DNA of 64,000 nt from an uncultured Actinomycetes bacterium (GCA_963727185.1 CAVSFP010000006.1:259135-323134), one strand, 5' to 3'; counted from the first letter of the stretch, positions 1 through 64,000 are shown. Notes: generated from the sequence alone by a model not told the origin. Numbers and translations are program-made.

Positions 1-772
1 CCGGGCGGCGGGGCGCTCGCTGGCCGAGCACCTCGGCGCCGGGACGGACCGGGTGGCCTGCGGCGTGTCGGTCGGCATCGCCGACACGACCGAGCAGCTC
101 CTGCAACAGGTGGACGGCTACCTGGCGGAGGGATACCGGCGCATCAAGCTGAAGATCGAACCGGGCACCGACGTGGAACGGGTGGGCGCGGTCCGGTCCG
201 CGCACCCCGACATCGCGCTCTCCGTCGACGCGAACGCCGCGTACACGCTCGCCGATGTCGATGTCTTCCGGGCGCTCGATGGGTTCGACCTGCTCATGAT
301 CGAACAACCCCTGCACCAGGACGACCTGGTGGAACACGCGAAGCTGCAGGCGCAGATCCGGACCGACATCTGCCTGGACGAGTCGATCCGATCGGCCGCC
401 GACACCGCCGCAGCGATCGAGCTGGGTGCCTGCCGCATCGTGAACATCAAGCAGGGTCGCGTGGGAGGGGTGCTCGAAGCCGTGCGCATCCACGATGTCG
501 CCCGCTCCGCCGGCGTTCCGGTCTGGTGCGGCGGCATGCTCGAGACAGGGATCGGGCGGGCGACCAACCTCGCGCTGGCGTCGCTCCCGGGATTCACGCT
601 CCCCGGCGACACCAGCGCGTCGGCGCGATATTTCGCGGACGATGTGACCACGCCGTTCGTGATGGCGCCCGACGGCTCGATGGAGGTGCCACGGGGGGCG
701 GGCATCGGTGTGACGCCGCGGCCGGATCGCCTCGCGGCCACGACGCTGCGCGTAGAGCTGCTATCGCCGTAG
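1..772 (+). CDS. o-succinylbenzoate synthase / N-acylamino-acid racemase family enzyme (enolase superfamily); 5' end outside window
   Basis: The frame of track ORF 53..772 stays open to the window edge. Blocks KLKIEPG, SVDANAAY, LLMIEQPL, CLDESI, VNIKQGRVGG and WCGGMLETGIGR are typical of the MR/MLE (OSBS/NAAAR) subgroup. Confidence 0.85.
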   Translation, partial: RAAGRSLAEHLGAGTDRVACGVSVGIADTTEQLLQQVDGYLAEGYRRIKLKIEPGTDVERVGAVRSAHPDIALSVDANAAYTLADVDVFRALDGFDLLMIEQPLHQDDLVEHAKLQAQIRTDICLDESIRSAADTAAAIELGACRIVNIKQGRVGGVLEAVRIHDVARSAGVPVWCGGMLETGIGRATNLALASLPGFTLPGDTSASARYFADDVTTPFVMAPDGSMEVPRGAGIGVTPRPDRLAATTLRVELLSP

Positions 773-862
773 CGCGTTTCATATCGGCGCGCTGCTTGAG
801 CCGAGCCCCCGGGCAGGCGACGATAGGCGCAACGCCGCGAGTTCGCCGCGGCGTCCTCACTC

Positions 863-1423
863 ATGAAGAAACGTGTGGTGCGCGCCGAGGAGTTCGAGGT
901 CGTTGACGCGGCCGGCAACGTCCGTCTGCGTATCGGCCTGTCGGCCGACGAATCCCCGTTCTTCTCGATGCTCGATCCTGGCGGACAGGTGCGCGCCCGG
1001 TTCGGGCTCTCGGCCGACGGCTCCGCCGGGCTCGCGATCGGCGACGACAACGGCAAGGTCCGTGCGACGCTCGGTCTGTCCTCCGACGGCTCCGCCAGCC
1101 TCGCGTTCGGCGACAAGAATGGCCGGATCCGTGCGAAGTTCGGTCTGGCGCCCGAGGCGTCTCCCACGCTCGGTATGCAGGTCCGCAGCGGCGAGCTCCA
1201 CCAGGTCTACAGCCTGGCCGAGCAAGGGTCCCCGACGATGGGTCTCTATGACCGGTCCGGCAAGGTCCGTGTGAGGCTCGGCCTGGCCGCAGAGGGTTCG
1301 CCGGTGTTGCGCTTGCTCGACAAGGAGGGCGAGCTCCGCGCGGTCGTCGGTCTGGCGGGCGACGGCAGCCCGTTCATCCAGTTCATGGACGAGCAGAAGG
1401 CACCGACCTGGACCATGCGATGA
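863..1423 (+). CDS. hypothetical protein made of about 7.5 tandem 23-aa repeats
   Basis: Track ORF with ATG at 863. Repeats are visible in the translation (DAAGNVRLRIGLSADESPF / DPGGQVRARFGLSADGSAG / DDNGKVRATLGLSSDGSAS ...). The stop overlaps the next start (ATGA at 1420-1423). No signal peptide and no recognised family. Confidence 0.65.
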   Translation: MKKRVVRAEEFEVVDAAGNVRLRIGLSADESPFFSMLDPGGQVRARFGLSADGSAGLAIGDDNGKVRATLGLSSDGSASLAFGDKNGRIRAKFGLAPEASPTLGMQVRSGELHQVYSLAEQGSPTMGLYDRSGKVRVRLGLAAEGSPVLRLLDKEGELRAVVGLAGDGSPFIQFMDEQKAPTWTMR

Positions 1424-1928
1424 ACGGCTGGTGGGCGACGGCGTTCATCGCGCAGTGGCTGCTGGTGCTCGTGCTCGCCGCGGTCGTCGTGGCGCTCGCG
1501 CGGCAGGTCGGGACGCTCCATCTCCGGCTGGGCCCGCGCGGCGCGCTCGAGATCGATGCCGAGGGCCCCGCGGTCGGTGAAGCTCCCCCGCCCTGCCGGC
1601 GACGGCGGACGACGGCCATCGTGTGTTGGTAGGCGGTCCCGGGCCGCCGCGGTTGGTGCTCTTCTCGTCGCCGACCTGTTCGATCTGCACTGAGGTCGCT
1701 CCGGGGATCGGAGCGGCCGCGTCCGCGGCGGGTCTTGCGCCGATGATCCTGCACGACCCCGACCTCGAACGGACCTACGACGTCCCGGGAACGCCGTTCC
1801 TGCTCGTCATGGACGAGCTCGGAACGGTCCGTGCCAAAGGCACGGTCAACAACCTCGAGCAGGTCGAAGGGCTGGTCGATGTGGCGCTCCGCCGGATGGG
1901 GGAGGTGGCGGAGCGACGGGCCAGCTGA
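1420..1928 (+). pseudogene. MauD-like membrane-anchored thioredoxin-fold protein (CSIC motif), split by one frameshift near 1591-1597
   Basis: Track ORF 1420..1632 gives an N-terminal TM helix then LHLRLGPRGALEIDAEGPAVGEAPPP. Track ORF 1623..1928 gives LVLFSSPTCSICTEV and a thioredoxin-like remainder. They join into one MauD-type protein (..APPPLPATADDGHRVLVGG..) if one base is restored in the C-run. Confidence 0.7.
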
Positions 1929-1942
1929 CCCCCATCGAACGC

Positions 1943-2455
1943 GTGGGGCGCGGGATCGCCTCACGGACCAGCAGACGCGGGTTCCTCGGCAAGCTCGGAC
2001 GAGGGGTGGTGGCGCTGGCGGGCGGCGGCCTGGTCGCGACCGCGCTCGCGCCCGAGCGAGCGTCGGCGTACACGGATATCTGCGGGCACACGTACACGAC
2101 GGGCGAGTGCCCGCACCCGTTCGGCAAGTTCGCCCGGACCGACGCGTTCGGGTATCCGGTGCAGCCGAAGTACGGGTACCCCGTCGATGACGACGGGGAG
2201 ATCTACACGGACCCCGCGACGCAGATACGGCGCAAGGTCTGTGAGCAACGGGTGCCGGATACGTACCACTTCGTCAAGGATCCGCACTACGGCGGCGGCT
2301 GGACGCGATGCTGCAACGGTCGCCTGCGCCACATCCAGGACTGCTGTTCGGCGTCGCGCATCCGGATCAACGGGGACGCGTCGCTGACCGGCTATTGCCC
2401 GACCGGGCTCCGCGTCTTCTGCATCACCTACCGGGAACTCGAGGCGTCGTGCTAG
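1943..2455 (+). CDS. methylamine/aromatic-amine dehydrogenase light-chain (MauA)-like Cys-rich protein with twin-arginine signal
   Basis: Track ORF with GTG at 1943. SRRGFLGKLG Tat motif and an ASA cleavage-like site. Ten Cys in the mature part. GGGWTRCC and HIQDCC resemble the Trp-quinone and DCC blocks of MauA (compared from memory). Confidence 0.72.
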   Translation: MGRGIASRTSRRGFLGKLGRGVVALAGGGLVATALAPERASAYTDICGHTYTTGECPHPFGKFARTDAFGYPVQPKYGYPVDDDGEIYTDPATQIRRKVCEQRVPDTYHFVKDPHYGGGWTRCCNGRLRHIQDCCSASRIRINGDASLTGYCPTGLRVFCITYRELEASC

Positions 2456-2535
2456 ACGGTAGGTTGTCGACGGCGCTCGTGGTGGCGTCGGCGATCGCCG
2501 GCTGGTCCGCGCTCCACGGTCCCTGAGGCCTGTCG

Positions 2536-3660
2536 ATGGTGGAGACCATCTCCCCCGTGGTCCACGGGGGGCGCGCGCGCTGGCTGGGAACGCTCGCACT
2601 GCACACGATCGGTGCGACGGGTACCGCCGCGTTGTTCGGCGCGACCCTCGGCTGGATCGGGCAGGCGCTGGGCGCACCGTGGCAGCGTCCGGGGCTGCTC
2701 GCGCTCGCAACGATCTCGGCGATCTACGCGATCGGCGTCCTGACACGGTTCAGCGTGCCGGTCCCGCAACTCCGCCGGCAGGTTCCGGACTGGTGGCGCA
2801 CCTACTTCGGCAGATCGTTCGCGGCCTTGTTGTACGGCGCCGGTCTCGGGATCGGGTTCCTGACCTACGTGTCGTACGGCACGCTCGTGGTGGTCGCCTT
2901 CGCCGCGGTGGCGAGCGGACGCCCCGCGGTGGGCGCGCTCGTCATGGCGCCGTTCGGGTTGGCGCGCGGCCTGTCGGCGGTCGTCTCGTGGCGATCGATC
3001 GACCAGGAACGGAGCCGGGCGCTCGTGGACCGCTTGGTCGCGGCAGGCGACGCACCTCGGCGCATCGTGAACGGCGTCGCGCTCGTCGCGATCGCGATCG
3101 CGGCCGGCGTGGCATCGGTCCGGGTCGGCGCCGGGTCGTGGGGGAGCGCCGCGGCCGCCGCGCTCGCCGCGGTGTTCGTGTGGGCGGCGGCGTCCAAGGT
3201 GGTGGGTGCCCGTCGATGGCGCCGCGCGCTTCCCGCCTACGGCCTGCCCCCCGCGCTCGAGCGCACGGCCGCGTGGGCGGTCCCGGTGGCGGAGTCGATG
3301 GTGGTGGCCCTCATCGTTGCCGGCCTGCCCCGTGCGGCGGCCGTGTGGTCGGGCGTCCTCCTCGTGCTGTTCTCCGGCGCTCTGGTCCGCGCGGGTCGGA
3401 GGGTGGGAGGTCGCGTTCCATGCGGCTGCCTCGGGGGGAGCGGCGACATCGACGTGAGCGCCGCGCTGGCTCGGAACCTGGCGTTGCTCCTGGTTGCGGT
3501 GTTCGTGTTCGGGAGCGCCTCTGACTCGCCGTCGATCGCGTGGCCGGGCGCGCCGGGCGCGGCGGACGTGTTGCCGATGCTGCTCGCGCTCGGCGCGCTC
3601 ACGGCGTCCGCACTCGTCGTGTGGCGTGCCTCCGTCTGGCTCGCACGAGGGAACGCGTGA
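2536..3660 (+). CDS. polytopic membrane protein with C-terminal MauE/DoxX-like domain and an extra N-terminal multi-TM module
   Basis: Track ORF with many hydrophobic helices. The C-terminal ~150 aa (FVWAAASKV...VPCGCLGGSG...ARNLALLLVAVFVF) look like MauE. The N-terminal half is unassigned (possibly MauF/DsbD_2-like; inference only). Confidence 0.7.
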   Translation: MVETISPVVHGGRARWLGTLALHTIGATGTAALFGATLGWIGQALGAPWQRPGLLALATISAIYAIGVLTRFSVPVPQLRRQVPDWWRTYFGRSFAALLYGAGLGIGFLTYVSYGTLVVVAFAAVASGRPAVGALVMAPFGLARGLSAVVSWRSIDQERSRALVDRLVAAGDAPRRIVNGVALVAIAIAAGVASVRVGAGSWGSAAAAALAAVFVWAAASKVVGARRWRRALPAYGLPPALERTAAWAVPVAESMVVALIVAGLPRAAAVWSGVLLVLFSGALVRAGRRVGGRVPCGCLGGSGDIDVSAALARNLALLLVAVFVFGSASDSPSIAWPGAPGAADVLPMLLALGALTASALVVWRASVWLARGNA

Positions 3661-4307
3661 GCGGCACCGGGGTACGGGTGCGTCGGCTCCTGCCGTTCGC
3701 CGCGGCGGTCCTCACGGTGACGGTGGTGACGGTGGTCGCGCTCGCCGCCGGCCCGTCGTCGCGGGCGCAGGTGCAGGATCCGAACGACACCCGCGGGTTG
3801 TTGGACGTGCGTCGGGTGTGGTTCGAACCCGAGATCCACCCGCCGCGCTGGACCGTCGTGACGTACCAGCCGTTCACGGCGGAGCAGACCCGCGATCGGG
3901 GGTACGTGTTCGTGTATCTGGACACGTTCGGTGACGAGGGGTTCGACTACTACGCGTTGATCCTGTCCAATGGCCGTCGCCTCTCGGGTTCGCTCTGGCG
4001 CGAGCCGAAGCGGGGGCCCGACGTGCGGCTCATGGGTCTGGATGTGCGCCACGATTCCGACACCGAGGTGTCGGTGCGGATCCCGTTCGGGCAGCTCGAT
4101 GTCGGCGCGTTCCGGACGGTGTATCGGTGGTCGGTCGTTACCACGTTCACCGGACGGAACTGCCGTGCCACGTGCATCGACCGCGTTCCCGACGATGGCA
4201 CGTTCGAGCAACCGATCGGATCGCTCACGCCGACCCCCACGACATCGCCGACCGCGACGCCGACGCCGACGCTCACTCCATCACCGAGCGTCGCGACGCC
4301 GCGCTGA
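3657..4307 (+). CDS. secreted or anchored hypothetical protein with Pro/Thr-rich C-terminal tail
   Basis: In-frame GTG at 3657 overlaps the previous stop (GTGA). RRLLPFAAAVLTVTVVTVVALAAG is signal-like. The tail is TPTPTTSPTATPTPTLTPSPS. The track start at 3540 lies inside the upstream gene. Confidence 0.6.
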   Translation: MSGTGVRVRRLLPFAAAVLTVTVVTVVALAAGPSSRAQVQDPNDTRGLLDVRRVWFEPEIHPPRWTVVTYQPFTAEQTRDRGYVFVYLDTFGDEGFDYYALILSNGRRLSGSLWREPKRGPDVRLMGLDVRHDSDTEVSVRIPFGQLDVGAFRTVYRWSVVTTFTGRNCRATCIDRVPDDGTFEQPIGSLTPTPTTSPTATPTPTLTPSPSVATPR

Positions 4308-4313
4308 ACGGGA

Positions 4314-5327
4314 TCAGGACCGGAGCCAGTACCCGACCGGGAACGGCCGGACCTTCGTGTGCTCGGAGATGAAGCCCCAGATCCCTCGCGGCAACCAGAT
4401 CGCCACCAGGATGGCGACGCCTCCCAGGATCATCAGGTACCAGGCTCCGTACTGCGCCAGCGTCTGTTGCAGCGCGAAGAACAGCACGGCGCCGATGATC
4501 GGCCCCTCGATCGAGCCGATCCCGCCGATCACGGTGACGAAGATCATCTGCGCCGACCACTCGACGCTGAACACCGACGCCGGCTGGACATTCAGCTGGC
4601 TGATCGCCAGCAACGCGCCTCCCGCGCCGCACCCGGCCGCGGCCGCGAGGTACACCAGCCGTTTCGCGCCCAAGACCTTGGCGCCGAGGCTCCGCGCGCC
4701 GACCTCGTTGTCGCGCACAGCCGTGAGCACCAGTCCGAGCCTGCTCCGCAGCAGCAGGTACGTGGCCGCGAGCACGATGACCGCAACGGCGAGCGCGGCC
4801 CAATACGTGTATGCCGTGAGCAAGGTCGGGTCGACGCCGGACAGTCCCGCGACGCCCGCTCCGGTCCCGCCTCCCAGGGTCGACGAGCGGCTCACGATCA
4901 GCTGGCACGTATCGGCCACGACCCAGGTCGCGATCGCGAAGTAACCCCCGCGGAGCCGCAGGACCAGGAGCGAGATCGGGAACGCGAGGACGGCGCAGCC
5001 AACCGCGGCGAACGGGATCGCGACGAACGGGCTGACGCCGTGGAGGGCCAGGAACAACACGATGTAGGCCCCCATCCCGATGAACGCTTGCTGTCCCACT
5101 GAGACCAATCCCGCGTAGCCCGCCAGCAGGTTCCACATGCTCGCGAGCGTGAGCAGGATGAACAGGTTGACCAGCGTATCCGTCGTCCCCGAGTACACCG
5201 CGTACGGCAGGTAGGCGAGCACACCTACGACGGCCACACTCGTGAGCGCGGTCCAGCGCATCGGCGCCCTCGACCTGGTGACCCGAACGGTGGCTCCCGG
5301 TTCGGATGGAACGCTCCTCGCGCTCAC
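4314..5327 (-). CDS. livM: branched-chain amino acid (HAAT family) ABC transporter permease, LivM type
   Basis: Track ORF. GTG at 5327 overlaps the livH stop (GTGA). Polytopic, with GQQAFIGMGAY and RDNEVGARSLG blocks. Confidence 0.85.
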   Translation of the reverse strand: MSARSVPSEPGATVRVTRSRAPMRWTALTSVAVVGVLAYLPYAVYSGTTDTLVNLFILLTLASMWNLLAGYAGLVSVGQQAFIGMGAYIVLFLALHGVSPFVAIPFAAVGCAVLAFPISLLVLRLRGGYFAIATWVVADTCQLIVSRSSTLGGGTGAGVAGLSGVDPTLLTAYTYWAALAVAVIVLAATYLLLRSRLGLVLTAVRDNEVGARSLGAKVLGAKRLVYLAAAAGCGAGGALLAISQLNVQPASVFSVEWSAQMIFVTVIGGIGSIEGPIIGAVLFFALQQTLAQYGAWYLMILGGVAILVAIWLPRGIWGFISEHTKVRPFPVGYWLRS

Positions 5328-6172
5328 GCTTCGACGCGCCCCCCGGTGATGCCTTCGGGTCGGACGGCCAGCACGACGAGGAACACCGCATTCCCGGCCA
5401 GGACCTGCAGGCTGGGATCGATGTGCGCGCCGATCGCCTGGGCGACGCCCAGGATGATGCCTCCCAGGAGGGTTCCCCAGAGCGAACCGAGCCCGCCGAT
5501 CACGACGGCCTCGAACGCGAAGAGGAGCCGGCTCGAGCCCGAGCTGGGGTTGAAGGACGAGTACGTCCCGAACGCGAGCCCCGCCAGCGCCACGGTCGCG
5601 AACGCGATCGACGCGGCGATCCCGAAGATGTGGCGATAGTCGATGCCTACGAGCCTCGCGGCTTCCGGATCATCGGCGACCGCGCGGATCATGTGTCCCG
5701 TTCGTGTCCTGGACAGGAAGTACTGCAGGCCGAGGAGGACGACCACGGCGAGGACGAAGATGGCGATCGACAGGTAGGCCACCTGGATCTGGTCCGTGAT
5801 GTGGATCGACGCGGTTCCGAGCGAACCGATGTCCAGCGAGTGGCTGTCCGCCGAGAACGCCTGGAGCAAGAGGTTCTCGATGACGATCGCCACCCCGAAC
5901 GTGACGAGGAGGGTCGTGAGCGGGCCGCGGTCGAGGCTCGCCTGGATCAGCGTTCGCTGCCCGACGTACCCCAGGACCAGGAACAGCGGCAGGACGAACA
6001 GGAACGACCAGACGATCGGGATGTGGAACACGGGCGCCAGCTCCACGGCGAGGAACGCCGCGACGACCGCCAGGTCGCCGTGGGCCAGGTTGATCACCTT
6101 CATCGTGCCGAACAAGAGCGAGAGGCCGCACGCGAACAGGGCGAAGAGCCCACCGACGAGGATCCCTTGCAC
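5324..6172 (-). CDS. livH: HAAT family ABC transporter permease, LivH type
   Basis: Track ORF with INLAHGDL and VIGGLGSLWG blocks typical of LivH. Confidence 0.88.
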   Translation of the reverse strand: MQGILVGGLFALFACGLSLLFGTMKVINLAHGDLAVVAAFLAVELAPVFHIPIVWSFLFVLPLFLVLGYVGQRTLIQASLDRGPLTTLLVTFGVAIVIENLLLQAFSADSHSLDIGSLGTASIHITDQIQVAYLSIAIFVLAVVVLLGLQYFLSRTRTGHMIRAVADDPEAARLVGIDYRHIFGIAASIAFATVALAGLAFGTYSSFNPSSGSSRLLFAFEAVVIGGLGSLWGTLLGGIILGVAQAIGAHIDPSLQVLAGNAVFLVVLAVRPEGITGGRVEA

Positions 6173-6190
6173 GATCGCGTTCGATCCAGC

Positions 6191-6925
6191 TCACGACGCC
6201 GATCCCGTCGTGGACAGCCCGAAGTACGCCGCCTCGATCTCTTCGGGAGTGAACTGATCCGGCCGTCCCTCCAACGTGGTCCGTCCTTCGAGGAGGCACT
6301 GGATGCGAGAGGCGGCGCGAACCGCCTGACTGACGTCCTGCTCGACGAGCAACACGGTCATCCCGGCGCCCAGCAGCTCCGGTAGCAGCCCGTAGATCTG
6401 CCGGACCACGACGGGCGCCAAGCCCAGGGAGAGCTCGTCGAGGAGCAGAACGCGCGGGTTCGCCACGAGCGCGCGCCCGATCGCGACGGCCTGCTGCTCG
6501 CCTCCCGAGAGCTGCGCGGTGCGCTGGTGCGTGCGCTCGCGCATCCAGCCGAACAGTTGGTACACGCGCTCGAGGTCCCAGGGCCCGGGGCGGCTGTGGT
6601 ACGACCCCACGAGCAGGTTCTCCTCGACCGTGAGCGACGGGAACAGCCGGCGACCCTCCGGGACGAGCGCGATCCCGGCGACGAGGCGCCGTTCGGGCGT
6701 GACCGAGGTCACGTCGTCGCCGTCGAGCAGGACGGTTCCCTCGGTCGGCTGGTGCAGTCCGGCGATCGTACGGAGCAACGTGGACTTGCCGGCGCCGTTC
6801 GCGCCGATCATCGCGTAGACCTCACCGGCGTCGACGCGCAGGCTCACGTCGGTCAGCGCGCGGAGCTGTCCGTGGAACACCGTCAGGCCCCGCACTTCCA
6901 GGACGGGGCGTTGTGCGTCCGTCAT
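6191..6925 (-). CDS. livF: HAAT family ABC transporter ATP-binding protein, LivF type
   Basis: ATG at 6925 overlaps the livG stop (ATGA). Walker A GANGAGKST, signature LSGGEQQ, Walker B LLLDE. Confidence 0.88.
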   Translation of the reverse strand: MTDAQRPVLEVRGLTVFHGQLRALTDVSLRVDAGEVYAMIGANGAGKSTLLRTIAGLHQPTEGTVLLDGDDVTSVTPERRLVAGIALVPEGRRLFPSLTVEENLLVGSYHSRPGPWDLERVYQLFGWMRERTHQRTAQLSGGEQQAVAIGRALVANPRVLLLDELSLGLAPVVVRQIYGLLPELLGAGMTVLLVEQDVSQAVRAASRIQCLLEGRTTLEGRPDQFTPEEIEAAYFGLSTTGSAS

Positions 6926-7713
6926 CTGGTCGTCTCCGGTTCGGACCCGGGCCACTCGGCCTCCAGACCGGCTTCGGCCAGGGACTCAGCGGTGGCCTCC
7001 GTGCCCAGGAAGACCTCCTTGACCGCGGGGCTCGCGAGCACGTCGGCGGGGCTCCCATCGCCGACGAAGCGTCCTCCGGCCAGGCAGATCAGCCGATCCA
7101 CGGTCTCGACCAACGCGCGCACGACGTGTTCGATCCAGATCACCGCCGTGCCTCCCTCGCGCGCGCGCCGGACCACATCGACCAGTTCCACGACCTCAGG
7201 ATCCGTCAGCCCTCCCGCCACCTCGTCGAGCAGGAGGAGACGGGGGCGCGTCGCGAGCGCCCGGGCGAGCTCCAGTCGCTTGCGCTGCAAGAGCCCCAGC
7301 TGGCCGGACGGGCGGTTCGCATCGCTGCGAAGTCCGGTGTCGTCGAGCACGGACGCCGCCAGCTCGTAGCTGGCTCCTCCGCGTGATCCCGCTCCCTGCT
7401 GCGCGGCGAGGAGGACGTTCTCGAAGACCGTCATGTCTTCGAACGGCCGAGGGACCTGGTACGTCCGCCCGATGCCCAGGCGGCAGCGGAGCGCCGGGTC
7501 GAGCGGCGTGATCGTCGCGCCGTCGAACCGGATCTCACCCCGGTCGGGCGACAGGTCGCCGCCGATCACGCCGAAGAGGCTCGTCTTGCCCGCGCCGTTG
7601 GGGCCGACGATGCCGATCGCGTCGCCGGGTTGCACGACGAGCGTCAGGTCGTCGGCGATCGTGACCTGACCGAACCGTTTGGTGATGTGGTCGAGCTCGA
7701 GCAGTGCCCCCAC
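6922..7713 (-). CDS. livG: HAAT family ABC transporter ATP-binding protein, LivG type
   Basis: GTG at 7713 lies 2 nt after the binding-protein stop. Walker A GPNGAGKTS and LLLLDEVAGGL. The 7714-8016 part of the track ORF overlaps the upstream gene out of frame. Confidence 0.88.
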   Translation of the reverse strand: MGALLELDHITKRFGQVTIADDLTLVVQPGDAIGIVGPNGAGKTSLFGVIGGDLSPDRGEIRFDGATITPLDPALRCRLGIGRTYQVPRPFEDMTVFENVLLAAQQGAGSRGGASYELAASVLDDTGLRSDANRPSGQLGLLQRKRLELARALATRPRLLLLDEVAGGLTDPEVVELVDVVRRAREGGTAVIWIEHVVRALVETVDRLICLAGGRFVGDGSPADVLASPAVKEVFLGTEATAESLAEAGLEAEWPGSEPETTR

Positions 7714-7715
7714 GA

Positions 7716-9023
7716 TCAGGGGTTGGTGGCTACGAGGTCGCCCCCGATCGGCACGGACGCGTTGATGCTGTTGTCCACGACCACCATCTCCCAAGGGTAG
7801 TCCGTGCCCGGCTTCCACTGCACGCCGACGGGGTTCACGATGCCGATCCCCGGGAACGGCCCCTTGGTGAAGTCCAGCGGTCCGGACATCCCTTCGTAGC
7901 TGACCTTCTGGAGCTCGGCGGCGACCGCTTGCTTGTCGTGGGGATCGCTCGATGCGGTCAGCGCGACCTGCGCCACCTCGAACAACGAGTACGTCGATCC
8001 GAGCGTCTGCAGCCACTGGTTGCCGGAGTCGCTCTGGTACGCGTTGGCCAGATCCTGCGTGGTCTCACCCGTCAGCGACGAGGTGTACGGCATGGTCGGC
8101 CCCCACCACTGGTCGGTGGCGATGTTGTTCACCAGGTCGCCGAGCGCCTCGGTGTCCGCTGGGAACAGGAGCACCTTCGCCACGGTGGCGAGCTTCGGCT
8201 TGTAACCCTGCTGCGCCGCTTGCTTCCAGAACGTGTTGAAGTCCGGAGGGAGCGGGGCGTTGATGAACACCTGGCAGTCCTTGCTCTTGAACTTCGAGAT
8301 CATCGAGCTGTAGTCGGTCGTGCCGTCCGTGTACGCGCCGCCGTCCACCCACTGGTAGCCCGCGTCCTTGATGATCGCCGGCCACGCGTCGCGGAACGCG
8401 TTCCCGTCCGGGTCGTTCGGGAACATGCCGCCGACGACCTTGTTCGTGTCGATCCGGTTCCACATCGGCACGAAGCAGCCGCCGAACGCCTCGACCCCGA
8501 AGAAGTACATCGTCGTGAACTTGAACGGGACCGGGTTGGCCGGGTCGGCCTGCCGGCCGAAGAACCACGCCTGCCACGGCACGACCGTCGACACGCACGG
8601 CACCCCCTGCGTCTCGCACACGGTGGCGACGGGGTTGGTCGTCTCCGGCGTGGAGCTCGTGACGATGAGGTCGGCGTGGTCCTGCAGGATCAGCTCGCGG
8701 GCGACCTGCCGACGCGCGGTTCGGGTCAGACTGCTGTCCTTCACGAGGATGTCGACCGCTGTACGTCTTGCTGCCCGACCTTGAACCCTTCTTGTACGCG
8801 TCGGTCGCGCGGATCTGATCGACGACGAAGTTGTCGCCTGACGCGAATCCGGCGAGCGGCCGGTCTGGGGGCTCACGAAGCCGATCACGATCTTGTCGGT
8901 GCTCGACGTGCCCGGAGCCCTTGACCTTGGTTCGAGCACGCCTGCGAGGAGGCCGCCCGCGCCCACGGCGAGCGCGCCGACGCCCGAGCTCCCTTCAGCA
9001 GCGACCGCCGCGAGAGGGTCCAT
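7716..9023 (-). pseudogene. LivK-like periplasmic substrate-binding lipoprotein; N-terminal ~90 codons scrambled by several compensating 1-nt indels
   Basis: Track ORF 7716..9149, ATG at 9023. It reads cleanly from DILVKDSS to the C-terminus. Between ~8757 and ~9010 the sensible reading (LSRRSLLKG Tat motif, LLAGC lipobox, KIVIGFVSPQTGPLAGFASGDNFVVDQIRATDAYKKG) needs several single-base corrections that cancel out. Confidence 0.78.
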
Positions 9024-9164
9024 CGAGCAGCGGTGTCTCACGTTCCGGGCCGTTCTCCATCTTGACTCCCCCCTCGCCTCCGTGCGTTGGGCCGCGCCTC
9101 GCTGATGTTCGGCTAGCGCACATTCATGCGAGTAGCGAAACTCAAACATGCCGAGGTTCGGGCG

Positions 9165-10055
9165 TCAACACAGTTGGGGGTTCGGGTTCACGGCGTCAGC
9201 GACGAACGCCGGTGTCGCGTGCGAGCCCTGCGCCTTGAGGTCGGCTTCGATCTGCGCGGCCGTGGCCAGCAAGGAGGGGGAGTACCTCTTGCCGCGCCGG
9301 CGCCGACGCTCACCCGTGTGGCGATACGACGAGCACGTTCATCGCGGCGATGACCGTTCCGCCGGCGTCGCGGAACGGGCACGGCCACCGATCGGAACAC
9401 CCTCCTCGACCTCCTGGTCGACGAGCGCGTACCCCTTCGCGCGGATGTCGTCGAGGAGCGCACGGAGCTGTTCCGCATCGGTGACCGTGCGGTCGGTCAG
9501 CCGGTCCAGTTGCGCGTCGCCAGGAACGCGTCGAGCTCGGCCTGGGTGAGGTGTGCGAGCAGCACGCGTCCCTTGGAGCTCGCGTGCGCGGGGAAGCGCG
9601 TGCCGACCGGCACCGACGACGGTCATGATGCGCTTCGGCCGGGACGCGCACGATGTCGACCATGTCCTGTCCGTCGAGGACCGACGATCGACGACGACTC
9701 CTGGACCTGCGCGACCAACGTCCTCGACGTGCGGTGCCGCGACGTCCGGCAGCCGCATGCCCGACAGGTAGGAGTACCCGAGCTCGAGCACACGCGGTCC
9801 GGAGGAGAACTCGCTGCCGTTGGTGCGTACGTAGCCGAGGGCGACCAGCGTCAGGAGGAACCGTCGCGCGGCGGCGCGGGTCAGCCCGGTCTCGCGGGCG
9901 ACCTCGGAGAGCGTCAGGCGATCGTGCTCCGGTCCGAACGCACGGATCACCGCGAGCCCACGGTCGAGCGACTGCACGAACTCGCTGCTCTTGCGACCGG
10001 CGGCGGCCTGCGCTCCGGGCGCGGCGCGCTTCTCTGGCGTTCCCACGGCGCTCAA
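9165..10055 (-). pseudogene. IclR-family regulator (PcaR/PobR-like), multiple frameshifts
   Basis: The N-terminal HTH reads well (VQSLDRGLAVIRAFGPEHDRLTLSEVARETGLTRAAARRFLLTLVALGYV). The remainder (LVAQVQESSSIV, VLDGQDMV, LDRLTDRTVTDAEQLRALLDDIRAKGYALVDQEVEEGV, GTVIAAMNV, LLATAAQIEADLKAQG) is spread over all three minus frames. Confidence 0.75.
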
Positions 10056-10243
10056 CGTAGCCGAGGGTCGTCACGTCGTCGAGCGGTCGGTCAGGCGAGA
10101 GCTCCGCTTGACAGTCGGCGGTATCGTCCGGCAGAGTCGGTTCGGCCCTCGCATGGATGTTTGACATGCGAACGCCGGAGGTCGAAGCCCCATTCAAGGT
10201 CGACCGACATCCGTTGCGGCGCAAGAGAAGGGGAGGCAGAGCG

Positions 10244-11708
10244 ATGACATTGCTCGAAGCGGATCGTTGGACCGGCCAGGTCTTCGTCGATGGATGGGAG
10301 CCGGGCGGTGGCGGGGACTACGCCGTCATCGGAGCCCGCGACCGGCGACGAGCTCGGCCGCCTCGGTGTGGCGTCGGTCGCGGACGTGGCCCGCGCCGCT
10401 GCCCGCGCGTCCGAGGCCCAGCGTGCGTGGGCCGACACGATGTATCAGGAGCGAGCCGCCATCCTGCGGAGGGCGGGCGACCTGTGGAACCAGCATCAGG
10501 AAGAGGTCGAGGGGTGGATCGTCCGCGAGACCGGAGCCATCCCGCCGAAAGGCGAGCTCGAGATGTGGTTCGCGGCGAGCACGTGCTACGAGTCGGCCGG
10601 GCTGGCGTCGCTGCCCTACGGCGAGCTGCTCCGGACGCGTGACCCGATCCTCAGCATGTCCCGGCGCGTACCCGTCGGCGTGGTCGGGGTCATCTCGCCG
10701 TTCAACTTCCCGCTGATCCTGTCGATCCGCGCGGTCGCGCCGGCGCTCGCGCTGGGCAACGCCGTGATCCTGAAGCCCGACCCCCGTACGTCCGTGTCCG
10801 GCGGTGTCACGCTCGCCCGGATCTTCGAGGAGGCGGGTCTGCCCGATGGCCTCTTCAGCGTGCTGCCGGGCGGCGTCGACATCGGCGAGGCGCTCGTGCG
10901 CGAGCCGAAGGTCGACATGGTCTCGTTCACCGGCTCGTCGGCGGGAGGCAAGGCGGTCGCCGCGCTCGGCCGCGGAGCAGCCTGAAGCGCATCCACCTGG
11001 AGCTCGGTGGCAACAACGCGATGATCGTGCTGGACGACGTCGATCTCGAGAAGGCCGCGTCGGTCGGCTGCGTTCGGCTCCTTCATGCACCAGGGCCAGA
11101 TCTGCATGACGACCGGCCGGCACCTGGTGCAGCGCAGCATCGCCGACGAGTACGTCGAGAAGCTCGCCGAGCACGCCGACCATCTGCCGGTCGGCGATCC
11201 GAACGCCGGACAGGTCGCGCTCGGCCCGATCATCGACGAGAAGCAGCGCGATCAGGTGCACGGTCGGTGACGGAGTCGGTCGACAAGGGCGCGCGGCTCG
11301 CGGCCGGCGGGACGTACGAGGGCCTCTTCTACCGGCCGACCGTGCTCGCCGACGTGCCGACGGATTCGCCGGCGTGCGATGGAGGAGATCTTCGGACCGG
11401 TCGCGCCGGTGGTCGCGTTCGATTCGATCGACGAGGCGGTGAAGATCGCCAGCGACACGCACTACGGACTCTCGCTCGGCATCCTCACGAACGACGTGAT
11501 GCGCGGCCTCGAGATCGCGGACCGCATCCCGACCGGGATCGTGCACATCAACGACCAGACGATCGGCGACGAGGTGGTCAACCCGTTCGGCGGGGTGAAG
11601 AGCTCGGGGCCGGGCGCGCGGTTCGGCGGGGCGCAGGCGAACATCGATGCGTTCACGCAGCTGCAGTGGGTGACGATGCGCGGCGACCTCCCCGCGTACC
11701 CGTTCTGA
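10244..11708 (+). pseudogene. NAD(P)-dependent aldehyde dehydrogenase (benzaldehyde/vanillin dehydrogenase-like), multiple frameshifts
   Basis: ATG at 10244 follows a GAAGGGGAGG RBS. Fragments lie in track ORFs 10157.., 10290..10985, 11085..11270 and 11379..11708: VGVISPFNFPL, LKRIHLELGGNNAMIV, FMHQGQICMTTGRHLV, EEIFGPVAPV, PFGGVKSSG. Confidence 0.85.
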
Positions 11709-11730
11709 GCCCACCCGGACCTCGGGCGGC

Positions 11731-14071
<2,341 letters not shown>

Positions 14072-14080
14072 GCGCCGCGC

Positions 14081-15276
14081 TCAGCCGGACGGCGCCTCGT
14101 CCGATCCCAGCGCGCGCTCGCGCGATCGCGAACGCGGCGTTCGCTGCCGGGATGCCGGCGTAGACGGCCGTGTGCAGGAGCATCTCGGCGATCTCCTCCG
14201 GCGTGACGCCGTTGACGGATCGCGGCCTGGACGTGCATCTCGATCTCGTTCTCCGCACCGAGGGCCGCGAGCAGCGCGAGCGTGATGCACGAACGGGTGC
14301 GCCGGTCCAGACCGGGACGCGACCACACGTCACCCCAGGCCGCCCGCGTCAGGTACTCCTGGAAGGCCGCGGTGAACGGCGTCGTGCGGGCGACGGCGCC
14401 GTCCACGTGCTCGTCGCCCAGCACCTCGCGACGGATCCGCATCCCCTTCTCGTAGATCGGGTCGCTCATCGTGGTCCCTCGCTTCCATCTCGCCGTGGCC
14501 AGGTGCTCGGCGATCAGATCGGTGACGCGCTCGGGCTGCTCGACGTTCGCGAGGTGCGCGGCGTGCTCGAACGGTCGAGTCGGGCGTCCGGGATACCGCT
14601 GCGCGAGCGCCTCGCACGCGTTCGCGTGGGACCGCCGGGTCGTCCGCGCCGCCGATGACCGAGCGTCGGAGCCCGGATCGCACCGAAGGCTCGGGCGCAG
14701 GTCCGTCCGTCCCGACGACCTCGCAACACGCGGCGTAGCCCGCGGGCGGCGTGCACGCGATCATGTCGCGCATGCGTCGCCACGACGCCGGGATACCAGT
14801 CGGCGAAGCGGGCGTGAACCACCGACCGACGACGACGTCGGCGACCGCGTCCATGCCCTCGCGCGACGCACCGTCGCCGCCGCGCGTTCCGCTCCACGGC
14901 TCGGGAGGCGCGAAGGTCGCGGCGCGTGCAACACAGCACCAGACGGTCGACACGTTCGGGCGCGTTTGCGCGCGACCCACATGCGCATCGAGCCCGCCGA
15001 GCGACAGACCGACCAGACGTGCGCCCGATCGACACCGAGCTCGGTCGAGGAGCGCCAGGACGATCGTCACCGAGATCCGATACGTCGTACGGGCCGGCGG
15101 CGGGATCGGCGAGCCCCATGCCCCGGAGGTCGTAGCGATCACGACGCGGAACCGCTCCGCGAGCCTCGGCACCTGCGGGTCCCACATCTCCGAGCGTGCT
15201 CCCGAGCGAGTTCGACGAACACGAGGACGGGCGCGTCCGCCGGACCCTCGACGACGTGATGGACGTCGACGCTCAC
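14081..15276 (-). pseudogene. pcaL: 3-oxoadipate enol-lactonase / 4-carboxymuconolactone decarboxylase fusion (PcaL-like), multiple frameshifts
   Basis: GTG at 15276 overlaps the pcaB stop (GTGA). Hydrolase fragments: MWDPQVPRLAERFRVV, LVGLSLGG, VVVGRWFTP. There is no stop before the decarboxylase part (MSDPIYEKGMRIRREVLGDEHVD...WSRPGLDRRTRSCITLALLAALG...NGVTPEEIAEMLLHTAVYAGIPAAN). Confidence 0.75.
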
Positions 15277-16676
15277 GCCGGGTCACGGTGCGCCCGGGCT
15301 CCGCTGTGCGCGCGAGCGCCCGGTCCACGAACAGGCCGGCCGCCCGACGGCCCCGGCGGGCTCTAGCAGTTCGGCGATCCTCTGCCGCCGCGAGGTGCTG
15401 CGGCACTTCGGGGGCGACGGCGAGCGCGTCGGCGAACGAGATCGCACCGGTCACTCGTCGGCCGCCGCGGCTTGACGAGGTCGTTCGCCGCGCGCCGGCC
15501 GAGGGCCGGCGTCAGGGCGCGTCGCGACCCGCTCTGCCAGCACGAGGCCCCCCGTCCGGTCGAGGTTCGCGCGCATCGCCTCGACGTCGACCTCGAGGTG
15601 CTCGAGGCAATCGCGGAGCCAGGCGGCGGCGGAGCCGATCGTCGTCAGGAGCTCGCGAGAGCGGCTCCACTCCGCGTGCCATGCGCCGGCGGCGCGCTCG
15701 TGCTCCTGGATCATCGACGGCGAGCAGCTCCGCGACGAGTGCCCGGCGCCCGCATGCGCGCACGCGTCGCCGCTCACGGCCGCGACGGGATTGCGCTTGT
15801 GCGGCATCGTCGACGAACCGCCGCGCCCCGGCACCCCCTCGCGCACCTCGTCGACCTCGGTCTGCGCCAGCAGCACGACGTCCGTCGCCGCCTTGCCGAT
15901 CGCGCCCGCCGGCGACGCCGAGGGCGCCGGCCATCTCCGCCGACGCGTGTTCGGTCGGTGTGCCACGGCGATCACCGGCTCGGCGAGCCGAGCTCTTCGG
16001 CGAACGCGCGCAGCACGGACGGGCCCGTCGGCGCCGAGCAAGGCGAGCGTGCCGACGGCGCCGCCGAGCTGTACCGCGAGCCGCTCGCGTCGGACGGCCT
16101 CGCAGGCGATCGCGCGCCTCGTCGAGCGCCGTCGGTCCAGACCGGCCGCCTTGAACCCGAACGTGATCGGGAGCGCGTGTTGCAGGAGGGTTCGGCCGGC
16201 CATCAACGTGCGCGATGGTCGTTCGCTCATCACGGCGGCCGTCTCCGCGGCGGCGCGCGAGATCGTCGAGCCAGCGGACGCGAGCGCTCGCTCGACCACC
16301 AGCATCGCCGCGGAGTCGAGGACGTCCTGACTCGTCGCGCCGAGATGCACCGAGGTCGGCGGCGGCCGGGTCCTCCGGCGCTCCTCGATCGCGTCGAACG
16401 AGCGGCACGACCGGGTTCCCGCTCCGCGCCGCCGTCCCGGCCGATCGCTTCGAGTCGAAGTTCTCGGCGACGCGCACGCCCGCGCGATCGACTCCGCTCT
16501 CTGCGCGATCCATCGTCCCGGCACGACGCTGCGGCCCGCGCGAGCGCGGCCTCGACGTCGAGCATCGCCTGGAGCCACGCGCGTCGCTCGACCTCGTCGC
16601 GGACGTCGCCGCGCGCGAGCACGCCGTCGAAGAGCCCGCTCTGCGCGGGTTCAGACTGCGAAGAAGACGGTTTCAC
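15273..16676 (-). pseudogene. pcaB: 3-carboxy-cis,cis-muconate cycloisomerase, multiple frameshifts
   Basis: Fumarate-lyase family fragments: LGATSQDVLDSAAMLV, MAGRTLLQHALPITFGFKAAG, GGSSTMPHKRNPV, AWHAEW, GLFVDRAL. The GTG at 16676 is tentative. Confidence 0.8.
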
Positions 16677-17210
16677 GTTCCCCCTGGAGACGGATGTCGA
16701 ACCGGTACCCGTCGTCGGTCGGTCGGCGATCAGCGTGGACCTGCGGCCGGCGTCGGACACCTGCGACAGCACGGGATCGCTCGCGTTCGGGTCCGGCTCG
16801 TCGGCGAAGTAGATCCGCGTGACGACGCGCTTCAGCAGGCCGCGCGCGAACACGGACACGTCGATGTGCGGGGCCTGCGGGCGATCGGTCCGGGTCGCCG
16901 GCACCACGCCGGGCTTCATCGTGAGGATGCCGTAGCGACCGTCGGCGTCGGCGCTCGAACGGCCGAACCCGCGGAACCCCGCGACGGCGCCTCGCGGATC
17001 GTCCGGATGATCGAAGCGACCGTCGGGGTCCGCCTGCCAGGTCTCGACCATCGCGTCGGGCATCGGCGCGCCGTCGCCGTCCAGCACCGACCGCGGATCC
17101 AGATCGCGCCCGGCGTGCCCTCGGGGACCACGTACGGCCCGTCCGGCCACGGCGAGCCCGATCGCGAAGAACGGGCCGATCGTCTGCGACGGCGTGCGCG
17201 GCGACGTCAC
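16651..17210 (-). pseudogene. pcaG: protocatechuate 3,4-dioxygenase alpha subunit, frameshifted
   Basis: GTG at 17210 overlaps the pcaH stop (GTGA). Fragments: [78 protein letters not shown]-stop. Confidence 0.8.
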
Positions 17211-17932
17211 GCGTCGTCGTCCTCGCTCTCCAGCGGCGTGGCTCCACCGCTCCCGAGGACGATGTCCCACCGGAACGCCAAGCGCCCATTCCGGGACCGT
17301 CTCGGTGTGGTCGTAGCGGGAGATGAGGCGCTCGCGCACCTTCGGGTCCGGGATCGAGTTGAAGATCGGGTCGAGCGGGAACAGCGGATCGTCGGGGAAG
17401 TACATCTGCGTGATCAGTCGTTGGCGCGAAGTTGCGCCCGAACATCGAGAAATGGATGTGCGCCGGGCGCCAGGCGTTCGCGTGGTTCTTCCACGGATAC
17501 GCGCCGGGCTTGATCGTCACGAACCGGTACCGACCTTCGTCGTCGGTCAGCGCGCGTCCGGCTCCGGTGAAGTTCGGGTCGAGCGGCGCGGGGTGGGAAT
17601 CCTGCGGGTGGGCGTACCTGCCCGCCCGCGTTCGCCTGCCAGACCTCGACGAGCGTGTTCCGCACCGGCCGGCCGTCGCCCTCGAGCACGCGGCCGTGCA
17701 CGATGATCCGCTGGCCCTGCGGCTCGTCCGCATGCTGGCGCGTGAGATCGTGATCGAGCTCGCCGACCCGTCCCTCGCCCAACAGCGGCCCCGTCGTCTC
17801 CGTCAGCGATCGCGGCAGCGTCACGAGCGCGCGGGCGGGCGCGCGCAGGATGGTGGACCGGTACGCGGGGTGGAGGTAGGGAGGATCGACCACGGCGTCG
17901 TCGTCCGAACCTGGAGCGGACCCATCGGGCAC
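17207..17932 (-). pseudogene. pcaH: protocatechuate 3,4-dioxygenase beta subunit; N-terminal third intact, rest frameshifted
   Basis: Track ORF 17414..17932 is clean to EVWQANAGG. An extra G near 17621-17623 breaks the frame. The continuation ([58 protein letters not shown]) lies in other frames. Confidence 0.85.
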
Positions 17933-18092
17933 GTCGATACCTCCGTTCCTCCGCGCGACACCGGCGACGTCAGCCCGATCCAGATGGAACCGTCAGACGG
18001 AACGGGCCAGACGGACAGGATAGAGCGACCCAACGGTGGGCGCTAGACGGACAGGGGTTCGCATGGCGCTCCTTCTGGCCGCCTCTCGAGCA

Positions 18093-18932
18093 TCAGGCCG
18101 GAGCCGAGACGCCGACCAGCCGCCCGATCGCGTAGGTGACCAGGGCGGCCAGCACGCCGATCGTCAGCTGCCGCAGCGCCGAGAAGGCAGGGCTTCGCCC
18201 CGTCAGCAACGACGTCAGGGCCCCCACCACGAGAAGCGAGACGGCCGCGATCGCGGCGGCGGCCAGGACGGCCCGGCTGCCTCCCCGGAAGAAGAAGGGG
18301 ATGAGCGGCAGGAACGCCCCGAAGGCGAACATCACGAACGACGAGATCGCCGCGCCCCACGGGGAGCCGAGCCCCTCGTCGGGATCGATCCCGAGCTCCT
18401 CTCTCGCGTGCGTGTCCAGCGCCATCTTCGGGTCGCGCATGAGCTCCTCAGCGACGCGCTCGGCCAGGTCCCGGGAGAACCCCTTGCGTTCGTAGATCGT
18501 CGTGAGCTCCTCCAACTCGCCGGCCGGATCGTTGCCGATCTCATGGGCTTCCAGGTGGAGCAGCCGCTCCAACACCTCGCGCTGCACGCGCATCGAGACG
18601 TATTCGCCCGATCCCATCGAGAAGGCGCCGGCGAGCAACCCGGAGATGCCTGCGAGCACGATGACCGAGCGGCTCTGCGACGCGCCCGCGAACCCCATGA
18701 TGAGCGACGTGTTCGTGAGGAGGCCGTCGTTCACGCCGAAGATCGCCGCCCGGAGCGCGCCGCTCTTGCCCGCCGACCCCGTTGGCTCCGCGCTACCAAC
18801 GCGGCCGCGTTCCACGCGGCCGCGGTGCGGCAACAGGTCGTTCCCCTTCTGGAGACGCCGCTGCGCGTCAAGGATGCGCGGCAGCTCTCGTTTCGTTCGG
18901 ACGTCTTCCGGTGGCATCTCGACGTGGGGCAT
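18093..18932 (-). CDS. VIT1/CCC1 family iron/manganese transporter
   Basis: Track ORF with FGVNDGLLTNTSL and SMGSGEYVS blocks, a central helical domain and C-terminal TM helices. Confidence 0.85.
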   Translation of the reverse strand: MPHVEMPPEDVRTKRELPRILDAQRRLQKGNDLLPHRGRVERGRVGSAEPTGSAGKSGALRAAIFGVNDGLLTNTSLIMGFAGASQSRSVIVLAGISGLLAGAFSMGSGEYVSMRVQREVLERLLHLEAHEIGNDPAGELEELTTIYERKGFSRDLAERVAEELMRDPKMALDTHAREELGIDPDEGLGSPWGAAISSFVMFAFGAFLPLIPFFFRGGSRAVLAAAAIAAVSLLVVGALTSLLTGRSPAFSALRQLTIGVLAALVTYAIGRLVGVSAPA

Positions 18933-18936
18933 GGGG

Positions 18937-19872
18937 TCATCCTTCCTCGGGGCCGGCTAGCTCGTTGAGCGCGTTCAACGATGGCGCGAAGTAGTAGGCG
19001 CCGCTCACGGGCCGCGAGAAGTCCGTCAGGCGGTCCCGCACGCCGTCGCGTGAAGTCCCGAACATCCGCGCGAGCATCCGCTCGTACCGGGACGGGTCCG
19101 CGCTGAAGGCCACGAAGTAGAGACCGTGCTCGCCGACGTTCCCGTACGGGACGCTCCGACGGAAGATCGGGAGCTCGCGGCCGTTGGCCTCGATCTCGAC
19201 GCGCGCGATATGTGCGGTGGGTGGCTTGTCGGCGTCGGCGAGCTCGATGCTGTCGACCTTGGTCCGCCCGATCACGGCCTCCTGTTCGCTCACGGGGAGC
19301 GAGTGGAACGCTTCCAGGTCGTGCACCCATCGCATCGCCAGGACATGGCTTCCTCCCTGGCCGGGCTCACCCGGCGGAACCAACGCCACCTCCGCGGCCC
19401 GGCGGACCGGTGGGTTCGCGGTCCCGTCGACGAAGCCCGTCTCGTCCCGACCCTCGTGGTACGCGAACCCCGGCTGTTCGGCGACCAGGAGCGCCGCATC
19501 GGCGACGGCGTTCGCGGCGGCGCGTGCGTGGTCGAAGGCCACGTCCGGCGAGGAGCTGCTGATCCAGATCCACGCGTCGTGCTGGGTCGCCGGCGCGCCG
19601 CGACCGTCGGGTGTCGTGATGGCGTGGAACCGGTCGAGCGACGCCGGCGCTTCCGCCGGGGCGACCTCGCGCCAGGCATCCGCGCCGAACGCGACCACCA
19701 GGTTCACGCCACCGGCCGAGACCTCGGACGTGCGCAGCCTCCGGAACGAAGCGACGGCCGATGTCGGCGTGACGTCGGGAAGCAGATCGAACTCGAGGAA
19801 GTGGTGAGCGTAGGTCCCCTGAGCGAAGATCCCGAACTGCGGCAGGATGAACCCCATGCGGCATTCTTCCAT
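18937..19872 (-). CDS. Dyp-type peroxidase
   Basis: Starts at an in-frame ATG at 19872 (MEECRMGF), or alternatively 19857. GFVDGTANP (GxxDG) motif. The upstream part of track ORF 18937..20151 runs through a tRNA-like fragment and is rejected. Confidence 0.85.
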   Translation of the reverse strand: MEECRMGFILPQFGIFAQGTYAHHFLEFDLLPDVTPTSAVASFRRLRTSEVSAGGVNLVVAFGADAWREVAPAEAPASLDRFHAITTPDGRGAPATQHDAWIWISSSSPDVAFDHARAAANAVADAALLVAEQPGFAYHEGRDETGFVDGTANPPVRRAAEVALVPPGEPGQGGSHVLAMRWVHDLEAFHSLPVSEQEAVIGRTKVDSIELADADKPPTAHIARVEIEANGRELPIFRRSVPYGNVGEHGLYFVAFSADPSRYERMLARMFGTSRDGVRDRLTDFSRPVSGAYYFAPSLNALNELAGPEEG

Positions 19873-19946
19873 CCCGCCGATCCGAGCGGGAGGGGTTTCC
19901 GACCCCGCGCGACGGCCTGCTCGGTAGACTCGATGGGCGAAGGTCG

Positions 19947-19988
19947 GGGGACGTGGCTCAGCTTGGTAGAGCACCTGCTTTGCAGGCA
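19947..19988 (+). pseudogene. truncated tRNA-Ala(TGC) 5' half (acceptor, D-arm, anticodon arm), no T-arm
   Basis: GGGGACGTGGCTCAGCTTGGTAGAGCACCTGCTTTGCAGGCA matches the first ~41 nt of the intact tRNA-Ala at 28755 with 2 substitutions and 1 extra T. Similarity then stops abruptly. Confidence 0.6.
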
Positions 19989-20101
19989 CCCCAACCTGAA
20001 CGCTGTGCAGCGCAACGAATCCGCAGCTCGGCCGTGAGCGTTTAGTCGAAGTTATCTGCAGTGCTATGCGACCGGGCCGCAACGGTACAGAACGGAGCCC
20101 T

Positions 20102-20419
20102 TCAGGCGATCGCGTCCCGCGAGCTCGCGGGGCTCGATCGCGAGGCGTCATCTCCGTCTCTTCGGATCAGCCCGGGTGGCATCTCGCGACACGCGATCCG
20201 TCCGGCGCCGGAGGCGCCGCGGACCGGCCATCCCGCCTCGACGTCCATCCGATGGTTCGGCACCGGATGGCAGATCGAGAACGGCGGACCTTGAACGTCG
20301 ACGCCCTGCTCCTCGATGTAGGTGCGGATCTGGCGGAGCGCCTCGCGGATGAACGACGGCGCCTGGCGCTCATCGACGCGGTCGCGGATGCTCAGCACGG
20401 GCTGGAACGCCTTGGTCAT
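20102..20419 (-). CDS. GyrI-like small-molecule-binding domain protein, apparently C-terminally truncated
   Basis: Track ORF with a TAGGAGG RBS 7 nt upstream. IREALRQIRTYIEEQGVDVQGPPFSICH...MDVEAGWPV...GRIACREMPPG resembles effector-binding (GyrI-like) domains. The tail LIRRDGDDASRSS looks unrelated. Confidence 0.5.
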   Translation of the reverse strand: MTKAFQPVLSIRDRVDERQAPSFIREALRQIRTYIEEQGVDVQGPPFSICHPVPNHRMDVEAGWPVRGASGAGRIACREMPPGLIRRDGDDASRSSPASSRDAIA

Positions 20420-20431
20420 ATCGATCGCCTC

Positions 20432-21430
20432 CTATCCGGTCCTCACAGGGGTCGTGGGTGCGAGATCGTCGCCGGGCGTGTCGATCAGCTCGAAGCATCG
20501 ATCGACACCGCCTCGCACGCTCTGCATGCCGAGCCTGAGGTCGACCAGGCCGTCGAACCCCCAGAAGACCCGTTGCGAGAGGAGGTACAGGGTGATCAGG
20601 GTGCCGATGTGTTGCGTGCCTACGAAGGCCGCGACGACGACGACCGCGATGGGTCCGAGCTTCGCGAGCCCGCCCGACCCTTGGAAGTTGAGCGCCCGCA
20701 ACCAGCCGAGCCGGACCTCGGAGGCCATCAACTTCTCGGCGGCCGCGCGGAAGCGGCTCGGAGCGTCCGGATCGTCGCGACGCTGGAGCTCGCGCGAGAT
20801 AGAGCTCGTCATGGCCTCGAGCTCTTCCTGGCGACGCTGACCCGCGGTCGACGCCGGCTCCTGCGTCCGCTTCATCACGAACCAGATGCTCGTGAGCGTG
20901 ACGACCACGACCACGACGGACCAGGGCTCCAAGAGCGCGAGTAAGACGAGCGCGCTCGCGAACTCCACCACCAGCATCGACCCGCTGTCGATCAGTGACA
21001 TCGTGACCTGCTCGAGGGTCTCGGCGTCGGAGATGAACCGTGACGCGAGCCCTTCGCTGTCCTCGCCCGCGTCTGCCTTGCGGACCGCCCCTCCGAACAT
21101 CTGGAGGCGGACATCCATGTAAAGGCGGCTCGCGTTCTTCGCGTACATCCCGTCTGAAGCGATGTAAGCCGCCGCTTCGCCCACGATGGCGAGCACGATC
21201 AAGCCGGTCATGAGGAGTGCCTCTGGTCGGTCGTTGCGCTCGACGAGGGCGTCGACCAGCAGCCCGAGTGCGACCGGTGGGATCAGGCCGACCAGTACAC
21301 CCGTGACCGTGAGGGCGACCATGGCCGCGACGCCGCGCCAGAGCGGTCGCACCAGCCCCATCACGCGCCGCCACGGGATGGGCGCAGGTCGAGGGTCGCT
21401 CGGTCCCCCCGTCTCACTCAGATCAGCCAC
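20432..21430 (-). pseudogene. ABC exporter transmembrane domain only (no nucleotide-binding domain follows); probable gene remnant
   Basis: Track ORF of 332 aa with six-helix type-I exporter TMD features. It ends at ...CFELIDTPGDD, just where an NBD normally starts. No Walker motifs follow in any frame. Confidence 0.65.
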
Positions 21431-21952
21431 GGACGACCATCCTCCGTCGTGGGTCCCTCATGCGCCCCGAGCCCGCCGCGGTCGCGGTGCGGCCGCGGCA
21501 AGGCTCGGGCGTCAAGGCTTGGAGGCGGCTACTTCTTCCCGCCCTGCTTGTCCTTCTTCTGATCGCGCTTCTTCTCCTCGCCCTTCTTCGGCACCGAACT
21601 CACCCCCTCCCAACGATCGTCTTCACTTGCAGCCACGCTAGGCGTCAGCTCGATAAGGGATCGCATGCGCAGGGTTATGCAAACACCAACTCCATGTGCC
21701 GAACTTGTGATGAGGTCGTCGATCCATCGATGCCTCGCGCGACGGTCATCCCACCGACCAGCGTCCGCTCGCACCGGTGTAGTGGCCAGGGGAGAAAGAC
21801 CCGACTCTTACGGGCCATTCGCCGAGGCGGTTGCCGAGTCAAGGGGCCGTCGTGATGGTCACGGGTTGGCGTGTTGGGATCCGATGGGACGGTGGATATC
21901 CGACGTCTTCGAAGACGAGGCCTGCGCCATCGGCGCTGCGCGCGTGGCCGCG

Positions 21953-23420
21953 CTATCGGATGAGTGGCGGCAGTGGCGGTTGGGAGAAGTCGAAGTCGTT
22001 CAGAAGGTCTCCGAGGATGGGCACGGTCTCGCGAACGGTGGGGCGCGGATCAGGCCGCCCGTCGGTCCGCGGATCGATCCGCTGTCCGTTCAAGAACAGG
22101 TCTTCGATCAATTTGAGGTAGGCGTCCTGTGACAGGGTCTGATGATCGATGTAGCCCTGTTTCGCCCATGGACTGATCACGAGCCCCGGCACACGCAGCC
22201 CGTAGCCGTTCTCATCGACCTTCGGTGGCACGACATGGTCGTAGAACCCGCCCCAGTCGTCCCACGTGAGGAAGATGGCGGTGCTGTTCCATTCCGGGCC
22301 CTGCATCACGGAGTTCACCAGACCGGTGACGTACGTCTGGCCGACCGCGATGCTGCTGGGTGGATGGTCGCTGTCGCCTGTCCCGGGGACGATCCACGAC
22401 ACCTGGGGAAGGGTCCCGCTCTTCGCGGCCGCCGTGAACTTGTCCACGGTCATGATGTTGCCGAGCTGGTTGTTCTGCTGGACCGTCGTGAAGTTGGAGA
22501 GGGGATTCCAGATCGCGGGGGTCCCCGGGTTCCCCAACACTTGTTGTTCAGTGGCGCAGGTGATCGGGTCGGAGGTGCAGTCCCTGGGAGTCTCCTTGTC
22601 GATGTAGTAGCCCCAGCTCACCCCATGCTGATGAAGCAGATCGGTGATGTCGGTCCAGGCGAACGGTGTGGTCGCGCGCTCGTTGTGGGAAGTCTCGTTC
22701 CCAGGGTACGTGAGGTTGGACTTGCAGCTCTTCGGGTCTGAGATCTGGCAGTTCGCCGACCAGGCGGAGACCGTGAACAGATGCGAGGGAAGGCTCCAGG
22801 AGAACGCCGACTCGAAGAACCGGTCCTGGAGCACGGAGCTCTTGGCATACGCCCAGTAGTCGGGGATCTCGGCATCGGTGTGGTAACCCATCACGTCCGG
22901 AACATGGCTCGTGCTGTGACCGGTGAGGTTCGTGCAGGAGGGGTCGTACGGGTATTTGACGCAGAATGACTTGCTCGCGTTCCTCAGTTCCTGGACGAAC
23001 CCGTCCATCTTGCCGCCGTTGACGTCGCCTGCAGCGTCCTCCTCGCCGTGCGGGCCGCCCGCGTTCACGAGGTTCGTGTCGTGATAGGGCTTCACGCACG
23101 TGTGCAGCTGGGGGTCGGGGACGCACACCGTTGGAACACCGTTCGACATCGGGATCCCATCGGCTCCGGGGTATGTCCCGAAGTAGCTATCGAACGAACG
23201 GTTCTCTTGGATTGATGAAGACCAGGTGCTGCAGGTGCTGCGTAGCCTGGGTGAGTTGTTGCGGGGGGGCGCTCACGGGTGTCTGTTTGGAAGTCTGCCG
23301 GCCTGTGCACGCGGTGGCCACCAGCAACAAGGGCGCAGGGTCCCGCCAGACGCAGGACCTTGGCCCTTGGGGACCGGTTGCTCGTGGGCGGGTCGCACGG
23401 AGCCCTTCGCAAGGACGCAA
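21953..23420 (-). pseudogene. phosphoesterase family protein (phospholipase C / AcpA acid phosphatase family), one frameshift near 23209
   Basis: Track ORF 21953..23149 is the body of a PF04185-like enzyme ([26 protein letters not shown]). The same frame continues upstream as [19 protein letters not shown]. The signal/lipobox part (LLLVATAC...HLVFIN) is in track ORF 23187..23420; an extra C in ATCAATCCAAGAG separates them. The start is uncertain (23420-23451). Confidence 0.78.
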
Positions 23421-23622
23421 TCGAAGGAAGGTTCACGGTTGAAGCTCTCATCGGGATCGGAGCAGACGACGGACCAGCCCTTCACACGCGCCGCCTAGGA
23501 GGCGTCGCCGTGCGCGCAAGCGGGTCATCCGCTCGAGCAGCCTTATCAAGACGACGCTCGCGAGGATCCCGACCGCGGGCGGCGGACCGCCGTGCCCCGG
23601 ACACAGTGCGATAGTAGCCACC

Positions 23623-24924
23623 ATGGAAGCGCACCCCGAGATCCGGGTGAACCCCAGCAGTTGGTCGGTCTCGGTGGCACCCGGTCTCGAGCCGCGCCTC
23701 CTGGCGAACGTGCCGCCGACGGGGGGCTTCCAGACGCTCGCCGAACACCGCGCCGACAACCCGGCTCCCCCGCCCGTCCGGGAGGGTGGCGATCCCCGCC
23801 TCATCGAGGAGGCGGACCGAGCCGGCATCACCGGCCGCGGCGGGGCCAACTTCCCCGCGCACCTGAAGCTGAGACTGGTGGCTCGTGGGCGGGGTCGGCC
23901 GATTGCCGTCGTGAACGGCGCCGAGGGCGAGCCGGCGGCCGCCAAGGACGCCGTGCTCATGTCCCGTCTCCCGCACCTTGTCATCGACGGCGCCCTCTTC
24001 GCCGCCGCCGCAATCGGCGCGGAGCGCCTCATCATCTGCGTCGGGGACCATTCACCGCCTGCGGTGGCAGGGATCGAGCGCGCCCTGGAGGAACGCCGCG
24101 CGTCCGAGGACCCGGGCATCCCCGTCGACCGGCGCCTCGTGCCCGACCGCTTCGTCGCCGGTGAGGCGCGATCGCTCGTCCACATGATCAATGGCGGGCC
24201 GGCGATCCCGACCCCAGCCCCGCCTCGAACGTCCGAGCGTGGTGTGCATGGGCGTCCCACGCTCGTGAACAATGCCGAGACCCTCGCGCACCTGGCGACA
24301 GTCATGGCCCACGGGGTCGACTGGTACCGCTCGATGGGAACCGCTGACGAGCCGGGGACCAGGCTCGTGTCCCTGACCGGCGCCCTGCCGGGTCCCGTCG
24401 TCTGCGAGATCGAGCCGGGCGCGTCGCTGCTTGAGGTCTTCGAGGCGAACGGCGGCGACCCCTCGCTCGTGTCCGGGGTCCTCATCGGCGGCAACTACGG
24501 GACCTGGCTCCCCCCCGCCGACGCGTTCGGCGCTCGGATCTCGAACGCCTCACTGAAGCCCCTCGGAGCCAGCCCGGGATGCGGTGTGCTCTACTTCCTC
24601 CCCAGGGACGCGTGCGGCCTGGCGGCGGTCGCGGAGATCGCGGCCTGGTTCTCGAGGGAGAGCGCCGGTCAGTGCGGTCCGTGCGTGTTCGGGTTGCCGG
24701 CTATCGCGAGGGCTATGCGCGCCGTCGTTACGGGGACCGGTGGGGATCCGATGCTCGCTCGGGTCCAGCAGCTCGCTGCGGAGGTGCTCGGCCGCGGAGG
24801 ATGCAACCATCCTGATGGAGCAGTCAAGATGGTGCGCAGCGGACTGGCGGTGTTCGCAGACGAGATCCAGCTGCACCGCGAGGGGGATTGCAGCGCCCGG
24901 CCAACATCGGAGGTGGCTTCGTGA
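23623..24924 (+). CDS. NuoF/RnfC-like NADH-binding iron-sulfur protein (Complex I 51 kDa-like domain)
   Basis: Track ORF with GRGGANFP (compare GxGGAGFP), VVNGAEGEP and ESAGQCGPC...x39...C. The first Cys of the usual CxxCxxC...C motif is replaced by Ala. Confidence 0.72.
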   Translation: MEAHPEIRVNPSSWSVSVAPGLEPRLLANVPPTGGFQTLAEHRADNPAPPPVREGGDPRLIEEADRAGITGRGGANFPAHLKLRLVARGRGRPIAVVNGAEGEPAAAKDAVLMSRLPHLVIDGALFAAAAIGAERLIICVGDHSPPAVAGIERALEERRASEDPGIPVDRRLVPDRFVAGEARSLVHMINGGPAIPTPAPPRTSERGVHGRPTLVNNAETLAHLATVMAHGVDWYRSMGTADEPGTRLVSLTGALPGPVVCEIEPGASLLEVFEANGGDPSLVSGVLIGGNYGTWLPPADAFGARISNASLKPLGASPGCGVLYFLPRDACGLAAVAEIAAWFSRESAGQCGPCVFGLPAIARAMRAVVTGTGGDPMLARVQQLAAEVLGRGGCNHPDGAVKMVRSGLAVFADEIQLHREGDCSARPTSEVAS

Positions 24925-25172
24925 GCGACGACACCGCGGACACGTATCGGGTCTCGGTCGAGTTCATCACGTGCCGAGGGCACGGCATGTGCGCGTACCT
25001 CCTTCCGAGCCACATCGGTCTCGACGAATGGGGCTACCCGATCATCAAGAACGAGACCCTGACCCGACGCGAGCTCCGCGACGGGAAGCGGGCCGCGCTC
25101 ATGTGTCCCGAGCTCGCCCTCAAGATCGAGAAGGTTCCGGAGAAGGCGCGAGCGTCGCGCGGGGGCAGATAA
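24921..25172 (+). CDS. small ferredoxin (single-cluster type)
   Basis: GTG at 24921 overlaps the previous stop (GTGA). YRVSVEFITCRGHGMCAYLLP...LMCPELAL resembles actinobacterial ferredoxins. Confidence 0.62.
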   Translation: MSDDTADTYRVSVEFITCRGHGMCAYLLPSHIGLDEWGYPIIKNETLTRRELRDGKRAALMCPELALKIEKVPEKARASRGGR

Positions 25173-25195
25173 GTGGCGGCCCTGCGCAGTCCGGT

Positions 25196-26107
25196 CTATG
25201 TCGGACCTGGGCGCGCTGGATCGTGACGACGCGCCGGAGCCATGGCGGGGGCTTCCGAGAGGTTCGTCACGATGCGGCCGTCCTCGTAGACGATGGTGGC
25301 CGCGACACGGTCGAACGCGGCCGAGCCCGCGAGCAACGCCCACTTCGCCCGAACCTCGGCCTCGCCGCAGGTGGGCCCCCACGCGGTGGCCTGCACGACG
25401 CCCGTCGCCGCCGGGCGCCAGGTGCGAGGGTCGATAAGGTGATGCAGGCTCGGACCCCAGGTACGCGTGGTGGTGGACGAGGTCGCGAGCGCCCCGTGCG
25501 ACAACCGCAGCACGAGGAGGTTGGAGCCGGGTTCGAACGGGTTCTCCACGCCCGCGTCGATGGCTCCCGCCGGAACTTCCCCAGCCAGGCGGAGATCGCC
25601 GCCGGCCTCGACGAGAGCCCACGGGAGCACGCCGACGGTCAGCTCGGCTGCGGCGTCAACCGTCCATCCCTTCGCGATCCCGCCGAAGTCCAACATCATG
25701 TGCTGCGGCATACGGACCCGGTGGCCCTCGACCTCGATGTCGCGCCAGGAACCCCGCGGGAGCGGCTCCGGATCCGTCGGTCGCGACGACTCCCTCACGT
25801 GTGCGAAGTCCCGGTCGTAGCCGGCGGCTGTGAGGGCGGGCAGCACGGTCGGATCGAACAGGCCGTCGGACTCGGTGGCTCCCTCCAGCGCGAGGTGCAG
25901 CAGGACCAGGAAGTCGGGCGAGACGCGCGTCCACCTCCCCGCGTGAGCATTCACGCGGGAGAGCTCGCTGTCGGATCGGAATCGGGAGAAGCGCGCCTCG
26001 CGGTTCTCGAAGAGACGCCGGACGCGGTGCGCGATCGCTCCGAGACGGTCCCCGTCACCTGTGATCGTGACGGTCGTCCCCATTGCGGCGAACGTACGTG
26101 TGCGCAC
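25196..26107 (-). CDS. apbE: FAD:protein FMN transferase (ApbE family)
   Basis: In-frame GTG at 26107 (or ATG at 26083). FAAMGTTVTI, SRFRSDSELSRVN, FDPTV, DFGGIAKGW, ATSSTTTRTW and HLIDPRT are ApbE blocks. Confidence 0.85.
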   Translation of the reverse strand: MRTRTFAAMGTTVTITGDGDRLGAIAHRVRRLFENREARFSRFRSDSELSRVNAHAGRWTRVSPDFLVLLHLALEGATESDGLFDPTVLPALTAAGYDRDFAHVRESSRPTDPEPLPRGSWRDIEVEGHRVRMPQHMMLDFGGIAKGWTVDAAAELTVGVLPWALVEAGGDLRLAGEVPAGAIDAGVENPFEPGSNLLVLRLSHGALATSSTTTRTWGPSLHHLIDPRTWRPAATGVVQATAWGPTCGEAEVRAKWALLAGSAAFDRVAATIVYEDGRIVTNLSEAPAMAPARRHDPARPGPT

Positions 26108-26127
26108 GCCGTCGGCGACGTCCGGGC

Positions 26128-26448
26128 TCAAGGGGGCGGTACCGAAGCGCGGGTGGTCGTGGTCGTGGTGCCGGTCGATGTTCCGGGTCCGGTGACGACG
26201 CTCACCCCTGCAGATGCGCCGGTCGAGGACTTCAGGACCGTCACCTTGGAGCCCGCGGGCACGACCACCTGCTGAGGGGTGGTCGGGTTCGTCTTCTGGA
26301 GGGCGGTGAGCACGACCCACGGGATCGCGAACCCGGCGACGCACACCCCGGCGACCAGCAGCTTGAGCGAGCGGGCATTCACCGCCCGGACGACGTTCTC
26401 GGGGGGAGGGCGATCGTTGCCGGCGGAGGAACGGTCCGTGGGATCCAC
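26128..26448 (-). CDS. single-pass membrane miniprotein with Thr-rich tail and an S-S-T-G-A-S motif
   Basis: In-frame GTG at 26448 lies 5 nt after the upstream stop (alternative GTG at 26382). TM helix LKLLVAGVCVAGFAIPWVVL. It ends 20 nt before the apbE start. Confidence 0.5.
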   Translation of the reverse strand: MDPTDRSSAGNDRPPPENVVRAVNARSLKLLVAGVCVAGFAIPWVVLTALQKTNPTTPQQVVVPAGSKVTVLKSSTGASAGVSVVTGPGTSTGTTTTTTRASVPPP

Positions 26449-26453
26449 GGTGC

Positions 26454-26615
26454 TCAATCCCCCTCCGGGGGCTGACCGGCCGCCGGGGCCGCCGGGTTCT
26501 GCACGACGATCTGGACTGGATGCGGCTTCCCGAGCGTGTACTCGTGGGCCACGACCCCGGCCATCATCGCCGCGACCAGCGCGGCGGCAATAATCATCGC
26601 GGTCCGCTTGTCCAT
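26454..26615 (-). CDS. 53-aa single-pass membrane miniprotein
   Basis: ATG at 26615 is preceded by a GGAGG RBS. MDKRTAMIIAAALVAAMMAGVVAHEY... Only the last 53 codons of track ORF 26454..27317 are used. Confidence 0.55.
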   Translation of the reverse strand: MDKRTAMIIAAALVAAMMAGVVAHEYTLGKPHPVQIVVQNPAAPAAGQPPEGD

Positions 26616-26780
26616 CGTGCCTCCTGCCGGATCGATTATGGCACCACCCCGGATGATTGGGATCTGCGATCTCCCGGGCGGGATCGGGTGGTCCGCGCGA
26701 CCCGCTCGGACGCAGCCCGCTCGCCGAGCCACGCCGACCCCACGGTCGTGGTATATCGGGGGTGCGATGCGGGTCATTGC

Positions 26781-27626
26781 GTGAACAGACACGCGTTCCG
26801 TTGTCTCCTGCCGGTCTTCGCGATCGGTGCCACCTCGGTGCTGGCGGCGTGCACGATCGGGGGCTCGAACACACGCGTCACGACGAGCACGCCCGCAGGC
26901 CCACCCGGCTCCGCCGCCGTGATGGCGACGGTGCACGACTACTTCACGAACGTGATCGGGCCGGGTGAATGGGAGCGCATGGCCATGGAGTCCACGGGGA
27001 ACCTCGTGACGTTGGCCGACTGGCTGGCGCGGCAGGACATCGTCGAATCCGAATCCGAGCGCGGGTCGGTCCTGATCCAGCAGAACCGCGTTACCTCGAT
27101 ATCGGGGAACCAGGCGAAGGTCGCGCTGGTGGCGAGCCGCTCGACGCAGGGCTACCGGGTCGACTACACGGGACCGGTCACGCTGACCCGAACCTCGGGT
27201 CGCTGGAAGGTCTCCGACTACTACCAGAACGGGCAGAGCGTCGCGGCCTCGGTCTTCCCCAACGTTTCCGGAGGGGTTACGAGCGGCGGGATCACGATCA
27301 CGCCGGTCGGCGTGCAACTGCTATCCGGGCAGCTGAACGTGTGGGCGGACATCGTCAACAAGACTCCGTCCCAACTGTCGTGGGACCAACCGATCGTCGT
27401 GATCGACTCCCAGGGACGGCAACTCGGGCACGGTTCACTCTACGTATCGTCGTTTGAGAACAGCAGCCCGTTCGTCATGACCGGGAATGTGTCGGCGTAC
27501 GGGAACTTCGCGATCGGCAACGCGACGCTCCCGCTGTCGACGAAGATGTTCACGCTCGTCGCCGGAGCCACCCCGCGGGGATCGAACAAGCCGATCGATC
27601 TCCGGGTGCCGGTCAACCTCGGGTGA
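26781..27626 (+). CDS. lipoprotein of unknown function (NTF2-like N-terminal part, beta-rich C-terminal part)
   Basis: In-frame GTG at 26781. Signal with lipobox FAIGATSVLAAC. GRWKVSDYY is NTF2-like. The family is not recognised. Confidence 0.62.
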   Translation: MNRHAFRCLLPVFAIGATSVLAACTIGGSNTRVTTSTPAGPPGSAAVMATVHDYFTNVIGPGEWERMAMESTGNLVTLADWLARQDIVESESERGSVLIQQNRVTSISGNQAKVALVASRSTQGYRVDYTGPVTLTRTSGRWKVSDYYQNGQSVAASVFPNVSGGVTSGGITITPVGVQLLSGQLNVWADIVNKTPSQLSWDQPIVVIDSQGRQLGHGSLYVSSFENSSPFVMTGNVSAYGNFAIGNATLPLSTKMFTLVAGATPRGSNKPIDLRVPVNLG

Positions 27627-27639
27627 TCGGAGCAGCCCG

Positions 27640-28230
27640 ATGAGCACCTGGATGATGCTCCGCTCCGCGGGGATCGGCGCCTACCTCCTGCTGTTCGCCT
27701 CAGTGACATGGGGCCTCGTGGGGACGACCGCGGTGATCGAGCGACGCATCTCGAAGGCAACATCGATCGTGGTCCACCACTACATCAGCACGGCGATCGT
27801 CGTCCTCCTCGCCATCCACCTCGTCGGACTGCTGCTCGACAAGTTCCGGCCGTTCCGCGTACTCGACCTGCTCGTCCCGCTCCGCGCCTCCTTCAAGCCA
27901 GGCCCGGTCGCCTTCGGGGTGGTCGCGATGTACGTGGTCGTCACCGTGCTGGTGACTTCCTGGTGGAGATCGAGGTTCGGTCCGACGTGGTGGCGACGCG
28001 TCCACGTCTGGGGCACGCCAGCGTTCATCTTGGCGATGGTCCACGGGATCTTCACCGGGACCGACGCCAACTCGCCGCTCATGTGGTGGATGTACATGGT
28101 CACGGGCGCGATCGTGCTGTTCCTGATAATCGTCAGGGGTCTCACCGCCCAGTCCGGCCTCCGCAGAGTCGACCGTCCGGAGCCGATGGAGTCGCCGGGG
28201 GGATGGGACGCGATTCAGCGGGAGGGTTGA
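27640..28230 (+). CDS. ferric reductase-like transmembrane (haem b, MsrQ/YedZ-like) protein
   Basis: ATG at 27640 follows a GGAG. Six hydrophobic helices with spaced His (VVHHYIS, LLAIHLVG, AMVHGIF). Confidence 0.68.
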   Translation: MSTWMMLRSAGIGAYLLLFASVTWGLVGTTAVIERRISKATSIVVHHYISTAIVVLLAIHLVGLLLDKFRPFRVLDLLVPLRASFKPGPVAFGVVAMYVVVTVLVTSWWRSRFGPTWWRRVHVWGTPAFILAMVHGIFTGTDANSPLMWWMYMVTGAIVLFLIIVRGLTAQSGLRRVDRPEPMESPGGWDAIQREG

Positions 28231-28754
28231 TGCAGCAGACGCCCCGGGCAGACCATTGGAGATGTGCGGAGACTGAAGCCCGGAGGAAGATCATGCCCGA
28301 AGACGGATCCTCCCCTCTCCGCGATCCCCCGAAGAAAGCACAGCTGGGTCGATGACTTGGCGGGAATGACACGCCGGACAGATGACATCAACGGGCGTGA
28401 GAACGCGGATGGCCTGACTCGCCCATTCTGAGTCGGGCCTGTGGTCGCGCTCTCTGCGGCGCTTGCCGTCCGGAGCAATGTAGTACGAGTTCTCCGGGAT
28501 CGGCGCTCGCCGGAACGCAGGCGATAAGCCTTGCGATACTCGTTTCCAGACGCGCGGGCTCATCGACCAACCGCCGTCCACTCGAACTCGGTCAAGGCCG
28601 CCTCTAGGTCGCCTACACTGGATGTCATGACCTGCTCGGAAGACTGCACTCGGCTCCTTCGATCGATCCGATCCTCAGCTGCTGTTCGAGTCGATGTCAT
28701 CTGCTGGAAGTGCGCTGTGCACCCCTTTCATATGGTCTTTCCCCAGGTCAGCAA

Positions 28755-28827
28755 GGGGACGTAGCTCAGCTGGTAGAGCACCTGCTTTGCAAGCAGGGGG
28801 TCGGCGGTTCGAGTCCGCTCGTCTCCA
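28755..28827 (+). tRNA. tRNA-Ala (anticodon TGC)
   Basis: A 73-nt cloverleaf folded by hand: acceptor GGGGACG/CGTCTCC with G3:U70, anticodon loop TTTGCAA, T-loop TTCGAGT. Confidence 0.95.
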
Positions 28828-28915
28828 CCGAGGAGCCCAGAAGAAAGATGCGGGGAGCTGTCGATTCCGTCGTTCCCGTTCGTCTGATACGTGACCGATC
28901 GAGAAGGAGGAAGCG

Positions 28916-29275
28916 ATGAAGTACATGCTCTTGATCCATCAGGGCGACGCGCCGACACCCGCATCGCCGGAGGCATGGGCCACGTTGTCGGCGGACGAGC
29001 AGCAAGCCGTGTACGCCGACTACCAGGCCATCAACCAGACCCCGGGTGTGACGCCGGGCATGGGCTTGGATCTCCCCGAGACGGCGACCACCGTGCGGGT
29101 GCAGGACGGCAAGACGCTCACGACCGACGGCCCGTTCGTTGAGATCAAAGAATCCATCGGCGGCTACCTCCTGTTCGAGGCCGCCGATCTCGACGCGGCC
29201 ATCGAGCTGGCCGCGCGGGTCCCGGCGGCGCGCCTCGGCGGTGCGGTCGAGGTCCGCCCCATCGTGGAGTGGTGA
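28916..29275 (+). CDS. YCII-related (DGPF) domain protein
   Basis: Track ORF following a GAAGGAGGA RBS. MKYMLLI...TDGPFVEIKESIGGYLLFEAADLDAAIELA is typical. Confidence 0.85.
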   Translation: MKYMLLIHQGDAPTPASPEAWATLSADEQQAVYADYQAINQTPGVTPGMGLDLPETATTVRVQDGKTLTTDGPFVEIKESIGGYLLFEAADLDAAIELAARVPAARLGGAVEVRPIVEW

Positions 29276-30451
29276 CCGATCCTCGAGCAGACCTTCCGCG
29301 ACGAGTGGGGACACGTCCTCGCTGCCCTGGTCGGCTTCCTCGGCGACTTCGACCTCGCCGAGGAAGCCGCGCAGGAGGCCTTCGCGATCGCCGCGTCGCG
29401 CTGGCCACGTGACGGAGCTCCCAGCAACCCCCGCACATGGCTGGTGACGACCGCGCGCAACCGTGCCATCGATCGCATCCGCCGCGATCGGACCCTGACC
29501 TTGAAGACCCGACTGCTCCAGCTCCCCGACGCGGCGGAGGACCCGATGGATGCGACGACGTTCCCCGACGAACGGCTCGAGCTCATCTTCACCTGCTGTC
29601 ACCCGGCGTTGGCCGTCGACGCCCAGGTAGCGCTCACGCTTCGCTCGCTCGGCGGCCTGACCACCGAGGAGATCGCGCGTGCCTTCCTGGTCCCCGAGCC
29701 GACGATGGCGCAGCGGCTGGTGCGCGCCAAGCGCAAGATCAAGGCCGCCGGGATCCCGTTCCGCGTGCCTCCAGACCATCAGCTGCCCGACCGTCTCGTC
29801 GCCGTGCTCGCGGTCGTGTATCTGATCTTCAACGAGGGCTACGGCGGCCGCGCCGAGCTGTCGGCGGAGGCGATCCGGCTCGGACGGGCGCTCGCCGAGC
29901 TGATGCCCGACGAGCCGGAGGTGCACGGTCTGTTGGCCATGATGTTGCTGCTCGACGCCCGCCGCGAAGCGCGCTTCCGCGACGGCGACCTGGTGTTGCT
30001 CGCCGACCAGGATCGATCGCTCTGGGACACGGCGCAGATCGCCGAGGGGAGGGCGGTGCTCGACCGGGCGCTCGCGCTCCTCGGCCGCGGTCCCTACGTG
30101 GTGCAGGCGGCGATCGCCTCGCTACATGCCGACGAGCCGCGCGACTGGCCGCAGATCGCCGCCCTCTACGGTGAGCTCTCCCACATCACCGGCTCTCCGG
30201 TCGTCGAGCTGAGCAGGGCCGTTGCGGTCGCCGAGGCCGAGGGGCCCGAGGCGGGGCTCGACATCGTCGACCGCCTCTCCTTGGAGGACTACCGGTACCT
30301 GCACTCCACGCGCGGCGAGCTGTTGCGCCGTCTCGGCCGGACCGAAGAGGCCAGTGACGCGTATCGTCGGGCGCTCACATTGGTTCACGACGACGCCGAG
30401 CGGCGTCTCCTCGAGCGCCGCCTGGCGGAACTTGGCGCCCCAGGCACGTGA
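29272..30451 (+). pseudogene. ECF-type RNA polymerase sigma factor with C-terminal TPR-like extension (COG4941-like); 1-nt frameshift right after the start
   Basis: GTG at 29272 overlaps the YCII stop (GTGA), but the conserved region-2 reading ([34 protein letters not shown]...[16 protein letters not shown]) is one frame off from codon 4. There is an extra C at ~29281. Confidence 0.78.
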
Positions 30452-30507
30452 CGTACCATGGTCCGGAGCAGGTCCGTCGAGATCGCGGGAGCCGGAGGGA
30501 TCGTCCG

Positions 30508-31044
30508 ATGAAGGTATCCGGATTCGTGAGCGTCATGGTGGTGGGGGCGTTCGTCCTCACCGCGTGCGGAGGCGGAGGGTCGGATGCTGCCTCTCCTGCC
30601 GCCGGTGGTGGCGGGTCCACAGGCGCCACGGGCGGGTCCACAGGCGCCACGGGCGGATCCGCGAGCGGGTCTTCCGGTGGGGGTGGGGCGATCGACGCGG
30701 CGAAATGCGCGCAGGTCGTTGGTGCGATGAGCGCCGCGGCCGCCTCGGTCCCGTCGATGATGTCCGGGCAAGCGGGCGACTTGAACACCTCGCTCGCCCG
30801 GCTCCAGGCATTCGCGGCGGCCGCACCCGAGGAGATCCGGGCGGACCTCACGCTCGTGTACCAGGGTTACTCCGACTTCGTGAAGGCGATGCAGGACGCC
30901 GGCTACGACCCGACCAGCAGTCAGCCGCCGACCGCCCAGCAGATCGCTGCGATGTCGCAGGCAGCGCAGGCCTTGCAGGATACCGACTTCAAAGCCGCGT
31001 CCCAGCGCCTGAACGATTGGTTCAAGACGAACTGCGGTACCTGA
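30508..31044 (+). CDS. lipoprotein with Gly/Ser/Thr linker, unknown function
   Basis: ATG at 30508 follows a GGAGGGA. Lipobox VLTAC. Helical C-terminal domain. Confidence 0.62.
   Translation: MKVSGFVSVMVVGAFVLTACGGGGSDAASPAAGGGGSTGATGGSTGATGGSASGSSGGGGAIDAAKCAQVVGAMSAAAASVPSMMSGQAGDLNTSLARLQAFAAAAPEEIRADLTLVYQGYSDFVKAMQDAGYDPTSSQPPTAQQIAAMSQAAQALQDTDFKAASQRLNDWFKTNCGT
30610..30651. repeat. perfect 21-bp tandem duplication (ggcgggtccacaggcgccacg x2, plus a partial third copy)
   Basis: Read directly from the sequence. It encodes GGSTGAT GGSTGAT in the lipoprotein linker. Confidence 0.85.
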
Positions 31045-31050
31045 CCGCCG

Positions 31051-31720
31051 GTGACCCGCCGGTGGGTCGCGGCATTCGTGCTCGTCTCGTCATTCACGAC
31101 CACCGTCACGGCTTCGGCCGAGGACGCATTGAGGGGTCTGCCTCCGTTCCACGGAACGGTGTCGGTCATCGACGCCGCCACGCGTCACCTGATGATCGGG
31201 AGTTCCTGGCACGCCGGTTGTCCGGTGCCGCTCCGAGACCTGCGGCTCCTCCGGCTCAGGTACTACGGGTTCGACGGACGCGCCCATCAGGGAGAGTTGG
31301 TCGTGAACCGCTGGTACGCACGAGGGTTCGTCCGTGTCTTCGAGCGGCTGTACGAGGAGCGGTTCCCAATCCGTCGCATGCGCCCTGGTCGATCACTACG
31401 GCGCGGACGACGACCGGTCCATGGCCGCCGACAACACGTCGGCGTTCGATTGCCGGCTCCGGGCCGGCTCGTCGACGGAGTGGTCGCAGCATGCCTACGG
31501 ACGTGCGGTGGACGTGAACACGGTCGAGAACCCGTTCGTGACGCCCACCCACGTGTCGCCGCCGGCGGGTGCCGCCTTCGTGGATCGGACGCAGATGCTG
31601 CCAGGCATGATCCATGTGCACGACGCCGTGTGGTGGGCGTTCCACGCGATCGGGTGGGAGTGGGGCGGCCAATGGCAGGGCACCATCGACTATCAGCACT
31701 TCAGTGCGAACGGTCGATGA
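31051..31720 (+). pseudogene. M15 family (VanY-like) D-Ala-D-Ala carboxypeptidase, one frameshift near 31383-31385
   Basis: Track ORF 31051.. (signal peptide, YYGFDGRAHQGELVV, EERFPIRRM) joins 31334..31720 (LVDHYGADDDRSMAADNTSAF, SQHAYGRAVDVN, DYQHFS) if one C is removed from the CCC run. Confidence 0.8.
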
Positions 31721-31747
31721 TGCCGTGCAGGTGACCGATCAGACGAA

Positions 31748-32551
31748 CTAGCAGACCGCCATCAGGTAGGGGTACGGGTCTACCGCGCTGCCGTTGCCCG
31801 GGTGCCACTCGAAGTGATCGTGCGGGCCGCCGGCGTCTCCGGTCGAGCCGACGTAGCCGATCACATCTCCGGCCTTCACCGGTCCGAGCTTGCCGTAGGC
31901 GGACAGGTGCGCGTTGTAGACGTAGCCGTTCGGACCGCGGACGAAGACCGCGTTGCCGCCGAGCCAGTTGTGGTTGGCTTCGGCGATCCCGTCGAACGGC
32001 GCCACGATCGGCTGGCCGCTGGCGGCCATCATGTCGTCGCCCTGATGGATGTGCGCGGGGACGCCCTGGCGATGCGGGATCGCGTAGCCGAAGTTGTTCG
32101 TGACGTCGACCGACCCACGGACGGGGCAGTAACGGAAGATGCCGTAGGTCTGGACCCATGTCGAGAGATCCATCCGCCGGCTCCGGAGCACGAGCGTACG
32201 GTGGCGGACATTGTGCTCGAGCTTGTGCAGACGCTGGCGCAGGGAGCGGCGGAGCTTCGCGAGGTGCTCGGAGTTCTGATTGAACCGCTGGCGATCGGAC
32301 GCGAGCGTCGGACCGATGGCCCTGACCTTGGTGATCCGCGCCTGGATGTTCCGGATCTGGTGGTGGAGGTTCTGCCGCGCGACCCGCCTGAAATCGTGGA
32401 GGATCTCCAACTTGCGGACCGTGACCTTGCGCTCGTGCAACGCACGGCTGATTGCATTGTCGGCGTGCGCCGACACGACCAGCCCGCCGATGACGAGCGT
32501 GGCGCAGACGGCGAGCGAGACACCGCGCGTGACGAGCTTCTTGCGATCCAA
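31748..32551 (-). CDS. M23 family metallopeptidase with N-terminal anchor and coiled coil
   Basis: Tentative TTG at 32551 follows a GGGGAGG. HIHQGDDM (HxxxD) and HDHFEWH (HxH) motifs. Confidence 0.85.
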   Translation of the reverse strand: MDRKKLVTRGVSLAVCATLVIGGLVVSAHADNAISRALHERKVTVRKLEILHDFRRVARQNLHHQIRNIQARITKVRAIGPTLASDRQRFNQNSEHLAKLRRSLRQRLHKLEHNVRHRTLVLRSRRMDLSTWVQTYGIFRYCPVRGSVDVTNNFGYAIPHRQGVPAHIHQGDDMMAASGQPIVAPFDGIAEANHNWLGGNAVFVRGPNGYVYNAHLSAYGKLGPVKAGDVIGYVGSTGDAGGPHDHFEWHPGNGSAVDPYPYLMAVC

Positions 32552-32711
32552 GACCTTCAACCTCCCCAGTTGGAACCTCGAGAACCATCCCGGGTATCGG
32601 CAGAACGGGCCCGATTTCTTGAGCGTCGATGTCACGTTCGAGGGTTCAGACGCGTGTCGCAGACGCCGATGGGATGGAAGGGCCGGCATCGCCGGGCCCA
32701 TCGCCGGGTCG

Positions 32712-34721
32712 ATGTTGTCGTTACCGAGGGACGTGGGGGGTCACACGTTGCAGACCGATCGACGCACTCGCGACCGGGTCCGCCTCTTCTTCTGGGCGGT
32801 CCTCACGGTCGTCTGCCTCGTCGCCGTCGTGGTGGCGCGCCAGCAGCAGACGCAAGGGTTGCAGCGCAAGACTGCCGCTGCGCAGGAGCGTGCGGTCAGA
32901 TTCACGCAGAACGTGCTCGCCGGCACGCTCGATGCCCAGCGGGTCGCCCGGCCGATCGAACGTTCTGGATACGACCAGCTCCTGGCGACACTGAAGCACG
33001 GACTCTTCACCGATCAGCGCGTTGTCCGCGTCAGGGTCTGGGATGCGGACGGCTTGCTCGTCTTCACGACTGACGATCCCTCCCAGATCGGCGTCACGAA
33101 GTCGAACGACGCGTCCCTCCGCTCCGCAATGCGCGGCGACATGGTCAGCGCGGTCGTGAACGAGTCGTTCGCGCGTGACCGATCGACGACGCCGGAGCCC
33201 ACGGCATTGCTCTCGACGTTCGTCCCGCTCCGGACGCCCGACAAGGCGAACGTGTACGGGGTCGTCCAGATCGACAACGACTATGCACTCATGGTTGACG
33301 CCGCGTCGTCTCCGTGGAAGCAGATGCAGATCGCGTTTGCCATCGTGGCGATCCTCTGCCTGGTGATGGCGATCGTGTCCTTCGTGTGGTCGCACCGGAA
33401 GGAGGAGGTTGCCGGGTTCGGTCCCAGCAGCCGCGAGGTTCGCGCGGGGGCTCGTGACGAGAAGAAGGCGACCGCGGCGCAAGCCGAGGCAGCGAAGCTC
33501 CGAGAACGGGTGAAGGAGCTCGAAGGCAAGAGCAAGTCAGTCGCCGAGCAGCAGCTCGAGCTGGAGAAGCTCCGGGGGCGCATCGCCGAGTTCGAGCAGC
33601 GCCCCGCTCCCGCCGGAACCGATCCTGCCGAGGTGGAGCAGCTCAAGGCGCATGCGAAACAGCTCGAAGAGCAGGCGCGCGGGGCAGAGTCGCGGGTCTC
33701 GCAACTCCAATCACGGGTCACGGAGATGGAGGCGCAGCTCCGCGTGACGACCGATCAGATGAAGATCGCCCAGAAACGGGCGGAGGAGGCGCAGGCCACC
33801 CCGGAGGTCGACCCGAACGTCGTGCCGGCCCCGATCCAGGCCAAGCTGGACGCTGCGGCCGAGACCGAGCAACTCCTGCGGGACGAGCTTGAGTCGGCCC
33901 GCGCGGCGACGCAACGGGTGGAGCAGGAGCGTGAGGCGCTCGTGCAGGCCCACGAGGAAGAGATGCGATCGCAAGCCGCGCAGCTCGACCAGGTCCGGGT
34001 GAACGCGCGACTGGCCGAGGAAGAGCGTCAGCGGATCCTCGCCGAGGCTGCGGGCGGTCCGACCGCCGACGTGATCCCACCGGACGCGCAAGCGCAGATC
34101 GCGGAGCTCACGCAGCAGCTCGAACGCTCGGAAGCGGAGCGGGCGATGCTTCGGGCCGGCCGTCCCGAGACCGTGTACGAGGCGCGGAACCGACAGTTGG
34201 AGGACGATCTCGCAGAGCTTCGTGCCCAGCTGTCCGGGGGAGCGGCTCGACCTCGACCCCAGGATGCGCCGGATGCTCACGTGGATGCCGCTGTGGATGC
34301 CGGGGTGGATCCCGCCGTGCTCGGGGCGCTCGAGGAACGGGTCGCCGCCGCGGAAGAGCGGGCCCGCGAGGCCGAGCGGCGGCTGGATGAGGCGAAGCCG
34401 CGGCGTTCCCGGTCGCGCTCGACGCAGCGCGCGAACGGCAACGGCAACGGGACCGGTCGGGAGAACGGCAAGGCGGAGGGCGACGGGACCGCGAACGACG
34501 GCGTCGACGCTCCCGCGGCGGAGAGCGTGGATCAGCCTGTCGATGTGGTGCCGGAAGAGCTCGCCGCCGCCGAGCCCGTGCTGGACGACGAAGCGCTCGA
34601 GAAGGCGAAGGTGGACGGGAGCGAGCTCCGGAGCCGGTTGGTGCGCAGCACCGATGCCAGGCGACGCGGTATCTCCACCCCCACCGCCGTGCCGACCCCC
34701 GGGCCGACGAAGCGCCGCTAG
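32712..34721 (+). CDS. membrane protein: two TM helices around a ~200-aa ectodomain, then a ~430-aa cytoplasmic coiled coil
   Basis: In-frame ATG at 32712. TM1 LFFWAVLTVVCLVAVVVA and TM2 IAFAIVAILCLVMAIVSFVW. A long heptad-like E/A/Q/R-rich region. No enzymatic domain recognised. Confidence 0.68.
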   Translation: MLSLPRDVGGHTLQTDRRTRDRVRLFFWAVLTVVCLVAVVVARQQQTQGLQRKTAAAQERAVRFTQNVLAGTLDAQRVARPIERSGYDQLLATLKHGLFTDQRVVRVRVWDADGLLVFTTDDPSQIGVTKSNDASLRSAMRGDMVSAVVNESFARDRSTTPEPTALLSTFVPLRTPDKANVYGVVQIDNDYALMVDAASSPWKQMQIAFAIVAILCLVMAIVSFVWSHRKEEVAGFGPSSREVRAGARDEKKATAAQAEAAKLRERVKELEGKSKSVAEQQLELEKLRGRIAEFEQRPAPAGTDPAEVEQLKAHAKQLEEQARGAESRVSQLQSRVTEMEAQLRVTTDQMKIAQKRAEEAQATPEVDPNVVPAPIQAKLDAAAETEQLLRDELESARAATQRVEQEREALVQAHEEEMRSQAAQLDQVRVNARLAEEERQRILAEAAGGPTADVIPPDAQAQIAELTQQLERSEAERAMLRAGRPETVYEARNRQLEDDLAELRAQLSGGAARPRPQDAPDAHVDAAVDAGVDPAVLGALEERVAAAEERAREAERRLDEAKPRRSRSRSTQRANGNGNGTGRENGKAEGDGTANDGVDAPAAESVDQPVDVVPEELAAAEPVLDDEALEKAKVDGSELRSRLVRSTDARRRGISTPTAVPTPGPTKRR

Positions 34722-35293
34722 AGCGCGAGCTGATCGACCGCGTACGTGTCGCGGAGTCGCTGGTCGATCTCATCGAACCGCAACCACGCCTGCGGGCGCA
34801 TCCCGTAGCGGCCGGCCATCTCCGCGTGGTCATCGCACATCGGCAACAACTCGCCACGTTGGAACCAGCCGACCACCGACGGTGTGACGCCGTGCGTTCC
34901 CCACTGCCAGAAGCAGAACTGGCAGATCAACCCGAGCCGTTGTGGGTAGCCGTACCGCGCGCGGTACCCCAGCTCGTGCTCGATGACCCGTCCCCACAGG
35001 GCCACGCGGCCCAGGACGGCCGGGCACCGTGTACGGCGCAACACGTCAAGGCCGTGCGTGCCGTGGAGGCCGCAGGTGCATCCGAGGTGCGGAGCTTCGT
35101 GGAGCGGTCCGAGCATCCGGCATCCGGCTTCTGCCGGACGTCCGGGGAGCCAGGGCCGGCCGCGGCCCGCGACCGGGCGCAGCAGGAGGTGTGATCCATC
35201 GCGGCGGCCGGTGAGCGCCCACGCTCTCCACGCCAGGACGGGTTCGGTCGCGGTGTCGACCGGCAGTGAACGATCGAGCGTCGACCGGGTCAC
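34718..35293 (-). CDS. Cys/His-rich conserved hypothetical protein
   Basis: Track ORF with GTG at 35293. HLGCTCGLHG, LICQFCFW and PMCDDH blocks. Confidence 0.58.
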   Translation of the reverse strand: MTRSTLDRSLPVDTATEPVLAWRAWALTGRRDGSHLLLRPVAGRGRPWLPGRPAEAGCRMLGPLHEAPHLGCTCGLHGTHGLDVLRRTRCPAVLGRVALWGRVIEHELGYRARYGYPQRLGLICQFCFWQWGTHGVTPSVVGWFQRGELLPMCDDHAEMAGRYGMRPQAWLRFDEIDQRLRDTYAVDQLAL

Positions 35294-35299
35294 GGCGCG

Positions 35300-35425
35300 T
35301 TACGGAGCGGGCTGGGCGGGCTCGGGCGTCTTCGCCGGCTGCGGCTCCGGTGTGGGCAGCGTCTCCGGCAAGGGAAGCGATACGGGCTCGACCTCGATGA
35401 TGCGCTTGGGCTGACCGATGTCCAC
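35300..35425 (-). CDS. 41-aa Pro-rich peptide (below track cutoff as an independent gene)
   Basis: GTG at 35425 lies 6 nt after a GAGGAGG RBS. VDIGQPKRIIEVEPVSLPLPETLPTPEPQPAKTPEPAQPAP. The TAA stop is 4 nt before the next start. Confidence 0.45.
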   Translation of the reverse strand: MDIGQPKRIIEVEPVSLPLPETLPTPEPQPAKTPEPAQPAP

Positions 35426-35537
35426 GGCTGGCCTCCTCGCCGGCTGGGCGTTCCTCGCGCGACAACGGCCAGGGTACTCCTCCGGAAGGGACCGTCGCCA
35501 GATGCCGTTGCGGCATGTTGCCCGGGCCTGCGTCGCC

Positions 35538-36647
35538 TCACGCGAGCGCGAGTCGGTAGATGGCCTGCGGGTCGCTGAAGTAGATCTGCCCGTCCGGCCC
35601 TGTTTCCATCGAGTAGACCGCGCCCGAAGGAGCGTCCAGGACGTCGATCGCGCCCCCCGACACGTCATCTCGGGCGGCGTTCAGGGCGACACGACGGAGC
35701 ACGCCGGTGTTCACGTCGCCGAAGAACAGCTGGCCTTCGACCTGGCTCCCCAGGCCGCATCCGTCGCAGAAGGCGTCCCCGGTGATGCCGATCGTTCCAT
35801 CGAACCAGAGCTTGGGCAGGGTCCGAGGCGTCGGACCGCTGTTGTTCGTGTCCCCCGGGGCGTTGCCTCCGCAGTTCTCGCTCGGCCCCCAGCCGAAGTT
35901 CCCGCCGCCGGCGATCCGGTTGATCTCGTCGTTGCATTCGGGGCCGTTCTCCGTCTCCCACAGGCTGTCGGTCTGCGGGTCGAACGTGAAGCCGAACGAA
36001 TTCCGGATGCCGAACGCGAACACGAGACTGCCGGCGATCGGGTTGTCCGACGGCACCCCTCCGGACGGCGTCATGCGCAGGATCTTCCCGCGGAGGTTCG
36101 CCCCCAGGTCCTGCGCGTTCGCGCTGTCGTGGCCGTCGCCGACGATCGCGTAGAGCATGCTGTCGGGCCCGAACAGGATGCGCCCGCCGTTGTGGTACGG
36201 GCTCGAGCTCGCGGGCTGCGACATCAGGACGCGCATCTGCGTGTGCCCGTTCGAACGGGTGATCTTCAGGATCTGGTTCATCAAGCCGCTCCCGGTCGAT
36301 CGGGTCGCGTAGACGTAGAGCGTCCGTGGGTTCGGCCAGCCGGGATCTGCGGCGACGCCGAGGGTGCCGCGCTCTCCCTCACCGTTGACGCCGTGCACCG
36401 TGAAGAAGCGCTTGTTCGCCTTGGTCTTCGGGTCGTAGATGTGGATCTGCCCGGTCCCCCGCTCCAGATAGACGATGCGCCCGTCGTTCAGGAAGGTGAA
36501 GCCGGCCGGTCCGCGTAGGCCTCCGACCACGCGACGCGCGACGATCCCTCCTCCCGCCTGCGCGCTCGTTCCGCCGAGCGCGGCGACGGTCGTGCACGCG
36601 AGCATGAGGACGGCGAACAGGTGGACGAGCGACCGGTTGCGGCGCAT
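35538..36647 (-). CDS. PQQ-dependent soluble sugar (glucose/sorbosone) dehydrogenase, secreted
   Basis: Track ORF with a signal peptide and beta-propeller blocks (YLERGTGQIHIYD, HNGGRILFGPD, PSDNP, GIRNSFGFTFDP, NDEIN). Confidence 0.85.
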   Translation of the reverse strand: MRRNRSLVHLFAVLMLACTTVAALGGTSAQAGGGIVARRVVGGLRGPAGFTFLNDGRIVYLERGTGQIHIYDPKTKANKRFFTVHGVNGEGERGTLGVAADPGWPNPRTLYVYATRSTGSGLMNQILKITRSNGHTQMRVLMSQPASSSPYHNGGRILFGPDSMLYAIVGDGHDSANAQDLGANLRGKILRMTPSGGVPSDNPIAGSLVFAFGIRNSFGFTFDPQTDSLWETENGPECNDEINRIAGGGNFGWGPSENCGGNAPGDTNNSGPTPRTLPKLWFDGTIGITGDAFCDGCGLGSQVEGQLFFGDVNTGVLRRVALNAARDDVSGGAIDVLDAPSGAVYSMETGPDGQIYFSDPQAIYRLALA

Positions 36648-36691
36648 GGGTTCCTCCCTCGGTGGGTGCGGTTCGTGGCTAGCATGAGCGC

Positions 36692-39004
36692 GTGAGCTTG
36701 CCTCCCTCGATGTTCGGCGTTCCCGCGCTCCGCTCCGAAGACCCGCGGTTCCTTCGGGGCGATGGCATGTACCTCGAGAACATCCAGATCCCGGATGCGC
36801 TCCGCGCCGTGTTCGTGCGTTCCATCATGCCGCACGGACGGCTGAGCGGCATCGAAGGGTTGGAAGGAGCGCGGTCGATGCCGGGGGTCGTGGCCGTGTT
36901 CACCGCCGACGACCTGCACATCGCTCCGCAGCCACCGAGCGGCAACGTCGAGGGAGCGAGCGGCTCGTTGGAGGGTCCGTTCGCCCGAGAGGTGCTCGCG
37001 CGCGACACGGTTCGTTACGTCGGAGAGCCCATCGCCGTGGTGATCGCCGATTCGCTGGCCCACGGACAGGACGCGGCGGAGATGGTCTGGCCGGCGGTCG
37101 ACGCGCTCGATGCCGTGACTGACGTGGAGGCGGCGTTCGCGGACGGTGCGCCGGTGCTCTTCCCGGCCCACGGTTCGAACGTGGCGCATTCGTTCGAGCA
37201 GCAGTGGGATGCGGACGCGCTGGCGGGAGCGGATGTCGTCGCGAGCGCACGGGTCGTGCAGCAGCGTCTTGCCCCGGTACCCATGGAGACGAACGCGATC
37301 GCCGTGGTGCCCGAGGACGACGGCGGATACACGATCTGGTGTTCGACGCAGGTGCCGTTCGACGTGCGGAGCGACCTTGCCGAGCTGCTCGAGGTCGACA
37401 AGAAGCAGGTTCGGATCGTGGCGCCCGACGTGGGCGGCGGGTTCGGCGCCAAGCTGATCGTGTATCCGGAGTTCGCGGTCGTGGCGGCGGCGGCCAAGGC
37501 GCTGGGCCGTGCGATCCGGTGGGCCGAGACGCGCTCGGAGAGCATGCTGAACCTCAACCACGGGCGTGCGCAGGTGCAGCACGTCGAGATCGGCGCGAAG
37601 CGAGACGGGACCGTGGTCGGCATGCGCGTTGAGCTGCTCGCCGACATGGGCGCCTATCCGGTCGGGGCGTTCCTGCCCACGACCACGCAGGAGATGCTCG
37701 CCGGCGTCTACACGATCCCCGTGATCGCATCGCGTGGATGGAGCGTGGTCACGAACGCCACGCCGGTCGCCGCCTACCGCGGCGCGGGCAGGCCGGAGGC
37801 CACGGCGCTGGTCGAGCGTGCGATTGACCTGATCGCGGCGGAGCTCGGGATGGATCCCGTCGATGTCCGGCGGAAGAACATGATCCCCGCCGACGTCTTC
37901 CCGTACCGGACCGCATCCGGCACGACGTACGACATCGGGAACTACGAGCTCGCGCTCGACGAGGCGCTGAAGATCGCGGACGTGCCGAAGCTCCGGGCGG
38001 AGCAGGCCTCACGACGGGAGCGGGGCGACCACCTGCTGCTCGGCATCGGCGTCAGCACGTACGTCGAGATCACGGCGTTCGCGTCGAAGGAGTTCGGCTC
38101 GGCGCAGGTGCACGCCGACGGCACCGTGACCGTGCTGACCGGTGTGTCGCCGCAGGGACAGGGCCACGAAACGGCGATGGCACAGATCGCCTCGGCGGTT
38201 CTGGGCGTGCCGTTCGAGTCGGTGCGGGTCGTCCACTCGGATAGCGCGGTCGTGCCGCGCGGGGCGGGCACGTGGGGTTCGCGCTCGCTGCAGGTCGGCG
38301 GCTCGGCGGTCGCCGAGCAGACGCAGGCCGTCGTGGCGAAGGCCCGCACGCTCGCGTCGCACCTGCTCGAGGTGGACGAAGCCGATCTCCCGGAACCGCT
38401 CGACGGGGGGTTCGAAGTCGCGGGTGCGCCGGAGCGCGCGATCACGTGGGCGGAGCTCGCGGTGGCCGCGGACGACCCGTCGCGGCTGCCGGAAGGCATG
38501 ACCCCCGGCCTCGTCGCGTCGGGAACGTTCCGCGAGTTGGAGTCGACGTTCCCGTTCGGCGCGCACGTGGCAGTCGTCGAGGTCGACGTTCAAACCGGGG
38601 ACGCGCGGCTGGTGCGCCACGTCGCCGTCGACGACTGCGGCCGGATCCTCAACCCGATGCTCGTGGACGGGCAGGTCCACGGGGGACTTGCGCAGGGCAT
38701 CGCGCAAGCGTTGTACGAGGAGGTCCGCTACGACGAGATAGGGAACCCGGTGAGCGGCAACCTGTCGACGTACGGCATGCCGGCCGCGTCGGAGCTGCCG
38801 TGGTTCGAGATCGCGCACACGGAGACCCCGACGCCGTTGAACCCGCTGGGTGTGAAGGGGATCGGCGAATCGGCCACGATCGGGTCGACCCCGGCCGTGC
38901 AGAGCGCGGTGATCGACGCGCTGTCGCACTTGGGCGTGCGCCACATCGACCTGCCGCTCTCGCCGGAGCGCGTGTGGTGCGCGATCCGCGACGCTACGTC
39001 GTGA
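36692..39004 (+). CDS. xanthine dehydrogenase family molybdopterin-binding large subunit (CoxL form-II-like)
   Basis: Intact 770-aa track ORF with GGGFG, AAYRGAGRPEA and GIGESATIGS blocks. Confidence 0.9.
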   Translation: MSLPPSMFGVPALRSEDPRFLRGDGMYLENIQIPDALRAVFVRSIMPHGRLSGIEGLEGARSMPGVVAVFTADDLHIAPQPPSGNVEGASGSLEGPFAREVLARDTVRYVGEPIAVVIADSLAHGQDAAEMVWPAVDALDAVTDVEAAFADGAPVLFPAHGSNVAHSFEQQWDADALAGADVVASARVVQQRLAPVPMETNAIAVVPEDDGGYTIWCSTQVPFDVRSDLAELLEVDKKQVRIVAPDVGGGFGAKLIVYPEFAVVAAAAKALGRAIRWAETRSESMLNLNHGRAQVQHVEIGAKRDGTVVGMRVELLADMGAYPVGAFLPTTTQEMLAGVYTIPVIASRGWSVVTNATPVAAYRGAGRPEATALVERAIDLIAAELGMDPVDVRRKNMIPADVFPYRTASGTTYDIGNYELALDEALKIADVPKLRAEQASRRERGDHLLLGIGVSTYVEITAFASKEFGSAQVHADGTVTVLTGVSPQGQGHETAMAQIASAVLGVPFESVRVVHSDSAVVPRGAGTWGSRSLQVGGSAVAEQTQAVVAKARTLASHLLEVDEADLPEPLDGGFEVAGAPERAITWAELAVAADDPSRLPEGMTPGLVASGTFRELESTFPFGAHVAVVEVDVQTGDARLVRHVAVDDCGRILNPMLVDGQVHGGLAQGIAQALYEEVRYDEIGNPVSGNLSTYGMPAASELPWFEIAHTETPTPLNPLGVKGIGESATIGSTPAVQSAVIDALSHLGVRHIDLPLSPERVWCAIRDATS

Positions 39005-40322
39005 CCGGTTCGCCGGTCGCGGCGAGGCGTTCGATCAGGGCGGCGGCACGGACGTTGCCGGGAGATGCCTGCAGCTGCTGCGACACCACCCGATGCCGAG
39101 GCTTCAGGTCGGCGTCGGCGAGCAACCCTCCGATCGCGTCGGTCAGCTGCTCGTCATCGAACCGGTACGTGTCCAGTCGCACGCCGTAGCCAAGCTCGTC
39201 CACGCGTTGCGCGTTGTCGTATTGATCCCAGAACAGCGGCAACACGATCATCGGCTTGCCGAAGTGGAAGCACTCCGTCACCGTGTTGTTGCCGCCGTGC
39301 GTGATGACCACGTCGACCTGCGGCAGGATCGACGGCTGCGGCAGGAACTCCTCGCCGAACATGTTGTCGGCGACCTTCAGCAGTTCGTGCTGCGGACCCT
39401 TGCTGACGATCACGCGGTAGTCGGTCGCGCCCAGGACGTCGATCAGGCGTTGCATCAACTCGACGTCGGCCGATCCGAGCGAGCCGAGCGACAGGTAGAC
39501 GAGCGGGGCAGCGCCCGGGAGCGCGGCGTCCACGTCGAACGGTGCATCGGTCCGCACGCTCGAGTCCAGCCGGTGCCAGGTCGGCGGGAGCGGGATCGCC
39601 CGGGGGTAGTCCGTCGCCTCCGGGAACAGGTACAGGTTGAGGAACGGCGACTCGTACATGTAGTCGCGCGCGCCCGGGAGCGGCGGCCCGCCGTGCTCGC
39701 GGAGCCATGCGTCGAACGCGGCGATCTGTGAACCCAGCACGCGGTCGTACTCCGACCAGAACGCGCTCCACTCGGACGTGTCGTCGGTGGGGTAGCCGGA
39801 GAACACGGGCGGGATCAGCTCGTCCTTCACCTCGCACGGGTTGCACGACACGATCCGCGCCCACGGTCTGCCGCTGGCGGGGATCGCGGCGAACGCCACC
39901 ACGTTGTCCTCGACGATCGCGTCGGGGGCGAGCTCGTCGAAGATCTCGGACAGGCGGTCGTTCGCGTACATCGAGCCGTCGATCAGCGCCTGCCACGTCG
40001 GCTGCAGGAACGTCTCGAGTTGCACGATGGTCGGCTTGCGGAACTCGGGCGCGGTCTCGCGGATGAAGTCCTTCCAGAACTGCCCCGGAACCTCGGGCTC
40101 CTCGGGCGGCGGCGCCAGACGCATCGTGGCTTCCTCGAAGCCCTTGGCCTCGAGCGTCCCGGCGAACGACTCCTCCACGACGAACACGACCCGGTGCCCG
40201 CGCTCCTTCAGCACGGTGCCGATGCCGACGCAATTGTTCGTGGGACCGAACGCCCCTTCCGGGAAGAACACCACCGTCTTCGGGTCGGTCACGCTCGCCT
40301 CCATCGGTCCGTTCGCGCGCAC
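38994..40322 (-). CDS. GT1 family (MGT/UDP-glycosyltransferase) glycosyltransferase
   Basis: Track ORF with the C-terminal signature THGGNNTVTECFHFGKPMIVLPLFWDQYDNA. The start may be ATG at 40304. Confidence 0.85.
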   Translation of the reverse strand: MRANGPMEASVTDPKTVVFFPEGAFGPTNNCVGIGTVLKERGHRVVFVVEESFAGTLEAKGFEEATMRLAPPPEEPEVPGQFWKDFIRETAPEFRKPTIVQLETFLQPTWQALIDGSMYANDRLSEIFDELAPDAIVEDNVVAFAAIPASGRPWARIVSCNPCEVKDELIPPVFSGYPTDDTSEWSAFWSEYDRVLGSQIAAFDAWLREHGGPPLPGARDYMYESPFLNLYLFPEATDYPRAIPLPPTWHRLDSSVRTDAPFDVDAALPGAAPLVYLSLGSLGSADVELMQRLIDVLGATDYRVIVSKGPQHELLKVADNMFGEEFLPQPSILPQVDVVITHGGNNTVTECFHFGKPMIVLPLFWDQYDNAQRVDELGYGVRLDTYRFDDEQLTDAIGGLLADADLKPRHRVVSQQLQASPGNVRAAALIERLAATGEPVTT

Positions 40323-40471
40323 AGTCTATGGGGACGACCGGGCGCACGGAACCGCACGAGGCCTTCGATCCTTTACGGGAACGCTCAGCTGTCTTTGACG
40401 TCCCTTTACGCACCCCTCTCTAGGGTGGGCGTGTCGGAGTCCGTGAGGAACGACGAGAGAAGGAGGAGACG

Positions 40472-40648
40472 ATGGTCGCACCCGGATCCATCGCGGATTG
40501 GGCCCTGTTCGCCGGCATGCTGGGATCGCTCTCGGCACTCGCCATCGCCGGGCACCGTTGGGTCTTTCAGGAGCATCTGATGCCCGAGCGGGTCCGGTCG
40601 CATCCTTTCATCGCGCCGGCGGGTCTGCCGGCACGCGTCTCGACGTAG
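40472..40648 (+). CDS. 58-aa membrane miniprotein (below track cutoff)
   Basis: ATG at 40472 lies 5 nt after an AAGGAGGAG RBS. One TM helix, WALFAGMLGSLSALAIAG. Confidence 0.4.
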   Translation: MVAPGSIADWALFAGMLGSLSALAIAGHRWVFQEHLMPERVRSHPFIAPAGLPARVST

Positions 40649-40739
40649 CGCGCGATCGGGTCCCGGGGGCTGGTCTGGAGATCCCCCGGGGCTCGGCGCG
40701 GGATGGCAGAACGAACGCCGGTATCGGTAGGCTTCCCGC

Positions 40740-42554
40740 ATGGATGCCTCGATGCCTCGTTGGGAACAACGTCACCGCGCCCCCACCATCTCCATGCCCG
40801 ACTGGCCGCCCGGTGCGCCGGACCGGGTCGTGTACGAGAGTACGGAGAGCGGGGTGTGGCAGGTCCACTGCATGGACCTGGCCTCGGGTGCGCGGCGCCA
40901 GGTCACCGATCACCCGGTCGGCGTCGTCGGCGGATCCGTCTCCGTGGACGGCGCCGACGTCTTGTGGTGGCAGGACGAGACGGGCGACGAGTCCGGCCGG
41001 TGGTTCGCGGCTCCGTTCGCGGGCGGCGACGCCAGGCCGTACCTGGACGGCATCCCGATCGGCTGGAGCGAAGGGTTCGCACAGGCGCCCGGCGTCGTGG
41101 CCGCCTCGGTGAGCGATCGCGACGGGTTCGCGATCTACGTCTCGGTCGACGGAGGGCCGGCCAAGGAGACGCTCCGAAGCACGGATTGGCTGCGGGTGTC
41201 CGGGCCGGAAGGTGCCTCCTTCAACCGGGGCGGCCTCTCGGCGGACGGAACGCTGCTGTGTCTGCAGCATTGCGAGGGCGGCGACATGCTGCACCCGGCG
41301 CTGCGCGTCATCGATCCTCGGACCGCCGGGATCGTCGGCGACCTCCGCGACGAGGGCAAGAGCCTGTCGACCGCGGCCTGGTCTCCTGTAGCGGGCGACG
41401 GCCGGCTCGCGGTGATCCACGAGCGAGGCGGCGAAGACGGTACCGCGATCTGGGAGCCCGCGACCGGCACCTGGACCGATCTCCAGACCGGCCTGCACGG
41501 CGAGGTGGCGGCACTCGACTGGTGGCCGGACGGGTCCGCGTTGCTCCTTGCGAACCTCGTCGAGGGCCGTCACCGCCTCTATCGGCACGACGTCGAGACG
41601 GGCGAGACCACGCCGATCGAGCATCCGGAAGGACAGATCTCCGGCGGACGCGTCAGGCCGAACGGGGAGGTGTGGTTCCGCTGGGCGAACGGCGCGAACG
41701 CGCCGCGCGTCCTGAACGATCGCGGTGACGAGGTGTTGCGCGCCGAGGGCGAACGCGCGGTGGGCGGACGCCCGTACGTCTCGTTCCGGTTCGACAACGA
41801 GCGCGGACAGTCGGTGCACGGCTTCTACGCCACGCCGGAGGGCGAGGGACCGTTCCCGGTCTTCATCCGGCCGCACGGCGGACCGACGTGGTTGGAAGAG
41901 GATCGATGGAGCCCCGAGGTGCAGGCCTACGTCGACGCCGGGTTCGTCGTGGCGATGATCAACTTCCGGGGGTCGACCGGGTACGGGGCGGAATGGCGCG
42001 ACGCGTTGATCGGCGACATCGGCGGCCCGGAGCTGGAGGACCTGAACGCGGGCCTCGAGTGGCTGGTCCAACAGGACATCGCCGACCCGTTGCGCGCCGT
42101 GGTCGGTGGCTGGTCGTGGGGCGGATACCTCACGCTGATGGAGGTCGGCAAGCATCCCAACCTGTGGCTCTGCGGCGTCGCCGGCATCCCCGTGGGTGAC
42201 TACGAGATGTCGTACGACGACATGTCGCCGGTGTTGCAGGCCTACGATCGCGCGCTGCTGGGCGGGCGACCCGATGAGGTGCCCGCCCTCATGCTCGACC
42301 GGAACCCGATCAACTTCGCCGACGACGTCCGGGTGCCCGTCCTGTTCATCATCGGCAAGAACGACAGCCGGTGTCCGTACCGACAGGCCATGGCCTACGT
42401 CGACAAGCTCGCTGCTCGAGGCCACCCCCACGAGGTGTACCTCTTCGGGACGGGGCACGGGTCGTTCGATACGGACGAGGACGTCCGGCAGGTGCGAACC
42501 ATCCTCGAGTTCTTGGCCAAGCACGTGCCCGGCGTCGAGGTGCCGACGACCTAG
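40740..42554 (+). CDS. S9 family serine peptidase (prolyl oligopeptidase / acylaminoacyl peptidase-like)
   Basis: Track ORF with an N-terminal propeller and a C-terminal hydrolase carrying GGWSWGGYL (GxSxGG). Confidence 0.9.
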   Translation: MDASMPRWEQRHRAPTISMPDWPPGAPDRVVYESTESGVWQVHCMDLASGARRQVTDHPVGVVGGSVSVDGADVLWWQDETGDESGRWFAAPFAGGDARPYLDGIPIGWSEGFAQAPGVVAASVSDRDGFAIYVSVDGGPAKETLRSTDWLRVSGPEGASFNRGGLSADGTLLCLQHCEGGDMLHPALRVIDPRTAGIVGDLRDEGKSLSTAAWSPVAGDGRLAVIHERGGEDGTAIWEPATGTWTDLQTGLHGEVAALDWWPDGSALLLANLVEGRHRLYRHDVETGETTPIEHPEGQISGGRVRPNGEVWFRWANGANAPRVLNDRGDEVLRAEGERAVGGRPYVSFRFDNERGQSVHGFYATPEGEGPFPVFIRPHGGPTWLEEDRWSPEVQAYVDAGFVVAMINFRGSTGYGAEWRDALIGDIGGPELEDLNAGLEWLVQQDIADPLRAVVGGWSWGGYLTLMEVGKHPNLWLCGVAGIPVGDYEMSYDDMSPVLQAYDRALLGGRPDEVPALMLDRNPINFADDVRVPVLFIIGKNDSRCPYRQAMAYVDKLAARGHPHEVYLFGTGHGSFDTDEDVRQVRTILEFLAKHVPGVEVPTT

Positions 42555-42614
42555 TCCATCTCAGAGTAGAAGCACCGTTCGCCGCTCGTTCGGGTCCGGT
42601 GCTACCTTGGCGGC

Positions 42615-42884
42615 ATGCCCTCGCTGCAACAGGCGTTCCTCGTCGCGACGGCCGTGCTGCTCGGATTCGTGATCTGGCGTGTGGGTACCGCGATGCTCCG
42701 CTCGGTCTCCGGGAGCGGCTTCGATCGCACCAAGCCCGAGGTCGAGGATGTCGAGGAGCTCGACGTGTTCCTGGTCTGCCACGAGTGCGGAACCGAGCTC
42801 CACGTCACCCGCCTGGGCGAGCTGCAGATCCCTCGTCATTGCGGCGAGCCGATGCAGGTGGTCCGCCGTCCGGCGGTGGGCTGA
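42615..42884 (+). CDS. membrane-anchored zinc-ribbon miniprotein
   Basis: Track ORF with TM helix FLVATAVLLGFVIW and CHECG...RHCG. Confidence 0.5.
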   Translation: MPSLQQAFLVATAVLLGFVIWRVGTAMLRSVSGSGFDRTKPEVEDVEELDVFLVCHECGTELHVTRLGELQIPRHCGEPMQVVRRPAVG

Positions 42885-43007
42885 GGCAGGTTATCCACCG
42901 TCGTCGCACCGGCCATCCACCGGATCTCCACACCCGGCGGCCGGCGTTTCCCACAGCTGGGGAAAGCATGTGGAAGGATCACATCGATGTGATTCGAGCC
43001 GCGCGCG

Positions 43008-43277
43008 TCAGCGGATCTTCGTCGTCCCCAGGAAGCCCACGCCGATCATGCCGAGCCCGACGAAGAGGACGACCGGGCTGGTGGTGTCGTTCGTGAACGG
43101 CAGGACCTGCGGCCAGATGTAGTTGAGGACGATGATGACGACGCCGAGGCCCATGATCCCCAGAACGAGCGGTGCATACCAGCGGGGACTCGGCTTCTGG
43201 CGGGGCGCCTTCTTCGTCGGCTCCAGCTGGTAGCGGCGCTTCTGGGCGGCGGTGTTGCGCGAACGGGACTTCGGCAT
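43008..43277 (-). CDS. crgA: cell division protein CrgA
   Basis: Track ORF. MPKSRSR...PSPRWYAPLVLGIMGLGVVIIVLNY plus a second TM helix, the classic CrgA layout. Confidence 0.85.
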   Translation of the reverse strand: MPKSRSRNTAAQKRRYQLEPTKKAPRQKPSPRWYAPLVLGIMGLGVVIIVLNYIWPQVLPFTNDTTSPVVLFVGLGMIGVGFLGTTKIR

Positions 43278-43287
43278 GACCCCGATG

Positions 43288-45579
43288 TTACCCGGGGAGC
43301 AGGCGGAGCGTGGCCACCGCGGCAGCTTCCACGGCCGGCCTCGTGAACGGCAGCGGGTGATGCTCCCCGGCGATCCACAAGGGGAACTGGTCGTTCCAGT
43401 GCGGCGACGCCGGGTTGCCCGAGACGCCTGCCGGCAGTACGCCGACGGACCGATCGAGGTCCGCCAGGTCGTAGACGGCGCGCCACGACGCGATCACGTC
43501 GACGAGGTATCCGTCGCGTCCGTCGAACCCGCCCTGGGCCACGGTCTGCTCGTCGCCGCCGAGTTCGGCCTCACCGGCAGTGAAGAGCGATCCGAGGCCG
43601 GGGATCGCGCCCAACGGATGGACCAGCGCGAGTCGGTGCAGTGCGCCCCATCTCCAGGCCGAAGGATCCGAGCCGAGTTGCTCGGTGAGCTCGGCCAACG
43701 CATCGCCGAGCGCGGCGTGGAGCAGGTCGTCGTCGAGCGGGCCGGACGGGTCGCGGAGCCACGCCGGCAGGACCTCGCACTGGAAGGTCTCCCGGTCCGT
43801 GTGGTAGCGCCGGAAAAGCTCGTCGCCCAGTGGTGGATGCAACGCGCGCCGGGCGATGTGTCGCGACCACACGTTGAACAGGGCGGCGGCCGGGGAGTGC
43901 GCCGACATGTCCCCGTCCCAGGCGGCCACGGATCCGATCGCGTGTCGCTCCTCGTCGTTCCGCGGTTCGAGGGCGGCCAACCGTGGGATCGCGGCCATCG
44001 CGGGGAGCGAGAACGTGTCGAGCTGGATCCGCGCCATCGAGGCGACATCGTGTTGGGCGATCGCCTCGAGCCGCTCGACCACGCGGCGCGCTCGGTACGG
44101 CGTGTGGAAGTCGTGCCCGATCAGGTGTGGGTAGCCGTCGTCGTGGATCCGGTTGTTCGCGGTGACCAGATATCCATGTGGCGGGTCGATCGCCCACGGC
44201 AGCTCGTCGTACGGGATCCATCCGTTCCACTCGTAGCCGGGGGTCCACCCGGGCACCGGTGTGGTGCCGTCTCCTGCGTCGCGCAGCGGGAACCGTCCGG
44301 AGCATTGATAGCCGATCGTTCCGTCCACGTCGGCGTAGACGAAGTTCTGTCCCGGACATTCCACGCCCCACGCCGCGCGGCGGAACTCCTCGAAGCTGGT
44401 CGCGTGCGCGGCGTCCAGGACGAGCGATGGACGGATGCCGCAGTCGAACCCGGTCCATCGGAGCGTGTACGTCTCGGCCGATTCGAGCGGGATGTGCTCG
44501 GTGTGCATGTTGCCCACCGCCGCCGTCTCGATGATCGGGCCGTGTCGTGTCTCGTAGACGTCGACGAGGACCGGTTCGGCGGCGCCGCGGACGTGGATCC
44601 GTTCGTGATGGACGGTCAGCGGCTCCCATGCGCCGTCGTGCTCGGCGGCCGTGCGCTCGTCGTTCAGATGCTCGACGTAGAGGTCCTGGACGTCCCCGCT
44701 CACGTTCGTGACGCCCCACGAGTGATGCGCGGTCGTACCGAGCAGGATGCCGGGTGAGAACGTGAGCGCCACGCCGCGCGCCTCGTACCCGGGAGCTCGG
44801 AGGTGCATCTCGATCCACGCGCCGGGCTGCACGGCGAGCAGGTGCGGGTCATTGGCGAGCAACGGCTTGCCGGTCGCCGTTCGTGTGCCCGCCACCACCC
44901 AGTCGTTCGACCCTTCGCCCTTCGGTCGCGGGAGCTCATCGAGCAGGCGACCGGCGAGCGAGCCCGCGGCGATCGACGGCGGATCGGCCGGCAACGGCGG
45001 GAGGAGCGCGCCGACCTCGTCGGGCCCGAGCCGTTCGGCGATCGCCGTGCGGAGCAGCTCCTGGTCCCAGTTCCCGGAGAGCCCCCACGCCAGGTAGACG
45101 AACGCCGCCGCCCACGGGCCGGCGTCGTCGGTCGGCAGGCTCGGAGCCATGTCGAGCAGGGAGTACTCGACGGGAGGCGCCGGCATCTGCGCGATCCACG
45201 CCGCGCATCCCTGGCGGAACCGGGCGTGGATCGCGTGGGAGGCGTCGTCCCATCCGGCGGCGAGCTTCGCCCCCGTGCGGGAGAAGCCGATCGTCCGGGC
45301 GAACCGATCGTCGGCCAGCGTGCGGTCGGCGAAGACCTCGGAGAGACGTCCGCTGGCCGCGCGGAGCAACAGGTCCATCTGGAACAGGCGCTCACCGGCG
45401 GTGACGAACCCCTGCGCGAACCAAAGATCGTCGAGGGACTCGGCGCTGATGTACGGCACGCCCCAGTGATCCCGGAGGATCTCGACCGGTTCGGCCAGTC
45501 CCGAGACCGTGAGCTCGCCGTTCTCGGGGAGGAGGGACGCGGCGGCGACCTCGCGCAGCTGTTCGACGAAGTCGCTCAT
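43288..45579 (-). CDS. penicillin acylase family Ntn-hydrolase (possible acyl-homoserine-lactone or beta-lactam acylase)
   Basis: Intact 763-aa track ORF. GSNDWVVAG is the nucleophile Ser block. LLANDPHL is present. Confidence 0.9.
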   Translation of the reverse strand: MSDFVEQLREVAAASLLPENGELTVSGLAEPVEILRDHWGVPYISAESLDDLWFAQGFVTAGERLFQMDLLLRAASGRLSEVFADRTLADDRFARTIGFSRTGAKLAAGWDDASHAIHARFRQGCAAWIAQMPAPPVEYSLLDMAPSLPTDDAGPWAAAFVYLAWGLSGNWDQELLRTAIAERLGPDEVGALLPPLPADPPSIAAGSLAGRLLDELPRPKGEGSNDWVVAGTRTATGKPLLANDPHLLAVQPGAWIEMHLRAPGYEARGVALTFSPGILLGTTAHHSWGVTNVSGDVQDLYVEHLNDERTAAEHDGAWEPLTVHHERIHVRGAAEPVLVDVYETRHGPIIETAAVGNMHTEHIPLESAETYTLRWTGFDCGIRPSLVLDAAHATSFEEFRRAAWGVECPGQNFVYADVDGTIGYQCSGRFPLRDAGDGTTPVPGWTPGYEWNGWIPYDELPWAIDPPHGYLVTANNRIHDDGYPHLIGHDFHTPYRARRVVERLEAIAQHDVASMARIQLDTFSLPAMAAIPRLAALEPRNDEERHAIGSVAAWDGDMSAHSPAAALFNVWSRHIARRALHPPLGDELFRRYHTDRETFQCEVLPAWLRDPSGPLDDDLLHAALGDALAELTEQLGSDPSAWRWGALHRLALVHPLGAIPGLGSLFTAGEAELGGDEQTVAQGGFDGRDGYLVDVIASWRAVYDLADLDRSVGVLPAGVSGNPASPHWNDQFPLWIAGEHHPLPFTRPAVEAAAVATLRLLPG

Positions 45580-45592
45580 GCAGCCCGGAAGC

Positions 45593-47422
45593 CTATCGGT
45601 CCCCGGAGCCTGCGAGCGCCTCTCGCGTGTTGCCGAGCCAGCTGTCGTGCAGACCCGCGTACACCCCTCCGCGGGCGAGGAGCTCGGCGTGCGTTCCCTC
45701 CTCGACCAGCCGTCCGGCGTCGAGGACCAGCACGCGATCCGCGTGCTCGGCGGTCGAGAGCCGGTGCGCGATCGTGATCACGGTCCGGCCGGCGGACAAC
45801 CGTCGCAACGCCTCGGTGGTGCGGCGCTCGGTCGCAGGATCCACCGCGCTCGTCGCCTCGTCCAGGATCAGGAGTCCGGGCTGGTCGATCTGTGCGCGTG
45901 CCAGCGACACGAGCTGGCGCTCGCCGACCGACAGGGCCTCCCCCCGCTCGCCCACAGGAGTGTCAAGGCCCTGGGGGAGCGCGTCGACCCAGTCGGCCAG
46001 GCCCAGCTCCTCGAACGCGGTCTCGACGTCGCGGTCGCTCGCGCCGGGCCGCCCGTACCGGACGTTCTCCCGGACGGTGGTGTCGAACAGGAACCCGTCC
46101 TGCGGAACCATGCGGATGGCGGCGCGTCGCGAGACGGGCGACACCCGGCGGAGGTCGACGCCGTCGACCTCGATGTCTCCCGACGCCGGATCGGCCAGAC
46201 GCGCCAGCAGCTTGGCGAACGTCGTCTTCCCGCCGCCCGTCTGACCGACGATCGCCACGTGCGATCCACGTTCCACCCGGACCGAGATGCCGCGGAGCAC
46301 GGGTCCGCCTTCGCGGTACGAGTACTCCAGCCCGTTCGTTCGAACCGCGATGGGACCCGAGGGCAGCTCGACCCCGTCCTCCGGTTCCACGATCTCGATG
46401 GCGAGGTCGAGCACCGTGAGGATCTTCCGCCAGCCGGCGATCGCGGTCTGCGTGTCGGCGTAGATCTCCGGGAGATCGGTGAACACGTGCAGGAAGATGT
46501 CCGACAGGAAGATGAACGCGGTTACGCGGCCGAACGTGAGACCCCATCCCGGCCCATGCGAAGCGCCGAGCCAGACGATGACCGAGACGGCGATCGCGTA
46601 GAAGAACGTGGCGATCGGGAACAGCGTCGCCGAGCGCCAGTGCGCCACGATCGTCGCCCGGTACCGTTCGTCGATCGCGCGCTTCACGCGGCGATCGGTG
46701 CGGTCCTCGAGGCCGTAGGCGCGGACGACGGCCGCACCCATGACGCTTTCGGAGACCTCGGACATCAGCTGGCCGACGCGCGTGCGCACCAGGTCGAACG
46801 CTTGCGTCAGGCGGCCTTGCAGCGACGACACGACCCACAGGAGCGGGATGACCAGCAGGACGACCGCGATCGTCAGCTGCCAGGAGTACACGAGCATGAG
46901 CGCGAGCGCCCCGAACACGAGCGCGAACGAGATGATCCACGCGATCCCGCCCCACTCCGTGAACTGCGAGAGCGTGTCGACGTCGGCCGTGACGCGCGCG
47001 ACGAACACGCCGCGCTTCTCCTCGGTCTGCTCCGCGATCGACAGATCGTGGATGTGCGCGAACGTGCGGACGCGCAGCGCCATCAACGCCTGCTCGGACG
47101 CGTTCACCAGCCTGCGAGCGGCCAGGCGGCTCGCGAGATAGGTGAAGATGACCAACGCGAGCGCGGCGCCGCACAGGGTGTAGACGTAGGTGGGTCGGAA
47201 CCCCCCTTCGAACCCGTGGTCGAAGATCTGCTGGACGAGCACGGGGGTGATGAGCGTCGCGGCCGTGACTCCAAGGGAGATGACGACGGTCAGGCCGAGG
47301 CCCTTGCGCAGCTCCGGCGACTCGTGCAGACCGCGACGCAGCACGGCTCGTGCGCTCTGGAGGTGCGGGGGGACCTCGAGATCCTCGTCGGGCGTCACGG
47401 CGTCCTGGGTGATGACGCTCAC
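45593..47422 (-). CDS. ABC exporter, fused permease/ATPase
   Basis: Track ORF with GQTGGGKTT, LSVGERQ and ILDEATSAVD. The start overlaps the upstream stop. Confidence 0.9.
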   Translation of the reverse strand: MSVITQDAVTPDEDLEVPPHLQSARAVLRRGLHESPELRKGLGLTVVISLGVTAATLITPVLVQQIFDHGFEGGFRPTYVYTLCGAALALVIFTYLASRLAARRLVNASEQALMALRVRTFAHIHDLSIAEQTEEKRGVFVARVTADVDTLSQFTEWGGIAWIISFALVFGALALMLVYSWQLTIAVVLLVIPLLWVVSSLQGRLTQAFDLVRTRVGQLMSEVSESVMGAAVVRAYGLEDRTDRRVKRAIDERYRATIVAHWRSATLFPIATFFYAIAVSVIVWLGASHGPGWGLTFGRVTAFIFLSDIFLHVFTDLPEIYADTQTAIAGWRKILTVLDLAIEIVEPEDGVELPSGPIAVRTNGLEYSYREGGPVLRGISVRVERGSHVAIVGQTGGGKTTFAKLLARLADPASGDIEVDGVDLRRVSPVSRRAAIRMVPQDGFLFDTTVRENVRYGRPGASDRDVETAFEELGLADWVDALPQGLDTPVGERGEALSVGERQLVSLARAQIDQPGLLILDEATSAVDPATERRTTEALRRLSAGRTVITIAHRLSTAEHADRVLVLDAGRLVEEGTHAELLARGGVYAGLHDSWLGNTREALAGSGDR

Positions 47423-49224
47423 GACGTGCTCCGTTCGTACGCGTGGATCATCGCAGCGTAGCCGGGCATGCTGGCGAGCAGGTCCTCGTGACTCCCCGTC
47501 GCGCGCAGGCGTCCGTCCTCCAGATAGATGATCCGATCGGCGAGCCGGATCGTAGACAGGCGATACGCCACCACGACGAGCGTCGTCCGGAGCTCGCGCC
47601 GGAGCGCACCGAGGATCTGTGCCTCGATGGTCGGGTCGACGGCCGACGTCGCGTCGTCCAGGATCAGCATCCGCGGCCTTCGAACGAGCGCGCGCGCGAG
47701 CGCCACCCGTTGCCGCTGCCCACCCGACAGCGTGTGGCCACGTTCGCCCACCACGGTGTCGTACCCGTCGGGCAAGCGGCGGATGAACGCATCCGCCTGC
47801 GCCAGACTGGCCGCGTGCTCAACCGCCTCCGGCCCGGCTCCGGTGTCGAGCGCGATGTTGTCGCGCACCGGCGCCGCGAACAGGAAGCTCTCCTGGAACA
47901 CGATCGCCGTCGCGTCGCGGAGCGAGGCCGCATCCGCGTGGCGGAGGTTGACGCCTCCGATCAGCACCTCACCTTCGTCGGGATCGTCCAAGCGAACGAG
48001 CAGCTGCGCCAGCGTGCTCTTGCCGACGCCCGTCGGACCGACGATCGCCACCGACTCGTCCGCGTCGATCCGCAGGCTGACCTCGTCAAGGATCTTCGTC
48101 CCGGCGTAGCCGTACGAGACCGCAGCTAGCCGCGCGTCGAGTGCTCCGTCCGGCAACCGCACGGGCTCGGCGGCGGGCACGACCGTGACCGGCTCGGCGA
48201 AGATCCCCTCCAGGCGCGCGTAGCTGACCACGGCTCGGGGAAGCTCCGAGAGGATCCATCCGATGAACCGCATCGGCCACGCGAGCAGGCCGAACAGCGC
48301 TATGAACTGGATCAGTTCTCCGCGCGTCACCGCACCGACGGATACCCGCCACGATCCGACCGCCATGAGCGCGACCGCGCCGACGGCCGGCAGCGCCTCG
48401 AGCGCGGGTTCGAATCCAGCCCGGATGTACCCGGCATGGACGCGCTCGTGCTGGAGCGCGCGGGCCTTCACCGCGAGCCGTTCGGTCTCCTCGGCTTCGC
48501 GTCCGAGCGTCTTCACGATCATCGCGCCGTCGATGCTCTCGTGAGCGACGGAGGACACGTCGCCGATCCGTTCCTGCGCGCGGCGGGCCGGCCCCTCCAT
48601 GCGGCGCGCGAAGCTCCGGTTCATGATCGCGAGGGTGGGGAACAGGAGGACGCCGATCATCGCGAGATAGATGTCGGTCGCGAATAGCGAGATCATCGCG
48701 AAGAGCACCAGGAAGAGCACGCCGGTGGCGAACGGGATCGGGTGCAGCACGTCCACGGCCGCCTCGACATCGGCCTCCATGTGCGCGATCAGCTCGCCGG
48801 TCGGGGTCTCTTTGTGGAACTGGAGCGAGAGGTCCCGGTAGCGGTCGGCGATCCGCGTGCGGAGGGTGGCCATGACGCGCGCACCCGCGACGCCGCTGTA
48901 GTACCGGCGAACCATGATCCCGCCCGCGCGCAGCGTGCCGGCGGCCATGATCGCGGCGATCGCGAGCCAGATCTGCGACGACGCCACGCCGCCGTTGAAC
49001 GCGGGCTGCAGGACGTTATCCACCGCGCGGCCCAACGCCACGGTCAGGCCGATCGACGCGAGCGCGTACACCATCGAACCGCCCACCGCGATCAGGAACG
49101 GGCCGGGGTGCGTCTTGACGTACGACACGACCAGACGCAGGCCGCGCAGGAACAGGCCGCGTTCCGCCATCTCGGGTGTCTCGACGTAGGCTTGCAAAGA
49201 CTCTCCTCCGCTCCGACCAGGCAT
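47419..49224 (-). CDS. ABC exporter, fused permease/ATPase (partner of 45593..47422)
   Basis: Track ORF with GPTGVGKST, LSGGQRQ and ILDDATSAVD. The true start may be the internal ATG (MAERGLF). Confidence 0.9.
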   Translation of the reverse strand: MPGRSGGESLQAYVETPEMAERGLFLRGLRLVVSYVKTHPGPFLIAVGGSMVYALASIGLTVALGRAVDNVLQPAFNGGVASSQIWLAIAAIMAAGTLRAGGIMVRRYYSGVAGARVMATLRTRIADRYRDLSLQFHKETPTGELIAHMEADVEAAVDVLHPIPFATGVLFLVLFAMISLFATDIYLAMIGVLLFPTLAIMNRSFARRMEGPARRAQERIGDVSSVAHESIDGAMIVKTLGREAEETERLAVKARALQHERVHAGYIRAGFEPALEALPAVGAVALMAVGSWRVSVGAVTRGELIQFIALFGLLAWPMRFIGWILSELPRAVVSYARLEGIFAEPVTVVPAAEPVRLPDGALDARLAAVSYGYAGTKILDEVSLRIDADESVAIVGPTGVGKSTLAQLLVRLDDPDEGEVLIGGVNLRHADAASLRDATAIVFQESFLFAAPVRDNIALDTGAGPEAVEHAASLAQADAFIRRLPDGYDTVVGERGHTLSGGQRQRVALARALVRRPRMLILDDATSAVDPTIEAQILGALRRELRTTLVVVAYRLSTIRLADRIIYLEDGRLRATGSHEDLLASMPGYAAMIHAYERSTS

Positions 49225-49268
49225 CCTACGGGTTGAGGGAGGGCGTTCCTGCTGGAATGATGCGGCTC

Positions 49269-51002
49269 ATGACCCAGCACCGGCCGTGGTTCCACAAGTG
49301 GCCCGCCGACGTCCCGCGAACCCTCGAACCCATCCCGGAACTGTCGTTATTCCGACTGCTCCAGGACGCGGCGGCCGGGTTCCCGGACAACCCGGCGACG
49401 GCGTTCTTCGGCGCGCACCTCACGTATCGCGAGCTGCTCGATCATGTCGAGCGCTTCTCGGCCGTCCTCGCCGGGCTCGGCGTGAAGCAGGGCGACCGTG
49501 TCGGGCTCCTGTTGCCGAACTGTCCCCAGTACCTCATCGCGTGGTACGCGTGCCAGCGGATCGGCGCCATCGCGGTCGGTAACAACCCGCTGTACACGCA
49601 GCGCGAGCTCGAGCACCAGATCAAGGACGCCGGCATCGAAGTGATGGTCGTGCTCGAGAACGTCTACGAGAACTTCGGAAAGGTGCGCGATGTGGCCGGG
49701 ATCCGCGAAGTCGTCGCGGCCAAGCTCACCGACCACATGAAGTTCCCGCTCAACCTGCTGGCGCCGATCAAGTTCCGCAGGGACGCCAAGAAGGAGGGTC
49801 ACCCGTGGCCGCCGATCCCCGCCGGTCATCGGGTGCGATGGTGGAAGGACGCCATGAAGGCGACCGGCCCGCTTCCTCCGGTCGCGACCGTCGACCCGCG
49901 GGTCGATGCCGCCGCGCTGATCTACACCGGGGGAACCACGGGCTTGTCCAAGGGAGCCACGCTCTCGCACTTCAACCTGGTGTCGAACGCGATGCAGGCG
50001 GTGGCGTGCATCTCGGACATCCGTCCGGGCCAGGACTCCATCATGTGCATCCTGCCGTTCTTCCATTCGTTCGGCACGGTCGCCATGAACGTGGGCATCC
50101 TGCGCGCCGCGAAGTTGGTGATGCTGCCGCGGTTCGAGCTGAAGCAATGCCTGAAGGAGATCCAGCGGGAGAAGCCGACGTTCTTCCCCGGCGTGCCGCG
50201 CCTCTACCTGAACCTGAACGAATCGGAGGAAACGCCCAAGTACGACCTCGGTTCGATCAAGGCGTGCATCTCCGGTGCCGCGCCGCTGCCGCTCGCGACG
50301 GCCGAGAAGTTCGAGCGCCTCACCGGGGGTGGCCTCGTCGAGGGGTACGGGCTCACCGAGACCTCGCCGATGACGCACGTGAACCCGTTGAAAGGCGAAC
50401 GCCGCAAGGGCTCGATCGGGCTCCCCGCTCCGGACACCGACTGCAAGATCGTCGACCTCGAAGACCCGGATCGCGAGCTGGCCGCCGGAGAACGCGGCGA
50501 GCTCTGCATCCGCGGCCCGCAGGTGATGCTCGGCTACTGGAACCGGCCCGAGGCGACGGCGGAGATGATCCGCAACGGCTGGCTGCATTCCGGCGACATC
50601 GCGGTGATGGATGAGGACGGCTACTTCTTCATCGTCGACCGGATGAAGGACATGATCTTGGTGAACGGCTTCAACGTGTACCCCACCGAGGTCGAAGACG
50701 TGCTCTTCCACCACCCGAAGATCCTGAAGTGCGCCGTGATCGGCGTGCCCGACGACGAGCACGGCGAGCGGGTCAAGGCGTTCATCGTGTTGAAGCCCGG
50801 TGAGACCGCGACGGCGGCCGAGATCGTCGCGTGGTGTCGCGACCCGGCGCAGGGGCTCACGGGCTACCGCGTGCCGCGGGAGTTCGAGTTCCGGGATTCG
50901 CTCCCGGAGACGATGATCGGCAAGGTCCTGCGCCGCGTGCTGCAGGAGGAGGAGCGAGCGAAGGTGGCGGCCGCCGCCGCGGCCGCTCCGCCCGTGTCGT
51001 GA
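49269..51002 (+). CDS. fadD: long-chain fatty-acid--CoA ligase
   Basis: In-frame ATG at 49269. YTGGTTGLSKGA AMP-binding motif, GYGLTE and GWLHSGD. Confidence 0.9.
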   Translation: MTQHRPWFHKWPADVPRTLEPIPELSLFRLLQDAAAGFPDNPATAFFGAHLTYRELLDHVERFSAVLAGLGVKQGDRVGLLLPNCPQYLIAWYACQRIGAIAVGNNPLYTQRELEHQIKDAGIEVMVVLENVYENFGKVRDVAGIREVVAAKLTDHMKFPLNLLAPIKFRRDAKKEGHPWPPIPAGHRVRWWKDAMKATGPLPPVATVDPRVDAAALIYTGGTTGLSKGATLSHFNLVSNAMQAVACISDIRPGQDSIMCILPFFHSFGTVAMNVGILRAAKLVMLPRFELKQCLKEIQREKPTFFPGVPRLYLNLNESEETPKYDLGSIKACISGAAPLPLATAEKFERLTGGGLVEGYGLTETSPMTHVNPLKGERRKGSIGLPAPDTDCKIVDLEDPDRELAAGERGELCIRGPQVMLGYWNRPEATAEMIRNGWLHSGDIAVMDEDGYFFIVDRMKDMILVNGFNVYPTEVEDVLFHHPKILKCAVIGVPDDEHGERVKAFIVLKPGETATAAEIVAWCRDPAQGLTGYRVPREFEFRDSLPETMIGKVLRRVLQEEERAKVAAAAAAAPPVS

Positions 51003-51547
51003 ACCCCATCTCCTGGTCGATCGACGAACGGACGATCGTTCGCACCCTGACGCTCGACGATGCGGAGGTCATCTTTCAAGCCATCGACGCGAACCGGGAC
51101 AGGCTTCGCCCGTACATGCACTGGGAGCGGACGACCCTGTCGCCGGACGATGTGCGCGCGTTCATCGAACGATCGCTCGCGTCGACGACCGACGAGGACG
51201 CCAACGGGATCTGGGTCGCGGGTGAGTTCGCCGGCAACGTGGGGCTCCGCATCGATCCGGAGGAGATGAGCACGGGCGAGATCGGCTATTGGAACGTCCG
51301 CTCGTTCGAAGGACGGGGTCTGATCACGGAGGCGTGCCGCCGATTCGTCGATCACGGGTTCCACGTGCGGATGCTGCATCGGATCGAGATCCATGCGGCC
51401 GCCGATAACCTCCGGAGCCGCGCCGTGGCAGAACGATTGGGCTTCACGCTGGAGGGGTCGATGCGCGACGGCCATCGCAAGCCCGACGACACGTACGTCG
51501 ACCAGGTCGTCTACGGGCTGCTCGCCTCCGATCGGTTCGAGACGTGA
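50999..51547 (+). CDS. GNAT family (RimJ/RimL-like) N-acetyltransferase
   Basis: GTG at 50999 overlaps the fadD stop (GTGA). [16 protein letters not shown] and [13 protein letters not shown] blocks. Confidence 0.82.
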
Positions 51548-52242
51548 CCGCCGAGGCCGTCGTGTTCGACCTCTTCGGCACGCTGGTGCCCGAGTTCTCC
51601 AAGACCGACTTCTTCGAGAGCGTGCACGAGATGGCGCGTGTGCTCGGCGCGGACCCCGACCGGTTCGAGGACGCGTGGAGGCGGACCGCCGAGGCCCGGC
51701 AGACCGGCGCGTTCGCGACCGTCGAGGACAATGTCCGCCACATCTGCGGAGAGCTCGGCGTGGATCCGTCCGACGATGCCTTCGCGACGGCGCTCGATCT
51801 CCGGCTCCAGCTCTATCAGACGTGGTTCCATCCTCGGAGGGGCGCGCTCGAAACGCTGACCGAGCTCAAGATGCGTCGTTACCCGATCGGATTGGTGAGC
51901 ATGTGTGCCCCGGACGCGCCCTCGATGTGGCGCGCGTCCGCGCTCGCGCCCTTCGTCGACGTCGAGGTCTTCTCGAGCGAGGTCGGGTTGCGCAAGCCCG
52001 ACGCCGCGATCTACCTCCGCGCCGCCGACGGCCTGGGCGTCGCTCCTGATGTGTGCCTGTACTGCGGCGACGGAGCCTACGGCGAGCTGTCGGGTGCGGA
52101 AGCCGTCGGCATGACGTCGTACCTCCTGGCCGACCCGGCCGTCGACGTCGAGACGTCCCTCACGCCCGAACGCGAGGAGTGGAACGGAGCGAGCGTGGCC
52201 GACCTTCGGGAGCTGCTCGCGCTCCTGCCCGGCATCGGTTAG
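51544..52242 (+). CDS. HAD superfamily hydrolase
   Basis: GTG at 51544 overlaps the previous stop. [10 protein letters not shown] (DxD-type motif I), GLVS (motif II) and YCGDG (motif IV). Confidence 0.8.
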
Positions 52243-53315
52243 GCGTCGCTCGCCGCGGGCTCCTCGGTTCGACCGACGTACCGATGACGGTGCGCGAGGT
52301 AGGCGAACGGACCAGCGACCAGCGGGAGCCAGTACGAGACCAGGCGGTACGCGAGCGTCGCGAGCACGGCGTCGGGGGGCGAGACGCCGGCGAGCACCAG
52401 GGTGGCTGACAATCCCGCCTCGACGAACCCGAGTCCGCCGGGTGTGATCGGGATCATGCCCAGCACGGCTGCCGCGACGTAGGCGAGGAGCACCAGCGCC
52501 GGGCGGGGCCGGGCGCCGACGGCCGCAACCGCGGCGAGCAGCGCGAGGTAGTCCAGCAGCCAGTTGCCCCACGCGGTGAGCAACGCCAGCCACCAACGGT
52601 CGCCGAGCGTGGCACGGACCGCGTTCCGCTCCCGTACCAGGGTCTCCGGGACTCCCGTCTTGGGTGGATGATCCTTGTGCATCCGGTTCTGGACCCGCTC
52701 GATCATCCTGCCGACCCACATGAGCGGGCGGTCGGCCGAGAGCAGGACGGCGCCGACCGCGACGGCGAGGACGAACAACGCCGCGCCGAGCCACGCCGAC
52801 TGGACGAGTCCTTTCGGCGCAGGGGCGCCGAAGATGATCGCCGGGAGCGCGAGGACCGGCAGCGCGAAGAGCGTCGCCGAGCTGATGAACGTCGTCGCCG
52901 TCAGGCCCGTCCCGATCGTCGTCGGATCCAGGCCCGACGTGACCAACAAACGGAACTGGATCGCGGCTCCGGCTGCCGCTCCGCCCGGCACGATCCGGCT
53001 GAACGCGTTCCCGGAGATCTGCGCCGTGGCGATCGCGAACCATTTCGCCGTTCGGAGCGCCAACCGCTGGAGCGCCCACGCGCACGCGAAGCTCGCGATC
53101 TCGGCCACGAACATCACGACGAACCACCCGGGCTGGATCGTCAGCAGATCGGGCCACGCGGAGAACACCTTCAGGAGCGACGGCCACAGCACGTACAGCG
53201 AGAAGAGCGTGAGGATCAGGAAGATCGCGCGCACGATGACGCGCCGACGGAAGGACTTCTCCGCCGCCCGAGCCGGTCCCGACGTCGGGGACGAGGGTGG
53301 GGCGGTCGGTTCCAT
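52239..53315 (-). CDS. UPF0104 / lysyl-phosphatidylglycerol-synthase TM-region-like (flippase-like) membrane protein
   Basis: In-frame ATG at 53315 within track ORF 52239..54044. Polytopic, with [13 protein letters not shown]. Confidence 0.75.
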
Positions 53316-53344
53316 CCGCAGAGCGTATCCCGCAGGGACGAACC

Positions 53345-54761
53345 CTACGCACGAACGGCGCCGGCCGTCGGTGCAGGCAGCGGCGTCGTCGCCGCGGCGA
53401 GCGCGACGACCGCTCCGACGACCAGGGTGGCGGGAGGTCCGATCCGCGCCTCGGCTGCCGCGGCCGGCAGACTCCTCCAAGGTCCCCACGACCGTGCGTT
53501 GCTCGGGGGTCCCGGCCCACTGCACGATCGCCGCGGGCTCCGTGGCCGCTCGACCGGCGGCGATCAGCTCGGCGCACGTCTCGGCGAGCTTCCCTGCGGA
53601 CATCAGGACGACGAGCGTGTCCGTCGAGGTCGCGACTCGCGCGAGGTCGACCTCGTCGCCGTGGGCGGTGCTGCCCGTCACGACCGCGAAGCTCTGCGCC
53701 AGCCCGCGATGGGTGACGGGTATCCCCGCCAGCGCCGGCGCGGCGATGGCGCTCGTGATGCCGGGCACCACCTCGAAGCGGACACCCGCGCCGGCGCACG
53801 CGAGCATCTCCTCGCCGCCGCGGCCGAAGACGAACGGATCGCCTCCCTTCAGGCGCACGACCGATCGTCCGCAGAGGCGCGTGGGCCACCAGCAACGCGT
53901 CGATCTCGTGCTGCGGCGTCGCCGAGCGGCCGGGCTCCTTACCGACGTAGATCCGCTCGGCGGCCGGGGGCGCCAGATCCAGCAGCGCGGGAGACGCCAA
54001 GCGGTCGTAGACGACGACGTCGGCAAGGCCGAGCACCTCGGCACCCCGGACCGTGATCAGCTTCGGGTCTCCGGGTCCGGCACCGACCAGGTAGACGATG
54101 CCCGGGGCGATCGCCCCGGTCCTCGAGGAGCCGTCTGACCAGCCGCTCCCGCAGGTCGTCCGCCCGTCCTTCGCGGATGAGCGCGATCGCCTCCTCGGTG
54201 TCGAGGGCAGCGGCCCACCGGGACGCGCGGTCACCGATGTCGGGGAGGAACGGCAGGGTGGCCTCGCGCACGTCACGCAACACGCGGAGCATCTCGGCCC
54301 ATCTCCTCACCGAACGTCGCCGACAGCTGGAGTCGCAGTTTCTTGGCCAGTGCGGGCGAGGCGCCGCCCGTCGAGATGGCCAGCACCAGCTCGCCGCGAC
54401 GAACGATCGACGGGGCTGCCCAGTCGCAGTTCGGGATGTCGTCCATGACGTTCACCAGGACGCCGCGATCGCGCGCTTCGCGCGCGATCGCGGAACGCTC
54501 CGCCGGATCGTCCGAGGACGCCACGCACACGAACACGCCGTCCAGGTCGCTCGCGCGCCAGGGCCGGCGTTCGATCGTCACGCGATCGTCCAGTGCCGCC
54601 AGCGACTCGAGCCGCGCGACGGGCCGGGTCGCGACCACCGTCACCTCGCCGACGTCAGCGGCCAACAGTCCCTCGACCTTGCCCTCGCGGACCGCGGTCT
54701 CGCCGATCACCACGGCTCGCCGTCCCGCGAGCTCCAGGGACACCGGGTAGGCGAACGGCAT
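53345..54761 (-). pseudogene. cysG: siroheme synthase-like fusion (precorrin-2 dehydrogenase/ferrochelatase plus uroporphyrinogen-III C-methyltransferase), about 4 frameshifts
   Basis: MPFAYPVSLELAGRRAVVIGE...LAISTGGASPALAKKLR (frame a), [13 protein letters not shown] (b), [19 protein letters not shown] (c), [17 protein letters not shown]...[22 protein letters not shown] (a), and the C-terminus [11 protein letters not shown] to a TAG at 53345. Confidence 0.8.
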
Positions 54762-54763
54762 CG

Positions 54764-55594
54764 TTACGAGACCGCCTCGGTCGTCTGCGCCAGGGTCGCT
54801 TCGGCGCGCTCGCGGTCCGACTTCGATCCGAGCAGCCCGACGGAGCAGTGGAGGCCGCATTCCTTGTCGGTCTCCTCCTCCCACCACCAACGCCCGGCGC
54901 GCTCGGATTCGCCCGGCAGGAGCGGCCGCGTGCATGGCGCGCAGCCGACCGAGGCGTAGCCGTGGTCGAACAGCTCGTGGTACGGGACCTCGTTCTTTCG
55001 GACGTAGTCCCAGACTTCCTCGAGTTTCCAGTCGGCCATCGGGTTCAGCTTCACGATGCCGCCGTGGTCGCGGTCGACCTCGACCTTCGCGATGTTCTTC
55101 CGCGTCTTCCACTGTTCGCGGCGAAGGCCCGCCACCCACGCGTCGAGCGTGGCGAGCTTGCGCTTCAGCGGCTCGACCTTGCGGATCTCGCAGCACGCGA
55201 CGCGGAGGTCGACGCTTCGATACATCAGGTTCGGACCTTCCGTGGACACCAGCCTGGTCACGGCGTCGCGGTCCGGGTACTCGAACTCCACCGCGATGCC
55301 GTACCGCTCGCGGACCTCTTCGAACAGCGTGTACGTCTCGGGCGGCAGGCGGCCGGTGTCCAGCGTGAACACGCGGATCTCCGGGTTGATCCGCCATGCC
55401 ATGTCGATCAGCACCATGCCGTCGACCCCCCCGGCGGCGCTGATGGCCATCCGCGGCTGGAACCGATCGAGCGCCCACTCGAGCAACTCCTCCGCCGTGG
55501 CGTGCTCGAAGCGATCGGCCGCGGCGTGGATCGCCTCGACCTCCTCGTCGACGTAGGGCAGGGCCGGCTCGTGGATCGGTTCTCGTTCGCTCAC
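54764..55594 (-). CDS. cysH: phosphoadenosine/adenosine phosphosulfate reductase
   Basis: GTG at 55594 overlaps the upstream stop. Intact, with FTLDTGRLPPETY, CCEIRKVEPL, GCAPCTR and KECGLH. Confidence 0.9.
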   Translation of the reverse strand: MSEREPIHEPALPYVDEEVEAIHAAADRFEHATAEELLEWALDRFQPRMAISAAGGVDGMVLIDMAWRINPEIRVFTLDTGRLPPETYTLFEEVRERYGIAVEFEYPDRDAVTRLVSTEGPNLMYRSVDLRVACCEIRKVEPLKRKLATLDAWVAGLRREQWKTRKNIAKVEVDRDHGGIVKLNPMADWKLEEVWDYVRKNEVPYHELFDHGYASVGCAPCTRPLLPGESERAGRWWWEEETDKECGLHCSVGLLGSKSDRERAEATLAQTTEAVS

Positions 55595-55734
55595 GTCGGC
55601 TCTCCCACTCCGGTCACGGTCAGCTCGAATCGCCGTTCGCAGACCCGACAGCGCCATCCGCCCGCGTCGTCGGGCCGCAGGTCCTGCTCGCCGCAGAACG
55701 GGCAGTAGAAAGGGACGGCGTGCGGCGTGCTCAT
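55591..55734 (-). CDS. 47-aa four-Cys zinc-ribbon/ferredoxin-like miniprotein (CysX-like), below track cutoff
   Basis: MSTPHAVPFYCPFCGEQDLRPDDAGGWRCRVCERRFELTVTGVGEPT. The ATG overlaps the sirA stop (ATGA) and the stop overlaps the cysH GTG (GTGA). Confidence 0.55.
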   Translation of the reverse strand: MSTPHAVPFYCPFCGEQDLRPDDAGGWRCRVCERRFELTVTGVGEPT

Positions 55735-57452
55735 CGCGACGCCTCCGGACCGGCGCCGCGAATCGCGCCAGCTGCTCGTCGTCCAGCGCGTTCACGAACT
55801 CGCCGAACGACGTCCGCGAACCGCGCTGCTGCAGGTAGCGCGTCAGCAGCAGCTCCAGGTAGTCCGCGGAATCCTCCGCGAAGACCTGCACGCCTTTCAC
55901 CTTGCGGCCGAGCGCCGCGCCCTCGCCCATGCCGCCGCCCAGGTGGACCAGGAACGCGTCGGATCGCGTGCCGTCCATCGCGGCTGCAACGCCGACATCA
56001 ACCCGATGTCGGCGACCTGGAAGCGCGCGCACGAGTTGGGGCAGCCGTTCACGTGGATCCGGATGTCCTCGTCGAACCCTGGCAGCCGCGCCGCGAGCTC
56101 TTCGGTCAGCCACATCGCGCGACCCTTCGTCTCGCCGATCGCGAGCTTGCAGAACTCGATGCCGGTGCACGCCATGGTGCCCTTGCGGAACGCGTTGGGT
56201 CGCGCGCGCAGGTCCAGCTCGTCCAGACGAGCCACCAGCGCGTCGGCACCCGCGGGCTCGACGCCGACGATCACGAGCTTCTGCTGCGCGGTCGCGGCGA
56301 GCTGTCCGTCGCCGAACCGGTCGGCCAGGTCGGCGACCATCCGCAGCTGGTGTCCCGCGATGCGCCCGGCACGAGGCGCGAATCCCACGAACACACGGCC
56401 GTCCCGTTGCTCGTGCACGCCGACGTGGTCGCGATCGGCGAGCGGTCGCGGCGCCGGGAGCGGGGCCGTCGGGCAACGGGTCGCCCTCGAGGAACTCCTT
56501 CTCCAGGACCTCGCGGACCCGCTCGGCACCCCAGTCCTTCACCAGGAACTTCAACCGCGCGTGGTTGCGGGAGCGGCGGTAGCCGTACTCGCGGAACAGC
56601 GCCGGTCACGCCGGCCCACACCTCGGGCACGCGCTCGCGCTCGACGAACGCGCCGAGCCGCTGCGCGAACATCGGGTTCGTCGACAGGCCGCCGCCCACC
56701 TAGCAGGTCGTAGCCGGGCCCGCCGTCGGAGCCGGTCGACGCCGACGAACGAGATGTCGTTGATCTCGGGGTTCGTGCAGCTGAACGCGGCAGCCGCTGA
56801 TCGACGTCTTGTACTTGCGCGGCAGGTTCGAGAACGCCGGATCGCCCAGGTAGCGCGACGCGACGGCGCGGATGTCGGGCGTCGCGTCCAACACCTCGTC
56901 GGCGGTGACGCCGGCCAGCGGGCAGCCGAGGATCACGCGCGGGCGTGTCGCCGCACGCCTCCTGCGTCGTGAGGCCCGACCGACTCGATCCGCTCGAAGA
57001 TCGCGGGCACGTCCTCGATGCGGATCCAGTGCAGCTGCACGTTCTGGCGGTCGGTGATGTCGGCGACGTCGCGTCCGAATCGCTCGCTCACCCACGCGAT
57101 CGTGCGCAGCTGCTCGCTCGTCATGCGGCCGCCGTCGATGCGGATCGCGCATCATGAAGAACTCGTCCTCGAGCTCCTCGGGCTCCGCGCAGCCCGTGCG
57201 TTCGCCCGGCACGCCCTGCTTGCGCTGCGTGTAGAGGCCGTACCACCGCAGACGGCTGAACGCAGGTCCTGCTTGCCGATCGAACGGAACCCGCCCGGCG
57301 CGAAGATCCGGTCGATGCGCTCGCGCACGTTCAGGCCGTCGTCGTCCTTCTTGATCTGCTCGGCGGTGTTGAGCGGCTCGTGGTAGCCCAGCCCCCACTG
57401 TCCCTCGCCTCGCGTGCGGGGAGTCGCTCTCGCTGTCGGGGCTGTCGCTCAT
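55731..57452 (-). pseudogene. sirA: ferredoxin-dependent sulfite reductase (SirA/NirA/CysI type), many frameshifts
   Basis: Fragments in all three frames: RLRWYGLYTQRKQG, MMRIRIDGG, TSEQLRTIAWVSERFGRDVADITDRQNVQLHWIRIEDVP, PRVILGCPLAG, PRKYKTSISGC, CTGIEFCKLAIGETK, IHVNGCPNSCAR. Confidence 0.85.
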
Positions 57453-57677
57453 GTGGCCTCTCGATGTGTCCCGGGAAATGGGAAAGCCGCCTCTCGGCGG
57501 CCTGGGTGGTGAAGGAAGAAGGCTCGTTCAGGGCCGCATCGCGTGGGTGCCGGCTGCCGAGGCACCGTGCGGCGCCATGCGACAGCACAGGCGGCACGGC
57601 ATCATGGCTGCGACGAGGCCAGCGGTGCGGGTGCGGATCACGATTCCCTATCTCCCACGTAGGAATTGCAGGTGCAA

Positions 57678-57707
57678 AACCTACGGCTCGCGCGCGGGGA
57701 GTGTCAA
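57678..57707 (-). promoter_or_regulatory. candidate promoter TTGACA-18 nt-TAGGTT about 225 nt upstream of sirA
   Basis: Read on the minus strand: -35 at 57707-57702 and -10 at 57683-57678. Motif match only. Confidence 0.35.
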
Positions 57708-57788
57708 GCGAACCCGCGAAGGCGCACCGGGTCGAGAGGGGCAGCTACGAGCGCGGCGACTTACGCCCGCCTGACCTCACGGCGAACT

Positions 57789-58652
57789 TCACGCGACGTC
57801 TCGAGCGAGGGCGAGCACCGATGTCCGCTCGTCATCCGTCAACCCTCGGAGAGGAGCGCGAACGTCCGCGGACGTCAGCACGTCCTTCGCGACCAGCATC
57901 TCTTTCAACGCCGCGTGGAACGGGATGCCTTGCAGTCCTGAGCGGAGCATCGAGACCTGCGCGTTCGCGCGTTCGCTCCGGTCGTGCACGAGCGCCGCCG
58001 TGATCTGTGGGAAGGCCGACGCCAGGCCGCTGACCGCTCCGATCGCGCCACGCTCCATCCCTTCCAGGACCAGCGGCTCGTTGCCGATGAACACGTCCCA
58101 TCCTTCGATCTCCAGGTAAGGCTCGACCGACGCGAACGGCGTGTCCGACACCTTCATGCCGCGTACGTTCGCGCAGCGTTCGCGGATCCGGCCGATCACG
58201 TCGATCGGGATCGCGTACCCGCTCCGTCCGGCGAACTCGTAGATGTAGAACGGCAGGGGCTCGCAGGCGTCCGCGACCGACACGAAGTGCCGAACCAGCT
58301 CTTCGGCGTCGAGCGGGAAGTACGGCGGTGCGATCAGGGCGACCGCGTCGGCTCCCGCCTCGAGCGCGTGCGCCGCGAGCGCCGTGGAGTCCGCCGTGGT
58401 CTGCGCGCCGGCGTGCACGGCGACCTGGAACCCTTCGGGGCGGGATGCCAAGAACAGCTCGGCCACCCGGCGGCGCTCGTCCACCGAGAGCAGTACGCCC
58501 TCGCCGGTCGTTCCGCACGCGAGCAGTCCGTCGACACGCCCGGCGGCCAAGGAACGGACGAGCGGCGGGAACGCTTCGTCGTCCAGATGACGACCTCCGT
58601 CGCGGAGAGGAGTGACGGCAGCGGCGATGGCGCCGCGCAATCCCGGCGTCAC
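57789..58652 (-). CDS. dihydrodipicolinate synthase family (DapA-like) aldolase
   Basis: GTG at 58652 overlaps the upstream stop (GTGA). GTTGEG, YIYEFAG and MKVSD (Schiff-base Lys context). Confidence 0.85.
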   Translation of the reverse strand: MTPGLRGAIAAAVTPLRDGGRHLDDEAFPPLVRSLAAGRVDGLLACGTTGEGVLLSVDERRRVAELFLASRPEGFQVAVHAGAQTTADSTALAAHALEAGADAVALIAPPYFPLDAEELVRHFVSVADACEPLPFYIYEFAGRSGYAIPIDVIGRIRERCANVRGMKVSDTPFASVEPYLEIEGWDVFIGNEPLVLEGMERGAIGAVSGLASAFPQITAALVHDRSERANAQVSMLRSGLQGIPFHAALKEMLVAKDVLTSADVRAPLRGLTDDERTSVLALARDVA

Positions 58653-59554
58653 AGCACGTTCCTCAGCGCGAGGAGCGTATTGGCGACCGGTTTCTCGGCG
58701 ATCCGTCTCATGAACCACGGGTACCAGTACGGCCCGTACGCGATCAACGTCCGCACGCGGAAGCCCTCGCGCTCCAACCGGCGCTGCTCGTCCGCGCGGA
58801 TCCCGTAGAGCATCGCTACCTCGAACGCGTCGCGACCACCGGGCACCGCGGCTTCGATCCGCGCGACCAGGTCCGTGTCGTGGGTGCCGAGCGCGAGCCG
58901 GCGACAGCTGGTCACCAGATGGCTCGCGAGCCGGAAGTAGCTCTCGTCGATCAGGCGCTTGTCCTGGAACGCGACGTCCTTCGGCTCGCGGTACGCACCC
59001 TTCACCAGCCGGATCGTCGGGCTCAGGGGGGCGAGCTTCTGCACGTCGTCCCACGTCCGGTGCAGGTACGCCTGGAGGCACAGCCCGCTGTTCGGCGAGC
59101 GCGCGAGCAACGAGGCGTAGAGGTCGATCGTGCCGTCCACGTACGCGTACGATTCCATGTCGATCCACACCGTACGGCCCATGTCGGCGGAGCGGTCGGC
59201 CAGCCGCTCCATGTGCACCATCGTCGCCTCGGGCTCCAGGTCGAACCCCAGCTGCGTGAGCTTGACCGACACCTCGGCGTCCAGGCCCAGCGAATCGATC
59301 CGGTCGAGGAGCCGCAGGTACTCGCCCGCCGCGGCCGCCGCCTGCGACATGTCGTCGACGTTCTCGCCCAGCAGCGTGAACGTGGCGGGCAACCCTTCGG
59401 TGGCCAGACGCTGCGCCGCGTTCAGCCCGTCCTCGGCCGTCTCCCCGGGCATGAACCGTGCGACGGTCTTGCGGACGGCACGGAAGCGCGGCAGATGCTC
59501 GCGGAGCGTGGCGTTCCCCGATGCCCACAGCAACGTTCCCCGCAGCGGATCCAT
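58649..59554 (-). CDS. proline dehydrogenase
   Basis: Track ORF with VKLTQLG, CLQAYL, IRLVKGAY and LGTHD blocks. Confidence 0.85.
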   Translation of the reverse strand: MDPLRGTLLWASGNATLREHLPRFRAVRKTVARFMPGETAEDGLNAAQRLATEGLPATFTLLGENVDDMSQAAAAAGEYLRLLDRIDSLGLDAEVSVKLTQLGFDLEPEATMVHMERLADRSADMGRTVWIDMESYAYVDGTIDLYASLLARSPNSGLCLQAYLHRTWDDVQKLAPLSPTIRLVKGAYREPKDVAFQDKRLIDESYFRLASHLVTSCRRLALGTHDTDLVARIEAAVPGGRDAFEVAMLYGIRADEQRRLEREGFRVRTLIAYGPYWYPWFMRRIAEKPVANTLLALRNVL

Positions 59555-59591
59555 GTGCGCGCGAGCCTACCGGACCGAATCACGCGCGCAC
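59555..59591 (-). terminator. perfect 9-bp GC-rich hairpin (GUGCGCGCG-19 nt-CGCGCGCAC) between the regulator stop and the proline dehydrogenase start
   Basis: The inverted repeat was read directly. It spans the TGA of 59580..60242 and abuts the ATG at 59554. No U-tract. Its function (terminator, attenuator or RBS occlusion) is not resolved. Confidence 0.35.
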
Positions 59592-60242
59592 CTCGGCGAG
59601 GCGGTAGCCCACGCCGCGGACCGTCTCGATCAGCCATGCGTGATCCTGTCCCATCTTCGCCCGGACGCGACGGACGTGGACGTCGACGGTGCGCATCCCG
59701 CCGAAGTAGTCGTACCCCCAGACGAGCGACAGGATCTCCTCGCGCGTATAGACGCGCCCGGGGAAGCCCATCAGCAGCTTGAGGAGCTCGTATTCCATGA
59801 ACGTCAGGTCGAGCACGCGGCCGTCCAGCCGCACCTGGTAGCTGAGCGGGTTCAGGGCGAGCGGTCCGCGCCGAACGACGTCGTCCGTTTCGCCGGCTGA
59901 GCGGTATCGCATCAGCGCGAGGCGCGCGCCGAGCTCCGCGGTCGGATACGGCATGGTGAGGAACTCGTCGAGCAGATGCTCGTTGCCGGCGACGTATCGC
60001 AGGTCGGACTCCTCGACGAGCCAGAGCAACGGGATCGAGCGGCCGGTCTCGGTTCGACGCAGCGCCTCGGAGTGCGGGATCGCGTGGTTCCGAACGTCCT
60101 CGGACAGGATCAGCGCGATGCCGGGCCCCGGCTTCGACGCCGGGGGGTCGCCCTCCGGATGCAGGAGCGGGCGGTAGCCGAGCACGACCAGGTCCGTCAC
60201 GAGTTGTTCGCGCGCGGTGCTGGCGTCGGCCAGCACTAGCAC
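59580..60242 (-). CDS. OmpR/PhoB-family orphan response regulator with degenerate receiver pocket (GlnR-like)
   Basis: In-frame GTG at 60242 is chosen so as not to overlap glnA. Winged helix: LTFMEYELLKLL...TVDVHVRRVRAKMG...IETVRGVGYRL. In the receiver, VLVLADAS, ALILSEDV and TMPY replace the usual DD, D and KPF. Confidence 0.78.
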   Translation of the reverse strand: MLVLADASTAREQLVTDLVVLGYRPLLHPEGDPPASKPGPGIALILSEDVRNHAIPHSEALRRTETGRSIPLLWLVEESDLRYVAGNEHLLDEFLTMPYPTAELGARLALMRYRSAGETDDVVRRGPLALNPLSYQVRLDGRVLDLTFMEYELLKLLMGFPGRVYTREEILSLVWGYDYFGGMRTVDVHVRRVRAKMGQDHAWLIETVRGVGYRLAEVRA

Positions 60243-60304
60243 GACGCCGCCCGTCGCGCCCTCGGTTGACCCCGGACGGGGCGTTGCGGGCCTGCCGGGC
60301 GAGG

Positions 60305-61633
60305 TCAGAGCCTCGGCAGGTTCCGCTCGAGCTCCAGCCCGGTCACGTAGCTCCTGTGCTCGTTCCATTCGGCCCTCTTGTTCGCGATGAACCATTCGAA
60401 GAGGTGCTCACCGAGCGCGTCACGGACCAGTTCGCTCCGCTGCATCTCCGCGATCGCCTCCGGCAAGCTCTCGGGGAGTTGCGCGATGCCCGCGTCGTTC
60501 CGCTCGGCGTCGGTCATGGCGTAGATGTCGTTCGCCGCCTCGGCGGGCAGTTCGTACTCCTGCTCGATGCCGTGCAGCCCCGCGGTGAGGATGAGTGCGA
60601 ACGCTAGGTACGGGTTGCAGGCGGGGTCGGGAGCCCGGTACTCGATCCGCGCGGCTGCTTCCTTCCCCGGCTTCGTGAGCGGGACGCGCACCAGGGCCGA
60701 ACGGTTGCTCACACCCCAGCACACGTACAGCGGAGCCTCGAACCCCGGGACCAGCCGCTTGTAAGAGTTCACCCACTGGTTCGTGACGGCGCTGATCTCG
60801 CGCGCGTGGCGGAGCAAACCGGCGACGAACGAACGCGCGGTCTTCGACAGGTAGTAGCGGTCGGTCGGATCGAAGAACGCGTTGCGATCGCCCTCGAACA
60901 AGGACATATGCGTGTGCAGGCTCGACCCGTCGACGCCCTGGATAGGCTTCGGCATGAACGTGGCGTACACGTCCAATTCCTGCGCAACCTCTTTGACGGC
61001 CAACCGGAACGTCATGACCGAGTCGGCCATGGTGAGCGCGTCGGTGTGGCGCAGGTCGACCTCGTGCTGCGACGCGGCGATCGCATGGTGCGAGTCCTTC
61101 ACCGGCACGCCGAACTGCTCCAGGTAGTCGATCACTCGCCGACGGAAGTCGCTGCCGACGTCGAGCGGCGTGAGGTCGAAGTACGTGCCGACGTCGAGCG
61201 GCTCGGGGGTCTTCGAGTTGCCGAACAGGAAGAACTCGATCTCGGACCCGACGTAGAACGACAGGCCCAGATCGCTCGCGCGCGACATCGCCCGTCGCAG
61301 CACCGCGCGCGGATCGCCCTCGAAGAGCGTGCCCTCGGGGGTGCGGATGTCGCAGAACATGCGCGCGACGCCGGCCATCCCGGGCCGCCACGGCAGGATC
61401 TGGAACGTGGACGGGTCGGGGTGCGCGACCATGTCGGCCTCCTGCACCCGGGCGAACCCGTCGATGGACGATCCGTCGAACCCGACGCCTTCCGTGAGCG
61501 CTTCCTGCAGCTCCTCCGCCGGTATCGCGAACGACTTCAGGAATCCCAGGATGTCGGTGAACCACAGGCGAACGAACCGGATCTCGCGTTCCTCGGCCGT
61601 GCGGATGACGAATGCACGAACGTCGTCGTCCAT
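60305..61633 (-). CDS. glnA: glutamine synthetase, type I (442 aa)
   Basis: Intact track ORF following a GGGAGG RBS, with FDGSSI, EIEFFLF, HHAIAASQHE and NSYKRLVPGFEAP. Confidence 0.9.
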   Translation of the reverse strand: MDDDVRAFVIRTAEEREIRFVRLWFTDILGFLKSFAIPAEELQEALTEGVGFDGSSIDGFARVQEADMVAHPDPSTFQILPWRPGMAGVARMFCDIRTPEGTLFEGDPRAVLRRAMSRASDLGLSFYVGSEIEFFLFGNSKTPEPLDVGTYFDLTPLDVGSDFRRRVIDYLEQFGVPVKDSHHAIAASQHEVDLRHTDALTMADSVMTFRLAVKEVAQELDVYATFMPKPIQGVDGSSLHTHMSLFEGDRNAFFDPTDRYYLSKTARSFVAGLLRHAREISAVTNQWVNSYKRLVPGFEAPLYVCWGVSNRSALVRVPLTKPGKEAAARIEYRAPDPACNPYLAFALILTAGLHGIEQEYELPAEAANDIYAMTDAERNDAGIAQLPESLPEAIAEMQRSELVRDALGEHLFEWFIANKRAEWNEHRSYVTGLELERNLPRL

Positions 61634-61643
61634 CGGTCCTCCC

Positions 61644-61667
61644 GTGTCGTTGGCCGTGTCGTTGGCC
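61644..61667. repeat. 12-bp perfect tandem repeat (gtgtcgttggcc x2) in the glnA leader
   Basis: Read directly from the sequence, 11-34 nt upstream of the glnA ATG. Confidence 0.85.
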
Positions 61668-61706
61668 CGGGTGCGTCGGCTTGTCCAACGAACGTAGCCG
61701 CGCGGC

Positions 61707-61744
61707 GTTTCCCCCGGATGACCTCTCGGTTACGAACGCGTTAC
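61707..61744 (-). promoter_or_regulatory. candidate GlnR-box array GTAAC-n6-GTAAC-n6-GTCAT-n6-GAAAC in the glnA/glnD intergenic region
   Basis: On the minus strand there are four 5-nt boxes with 11-nt periodicity, 74-111 nt upstream of glnA. This resembles the actinobacterial gTnAc-n6-GaAAc consensus. Confidence 0.45.
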
Positions 61745-61797
61745 GCGTGCCTATCGCGGCGGTGAGCATCGCCGGACGGCCCGTAGCATCCGAAGAC

Positions 61798-64000
61798 ATG
61801 GGCCTCGAACGCGGTCCGTTGCTGGCCGAACAGACGCTCTCCGGGCGGAGCTGGTGCCGCGCCCACAGCGATCTCGTCGACGGCTGGCTCTCCGAGCTCT
61901 TCGAGAACGCCGCAGGAGCTGAGACCTCCGGGCTTTCGCTCGTGGCGATCGGTGGATACGGTCGGGCCGAGCTCTGCCCGCGAAGCGACATCGACGTCAT
62001 GTTCCTCCACGACCGGCGCATCGACGTCGGCGCGATCGCCGAGCGACTCTGGTACCCGGTCTGGGAGCAGGAGCTGCATCTGGGTCACAGCGTCACGACG
62101 GTTCGCGACGCGCTCGCGCTCGGGGCCGTCGATCTCGAAACGGCGACCGCCCTCCTGTCGGCTCGGCTGGTCGCAGGCGATCCCGCGCCGGTCGCGGCGC
62201 TCGCGGATGGATCGCTCGAGCGATGGCGGAGGCGTCCGAGGCTCGTCCTGTCGCAGCTCGCCGAGCGCGTCGAGCATCGACACGAGAAGGCCGGGGAGAT
62301 CGCGTTCCGGTCGGAGCCTGATCTGAAGGAGGGCAGGGGAGGGCTGCGCGATGTCCACACGCTCCGGTGGGCGGAAGCCACGCGACCGATCCTGTTCGAC
62401 GGAGACGAGGCGGTCCTCGATGACGCGTATACGGCGCTGCTCGACGCCCGGGTCGCGCTACAGCGCCTGACGTCGCGTCCGACGAACGTGCTGACCATGG
62501 AGCATCAGGCGGGGGTCGCCGCTTCCCTCGGTCTGTCGGGCGCCGACGAGCTGATGGCTCGCATCGCCGCAGCCGCTCGAGCCATCGCGTGGACCAGTGA
62601 CGACGCGTGGAGACGACGGTCCGTTCCGCGTGTGCGCGCGGGATCGTCCCGGTCTCGGCCGGTCGGCCCCGGGCTACTGATCGAGGGCTCCGAGGTGCGC
62701 CTCGCCGACGATGCCGACCTGCAGGGCCCGACGTTGGTGCTCCGCGCGGCGGTCTCCGCGGCTCGCGCGGGCTCCGTCATCGAACGCCGGTCGCTCGAAC
62801 GGCTGGCCGCGGCGGCGTCTCCCTGGATCGAGCCGTGGCATCCCGACGCTCGCGCTCTCCTGGTCGAGCTGCTGCGCACGGGTGATCCGGCCATCCCCGT
62901 GATCGAGGCGCTCGATCGAAGGGGAGCGTGGGGCTGCATCCTGCCCGAATGGCTCTCGGTGCGTTCACTCCCGCAGCCGGGAGCGCTCCACGATTTCAGC
63001 GTCGACCGGCACCTGCTGGAGACGGCCGCCGCCGCCGCGGCCCTCGCGCCGCGGGTCTCCCGGCCGGACCTCCTGCTGGTCGCGGCGCTCCTGCACGACA
63101 TCGGCAAGGGGTCCCGCGGCGATCACACCGAGGCCGGCGTCGAGATCGCCGCTCGCCTCTGTCGGCGGATGGGGTTCCCACCGGACGACGTCGTCACTAT
63201 CGCGGGACTCGTCGAGCACCATCTGCTGCTCCGCGACGTCGCGTCCCGCCGCGACGTCGACGACCCGACCACCGCGCACCGCGTGGCGAGCGCGGTCGGG
63301 TCGATCGAGCAGCTTCGCTTGCTCGCGGCGCTCACGGAAGCCGACGGTCTGGCCACGGGGGCGACGGCGTGGGATCCCTGGACCGCCCAGCTGCTCGCCG
63401 AGCTCGTCGACCGGGTCGCGCATCAACTCCGCGGGTGGAGGGAGGCTCCCGATGCGACGACCTCGTTCCCGACGGCAGATCAGTTGGCGCGCCTGTTGTC
63501 CGGCGACCGGCGGCTCGACGTCTCCGACGACGTGTTGACCGTCATGACCGAGGATCGTCCGGGCGTCTTCAGTCGCGTGGCGGGCGTCCTGGCCATCCAC
63601 GGTCTCGACGTGCGCGCAGCATCCGCGTACTCGACCCAGGGATGGGCGCTCGCCGAGTTCCGCGTGACCGATCCGCTCCGCGACGAAACGCCGTGGCACC
63701 GGGTGACGGCGGATCTCGACCTCGCGCTCGACGGCCGACTCGCGATCCAGGCCCGGCTGAGCGAGCGCGTGCGGACGTACGCACGTGCGACGCACGGCGC
63801 GCTCGACGATCGCGAGCCGACGGTCGCCTTCGACGATCGAGCGTCCGTCGATGCGACCGTCATCGATGTCCTGGCTCCCGACGGGATCGGCGTCCTGTAC
63901 CGGATCACGCACGCGCTCGCCGAGCTGGACCTCGACATCCGTTCGGCGAAGGTGCAGACGCTCGGCACCCGCGTCCACGACGCGTTCTACGTGCGCGACC
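61798..64000 (+). CDS. glnD: [protein-PII] uridylyl/adenylyl-transferase GlnD; 3' end outside window
   Basis: Frame 1 is open from 61762 to the window end, so it is absent from the track. GGYGRAELCPRSDIDVMFL (nucleotidyltransferase), LLHDIGKG (HD) and ACT-like repeats. The start is ATG at 61798 or GTG at 61762. Confidence 0.9.
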   Translation, partial: MGLERGPLLAEQTLSGRSWCRAHSDLVDGWLSELFENAAGAETSGLSLVAIGGYGRAELCPRSDIDVMFLHDRRIDVGAIAERLWYPVWEQELHLGHSVTTVRDALALGAVDLETATALLSARLVAGDPAPVAALADGSLERWRRRPRLVLSQLAERVEHRHEKAGEIAFRSEPDLKEGRGGLRDVHTLRWAEATRPILFDGDEAVLDDAYTALLDARVALQRLTSRPTNVLTMEHQAGVAASLGLSGADELMARIAAAARAIAWTSDDAWRRRSVPRVRAGSSRSRPVGPGLLIEGSEVRLADDADLQGPTLVLRAAVSAARAGSVIERRSLERLAAAASPWIEPWHPDARALLVELLRTGDPAIPVIEALDRRGAWGCILPEWLSVRSLPQPGALHDFSVDRHLLETAAAAAALAPRVSRPDLLLVAALLHDIGKGSRGDHTEAGVEIAARLCRRMGFPPDDVVTIAGLVEHHLLLRDVASRRDVDDPTTAHRVASAVGSIEQLRLLAALTEADGLATGATAWDPWTAQLLAELVDRVAHQLRGWREAPDATTSFPTADQLARLLSGDRRLDVSDDVLTVMTEDRPGVFSRVAGVLAIHGLDVRAASAYSTQGWALAEFRVTDPLRDETPWHRVTADLDLALDGRLAIQARLSERVRTYARATHGALDDREPTVAFDDRASVDATVIDVLAPDGIGVLYRITHALAELDLDIRSAKVQTLGTRVHDAFYVRD

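Follow-up and report, generated by a model that had tools for sequence, protein, structure and literature searches.

We found that a five-gene operon at positions 863-4307 of the window, the 64,000-nucleotide stretch of actinomycete DNA that was analysed, is conserved among soil Actinomycetota, and we consider it reasonably probable that it forms a Mau-type cassette for extracytoplasmic thiol-redox maturation, probably selenium-dependent, whose cargo is something other than an amine-dehydrogenase light chain. Its gene content, homologies and conservation were observed directly and are described below, together with the alternatives that bear on the nature of the cargo and of its membrane helper.

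A five-gene operon conserved among soil Actinomycetota

ORF calling recovered all five genes on the + strand, as are all features described here, and they overlap or abut one another, forming one operon. The stop codon of the first gene and the start of the second share ATGA at 1420-1423, and GTG 3657, the start of the last gene, overlaps the stop codon of the membrane-protein gene (3658-3660). We collected 81 related loci, and gene order was identical in all of the loci long enough to display the five genes (59 of 59). The locus is a syntenic core region with menC on one side and tRNA-Ala on the other, and gyrBA lies within the same neighbourhood in locus L001. The central cargo protein is encoded in 143 species representatives. 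The sequence-only reading of this DNA had described five closely spaced or translationally coupled + strand genes and had proposed a search for the same arrangement in relatives; the gene set, the coupling and the arrangement all held, whereas the single open frame assigned to the MauD-like gene, the overall likeness of the central product to MauA and the start of the membrane protein required revision.

The first gene (863-1423) encodes a 186-aa repeat protein, in which the tandem 23-aa repeat already recognised by that reading was recovered as about 7.7 β-hairpin units of exactly 23 aa, with a 69-nt period in the DNA (TRF). Its profile matches engineered OspA β-hairpin repeat proteins in the PDB (E 1.6e-6), and the product matched no Pfam family and has no signal peptide. 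Orthologues are 59-95% identical to the window copy (21 aligned) and 58-97% identical across loci by tblastn; the gene is missing in locus L002. The last gene (3657-4307) encodes an exported protein of 216 aa, for which alignment revealed the motif DPNDTxGxLD and an invariant CxxxC, and for which the signal peptide and a Pro/Thr/Ser-rich tail agree with the secreted protein with a Pro/Thr tail noted earlier. The search recovered only 181 homologues; the 120 listed are either unnamed or called 'hypothetical protein' and carry no Pfam domain, and no PDB sequence matched the product.

The second gene (1420-1928) encodes a MauD-like, membrane-anchored thioredoxin-fold protein with the CxxC motif PTCSIC. 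It had been read as one MauD-like gene, and the MauD likeness was borne out, but its 509 nt split into two segments in different frames, 1420-1632 and 1623-1928, each of which matches TIGR02661 separately. DNA alignment with the intact loci L004, L007 and L008 placed the break at about 1584-1588, in a C-run short by one base. Since 80 of the 81 related loci have an unbroken orthologue of 159-184 aa, this one-base deletion is probably an assembly error; taken as it stands, the interrupted frame weighs against a working cassette in the window. The repaired 169-aa product matches TIGR02661 (MauD) with E 8.9e-21; its 74 bits fall short of the 188.6 required for an equivalog, which makes it a MauD relative and not an equivalog. 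It has the N-terminal membrane anchor, the thioredoxin fold with CxxC and the sequence similarity that characterise MauD. In tblastn with Paracoccus denitrificans MauD, 139 related loci gave matches, with E as low as 8e-24, and the orthologues are about 30% identical to this protein over their full length. Indel errors are also suggested by other genes of the window that are split.

The membrane protein is a fusion of MauF and MauE

The membrane protein had previously been taken to occupy 2536-3660, as a double-length product ending in a MauE-like domain. The MauE-like C terminus was confirmed: residues 205-324 of the 2536-3660 product match PF07291 (MauE) with E 1.1e-22 and 81.1 bits, where the cutoff is 27, the C-terminal half aligns with P. 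denitrificans MauE (hhalign 96.7%), a CGC motif is invariant in this part, and the half has the features of a MauE. What had been missed is a MauF half and a probable earlier start. The frame extends upstream of 2536 to GTG 2449, which overlaps the cargo stop codon (GTGCTAG), and crosses a TGA at 2524-2526 on the way, so that 2449-3660 reads as 403 codons including an N-terminal helix and the in-frame UGA (translation, hhalign and Pfam). The N-terminal half aligns with MauF over 140 columns (hhalign 97.5%, E 6.9e-12) and with a MauF-like protein of Solirubrobacter (hhalign 98.7%), and MauF gave a direct tblastn match with 42% identity over 100 aa. The homology to P. denitrificans MauF includes VPxPQxRxQVP and a counterpart of the N-terminal WSPCG, and neither Pfam nor NCBIfam has a curated model for the MauF part. 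On sequence homology, the link to the Mau system is thus stronger than the earlier reading had seen, MauF being represented as well.

An in-frame TGA is a candidate selenocysteine codon

In prediction work, selenoproteins are marked by an in-frame UGA, Cys-containing homologues and a SECIS element, and Cys-to-Sec changes have been found mostly in thiol-redox proteins (PMC1794560). The TGA at 2524-2526 aligns with the Cys of WSPCG in P. denitrificans MauF, the window reading GP-TGA-G at this position. It is kept in 66 of 66 examined loci, where the helix encoded upstream of it is kept in frame as well, and it also occurs in the divergent loci L095 and L096. In a second subfamily, the same codon is TGC in 48 loci, TGT in 3 and TGA in 19, and locus L156, which has Cys here, is sister to the TGA clade. 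TGA terminates neighbouring genes, indicating that the genetic code is not reassigned.

Downstream of the TGA, two conserved hairpins at 2535-2570, with some covariation and synonymous constraint, form a candidate SECIS element. The first is GAUGGU-GGAG-ACCAUC (2535-2550) and the second is CCCCCGUG-GUC-CACGGGGG (2552-2570). Conserved hairpins lie 8 and 25 nt past the UGA in the window subfamily and 14 nt past it in the second TGA clade; the hairpin is absent from L156. Pairing holds in 93.4% of the cells of the hairpin alignment, and two pairs show compensatory changes. The synonymous-site entropy ratio is 0.45 directly after the TGA and 0.87 over the remainder of the gene (p = 0.002). The hairpins matched no Rfam family.

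It is rather unlikely, in our estimate, that the TGA is instead a real stop, the Cys codon of an ancestral MauF having become a split between a one-helix peptide of 25-34 aa and a MauF-MauE protein that restarts at ATG 2536 with GAGG as ribosome-binding site. UGAGG, 7 nt and ATG would make a workable stop/Shine-Dalgarno/restart signal whose bases are invariant in the window subfamily, and gene callers place the protein start at MVET. Furthermore, searches of the window and of about 1.5 Mb of related loci turned up no selA, selB, selD or tRNA-Sec, which favours a stop, as does a folding energy of the hairpin region that is unexceptional for GC-rich sequence (MFE -24.6 kcal/mol, z = -1.2). Such a split, however, loses a Cys common to P. 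denitrificans MauF and the Cys-form MauF-like proteins, while the P-x-G context around the lost residue is still conserved. GAGG is missing from the second TGA clade, which reads UGAAGCCUCUCCAUG, and TGA and TGC interchange at exactly this codon among close relatives. The nine bases from TGA to ATG behave like coding sequence, with a three-base periodicity in which they vary chiefly at third codon positions (GGN, CTN/TTG/ATG/TTC, TCG); spacer lengths differ by multiples of 3 in 64 of the 66 loci, and the constraint on synonymous sites past the TGA also argues against a stop. Together with the Cys/UGA interchange and the hairpins, the conserved UGA suggests that it is read as selenocysteine, and that the membrane helper probably carries this residue at the position of the conserved Cys of MauF.

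The cargo is a predicted Tat substrate with ten invariant cysteines

The product of 1943-2455, between the MauD-like gene and the fusion gene, begins with a putative Tat leader (1943-2068) that contains SRRGFLGKLG and ends in ALAPERASA, with the predicted cleavage just before Y. R11 and R12 of the precursor are invariant, and the twin-arginine motif, a hydrophobic region and an AxA cleavage site mark it as a likely Tat substrate; its score against TIGR01409 is 16.1 bits, just below the cutoff of 16.7. The leader is MauA-like, including the segment ahead of the RR motif. The mature cargo (2069-2455) consists of 128 aa with 10 invariant Cys, one of them C-terminal, and the motifs CGH..CPHP, (G)W(T/S)RCC, DCC(S/G), RINGD and GYC (alignments and AF2 model). 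Homology searches gave 835 matches for the window subfamily and 2618 with a query from the second subfamily, and none of the matches listed has a Pfam domain or a functional name. Over the best 120 of the 835 matches the cargo is at least 65% identical with all 10 Cys invariant; at the sequence level, it is under strong constraint. The mature domain failed in Pfam, NCBIfam, PDB sequence and profile searches, and the PDB searches led to no light chain. The AlphaFold model is confident (pLDDT 90.6, pTM 0.83), and Foldseek against the PDB gave nothing significant: the best E was 0.58, and the 50 listed matches, which include no light chain, have TM values of at most 0.24. The modelled fold is therefore one without a PDB match.

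Tat export usually serves proteins that are folded or loaded with a cofactor beforehand, and the export route of the cargo would fit a redox protein that binds a metal or cofactor (such as Fe-S or Cu/Zn on Cys/His) and is folded in the cytoplasm, with MauD and MauF-MauE supplying extracellular reducing power in the manner of CcdA-ResA and not forming disulfides. The invariant CGH...CPHP and the near-invariant His residues agree with this possibility, as does the SPC motif of MauF, which we take to resemble the PC motifs of CcdA/DsbD. We nevertheless regard it as unlikely: the cargo resembles no metalloprotein family or fold in Pfam, NCBIfam or Foldseek searches, and MauA itself has a Tat-type leader although its cofactor is made outside the cytoplasm.

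The sequence-only reading had placed a light-chain homologue, a Tat-exported Cys-rich MauA-like protein, at the centre of a set of Mau-type accessory genes that stands alone, the heavy chain, MauG, amicyanin and c-type cytochromes being absent from the window. The accessory set stands, and so does the list of missing partners: P. denitrificans MauB, MauG, amicyanin, MauJ, MauM and MauN and P. aeruginosa AauB and cytochrome c-552 gave no tblastn match at E <= 1e-3 in either the 64-kb window or about 1.5 Mb of related loci, searched with flanks of up to 10 kb. The Tat leader and the 10 Cys stand as well. On the other hand, the likeness to MauA is limited to the leader, and the light-chain assignment, which that reading had itself made dependent on a score against the light-chain family, falls. 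The 1943-2455 product had no PF02975 match at E <= 0.1, and TIGR02659 reached E 0.058 over leader residues 1-26 only. In hhalign against real light chains (95.2%, E 2.9e-8), the leader alone aligned, and a second run with 140 sequences (94.2%) was again restricted to it, so that the long Tat leader with its conserved pre-RR segment is the one light-chain feature found in the cargo. The same tools do detect divergent light chains. The Thermomicrobium roseum megaplasmid locus L085 resembles the window in being non-proteobacterial and in having a MauE fusion protein and a weak redoxin-like gene (Redoxin E 0.0047) around small Cys-rich proteins, but two of its small proteins pass PF02975 (E 1e-10 and 9e-9) with both Trp positions kept, whereas the window cargo fails. 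The mature cargo has a single invariant Trp (W120 of the precursor), and the position aligned by eye to the second TTQ Trp is an invariant Tyr; since TTQ requires two Trp, it is excluded for the cargo. With profiles, fold and Trp count all failing and only the leader similar, we rejected the cargo as an amine-dehydrogenase light chain.

That the product is nonetheless a very divergent true relative of TTQ light chains, with a tryptophan-derived quinone made by other partners, appears very unlikely. Besides the leader, it has in its favour the MauD-then-cargo order, which mirrors D-A of mau and aau clusters, a resemblance by eye of W(T/S)RCC...DCC(S/G) to the light-chain SWxxxC...YxDCCG, and the WYMCC...DCC and C-terminal Cys of the Thermomicrobium variants. 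It is opposed by the silence of both family models beyond the leader, by the confinement of hhalign to the leader even with 140 sequences, by the empty PDB sequence searches and a confident model that leads to no light chain, by the Trp count and the Tyr at the second position, and by the failure to find MauG or MauB near the cargo in the window or in 80 related loci. A RiPP-like or secreted-peptide cluster, with a Cys-rich precursor modified by MauE and MauD, has been proposed for Streptomyces clusters whose stand-alone mauE and mauD lie beside precursors with at least 8 Cys (Kloosterman et al. 2020, PMC7794033). We consider this reading most improbable for the operon, because the cargo is a conserved 128-aa folded domain (at least 65% identity over the best 120 matches; 143 species representatives), the position is a syntenic core one (menC/tRNA-Ala, with gyrBA nearby in L001) and peptidase, transporter and tailoring enzymes are all lacking, so that a housekeeping function fits better than a variable natural product.

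Relation to known systems and a proposed maturation route

The mau and aau clusters of Proteobacteria (P. denitrificans mauRFBEDACJGMN), which mature TTQ-bearing methylamine or aromatic amine dehydrogenase, share with the window homologues of MauF, MauE and MauD, a small Cys-rich Tat substrate encoded directly after the MauD gene and a long leader conserved ahead of RR. They differ in that the window has no heavy chain, MauG, amicyanin/cytochrome c, MauJ, MauM or MauN nearby and in that the mature domain of its cargo has neither the sequence nor the predicted fold of a light chain and cannot form TTQ; in addition, MauF and MauE are fused here, the MauF Cys codon is TGA, and two lineage-specific genes have been added. 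The decRiPPter candidates of Streptomyces, stand-alone mauE/mauD clusters with Cys-rich precursors (PMC7794033), likewise have MauE and MauD homologues adjoining a Cys-rich product outside methylamine metabolism. The window differs from them in that its product is a conserved, Tat-exported 128-aa domain in a core syntenic locus, and in having MauF, fused to MauE.

The candidate selenoprotein resembles bacterial thiol oxidoreductases that have undergone Cys-to-Sec change (PMC1794560) in its in-frame UGA at a conserved, presumably redox-active Cys, in the Cys-bearing orthologues of close relatives and in the stem-loop past the UGA. Unlike them, it is a polytopic membrane protein, and its motif P-U-G has no nearby CxxU or UxxC partner. 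We found no described selenoprotein families of MauF or MauE type in the literature.

In the maturation route that we favour, the 170-aa precursor would enter the Tat pathway by a leader that retains the unusual MauA-type pre-RR segment, and cleavage after ASA would release a 128-aa domain with its 10 invariant cysteines. These cysteines would be oxidised or shuffled by a relay of the MauD homologue (CxxC) and the fused MauF-MauE (CGC motif); what we infer in this scheme is the insertion of selenocysteine, which way electrons flow, how the cysteines of the cargo pair and what role the cargo has. The exported CxxxC protein and the β-hairpin repeat protein would act as lineage-specific partners. 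The fusion protein would begin at GTG 2449, and selenocysteine at UGA 2524-2526 would replace the Cys of WSPCG. We therefore propose that this replacement marks the residue as the redox-active site of MauF.

A conserved five-gene operon without dehydrogenase partners

Five coupled genes had been read on the + strand around a MauA-like protein, and ORF analysis and tblastn found all five, overlapping or closely spaced and with their order kept in relatives. The ATGA at the end of the repeat-protein gene (863-1423) doubles as the start of the MauD-like gene (1420-1928), whose end is separated by 14 nt from the GTG at 1943 of the central gene (1943-2455), which encodes the Cys-rich Tat substrate, hereafter the cargo. 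The cargo stop (2453-2455) is overlapped by the GTG start at 2449 of the membrane-protein gene (2449-3660), and the stop of that gene (3658-3660) by the GTG at 3657 of the last gene (3657-4307). Downstream, ORFs 4314-5327 and 5324-6172 lie on the - strand, convergent with the operon. For the neighbourhood comparison suggested by the sequence-only reading, 83 related loci, 81 of them non-redundant, were searched by tblastn with the proteins of the window; the same order recurred in all 59 of these 81 that are long enough to hold five genes. The repeat-protein gene is missing in one locus (L002). These results demonstrate that the five-gene arrangement is real and conserved. The G+C content of the window is about 70%, and its nearest relatives are uncultured soil Actinomycetota MAGs; at the related locus L004 (CAVTOC010000006.1) the cargo is 98% identical to that of the window. 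No promoter or terminator consensus was found on scanning 700-4500.

A menC-type o-succinylbenzoate synthase gene at 53-772 precedes the operon in almost all relatives, with tRNA-Ile further upstream, tRNA-Ala downstream and, in locus L001, gyrBA in the same neighbourhood. These surroundings look like conserved core synteny, and a functional link between menC and the operon was rejected because their spacing varies and other genes intervene.

The window was said to lack MauB, MauG, amicyanin and any c-type cytochrome, and tblastn agreed. Paracoccus denitrificans MauB, MauG, amicyanin, MauJ, MauM and MauN, as well as Pseudomonas aeruginosa AauB and cytochrome c-552, had no match in the window or the related loci. 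Pfam annotation of 20 other large window ORFs returned unrelated functions, including DyP peroxidase, NuoF-like, ApbE, molybdopterin dehydrogenase, penicillin amidase, ABC exporters and GlnD.

For the MauD-like gene, the relationship to MauD held and the single open frame did not. The range 1420-1928 spans 509 nt in two reading frames, and alignment with loci L004, L007 and L008 places a one-base deficit in the C-run at about 1584-1588. The repaired product of 169 aa combines an N-terminal anchor with the motif PTCSIC and matches TIGR02661 MauD (E 8.9e-21); its orthologue is uninterrupted, at 159-184 codons, in 80 of 81 loci. Another gene in the window, for aldehyde dehydrogenase, is apparently split into 10290-10985, covering profile positions 8-223 of 461, and 11021-11998, which follows. 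An ABC membrane gene at 20102-21430 also looks broken. The two suggest indel errors in the assembly, and since other window genes thus look split, an assembly error is likelier than a real frameshift in the MauD-like gene.

The outer genes of the operon match their description. The first encodes about 7.7 units of the 23-aa repeat; its product has no signal peptide, resembles by profile the single-layer beta-sheet repeats of engineered OspA, and might act as a chaperone for the Tat substrate or as a partner in the cytoplasm. The last encodes a protein with a signal peptide, a Pro/Thr tail, conserved Asp residues and an invariant CxxxC. Its homologues number 181, none of the 120 listed having a Pfam domain or functional name, and its profile found no real match among PDB sequences and no similarity to the outer domain of a Solirubrobacter MauF-like protein.

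The cargo aligns with light chains in its leader

The sequence-only reading took the cargo for a homologue of the methylamine dehydrogenase light chain and named the Pfam light-chain search as a check. The product of 1943-2455 does not score against PF02975, and TIGR02659 covers residues 1-26 only. When six aligned reference light chains, from mau and aau clusters fetched from plasmids, were compared with the cargo family by hhalign, the leader alone aligned (95%, E 2.9e-8 with 21 cargo sequences; 94% with 140). PDB sequence searches with 1, 21 or 140 cargo sequences returned no light chain. As a positive control, two Thermomicrobium roseum genes passed PF02975, indicating that divergent light chains are detectable; no significant BLASTP match linked the mature cargo to the Thermomicrobium light-chain-like protein. 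Light-chain identity of the central protein is not shown by these searches. Formation of TTQ requires two Trp residues; the cargo has a single invariant Trp, along with ten invariant Cys and the invariant motifs CGH, CPHP, RINGD and GYC.

The cargo family had 835 matches, the best 120 of which are all at least 65% identical and carry no Pfam domain or functional name; the Pfam and NCBIfam collections searched hold no curated model for it. An exhaustive HMM search of 1.84 billion representatives placed the main family in a single cluster at 50% identity. The remaining matches were mostly frameshifted or garbled gene calls, from which a sister subfamily (subfamily 2) emerged. One database homologue (P0247) reads as though every C in its DNA had become T (His to Tyr, Pro to Leu, Arg to Cys or Trp) and is probably a gene call from bisulfite-type or damaged reads. 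The cargo start in relatives lies 5-10 residues further upstream (for example MTPIERVER...), with a CTG at 1925 as its counterpart in the window (region 1925-1945); the true start may be this CTG instead of GTG 1943. A first AlphaFold run, on the full precursor with 21 close homologues, reached pLDDT 58 with meaningless Foldseek matches and was redone for the mature domain, using 140 sequences drawn from the two subfamilies. The resulting AlphaFold2 model (pLDDT 90.6, pTM 0.83) had no significant Foldseek match in the PDB, with a best E of 0.58 and TM of at most 0.24 among the 50 matches listed.

The membrane protein is a MauF-MauE fusion with an in-frame TGA

The MauE-like end ascribed to the membrane protein was confirmed, residues 205-324 matching PF07291 and P. 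denitrificans MauE; the N-terminal half is a MauF homologue, which that description lacked. It aligns by hhalign with P. denitrificans MauF residues 98-238 (97.5%, E 6.9e-12), including VPVPQLRRQVP against VPYPQRRAQVP. Searches found no curated Pfam or NCBIfam model for the MauF part and no real match of the MauF-MauE profile to PDB sequences, and crude hydropathy did not settle the topology.

The 80 nt 5' of ATG 2536, apparently non-coding, are in frame with MauF-MauE and read V L D G R L S T A L V V A S A I A G W S A L H G P (TGA) G L S M V E T. The TGA (2524-2526) stands where Cys is expected from the same motif in P. denitrificans MauF, TWSPCGYS. It occupies the aligned codon in 66 of 66 loci, with the upstream helix kept in frame and spacer-length differences in multiples of three in 64 of them, and occurs in two more divergent loci as well. 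Among 70 metagenomic loci of subfamily 2, this codon is TGC in 48, TGT in 3 and TGA in 19; the TGA clade has WSP(TGA)SLSMVGT and its Cys sister L156 has WSPCSLSMVGT. Since neighbouring genes use TGA as an ordinary stop, the genetic code is not reassigned. We weighed selenocysteine (Sec) against a true stop. Assemblies carrying the TGA form include CAVTOC01, CAVQPR01 (contig_13548), OY969934.1 and WNGB01, and Ca. Solirubrobacter pratensis (AUEK01) is an example of the Cys form. In the window's subfamily, UGAGG followed by ATG could represent a stop, a ribosome-binding site and a restart. However, GAGG is absent from the other TGA clade, variation in the 9-nt spacer falls mostly at third codon positions, TGA and TGC are exchanged at one exact codon, and a restart would lose the Cys common to P. 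denitrificans MauF and the Cys-form MauF-like proteins. We regard Sec at the TGA as probable. The TGA/Cys interchange points to this residue as the probable catalytic centre of MauF. The predicted Sec peptide of the window protein spans GP-U-GLSMVETISPVVHGGR.

The selA, selB and selD proteins and tRNA-Sec were not found in the window or in about 1.5 Mb of related loci, which are local windows. Literature searches on MauF, and on selenoproteins tied to Mau proteins, gave nothing relevant and no report of a MauF-type selenoprotein. Standard gene callers miss the candidate because they place the start at the Met after the TGA. A coding-signal scan of the window for in-frame TGAs, whose thresholds missed TGA 2524, flagged one site at 29273; it is flanked by a 119-aa gene and a DUF6596 sigma-factor gene, looks like an ordinary gene junction and was rejected as a read-through TGA.

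Conserved hairpins follow the TGA

Two hairpins follow the UGA: GAUGGU-GGAG-ACCAUC, 8 nt 3' of it, and CCCCCGUG-GUC-CACGGGGG. Over the 63 distinct sequences, 93.4% of cells are paired; at pair 29-47, 45 sequences have CG and 14 have GC, and pair 30-46 is CG, UG or UA. The synonymous-entropy ratio is 0.45 at codons +1 to +15 and 0.87 elsewhere (p = 0.002). In the TGA clade of subfamily 2 the hairpin is a different one, CGGCAC-CGUGN-GUGCCG, placed 14 nt 3' of the UGA; it is absent from Cys-form L156. The folding energy of the post-TGA region is unremarkable at its G+C, and the hairpin arms overlap strongly conserved codons. Energy after the codon did not discriminate TGA from Cys forms, a comparison that is uninformative because all sequences are GC-rich. 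An Rfam scan around the TGA returned no family, an ArcZ match being chance. Many Cys-form subfamily 2 genes have a short hairpin, UCUCGA-UGG-UCGAGA, on the FSMVET codons (for example L090, 10663-10700), in a register different from that of the window's hairpin; this hairpin may be the relic of a SECIS element or a palindrome that arose by chance.

Subfamily 2 and a Thermomicrobium locus

The subfamily 2 query, assembled from fragments of garbled matches, had 2618 matches, the named ones including Ca. Solirubrobacter pratensis and a Gaiellaceae MAG. Its loci (L090-L092, L097-L176) come from Thermoleophilia and soil metagenomes, and the MauF codon is TGC, TGT or TGA by clade. The cargo carries a 20-30-residue insertion, and the gene order is a MauE-MauD fusion, the cargo, then MauF joined to a roughly 270-aa outer domain; genes for lactonase-type 7-blade propellers are found near these clusters. 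The Solirubrobacter MauF-like protein has the N-terminus VLTAVIVVAAVAAGVTGAWSPCGFSMVETLAP, and the start of its gene overlaps the stop of the cargo gene.

On the Thermomicrobium roseum megaplasmid (L085, NC_011961.1), the genes passing PF02975 lie at 1693-2145 and 6455-7291, beside 403-456-aa hypothetical proteins, a weak redoxin-like gene and a 596-aa protein with a terminal MauE domain. This arrangement may represent a third type of Mau-like locus outside the Proteobacteria.

A possible maturation cassette

To our knowledge, the roles of MauF, MauE and MauD in the biogenesis of TTQ enzymes are still poorly understood. In the proposed mechanism, the precursor would be exported by Tat, its leader would be cut after ASA, and the ten cargo cysteines would be oxidised or isomerised through a relay of MauD (CxxC), the MauF selenol or thiol, and MauE (CGC). 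The helper homologies behind this scheme are shown at the sequence level, and the relay chemistry would extend, by analogy, proposals made for MauE and MauD in light-chain biogenesis. Such roles were suggested by van der Palen 1997, as cited in PMC7794033; that article calls a role of MauE in beta-subunit disulfide bridges "speculated" and the function of MauD "unclear". Stand-alone mauE and mauD adjoining Cys-rich precursors have already been noted in Streptomyces (PMC7794033). The helpers studied here travel with a MauA-type leader and without the dehydrogenase, which argues that they serve as a maturation module of general use to small, Cys-rich substrates of Tat.

We present a candidate new selenoprotein family and a candidate uncharacterised cargo fold. 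The combined reading, which we put forward tentatively and with slightly more doubt than belief, is that MauF is a redox enzyme whose active Cys, in WSPCG, has repeatedly become Sec in soil Actinomycetota, forming an unrecognised family of polytopic membrane selenoproteins, and that MauF, MauE and MauD form a cargo-independent cassette, addressed by a MauA-type leader, that builds a ten-Cys protein of new fold, maybe with a Cys- or Trp-derived cross-link or cofactor. The cargo family, with thousands of metagenomic members, no Pfam domain or functional name among those listed and a predicted model of no known fold, is a worthwhile structural and biochemical target. If true, the combined reading would give the first functional handle on MauF, and Sec, if confirmed, would add a family of membrane-embedded selenoproteins widespread in soil Actinomycetota and Thermoleophilia.
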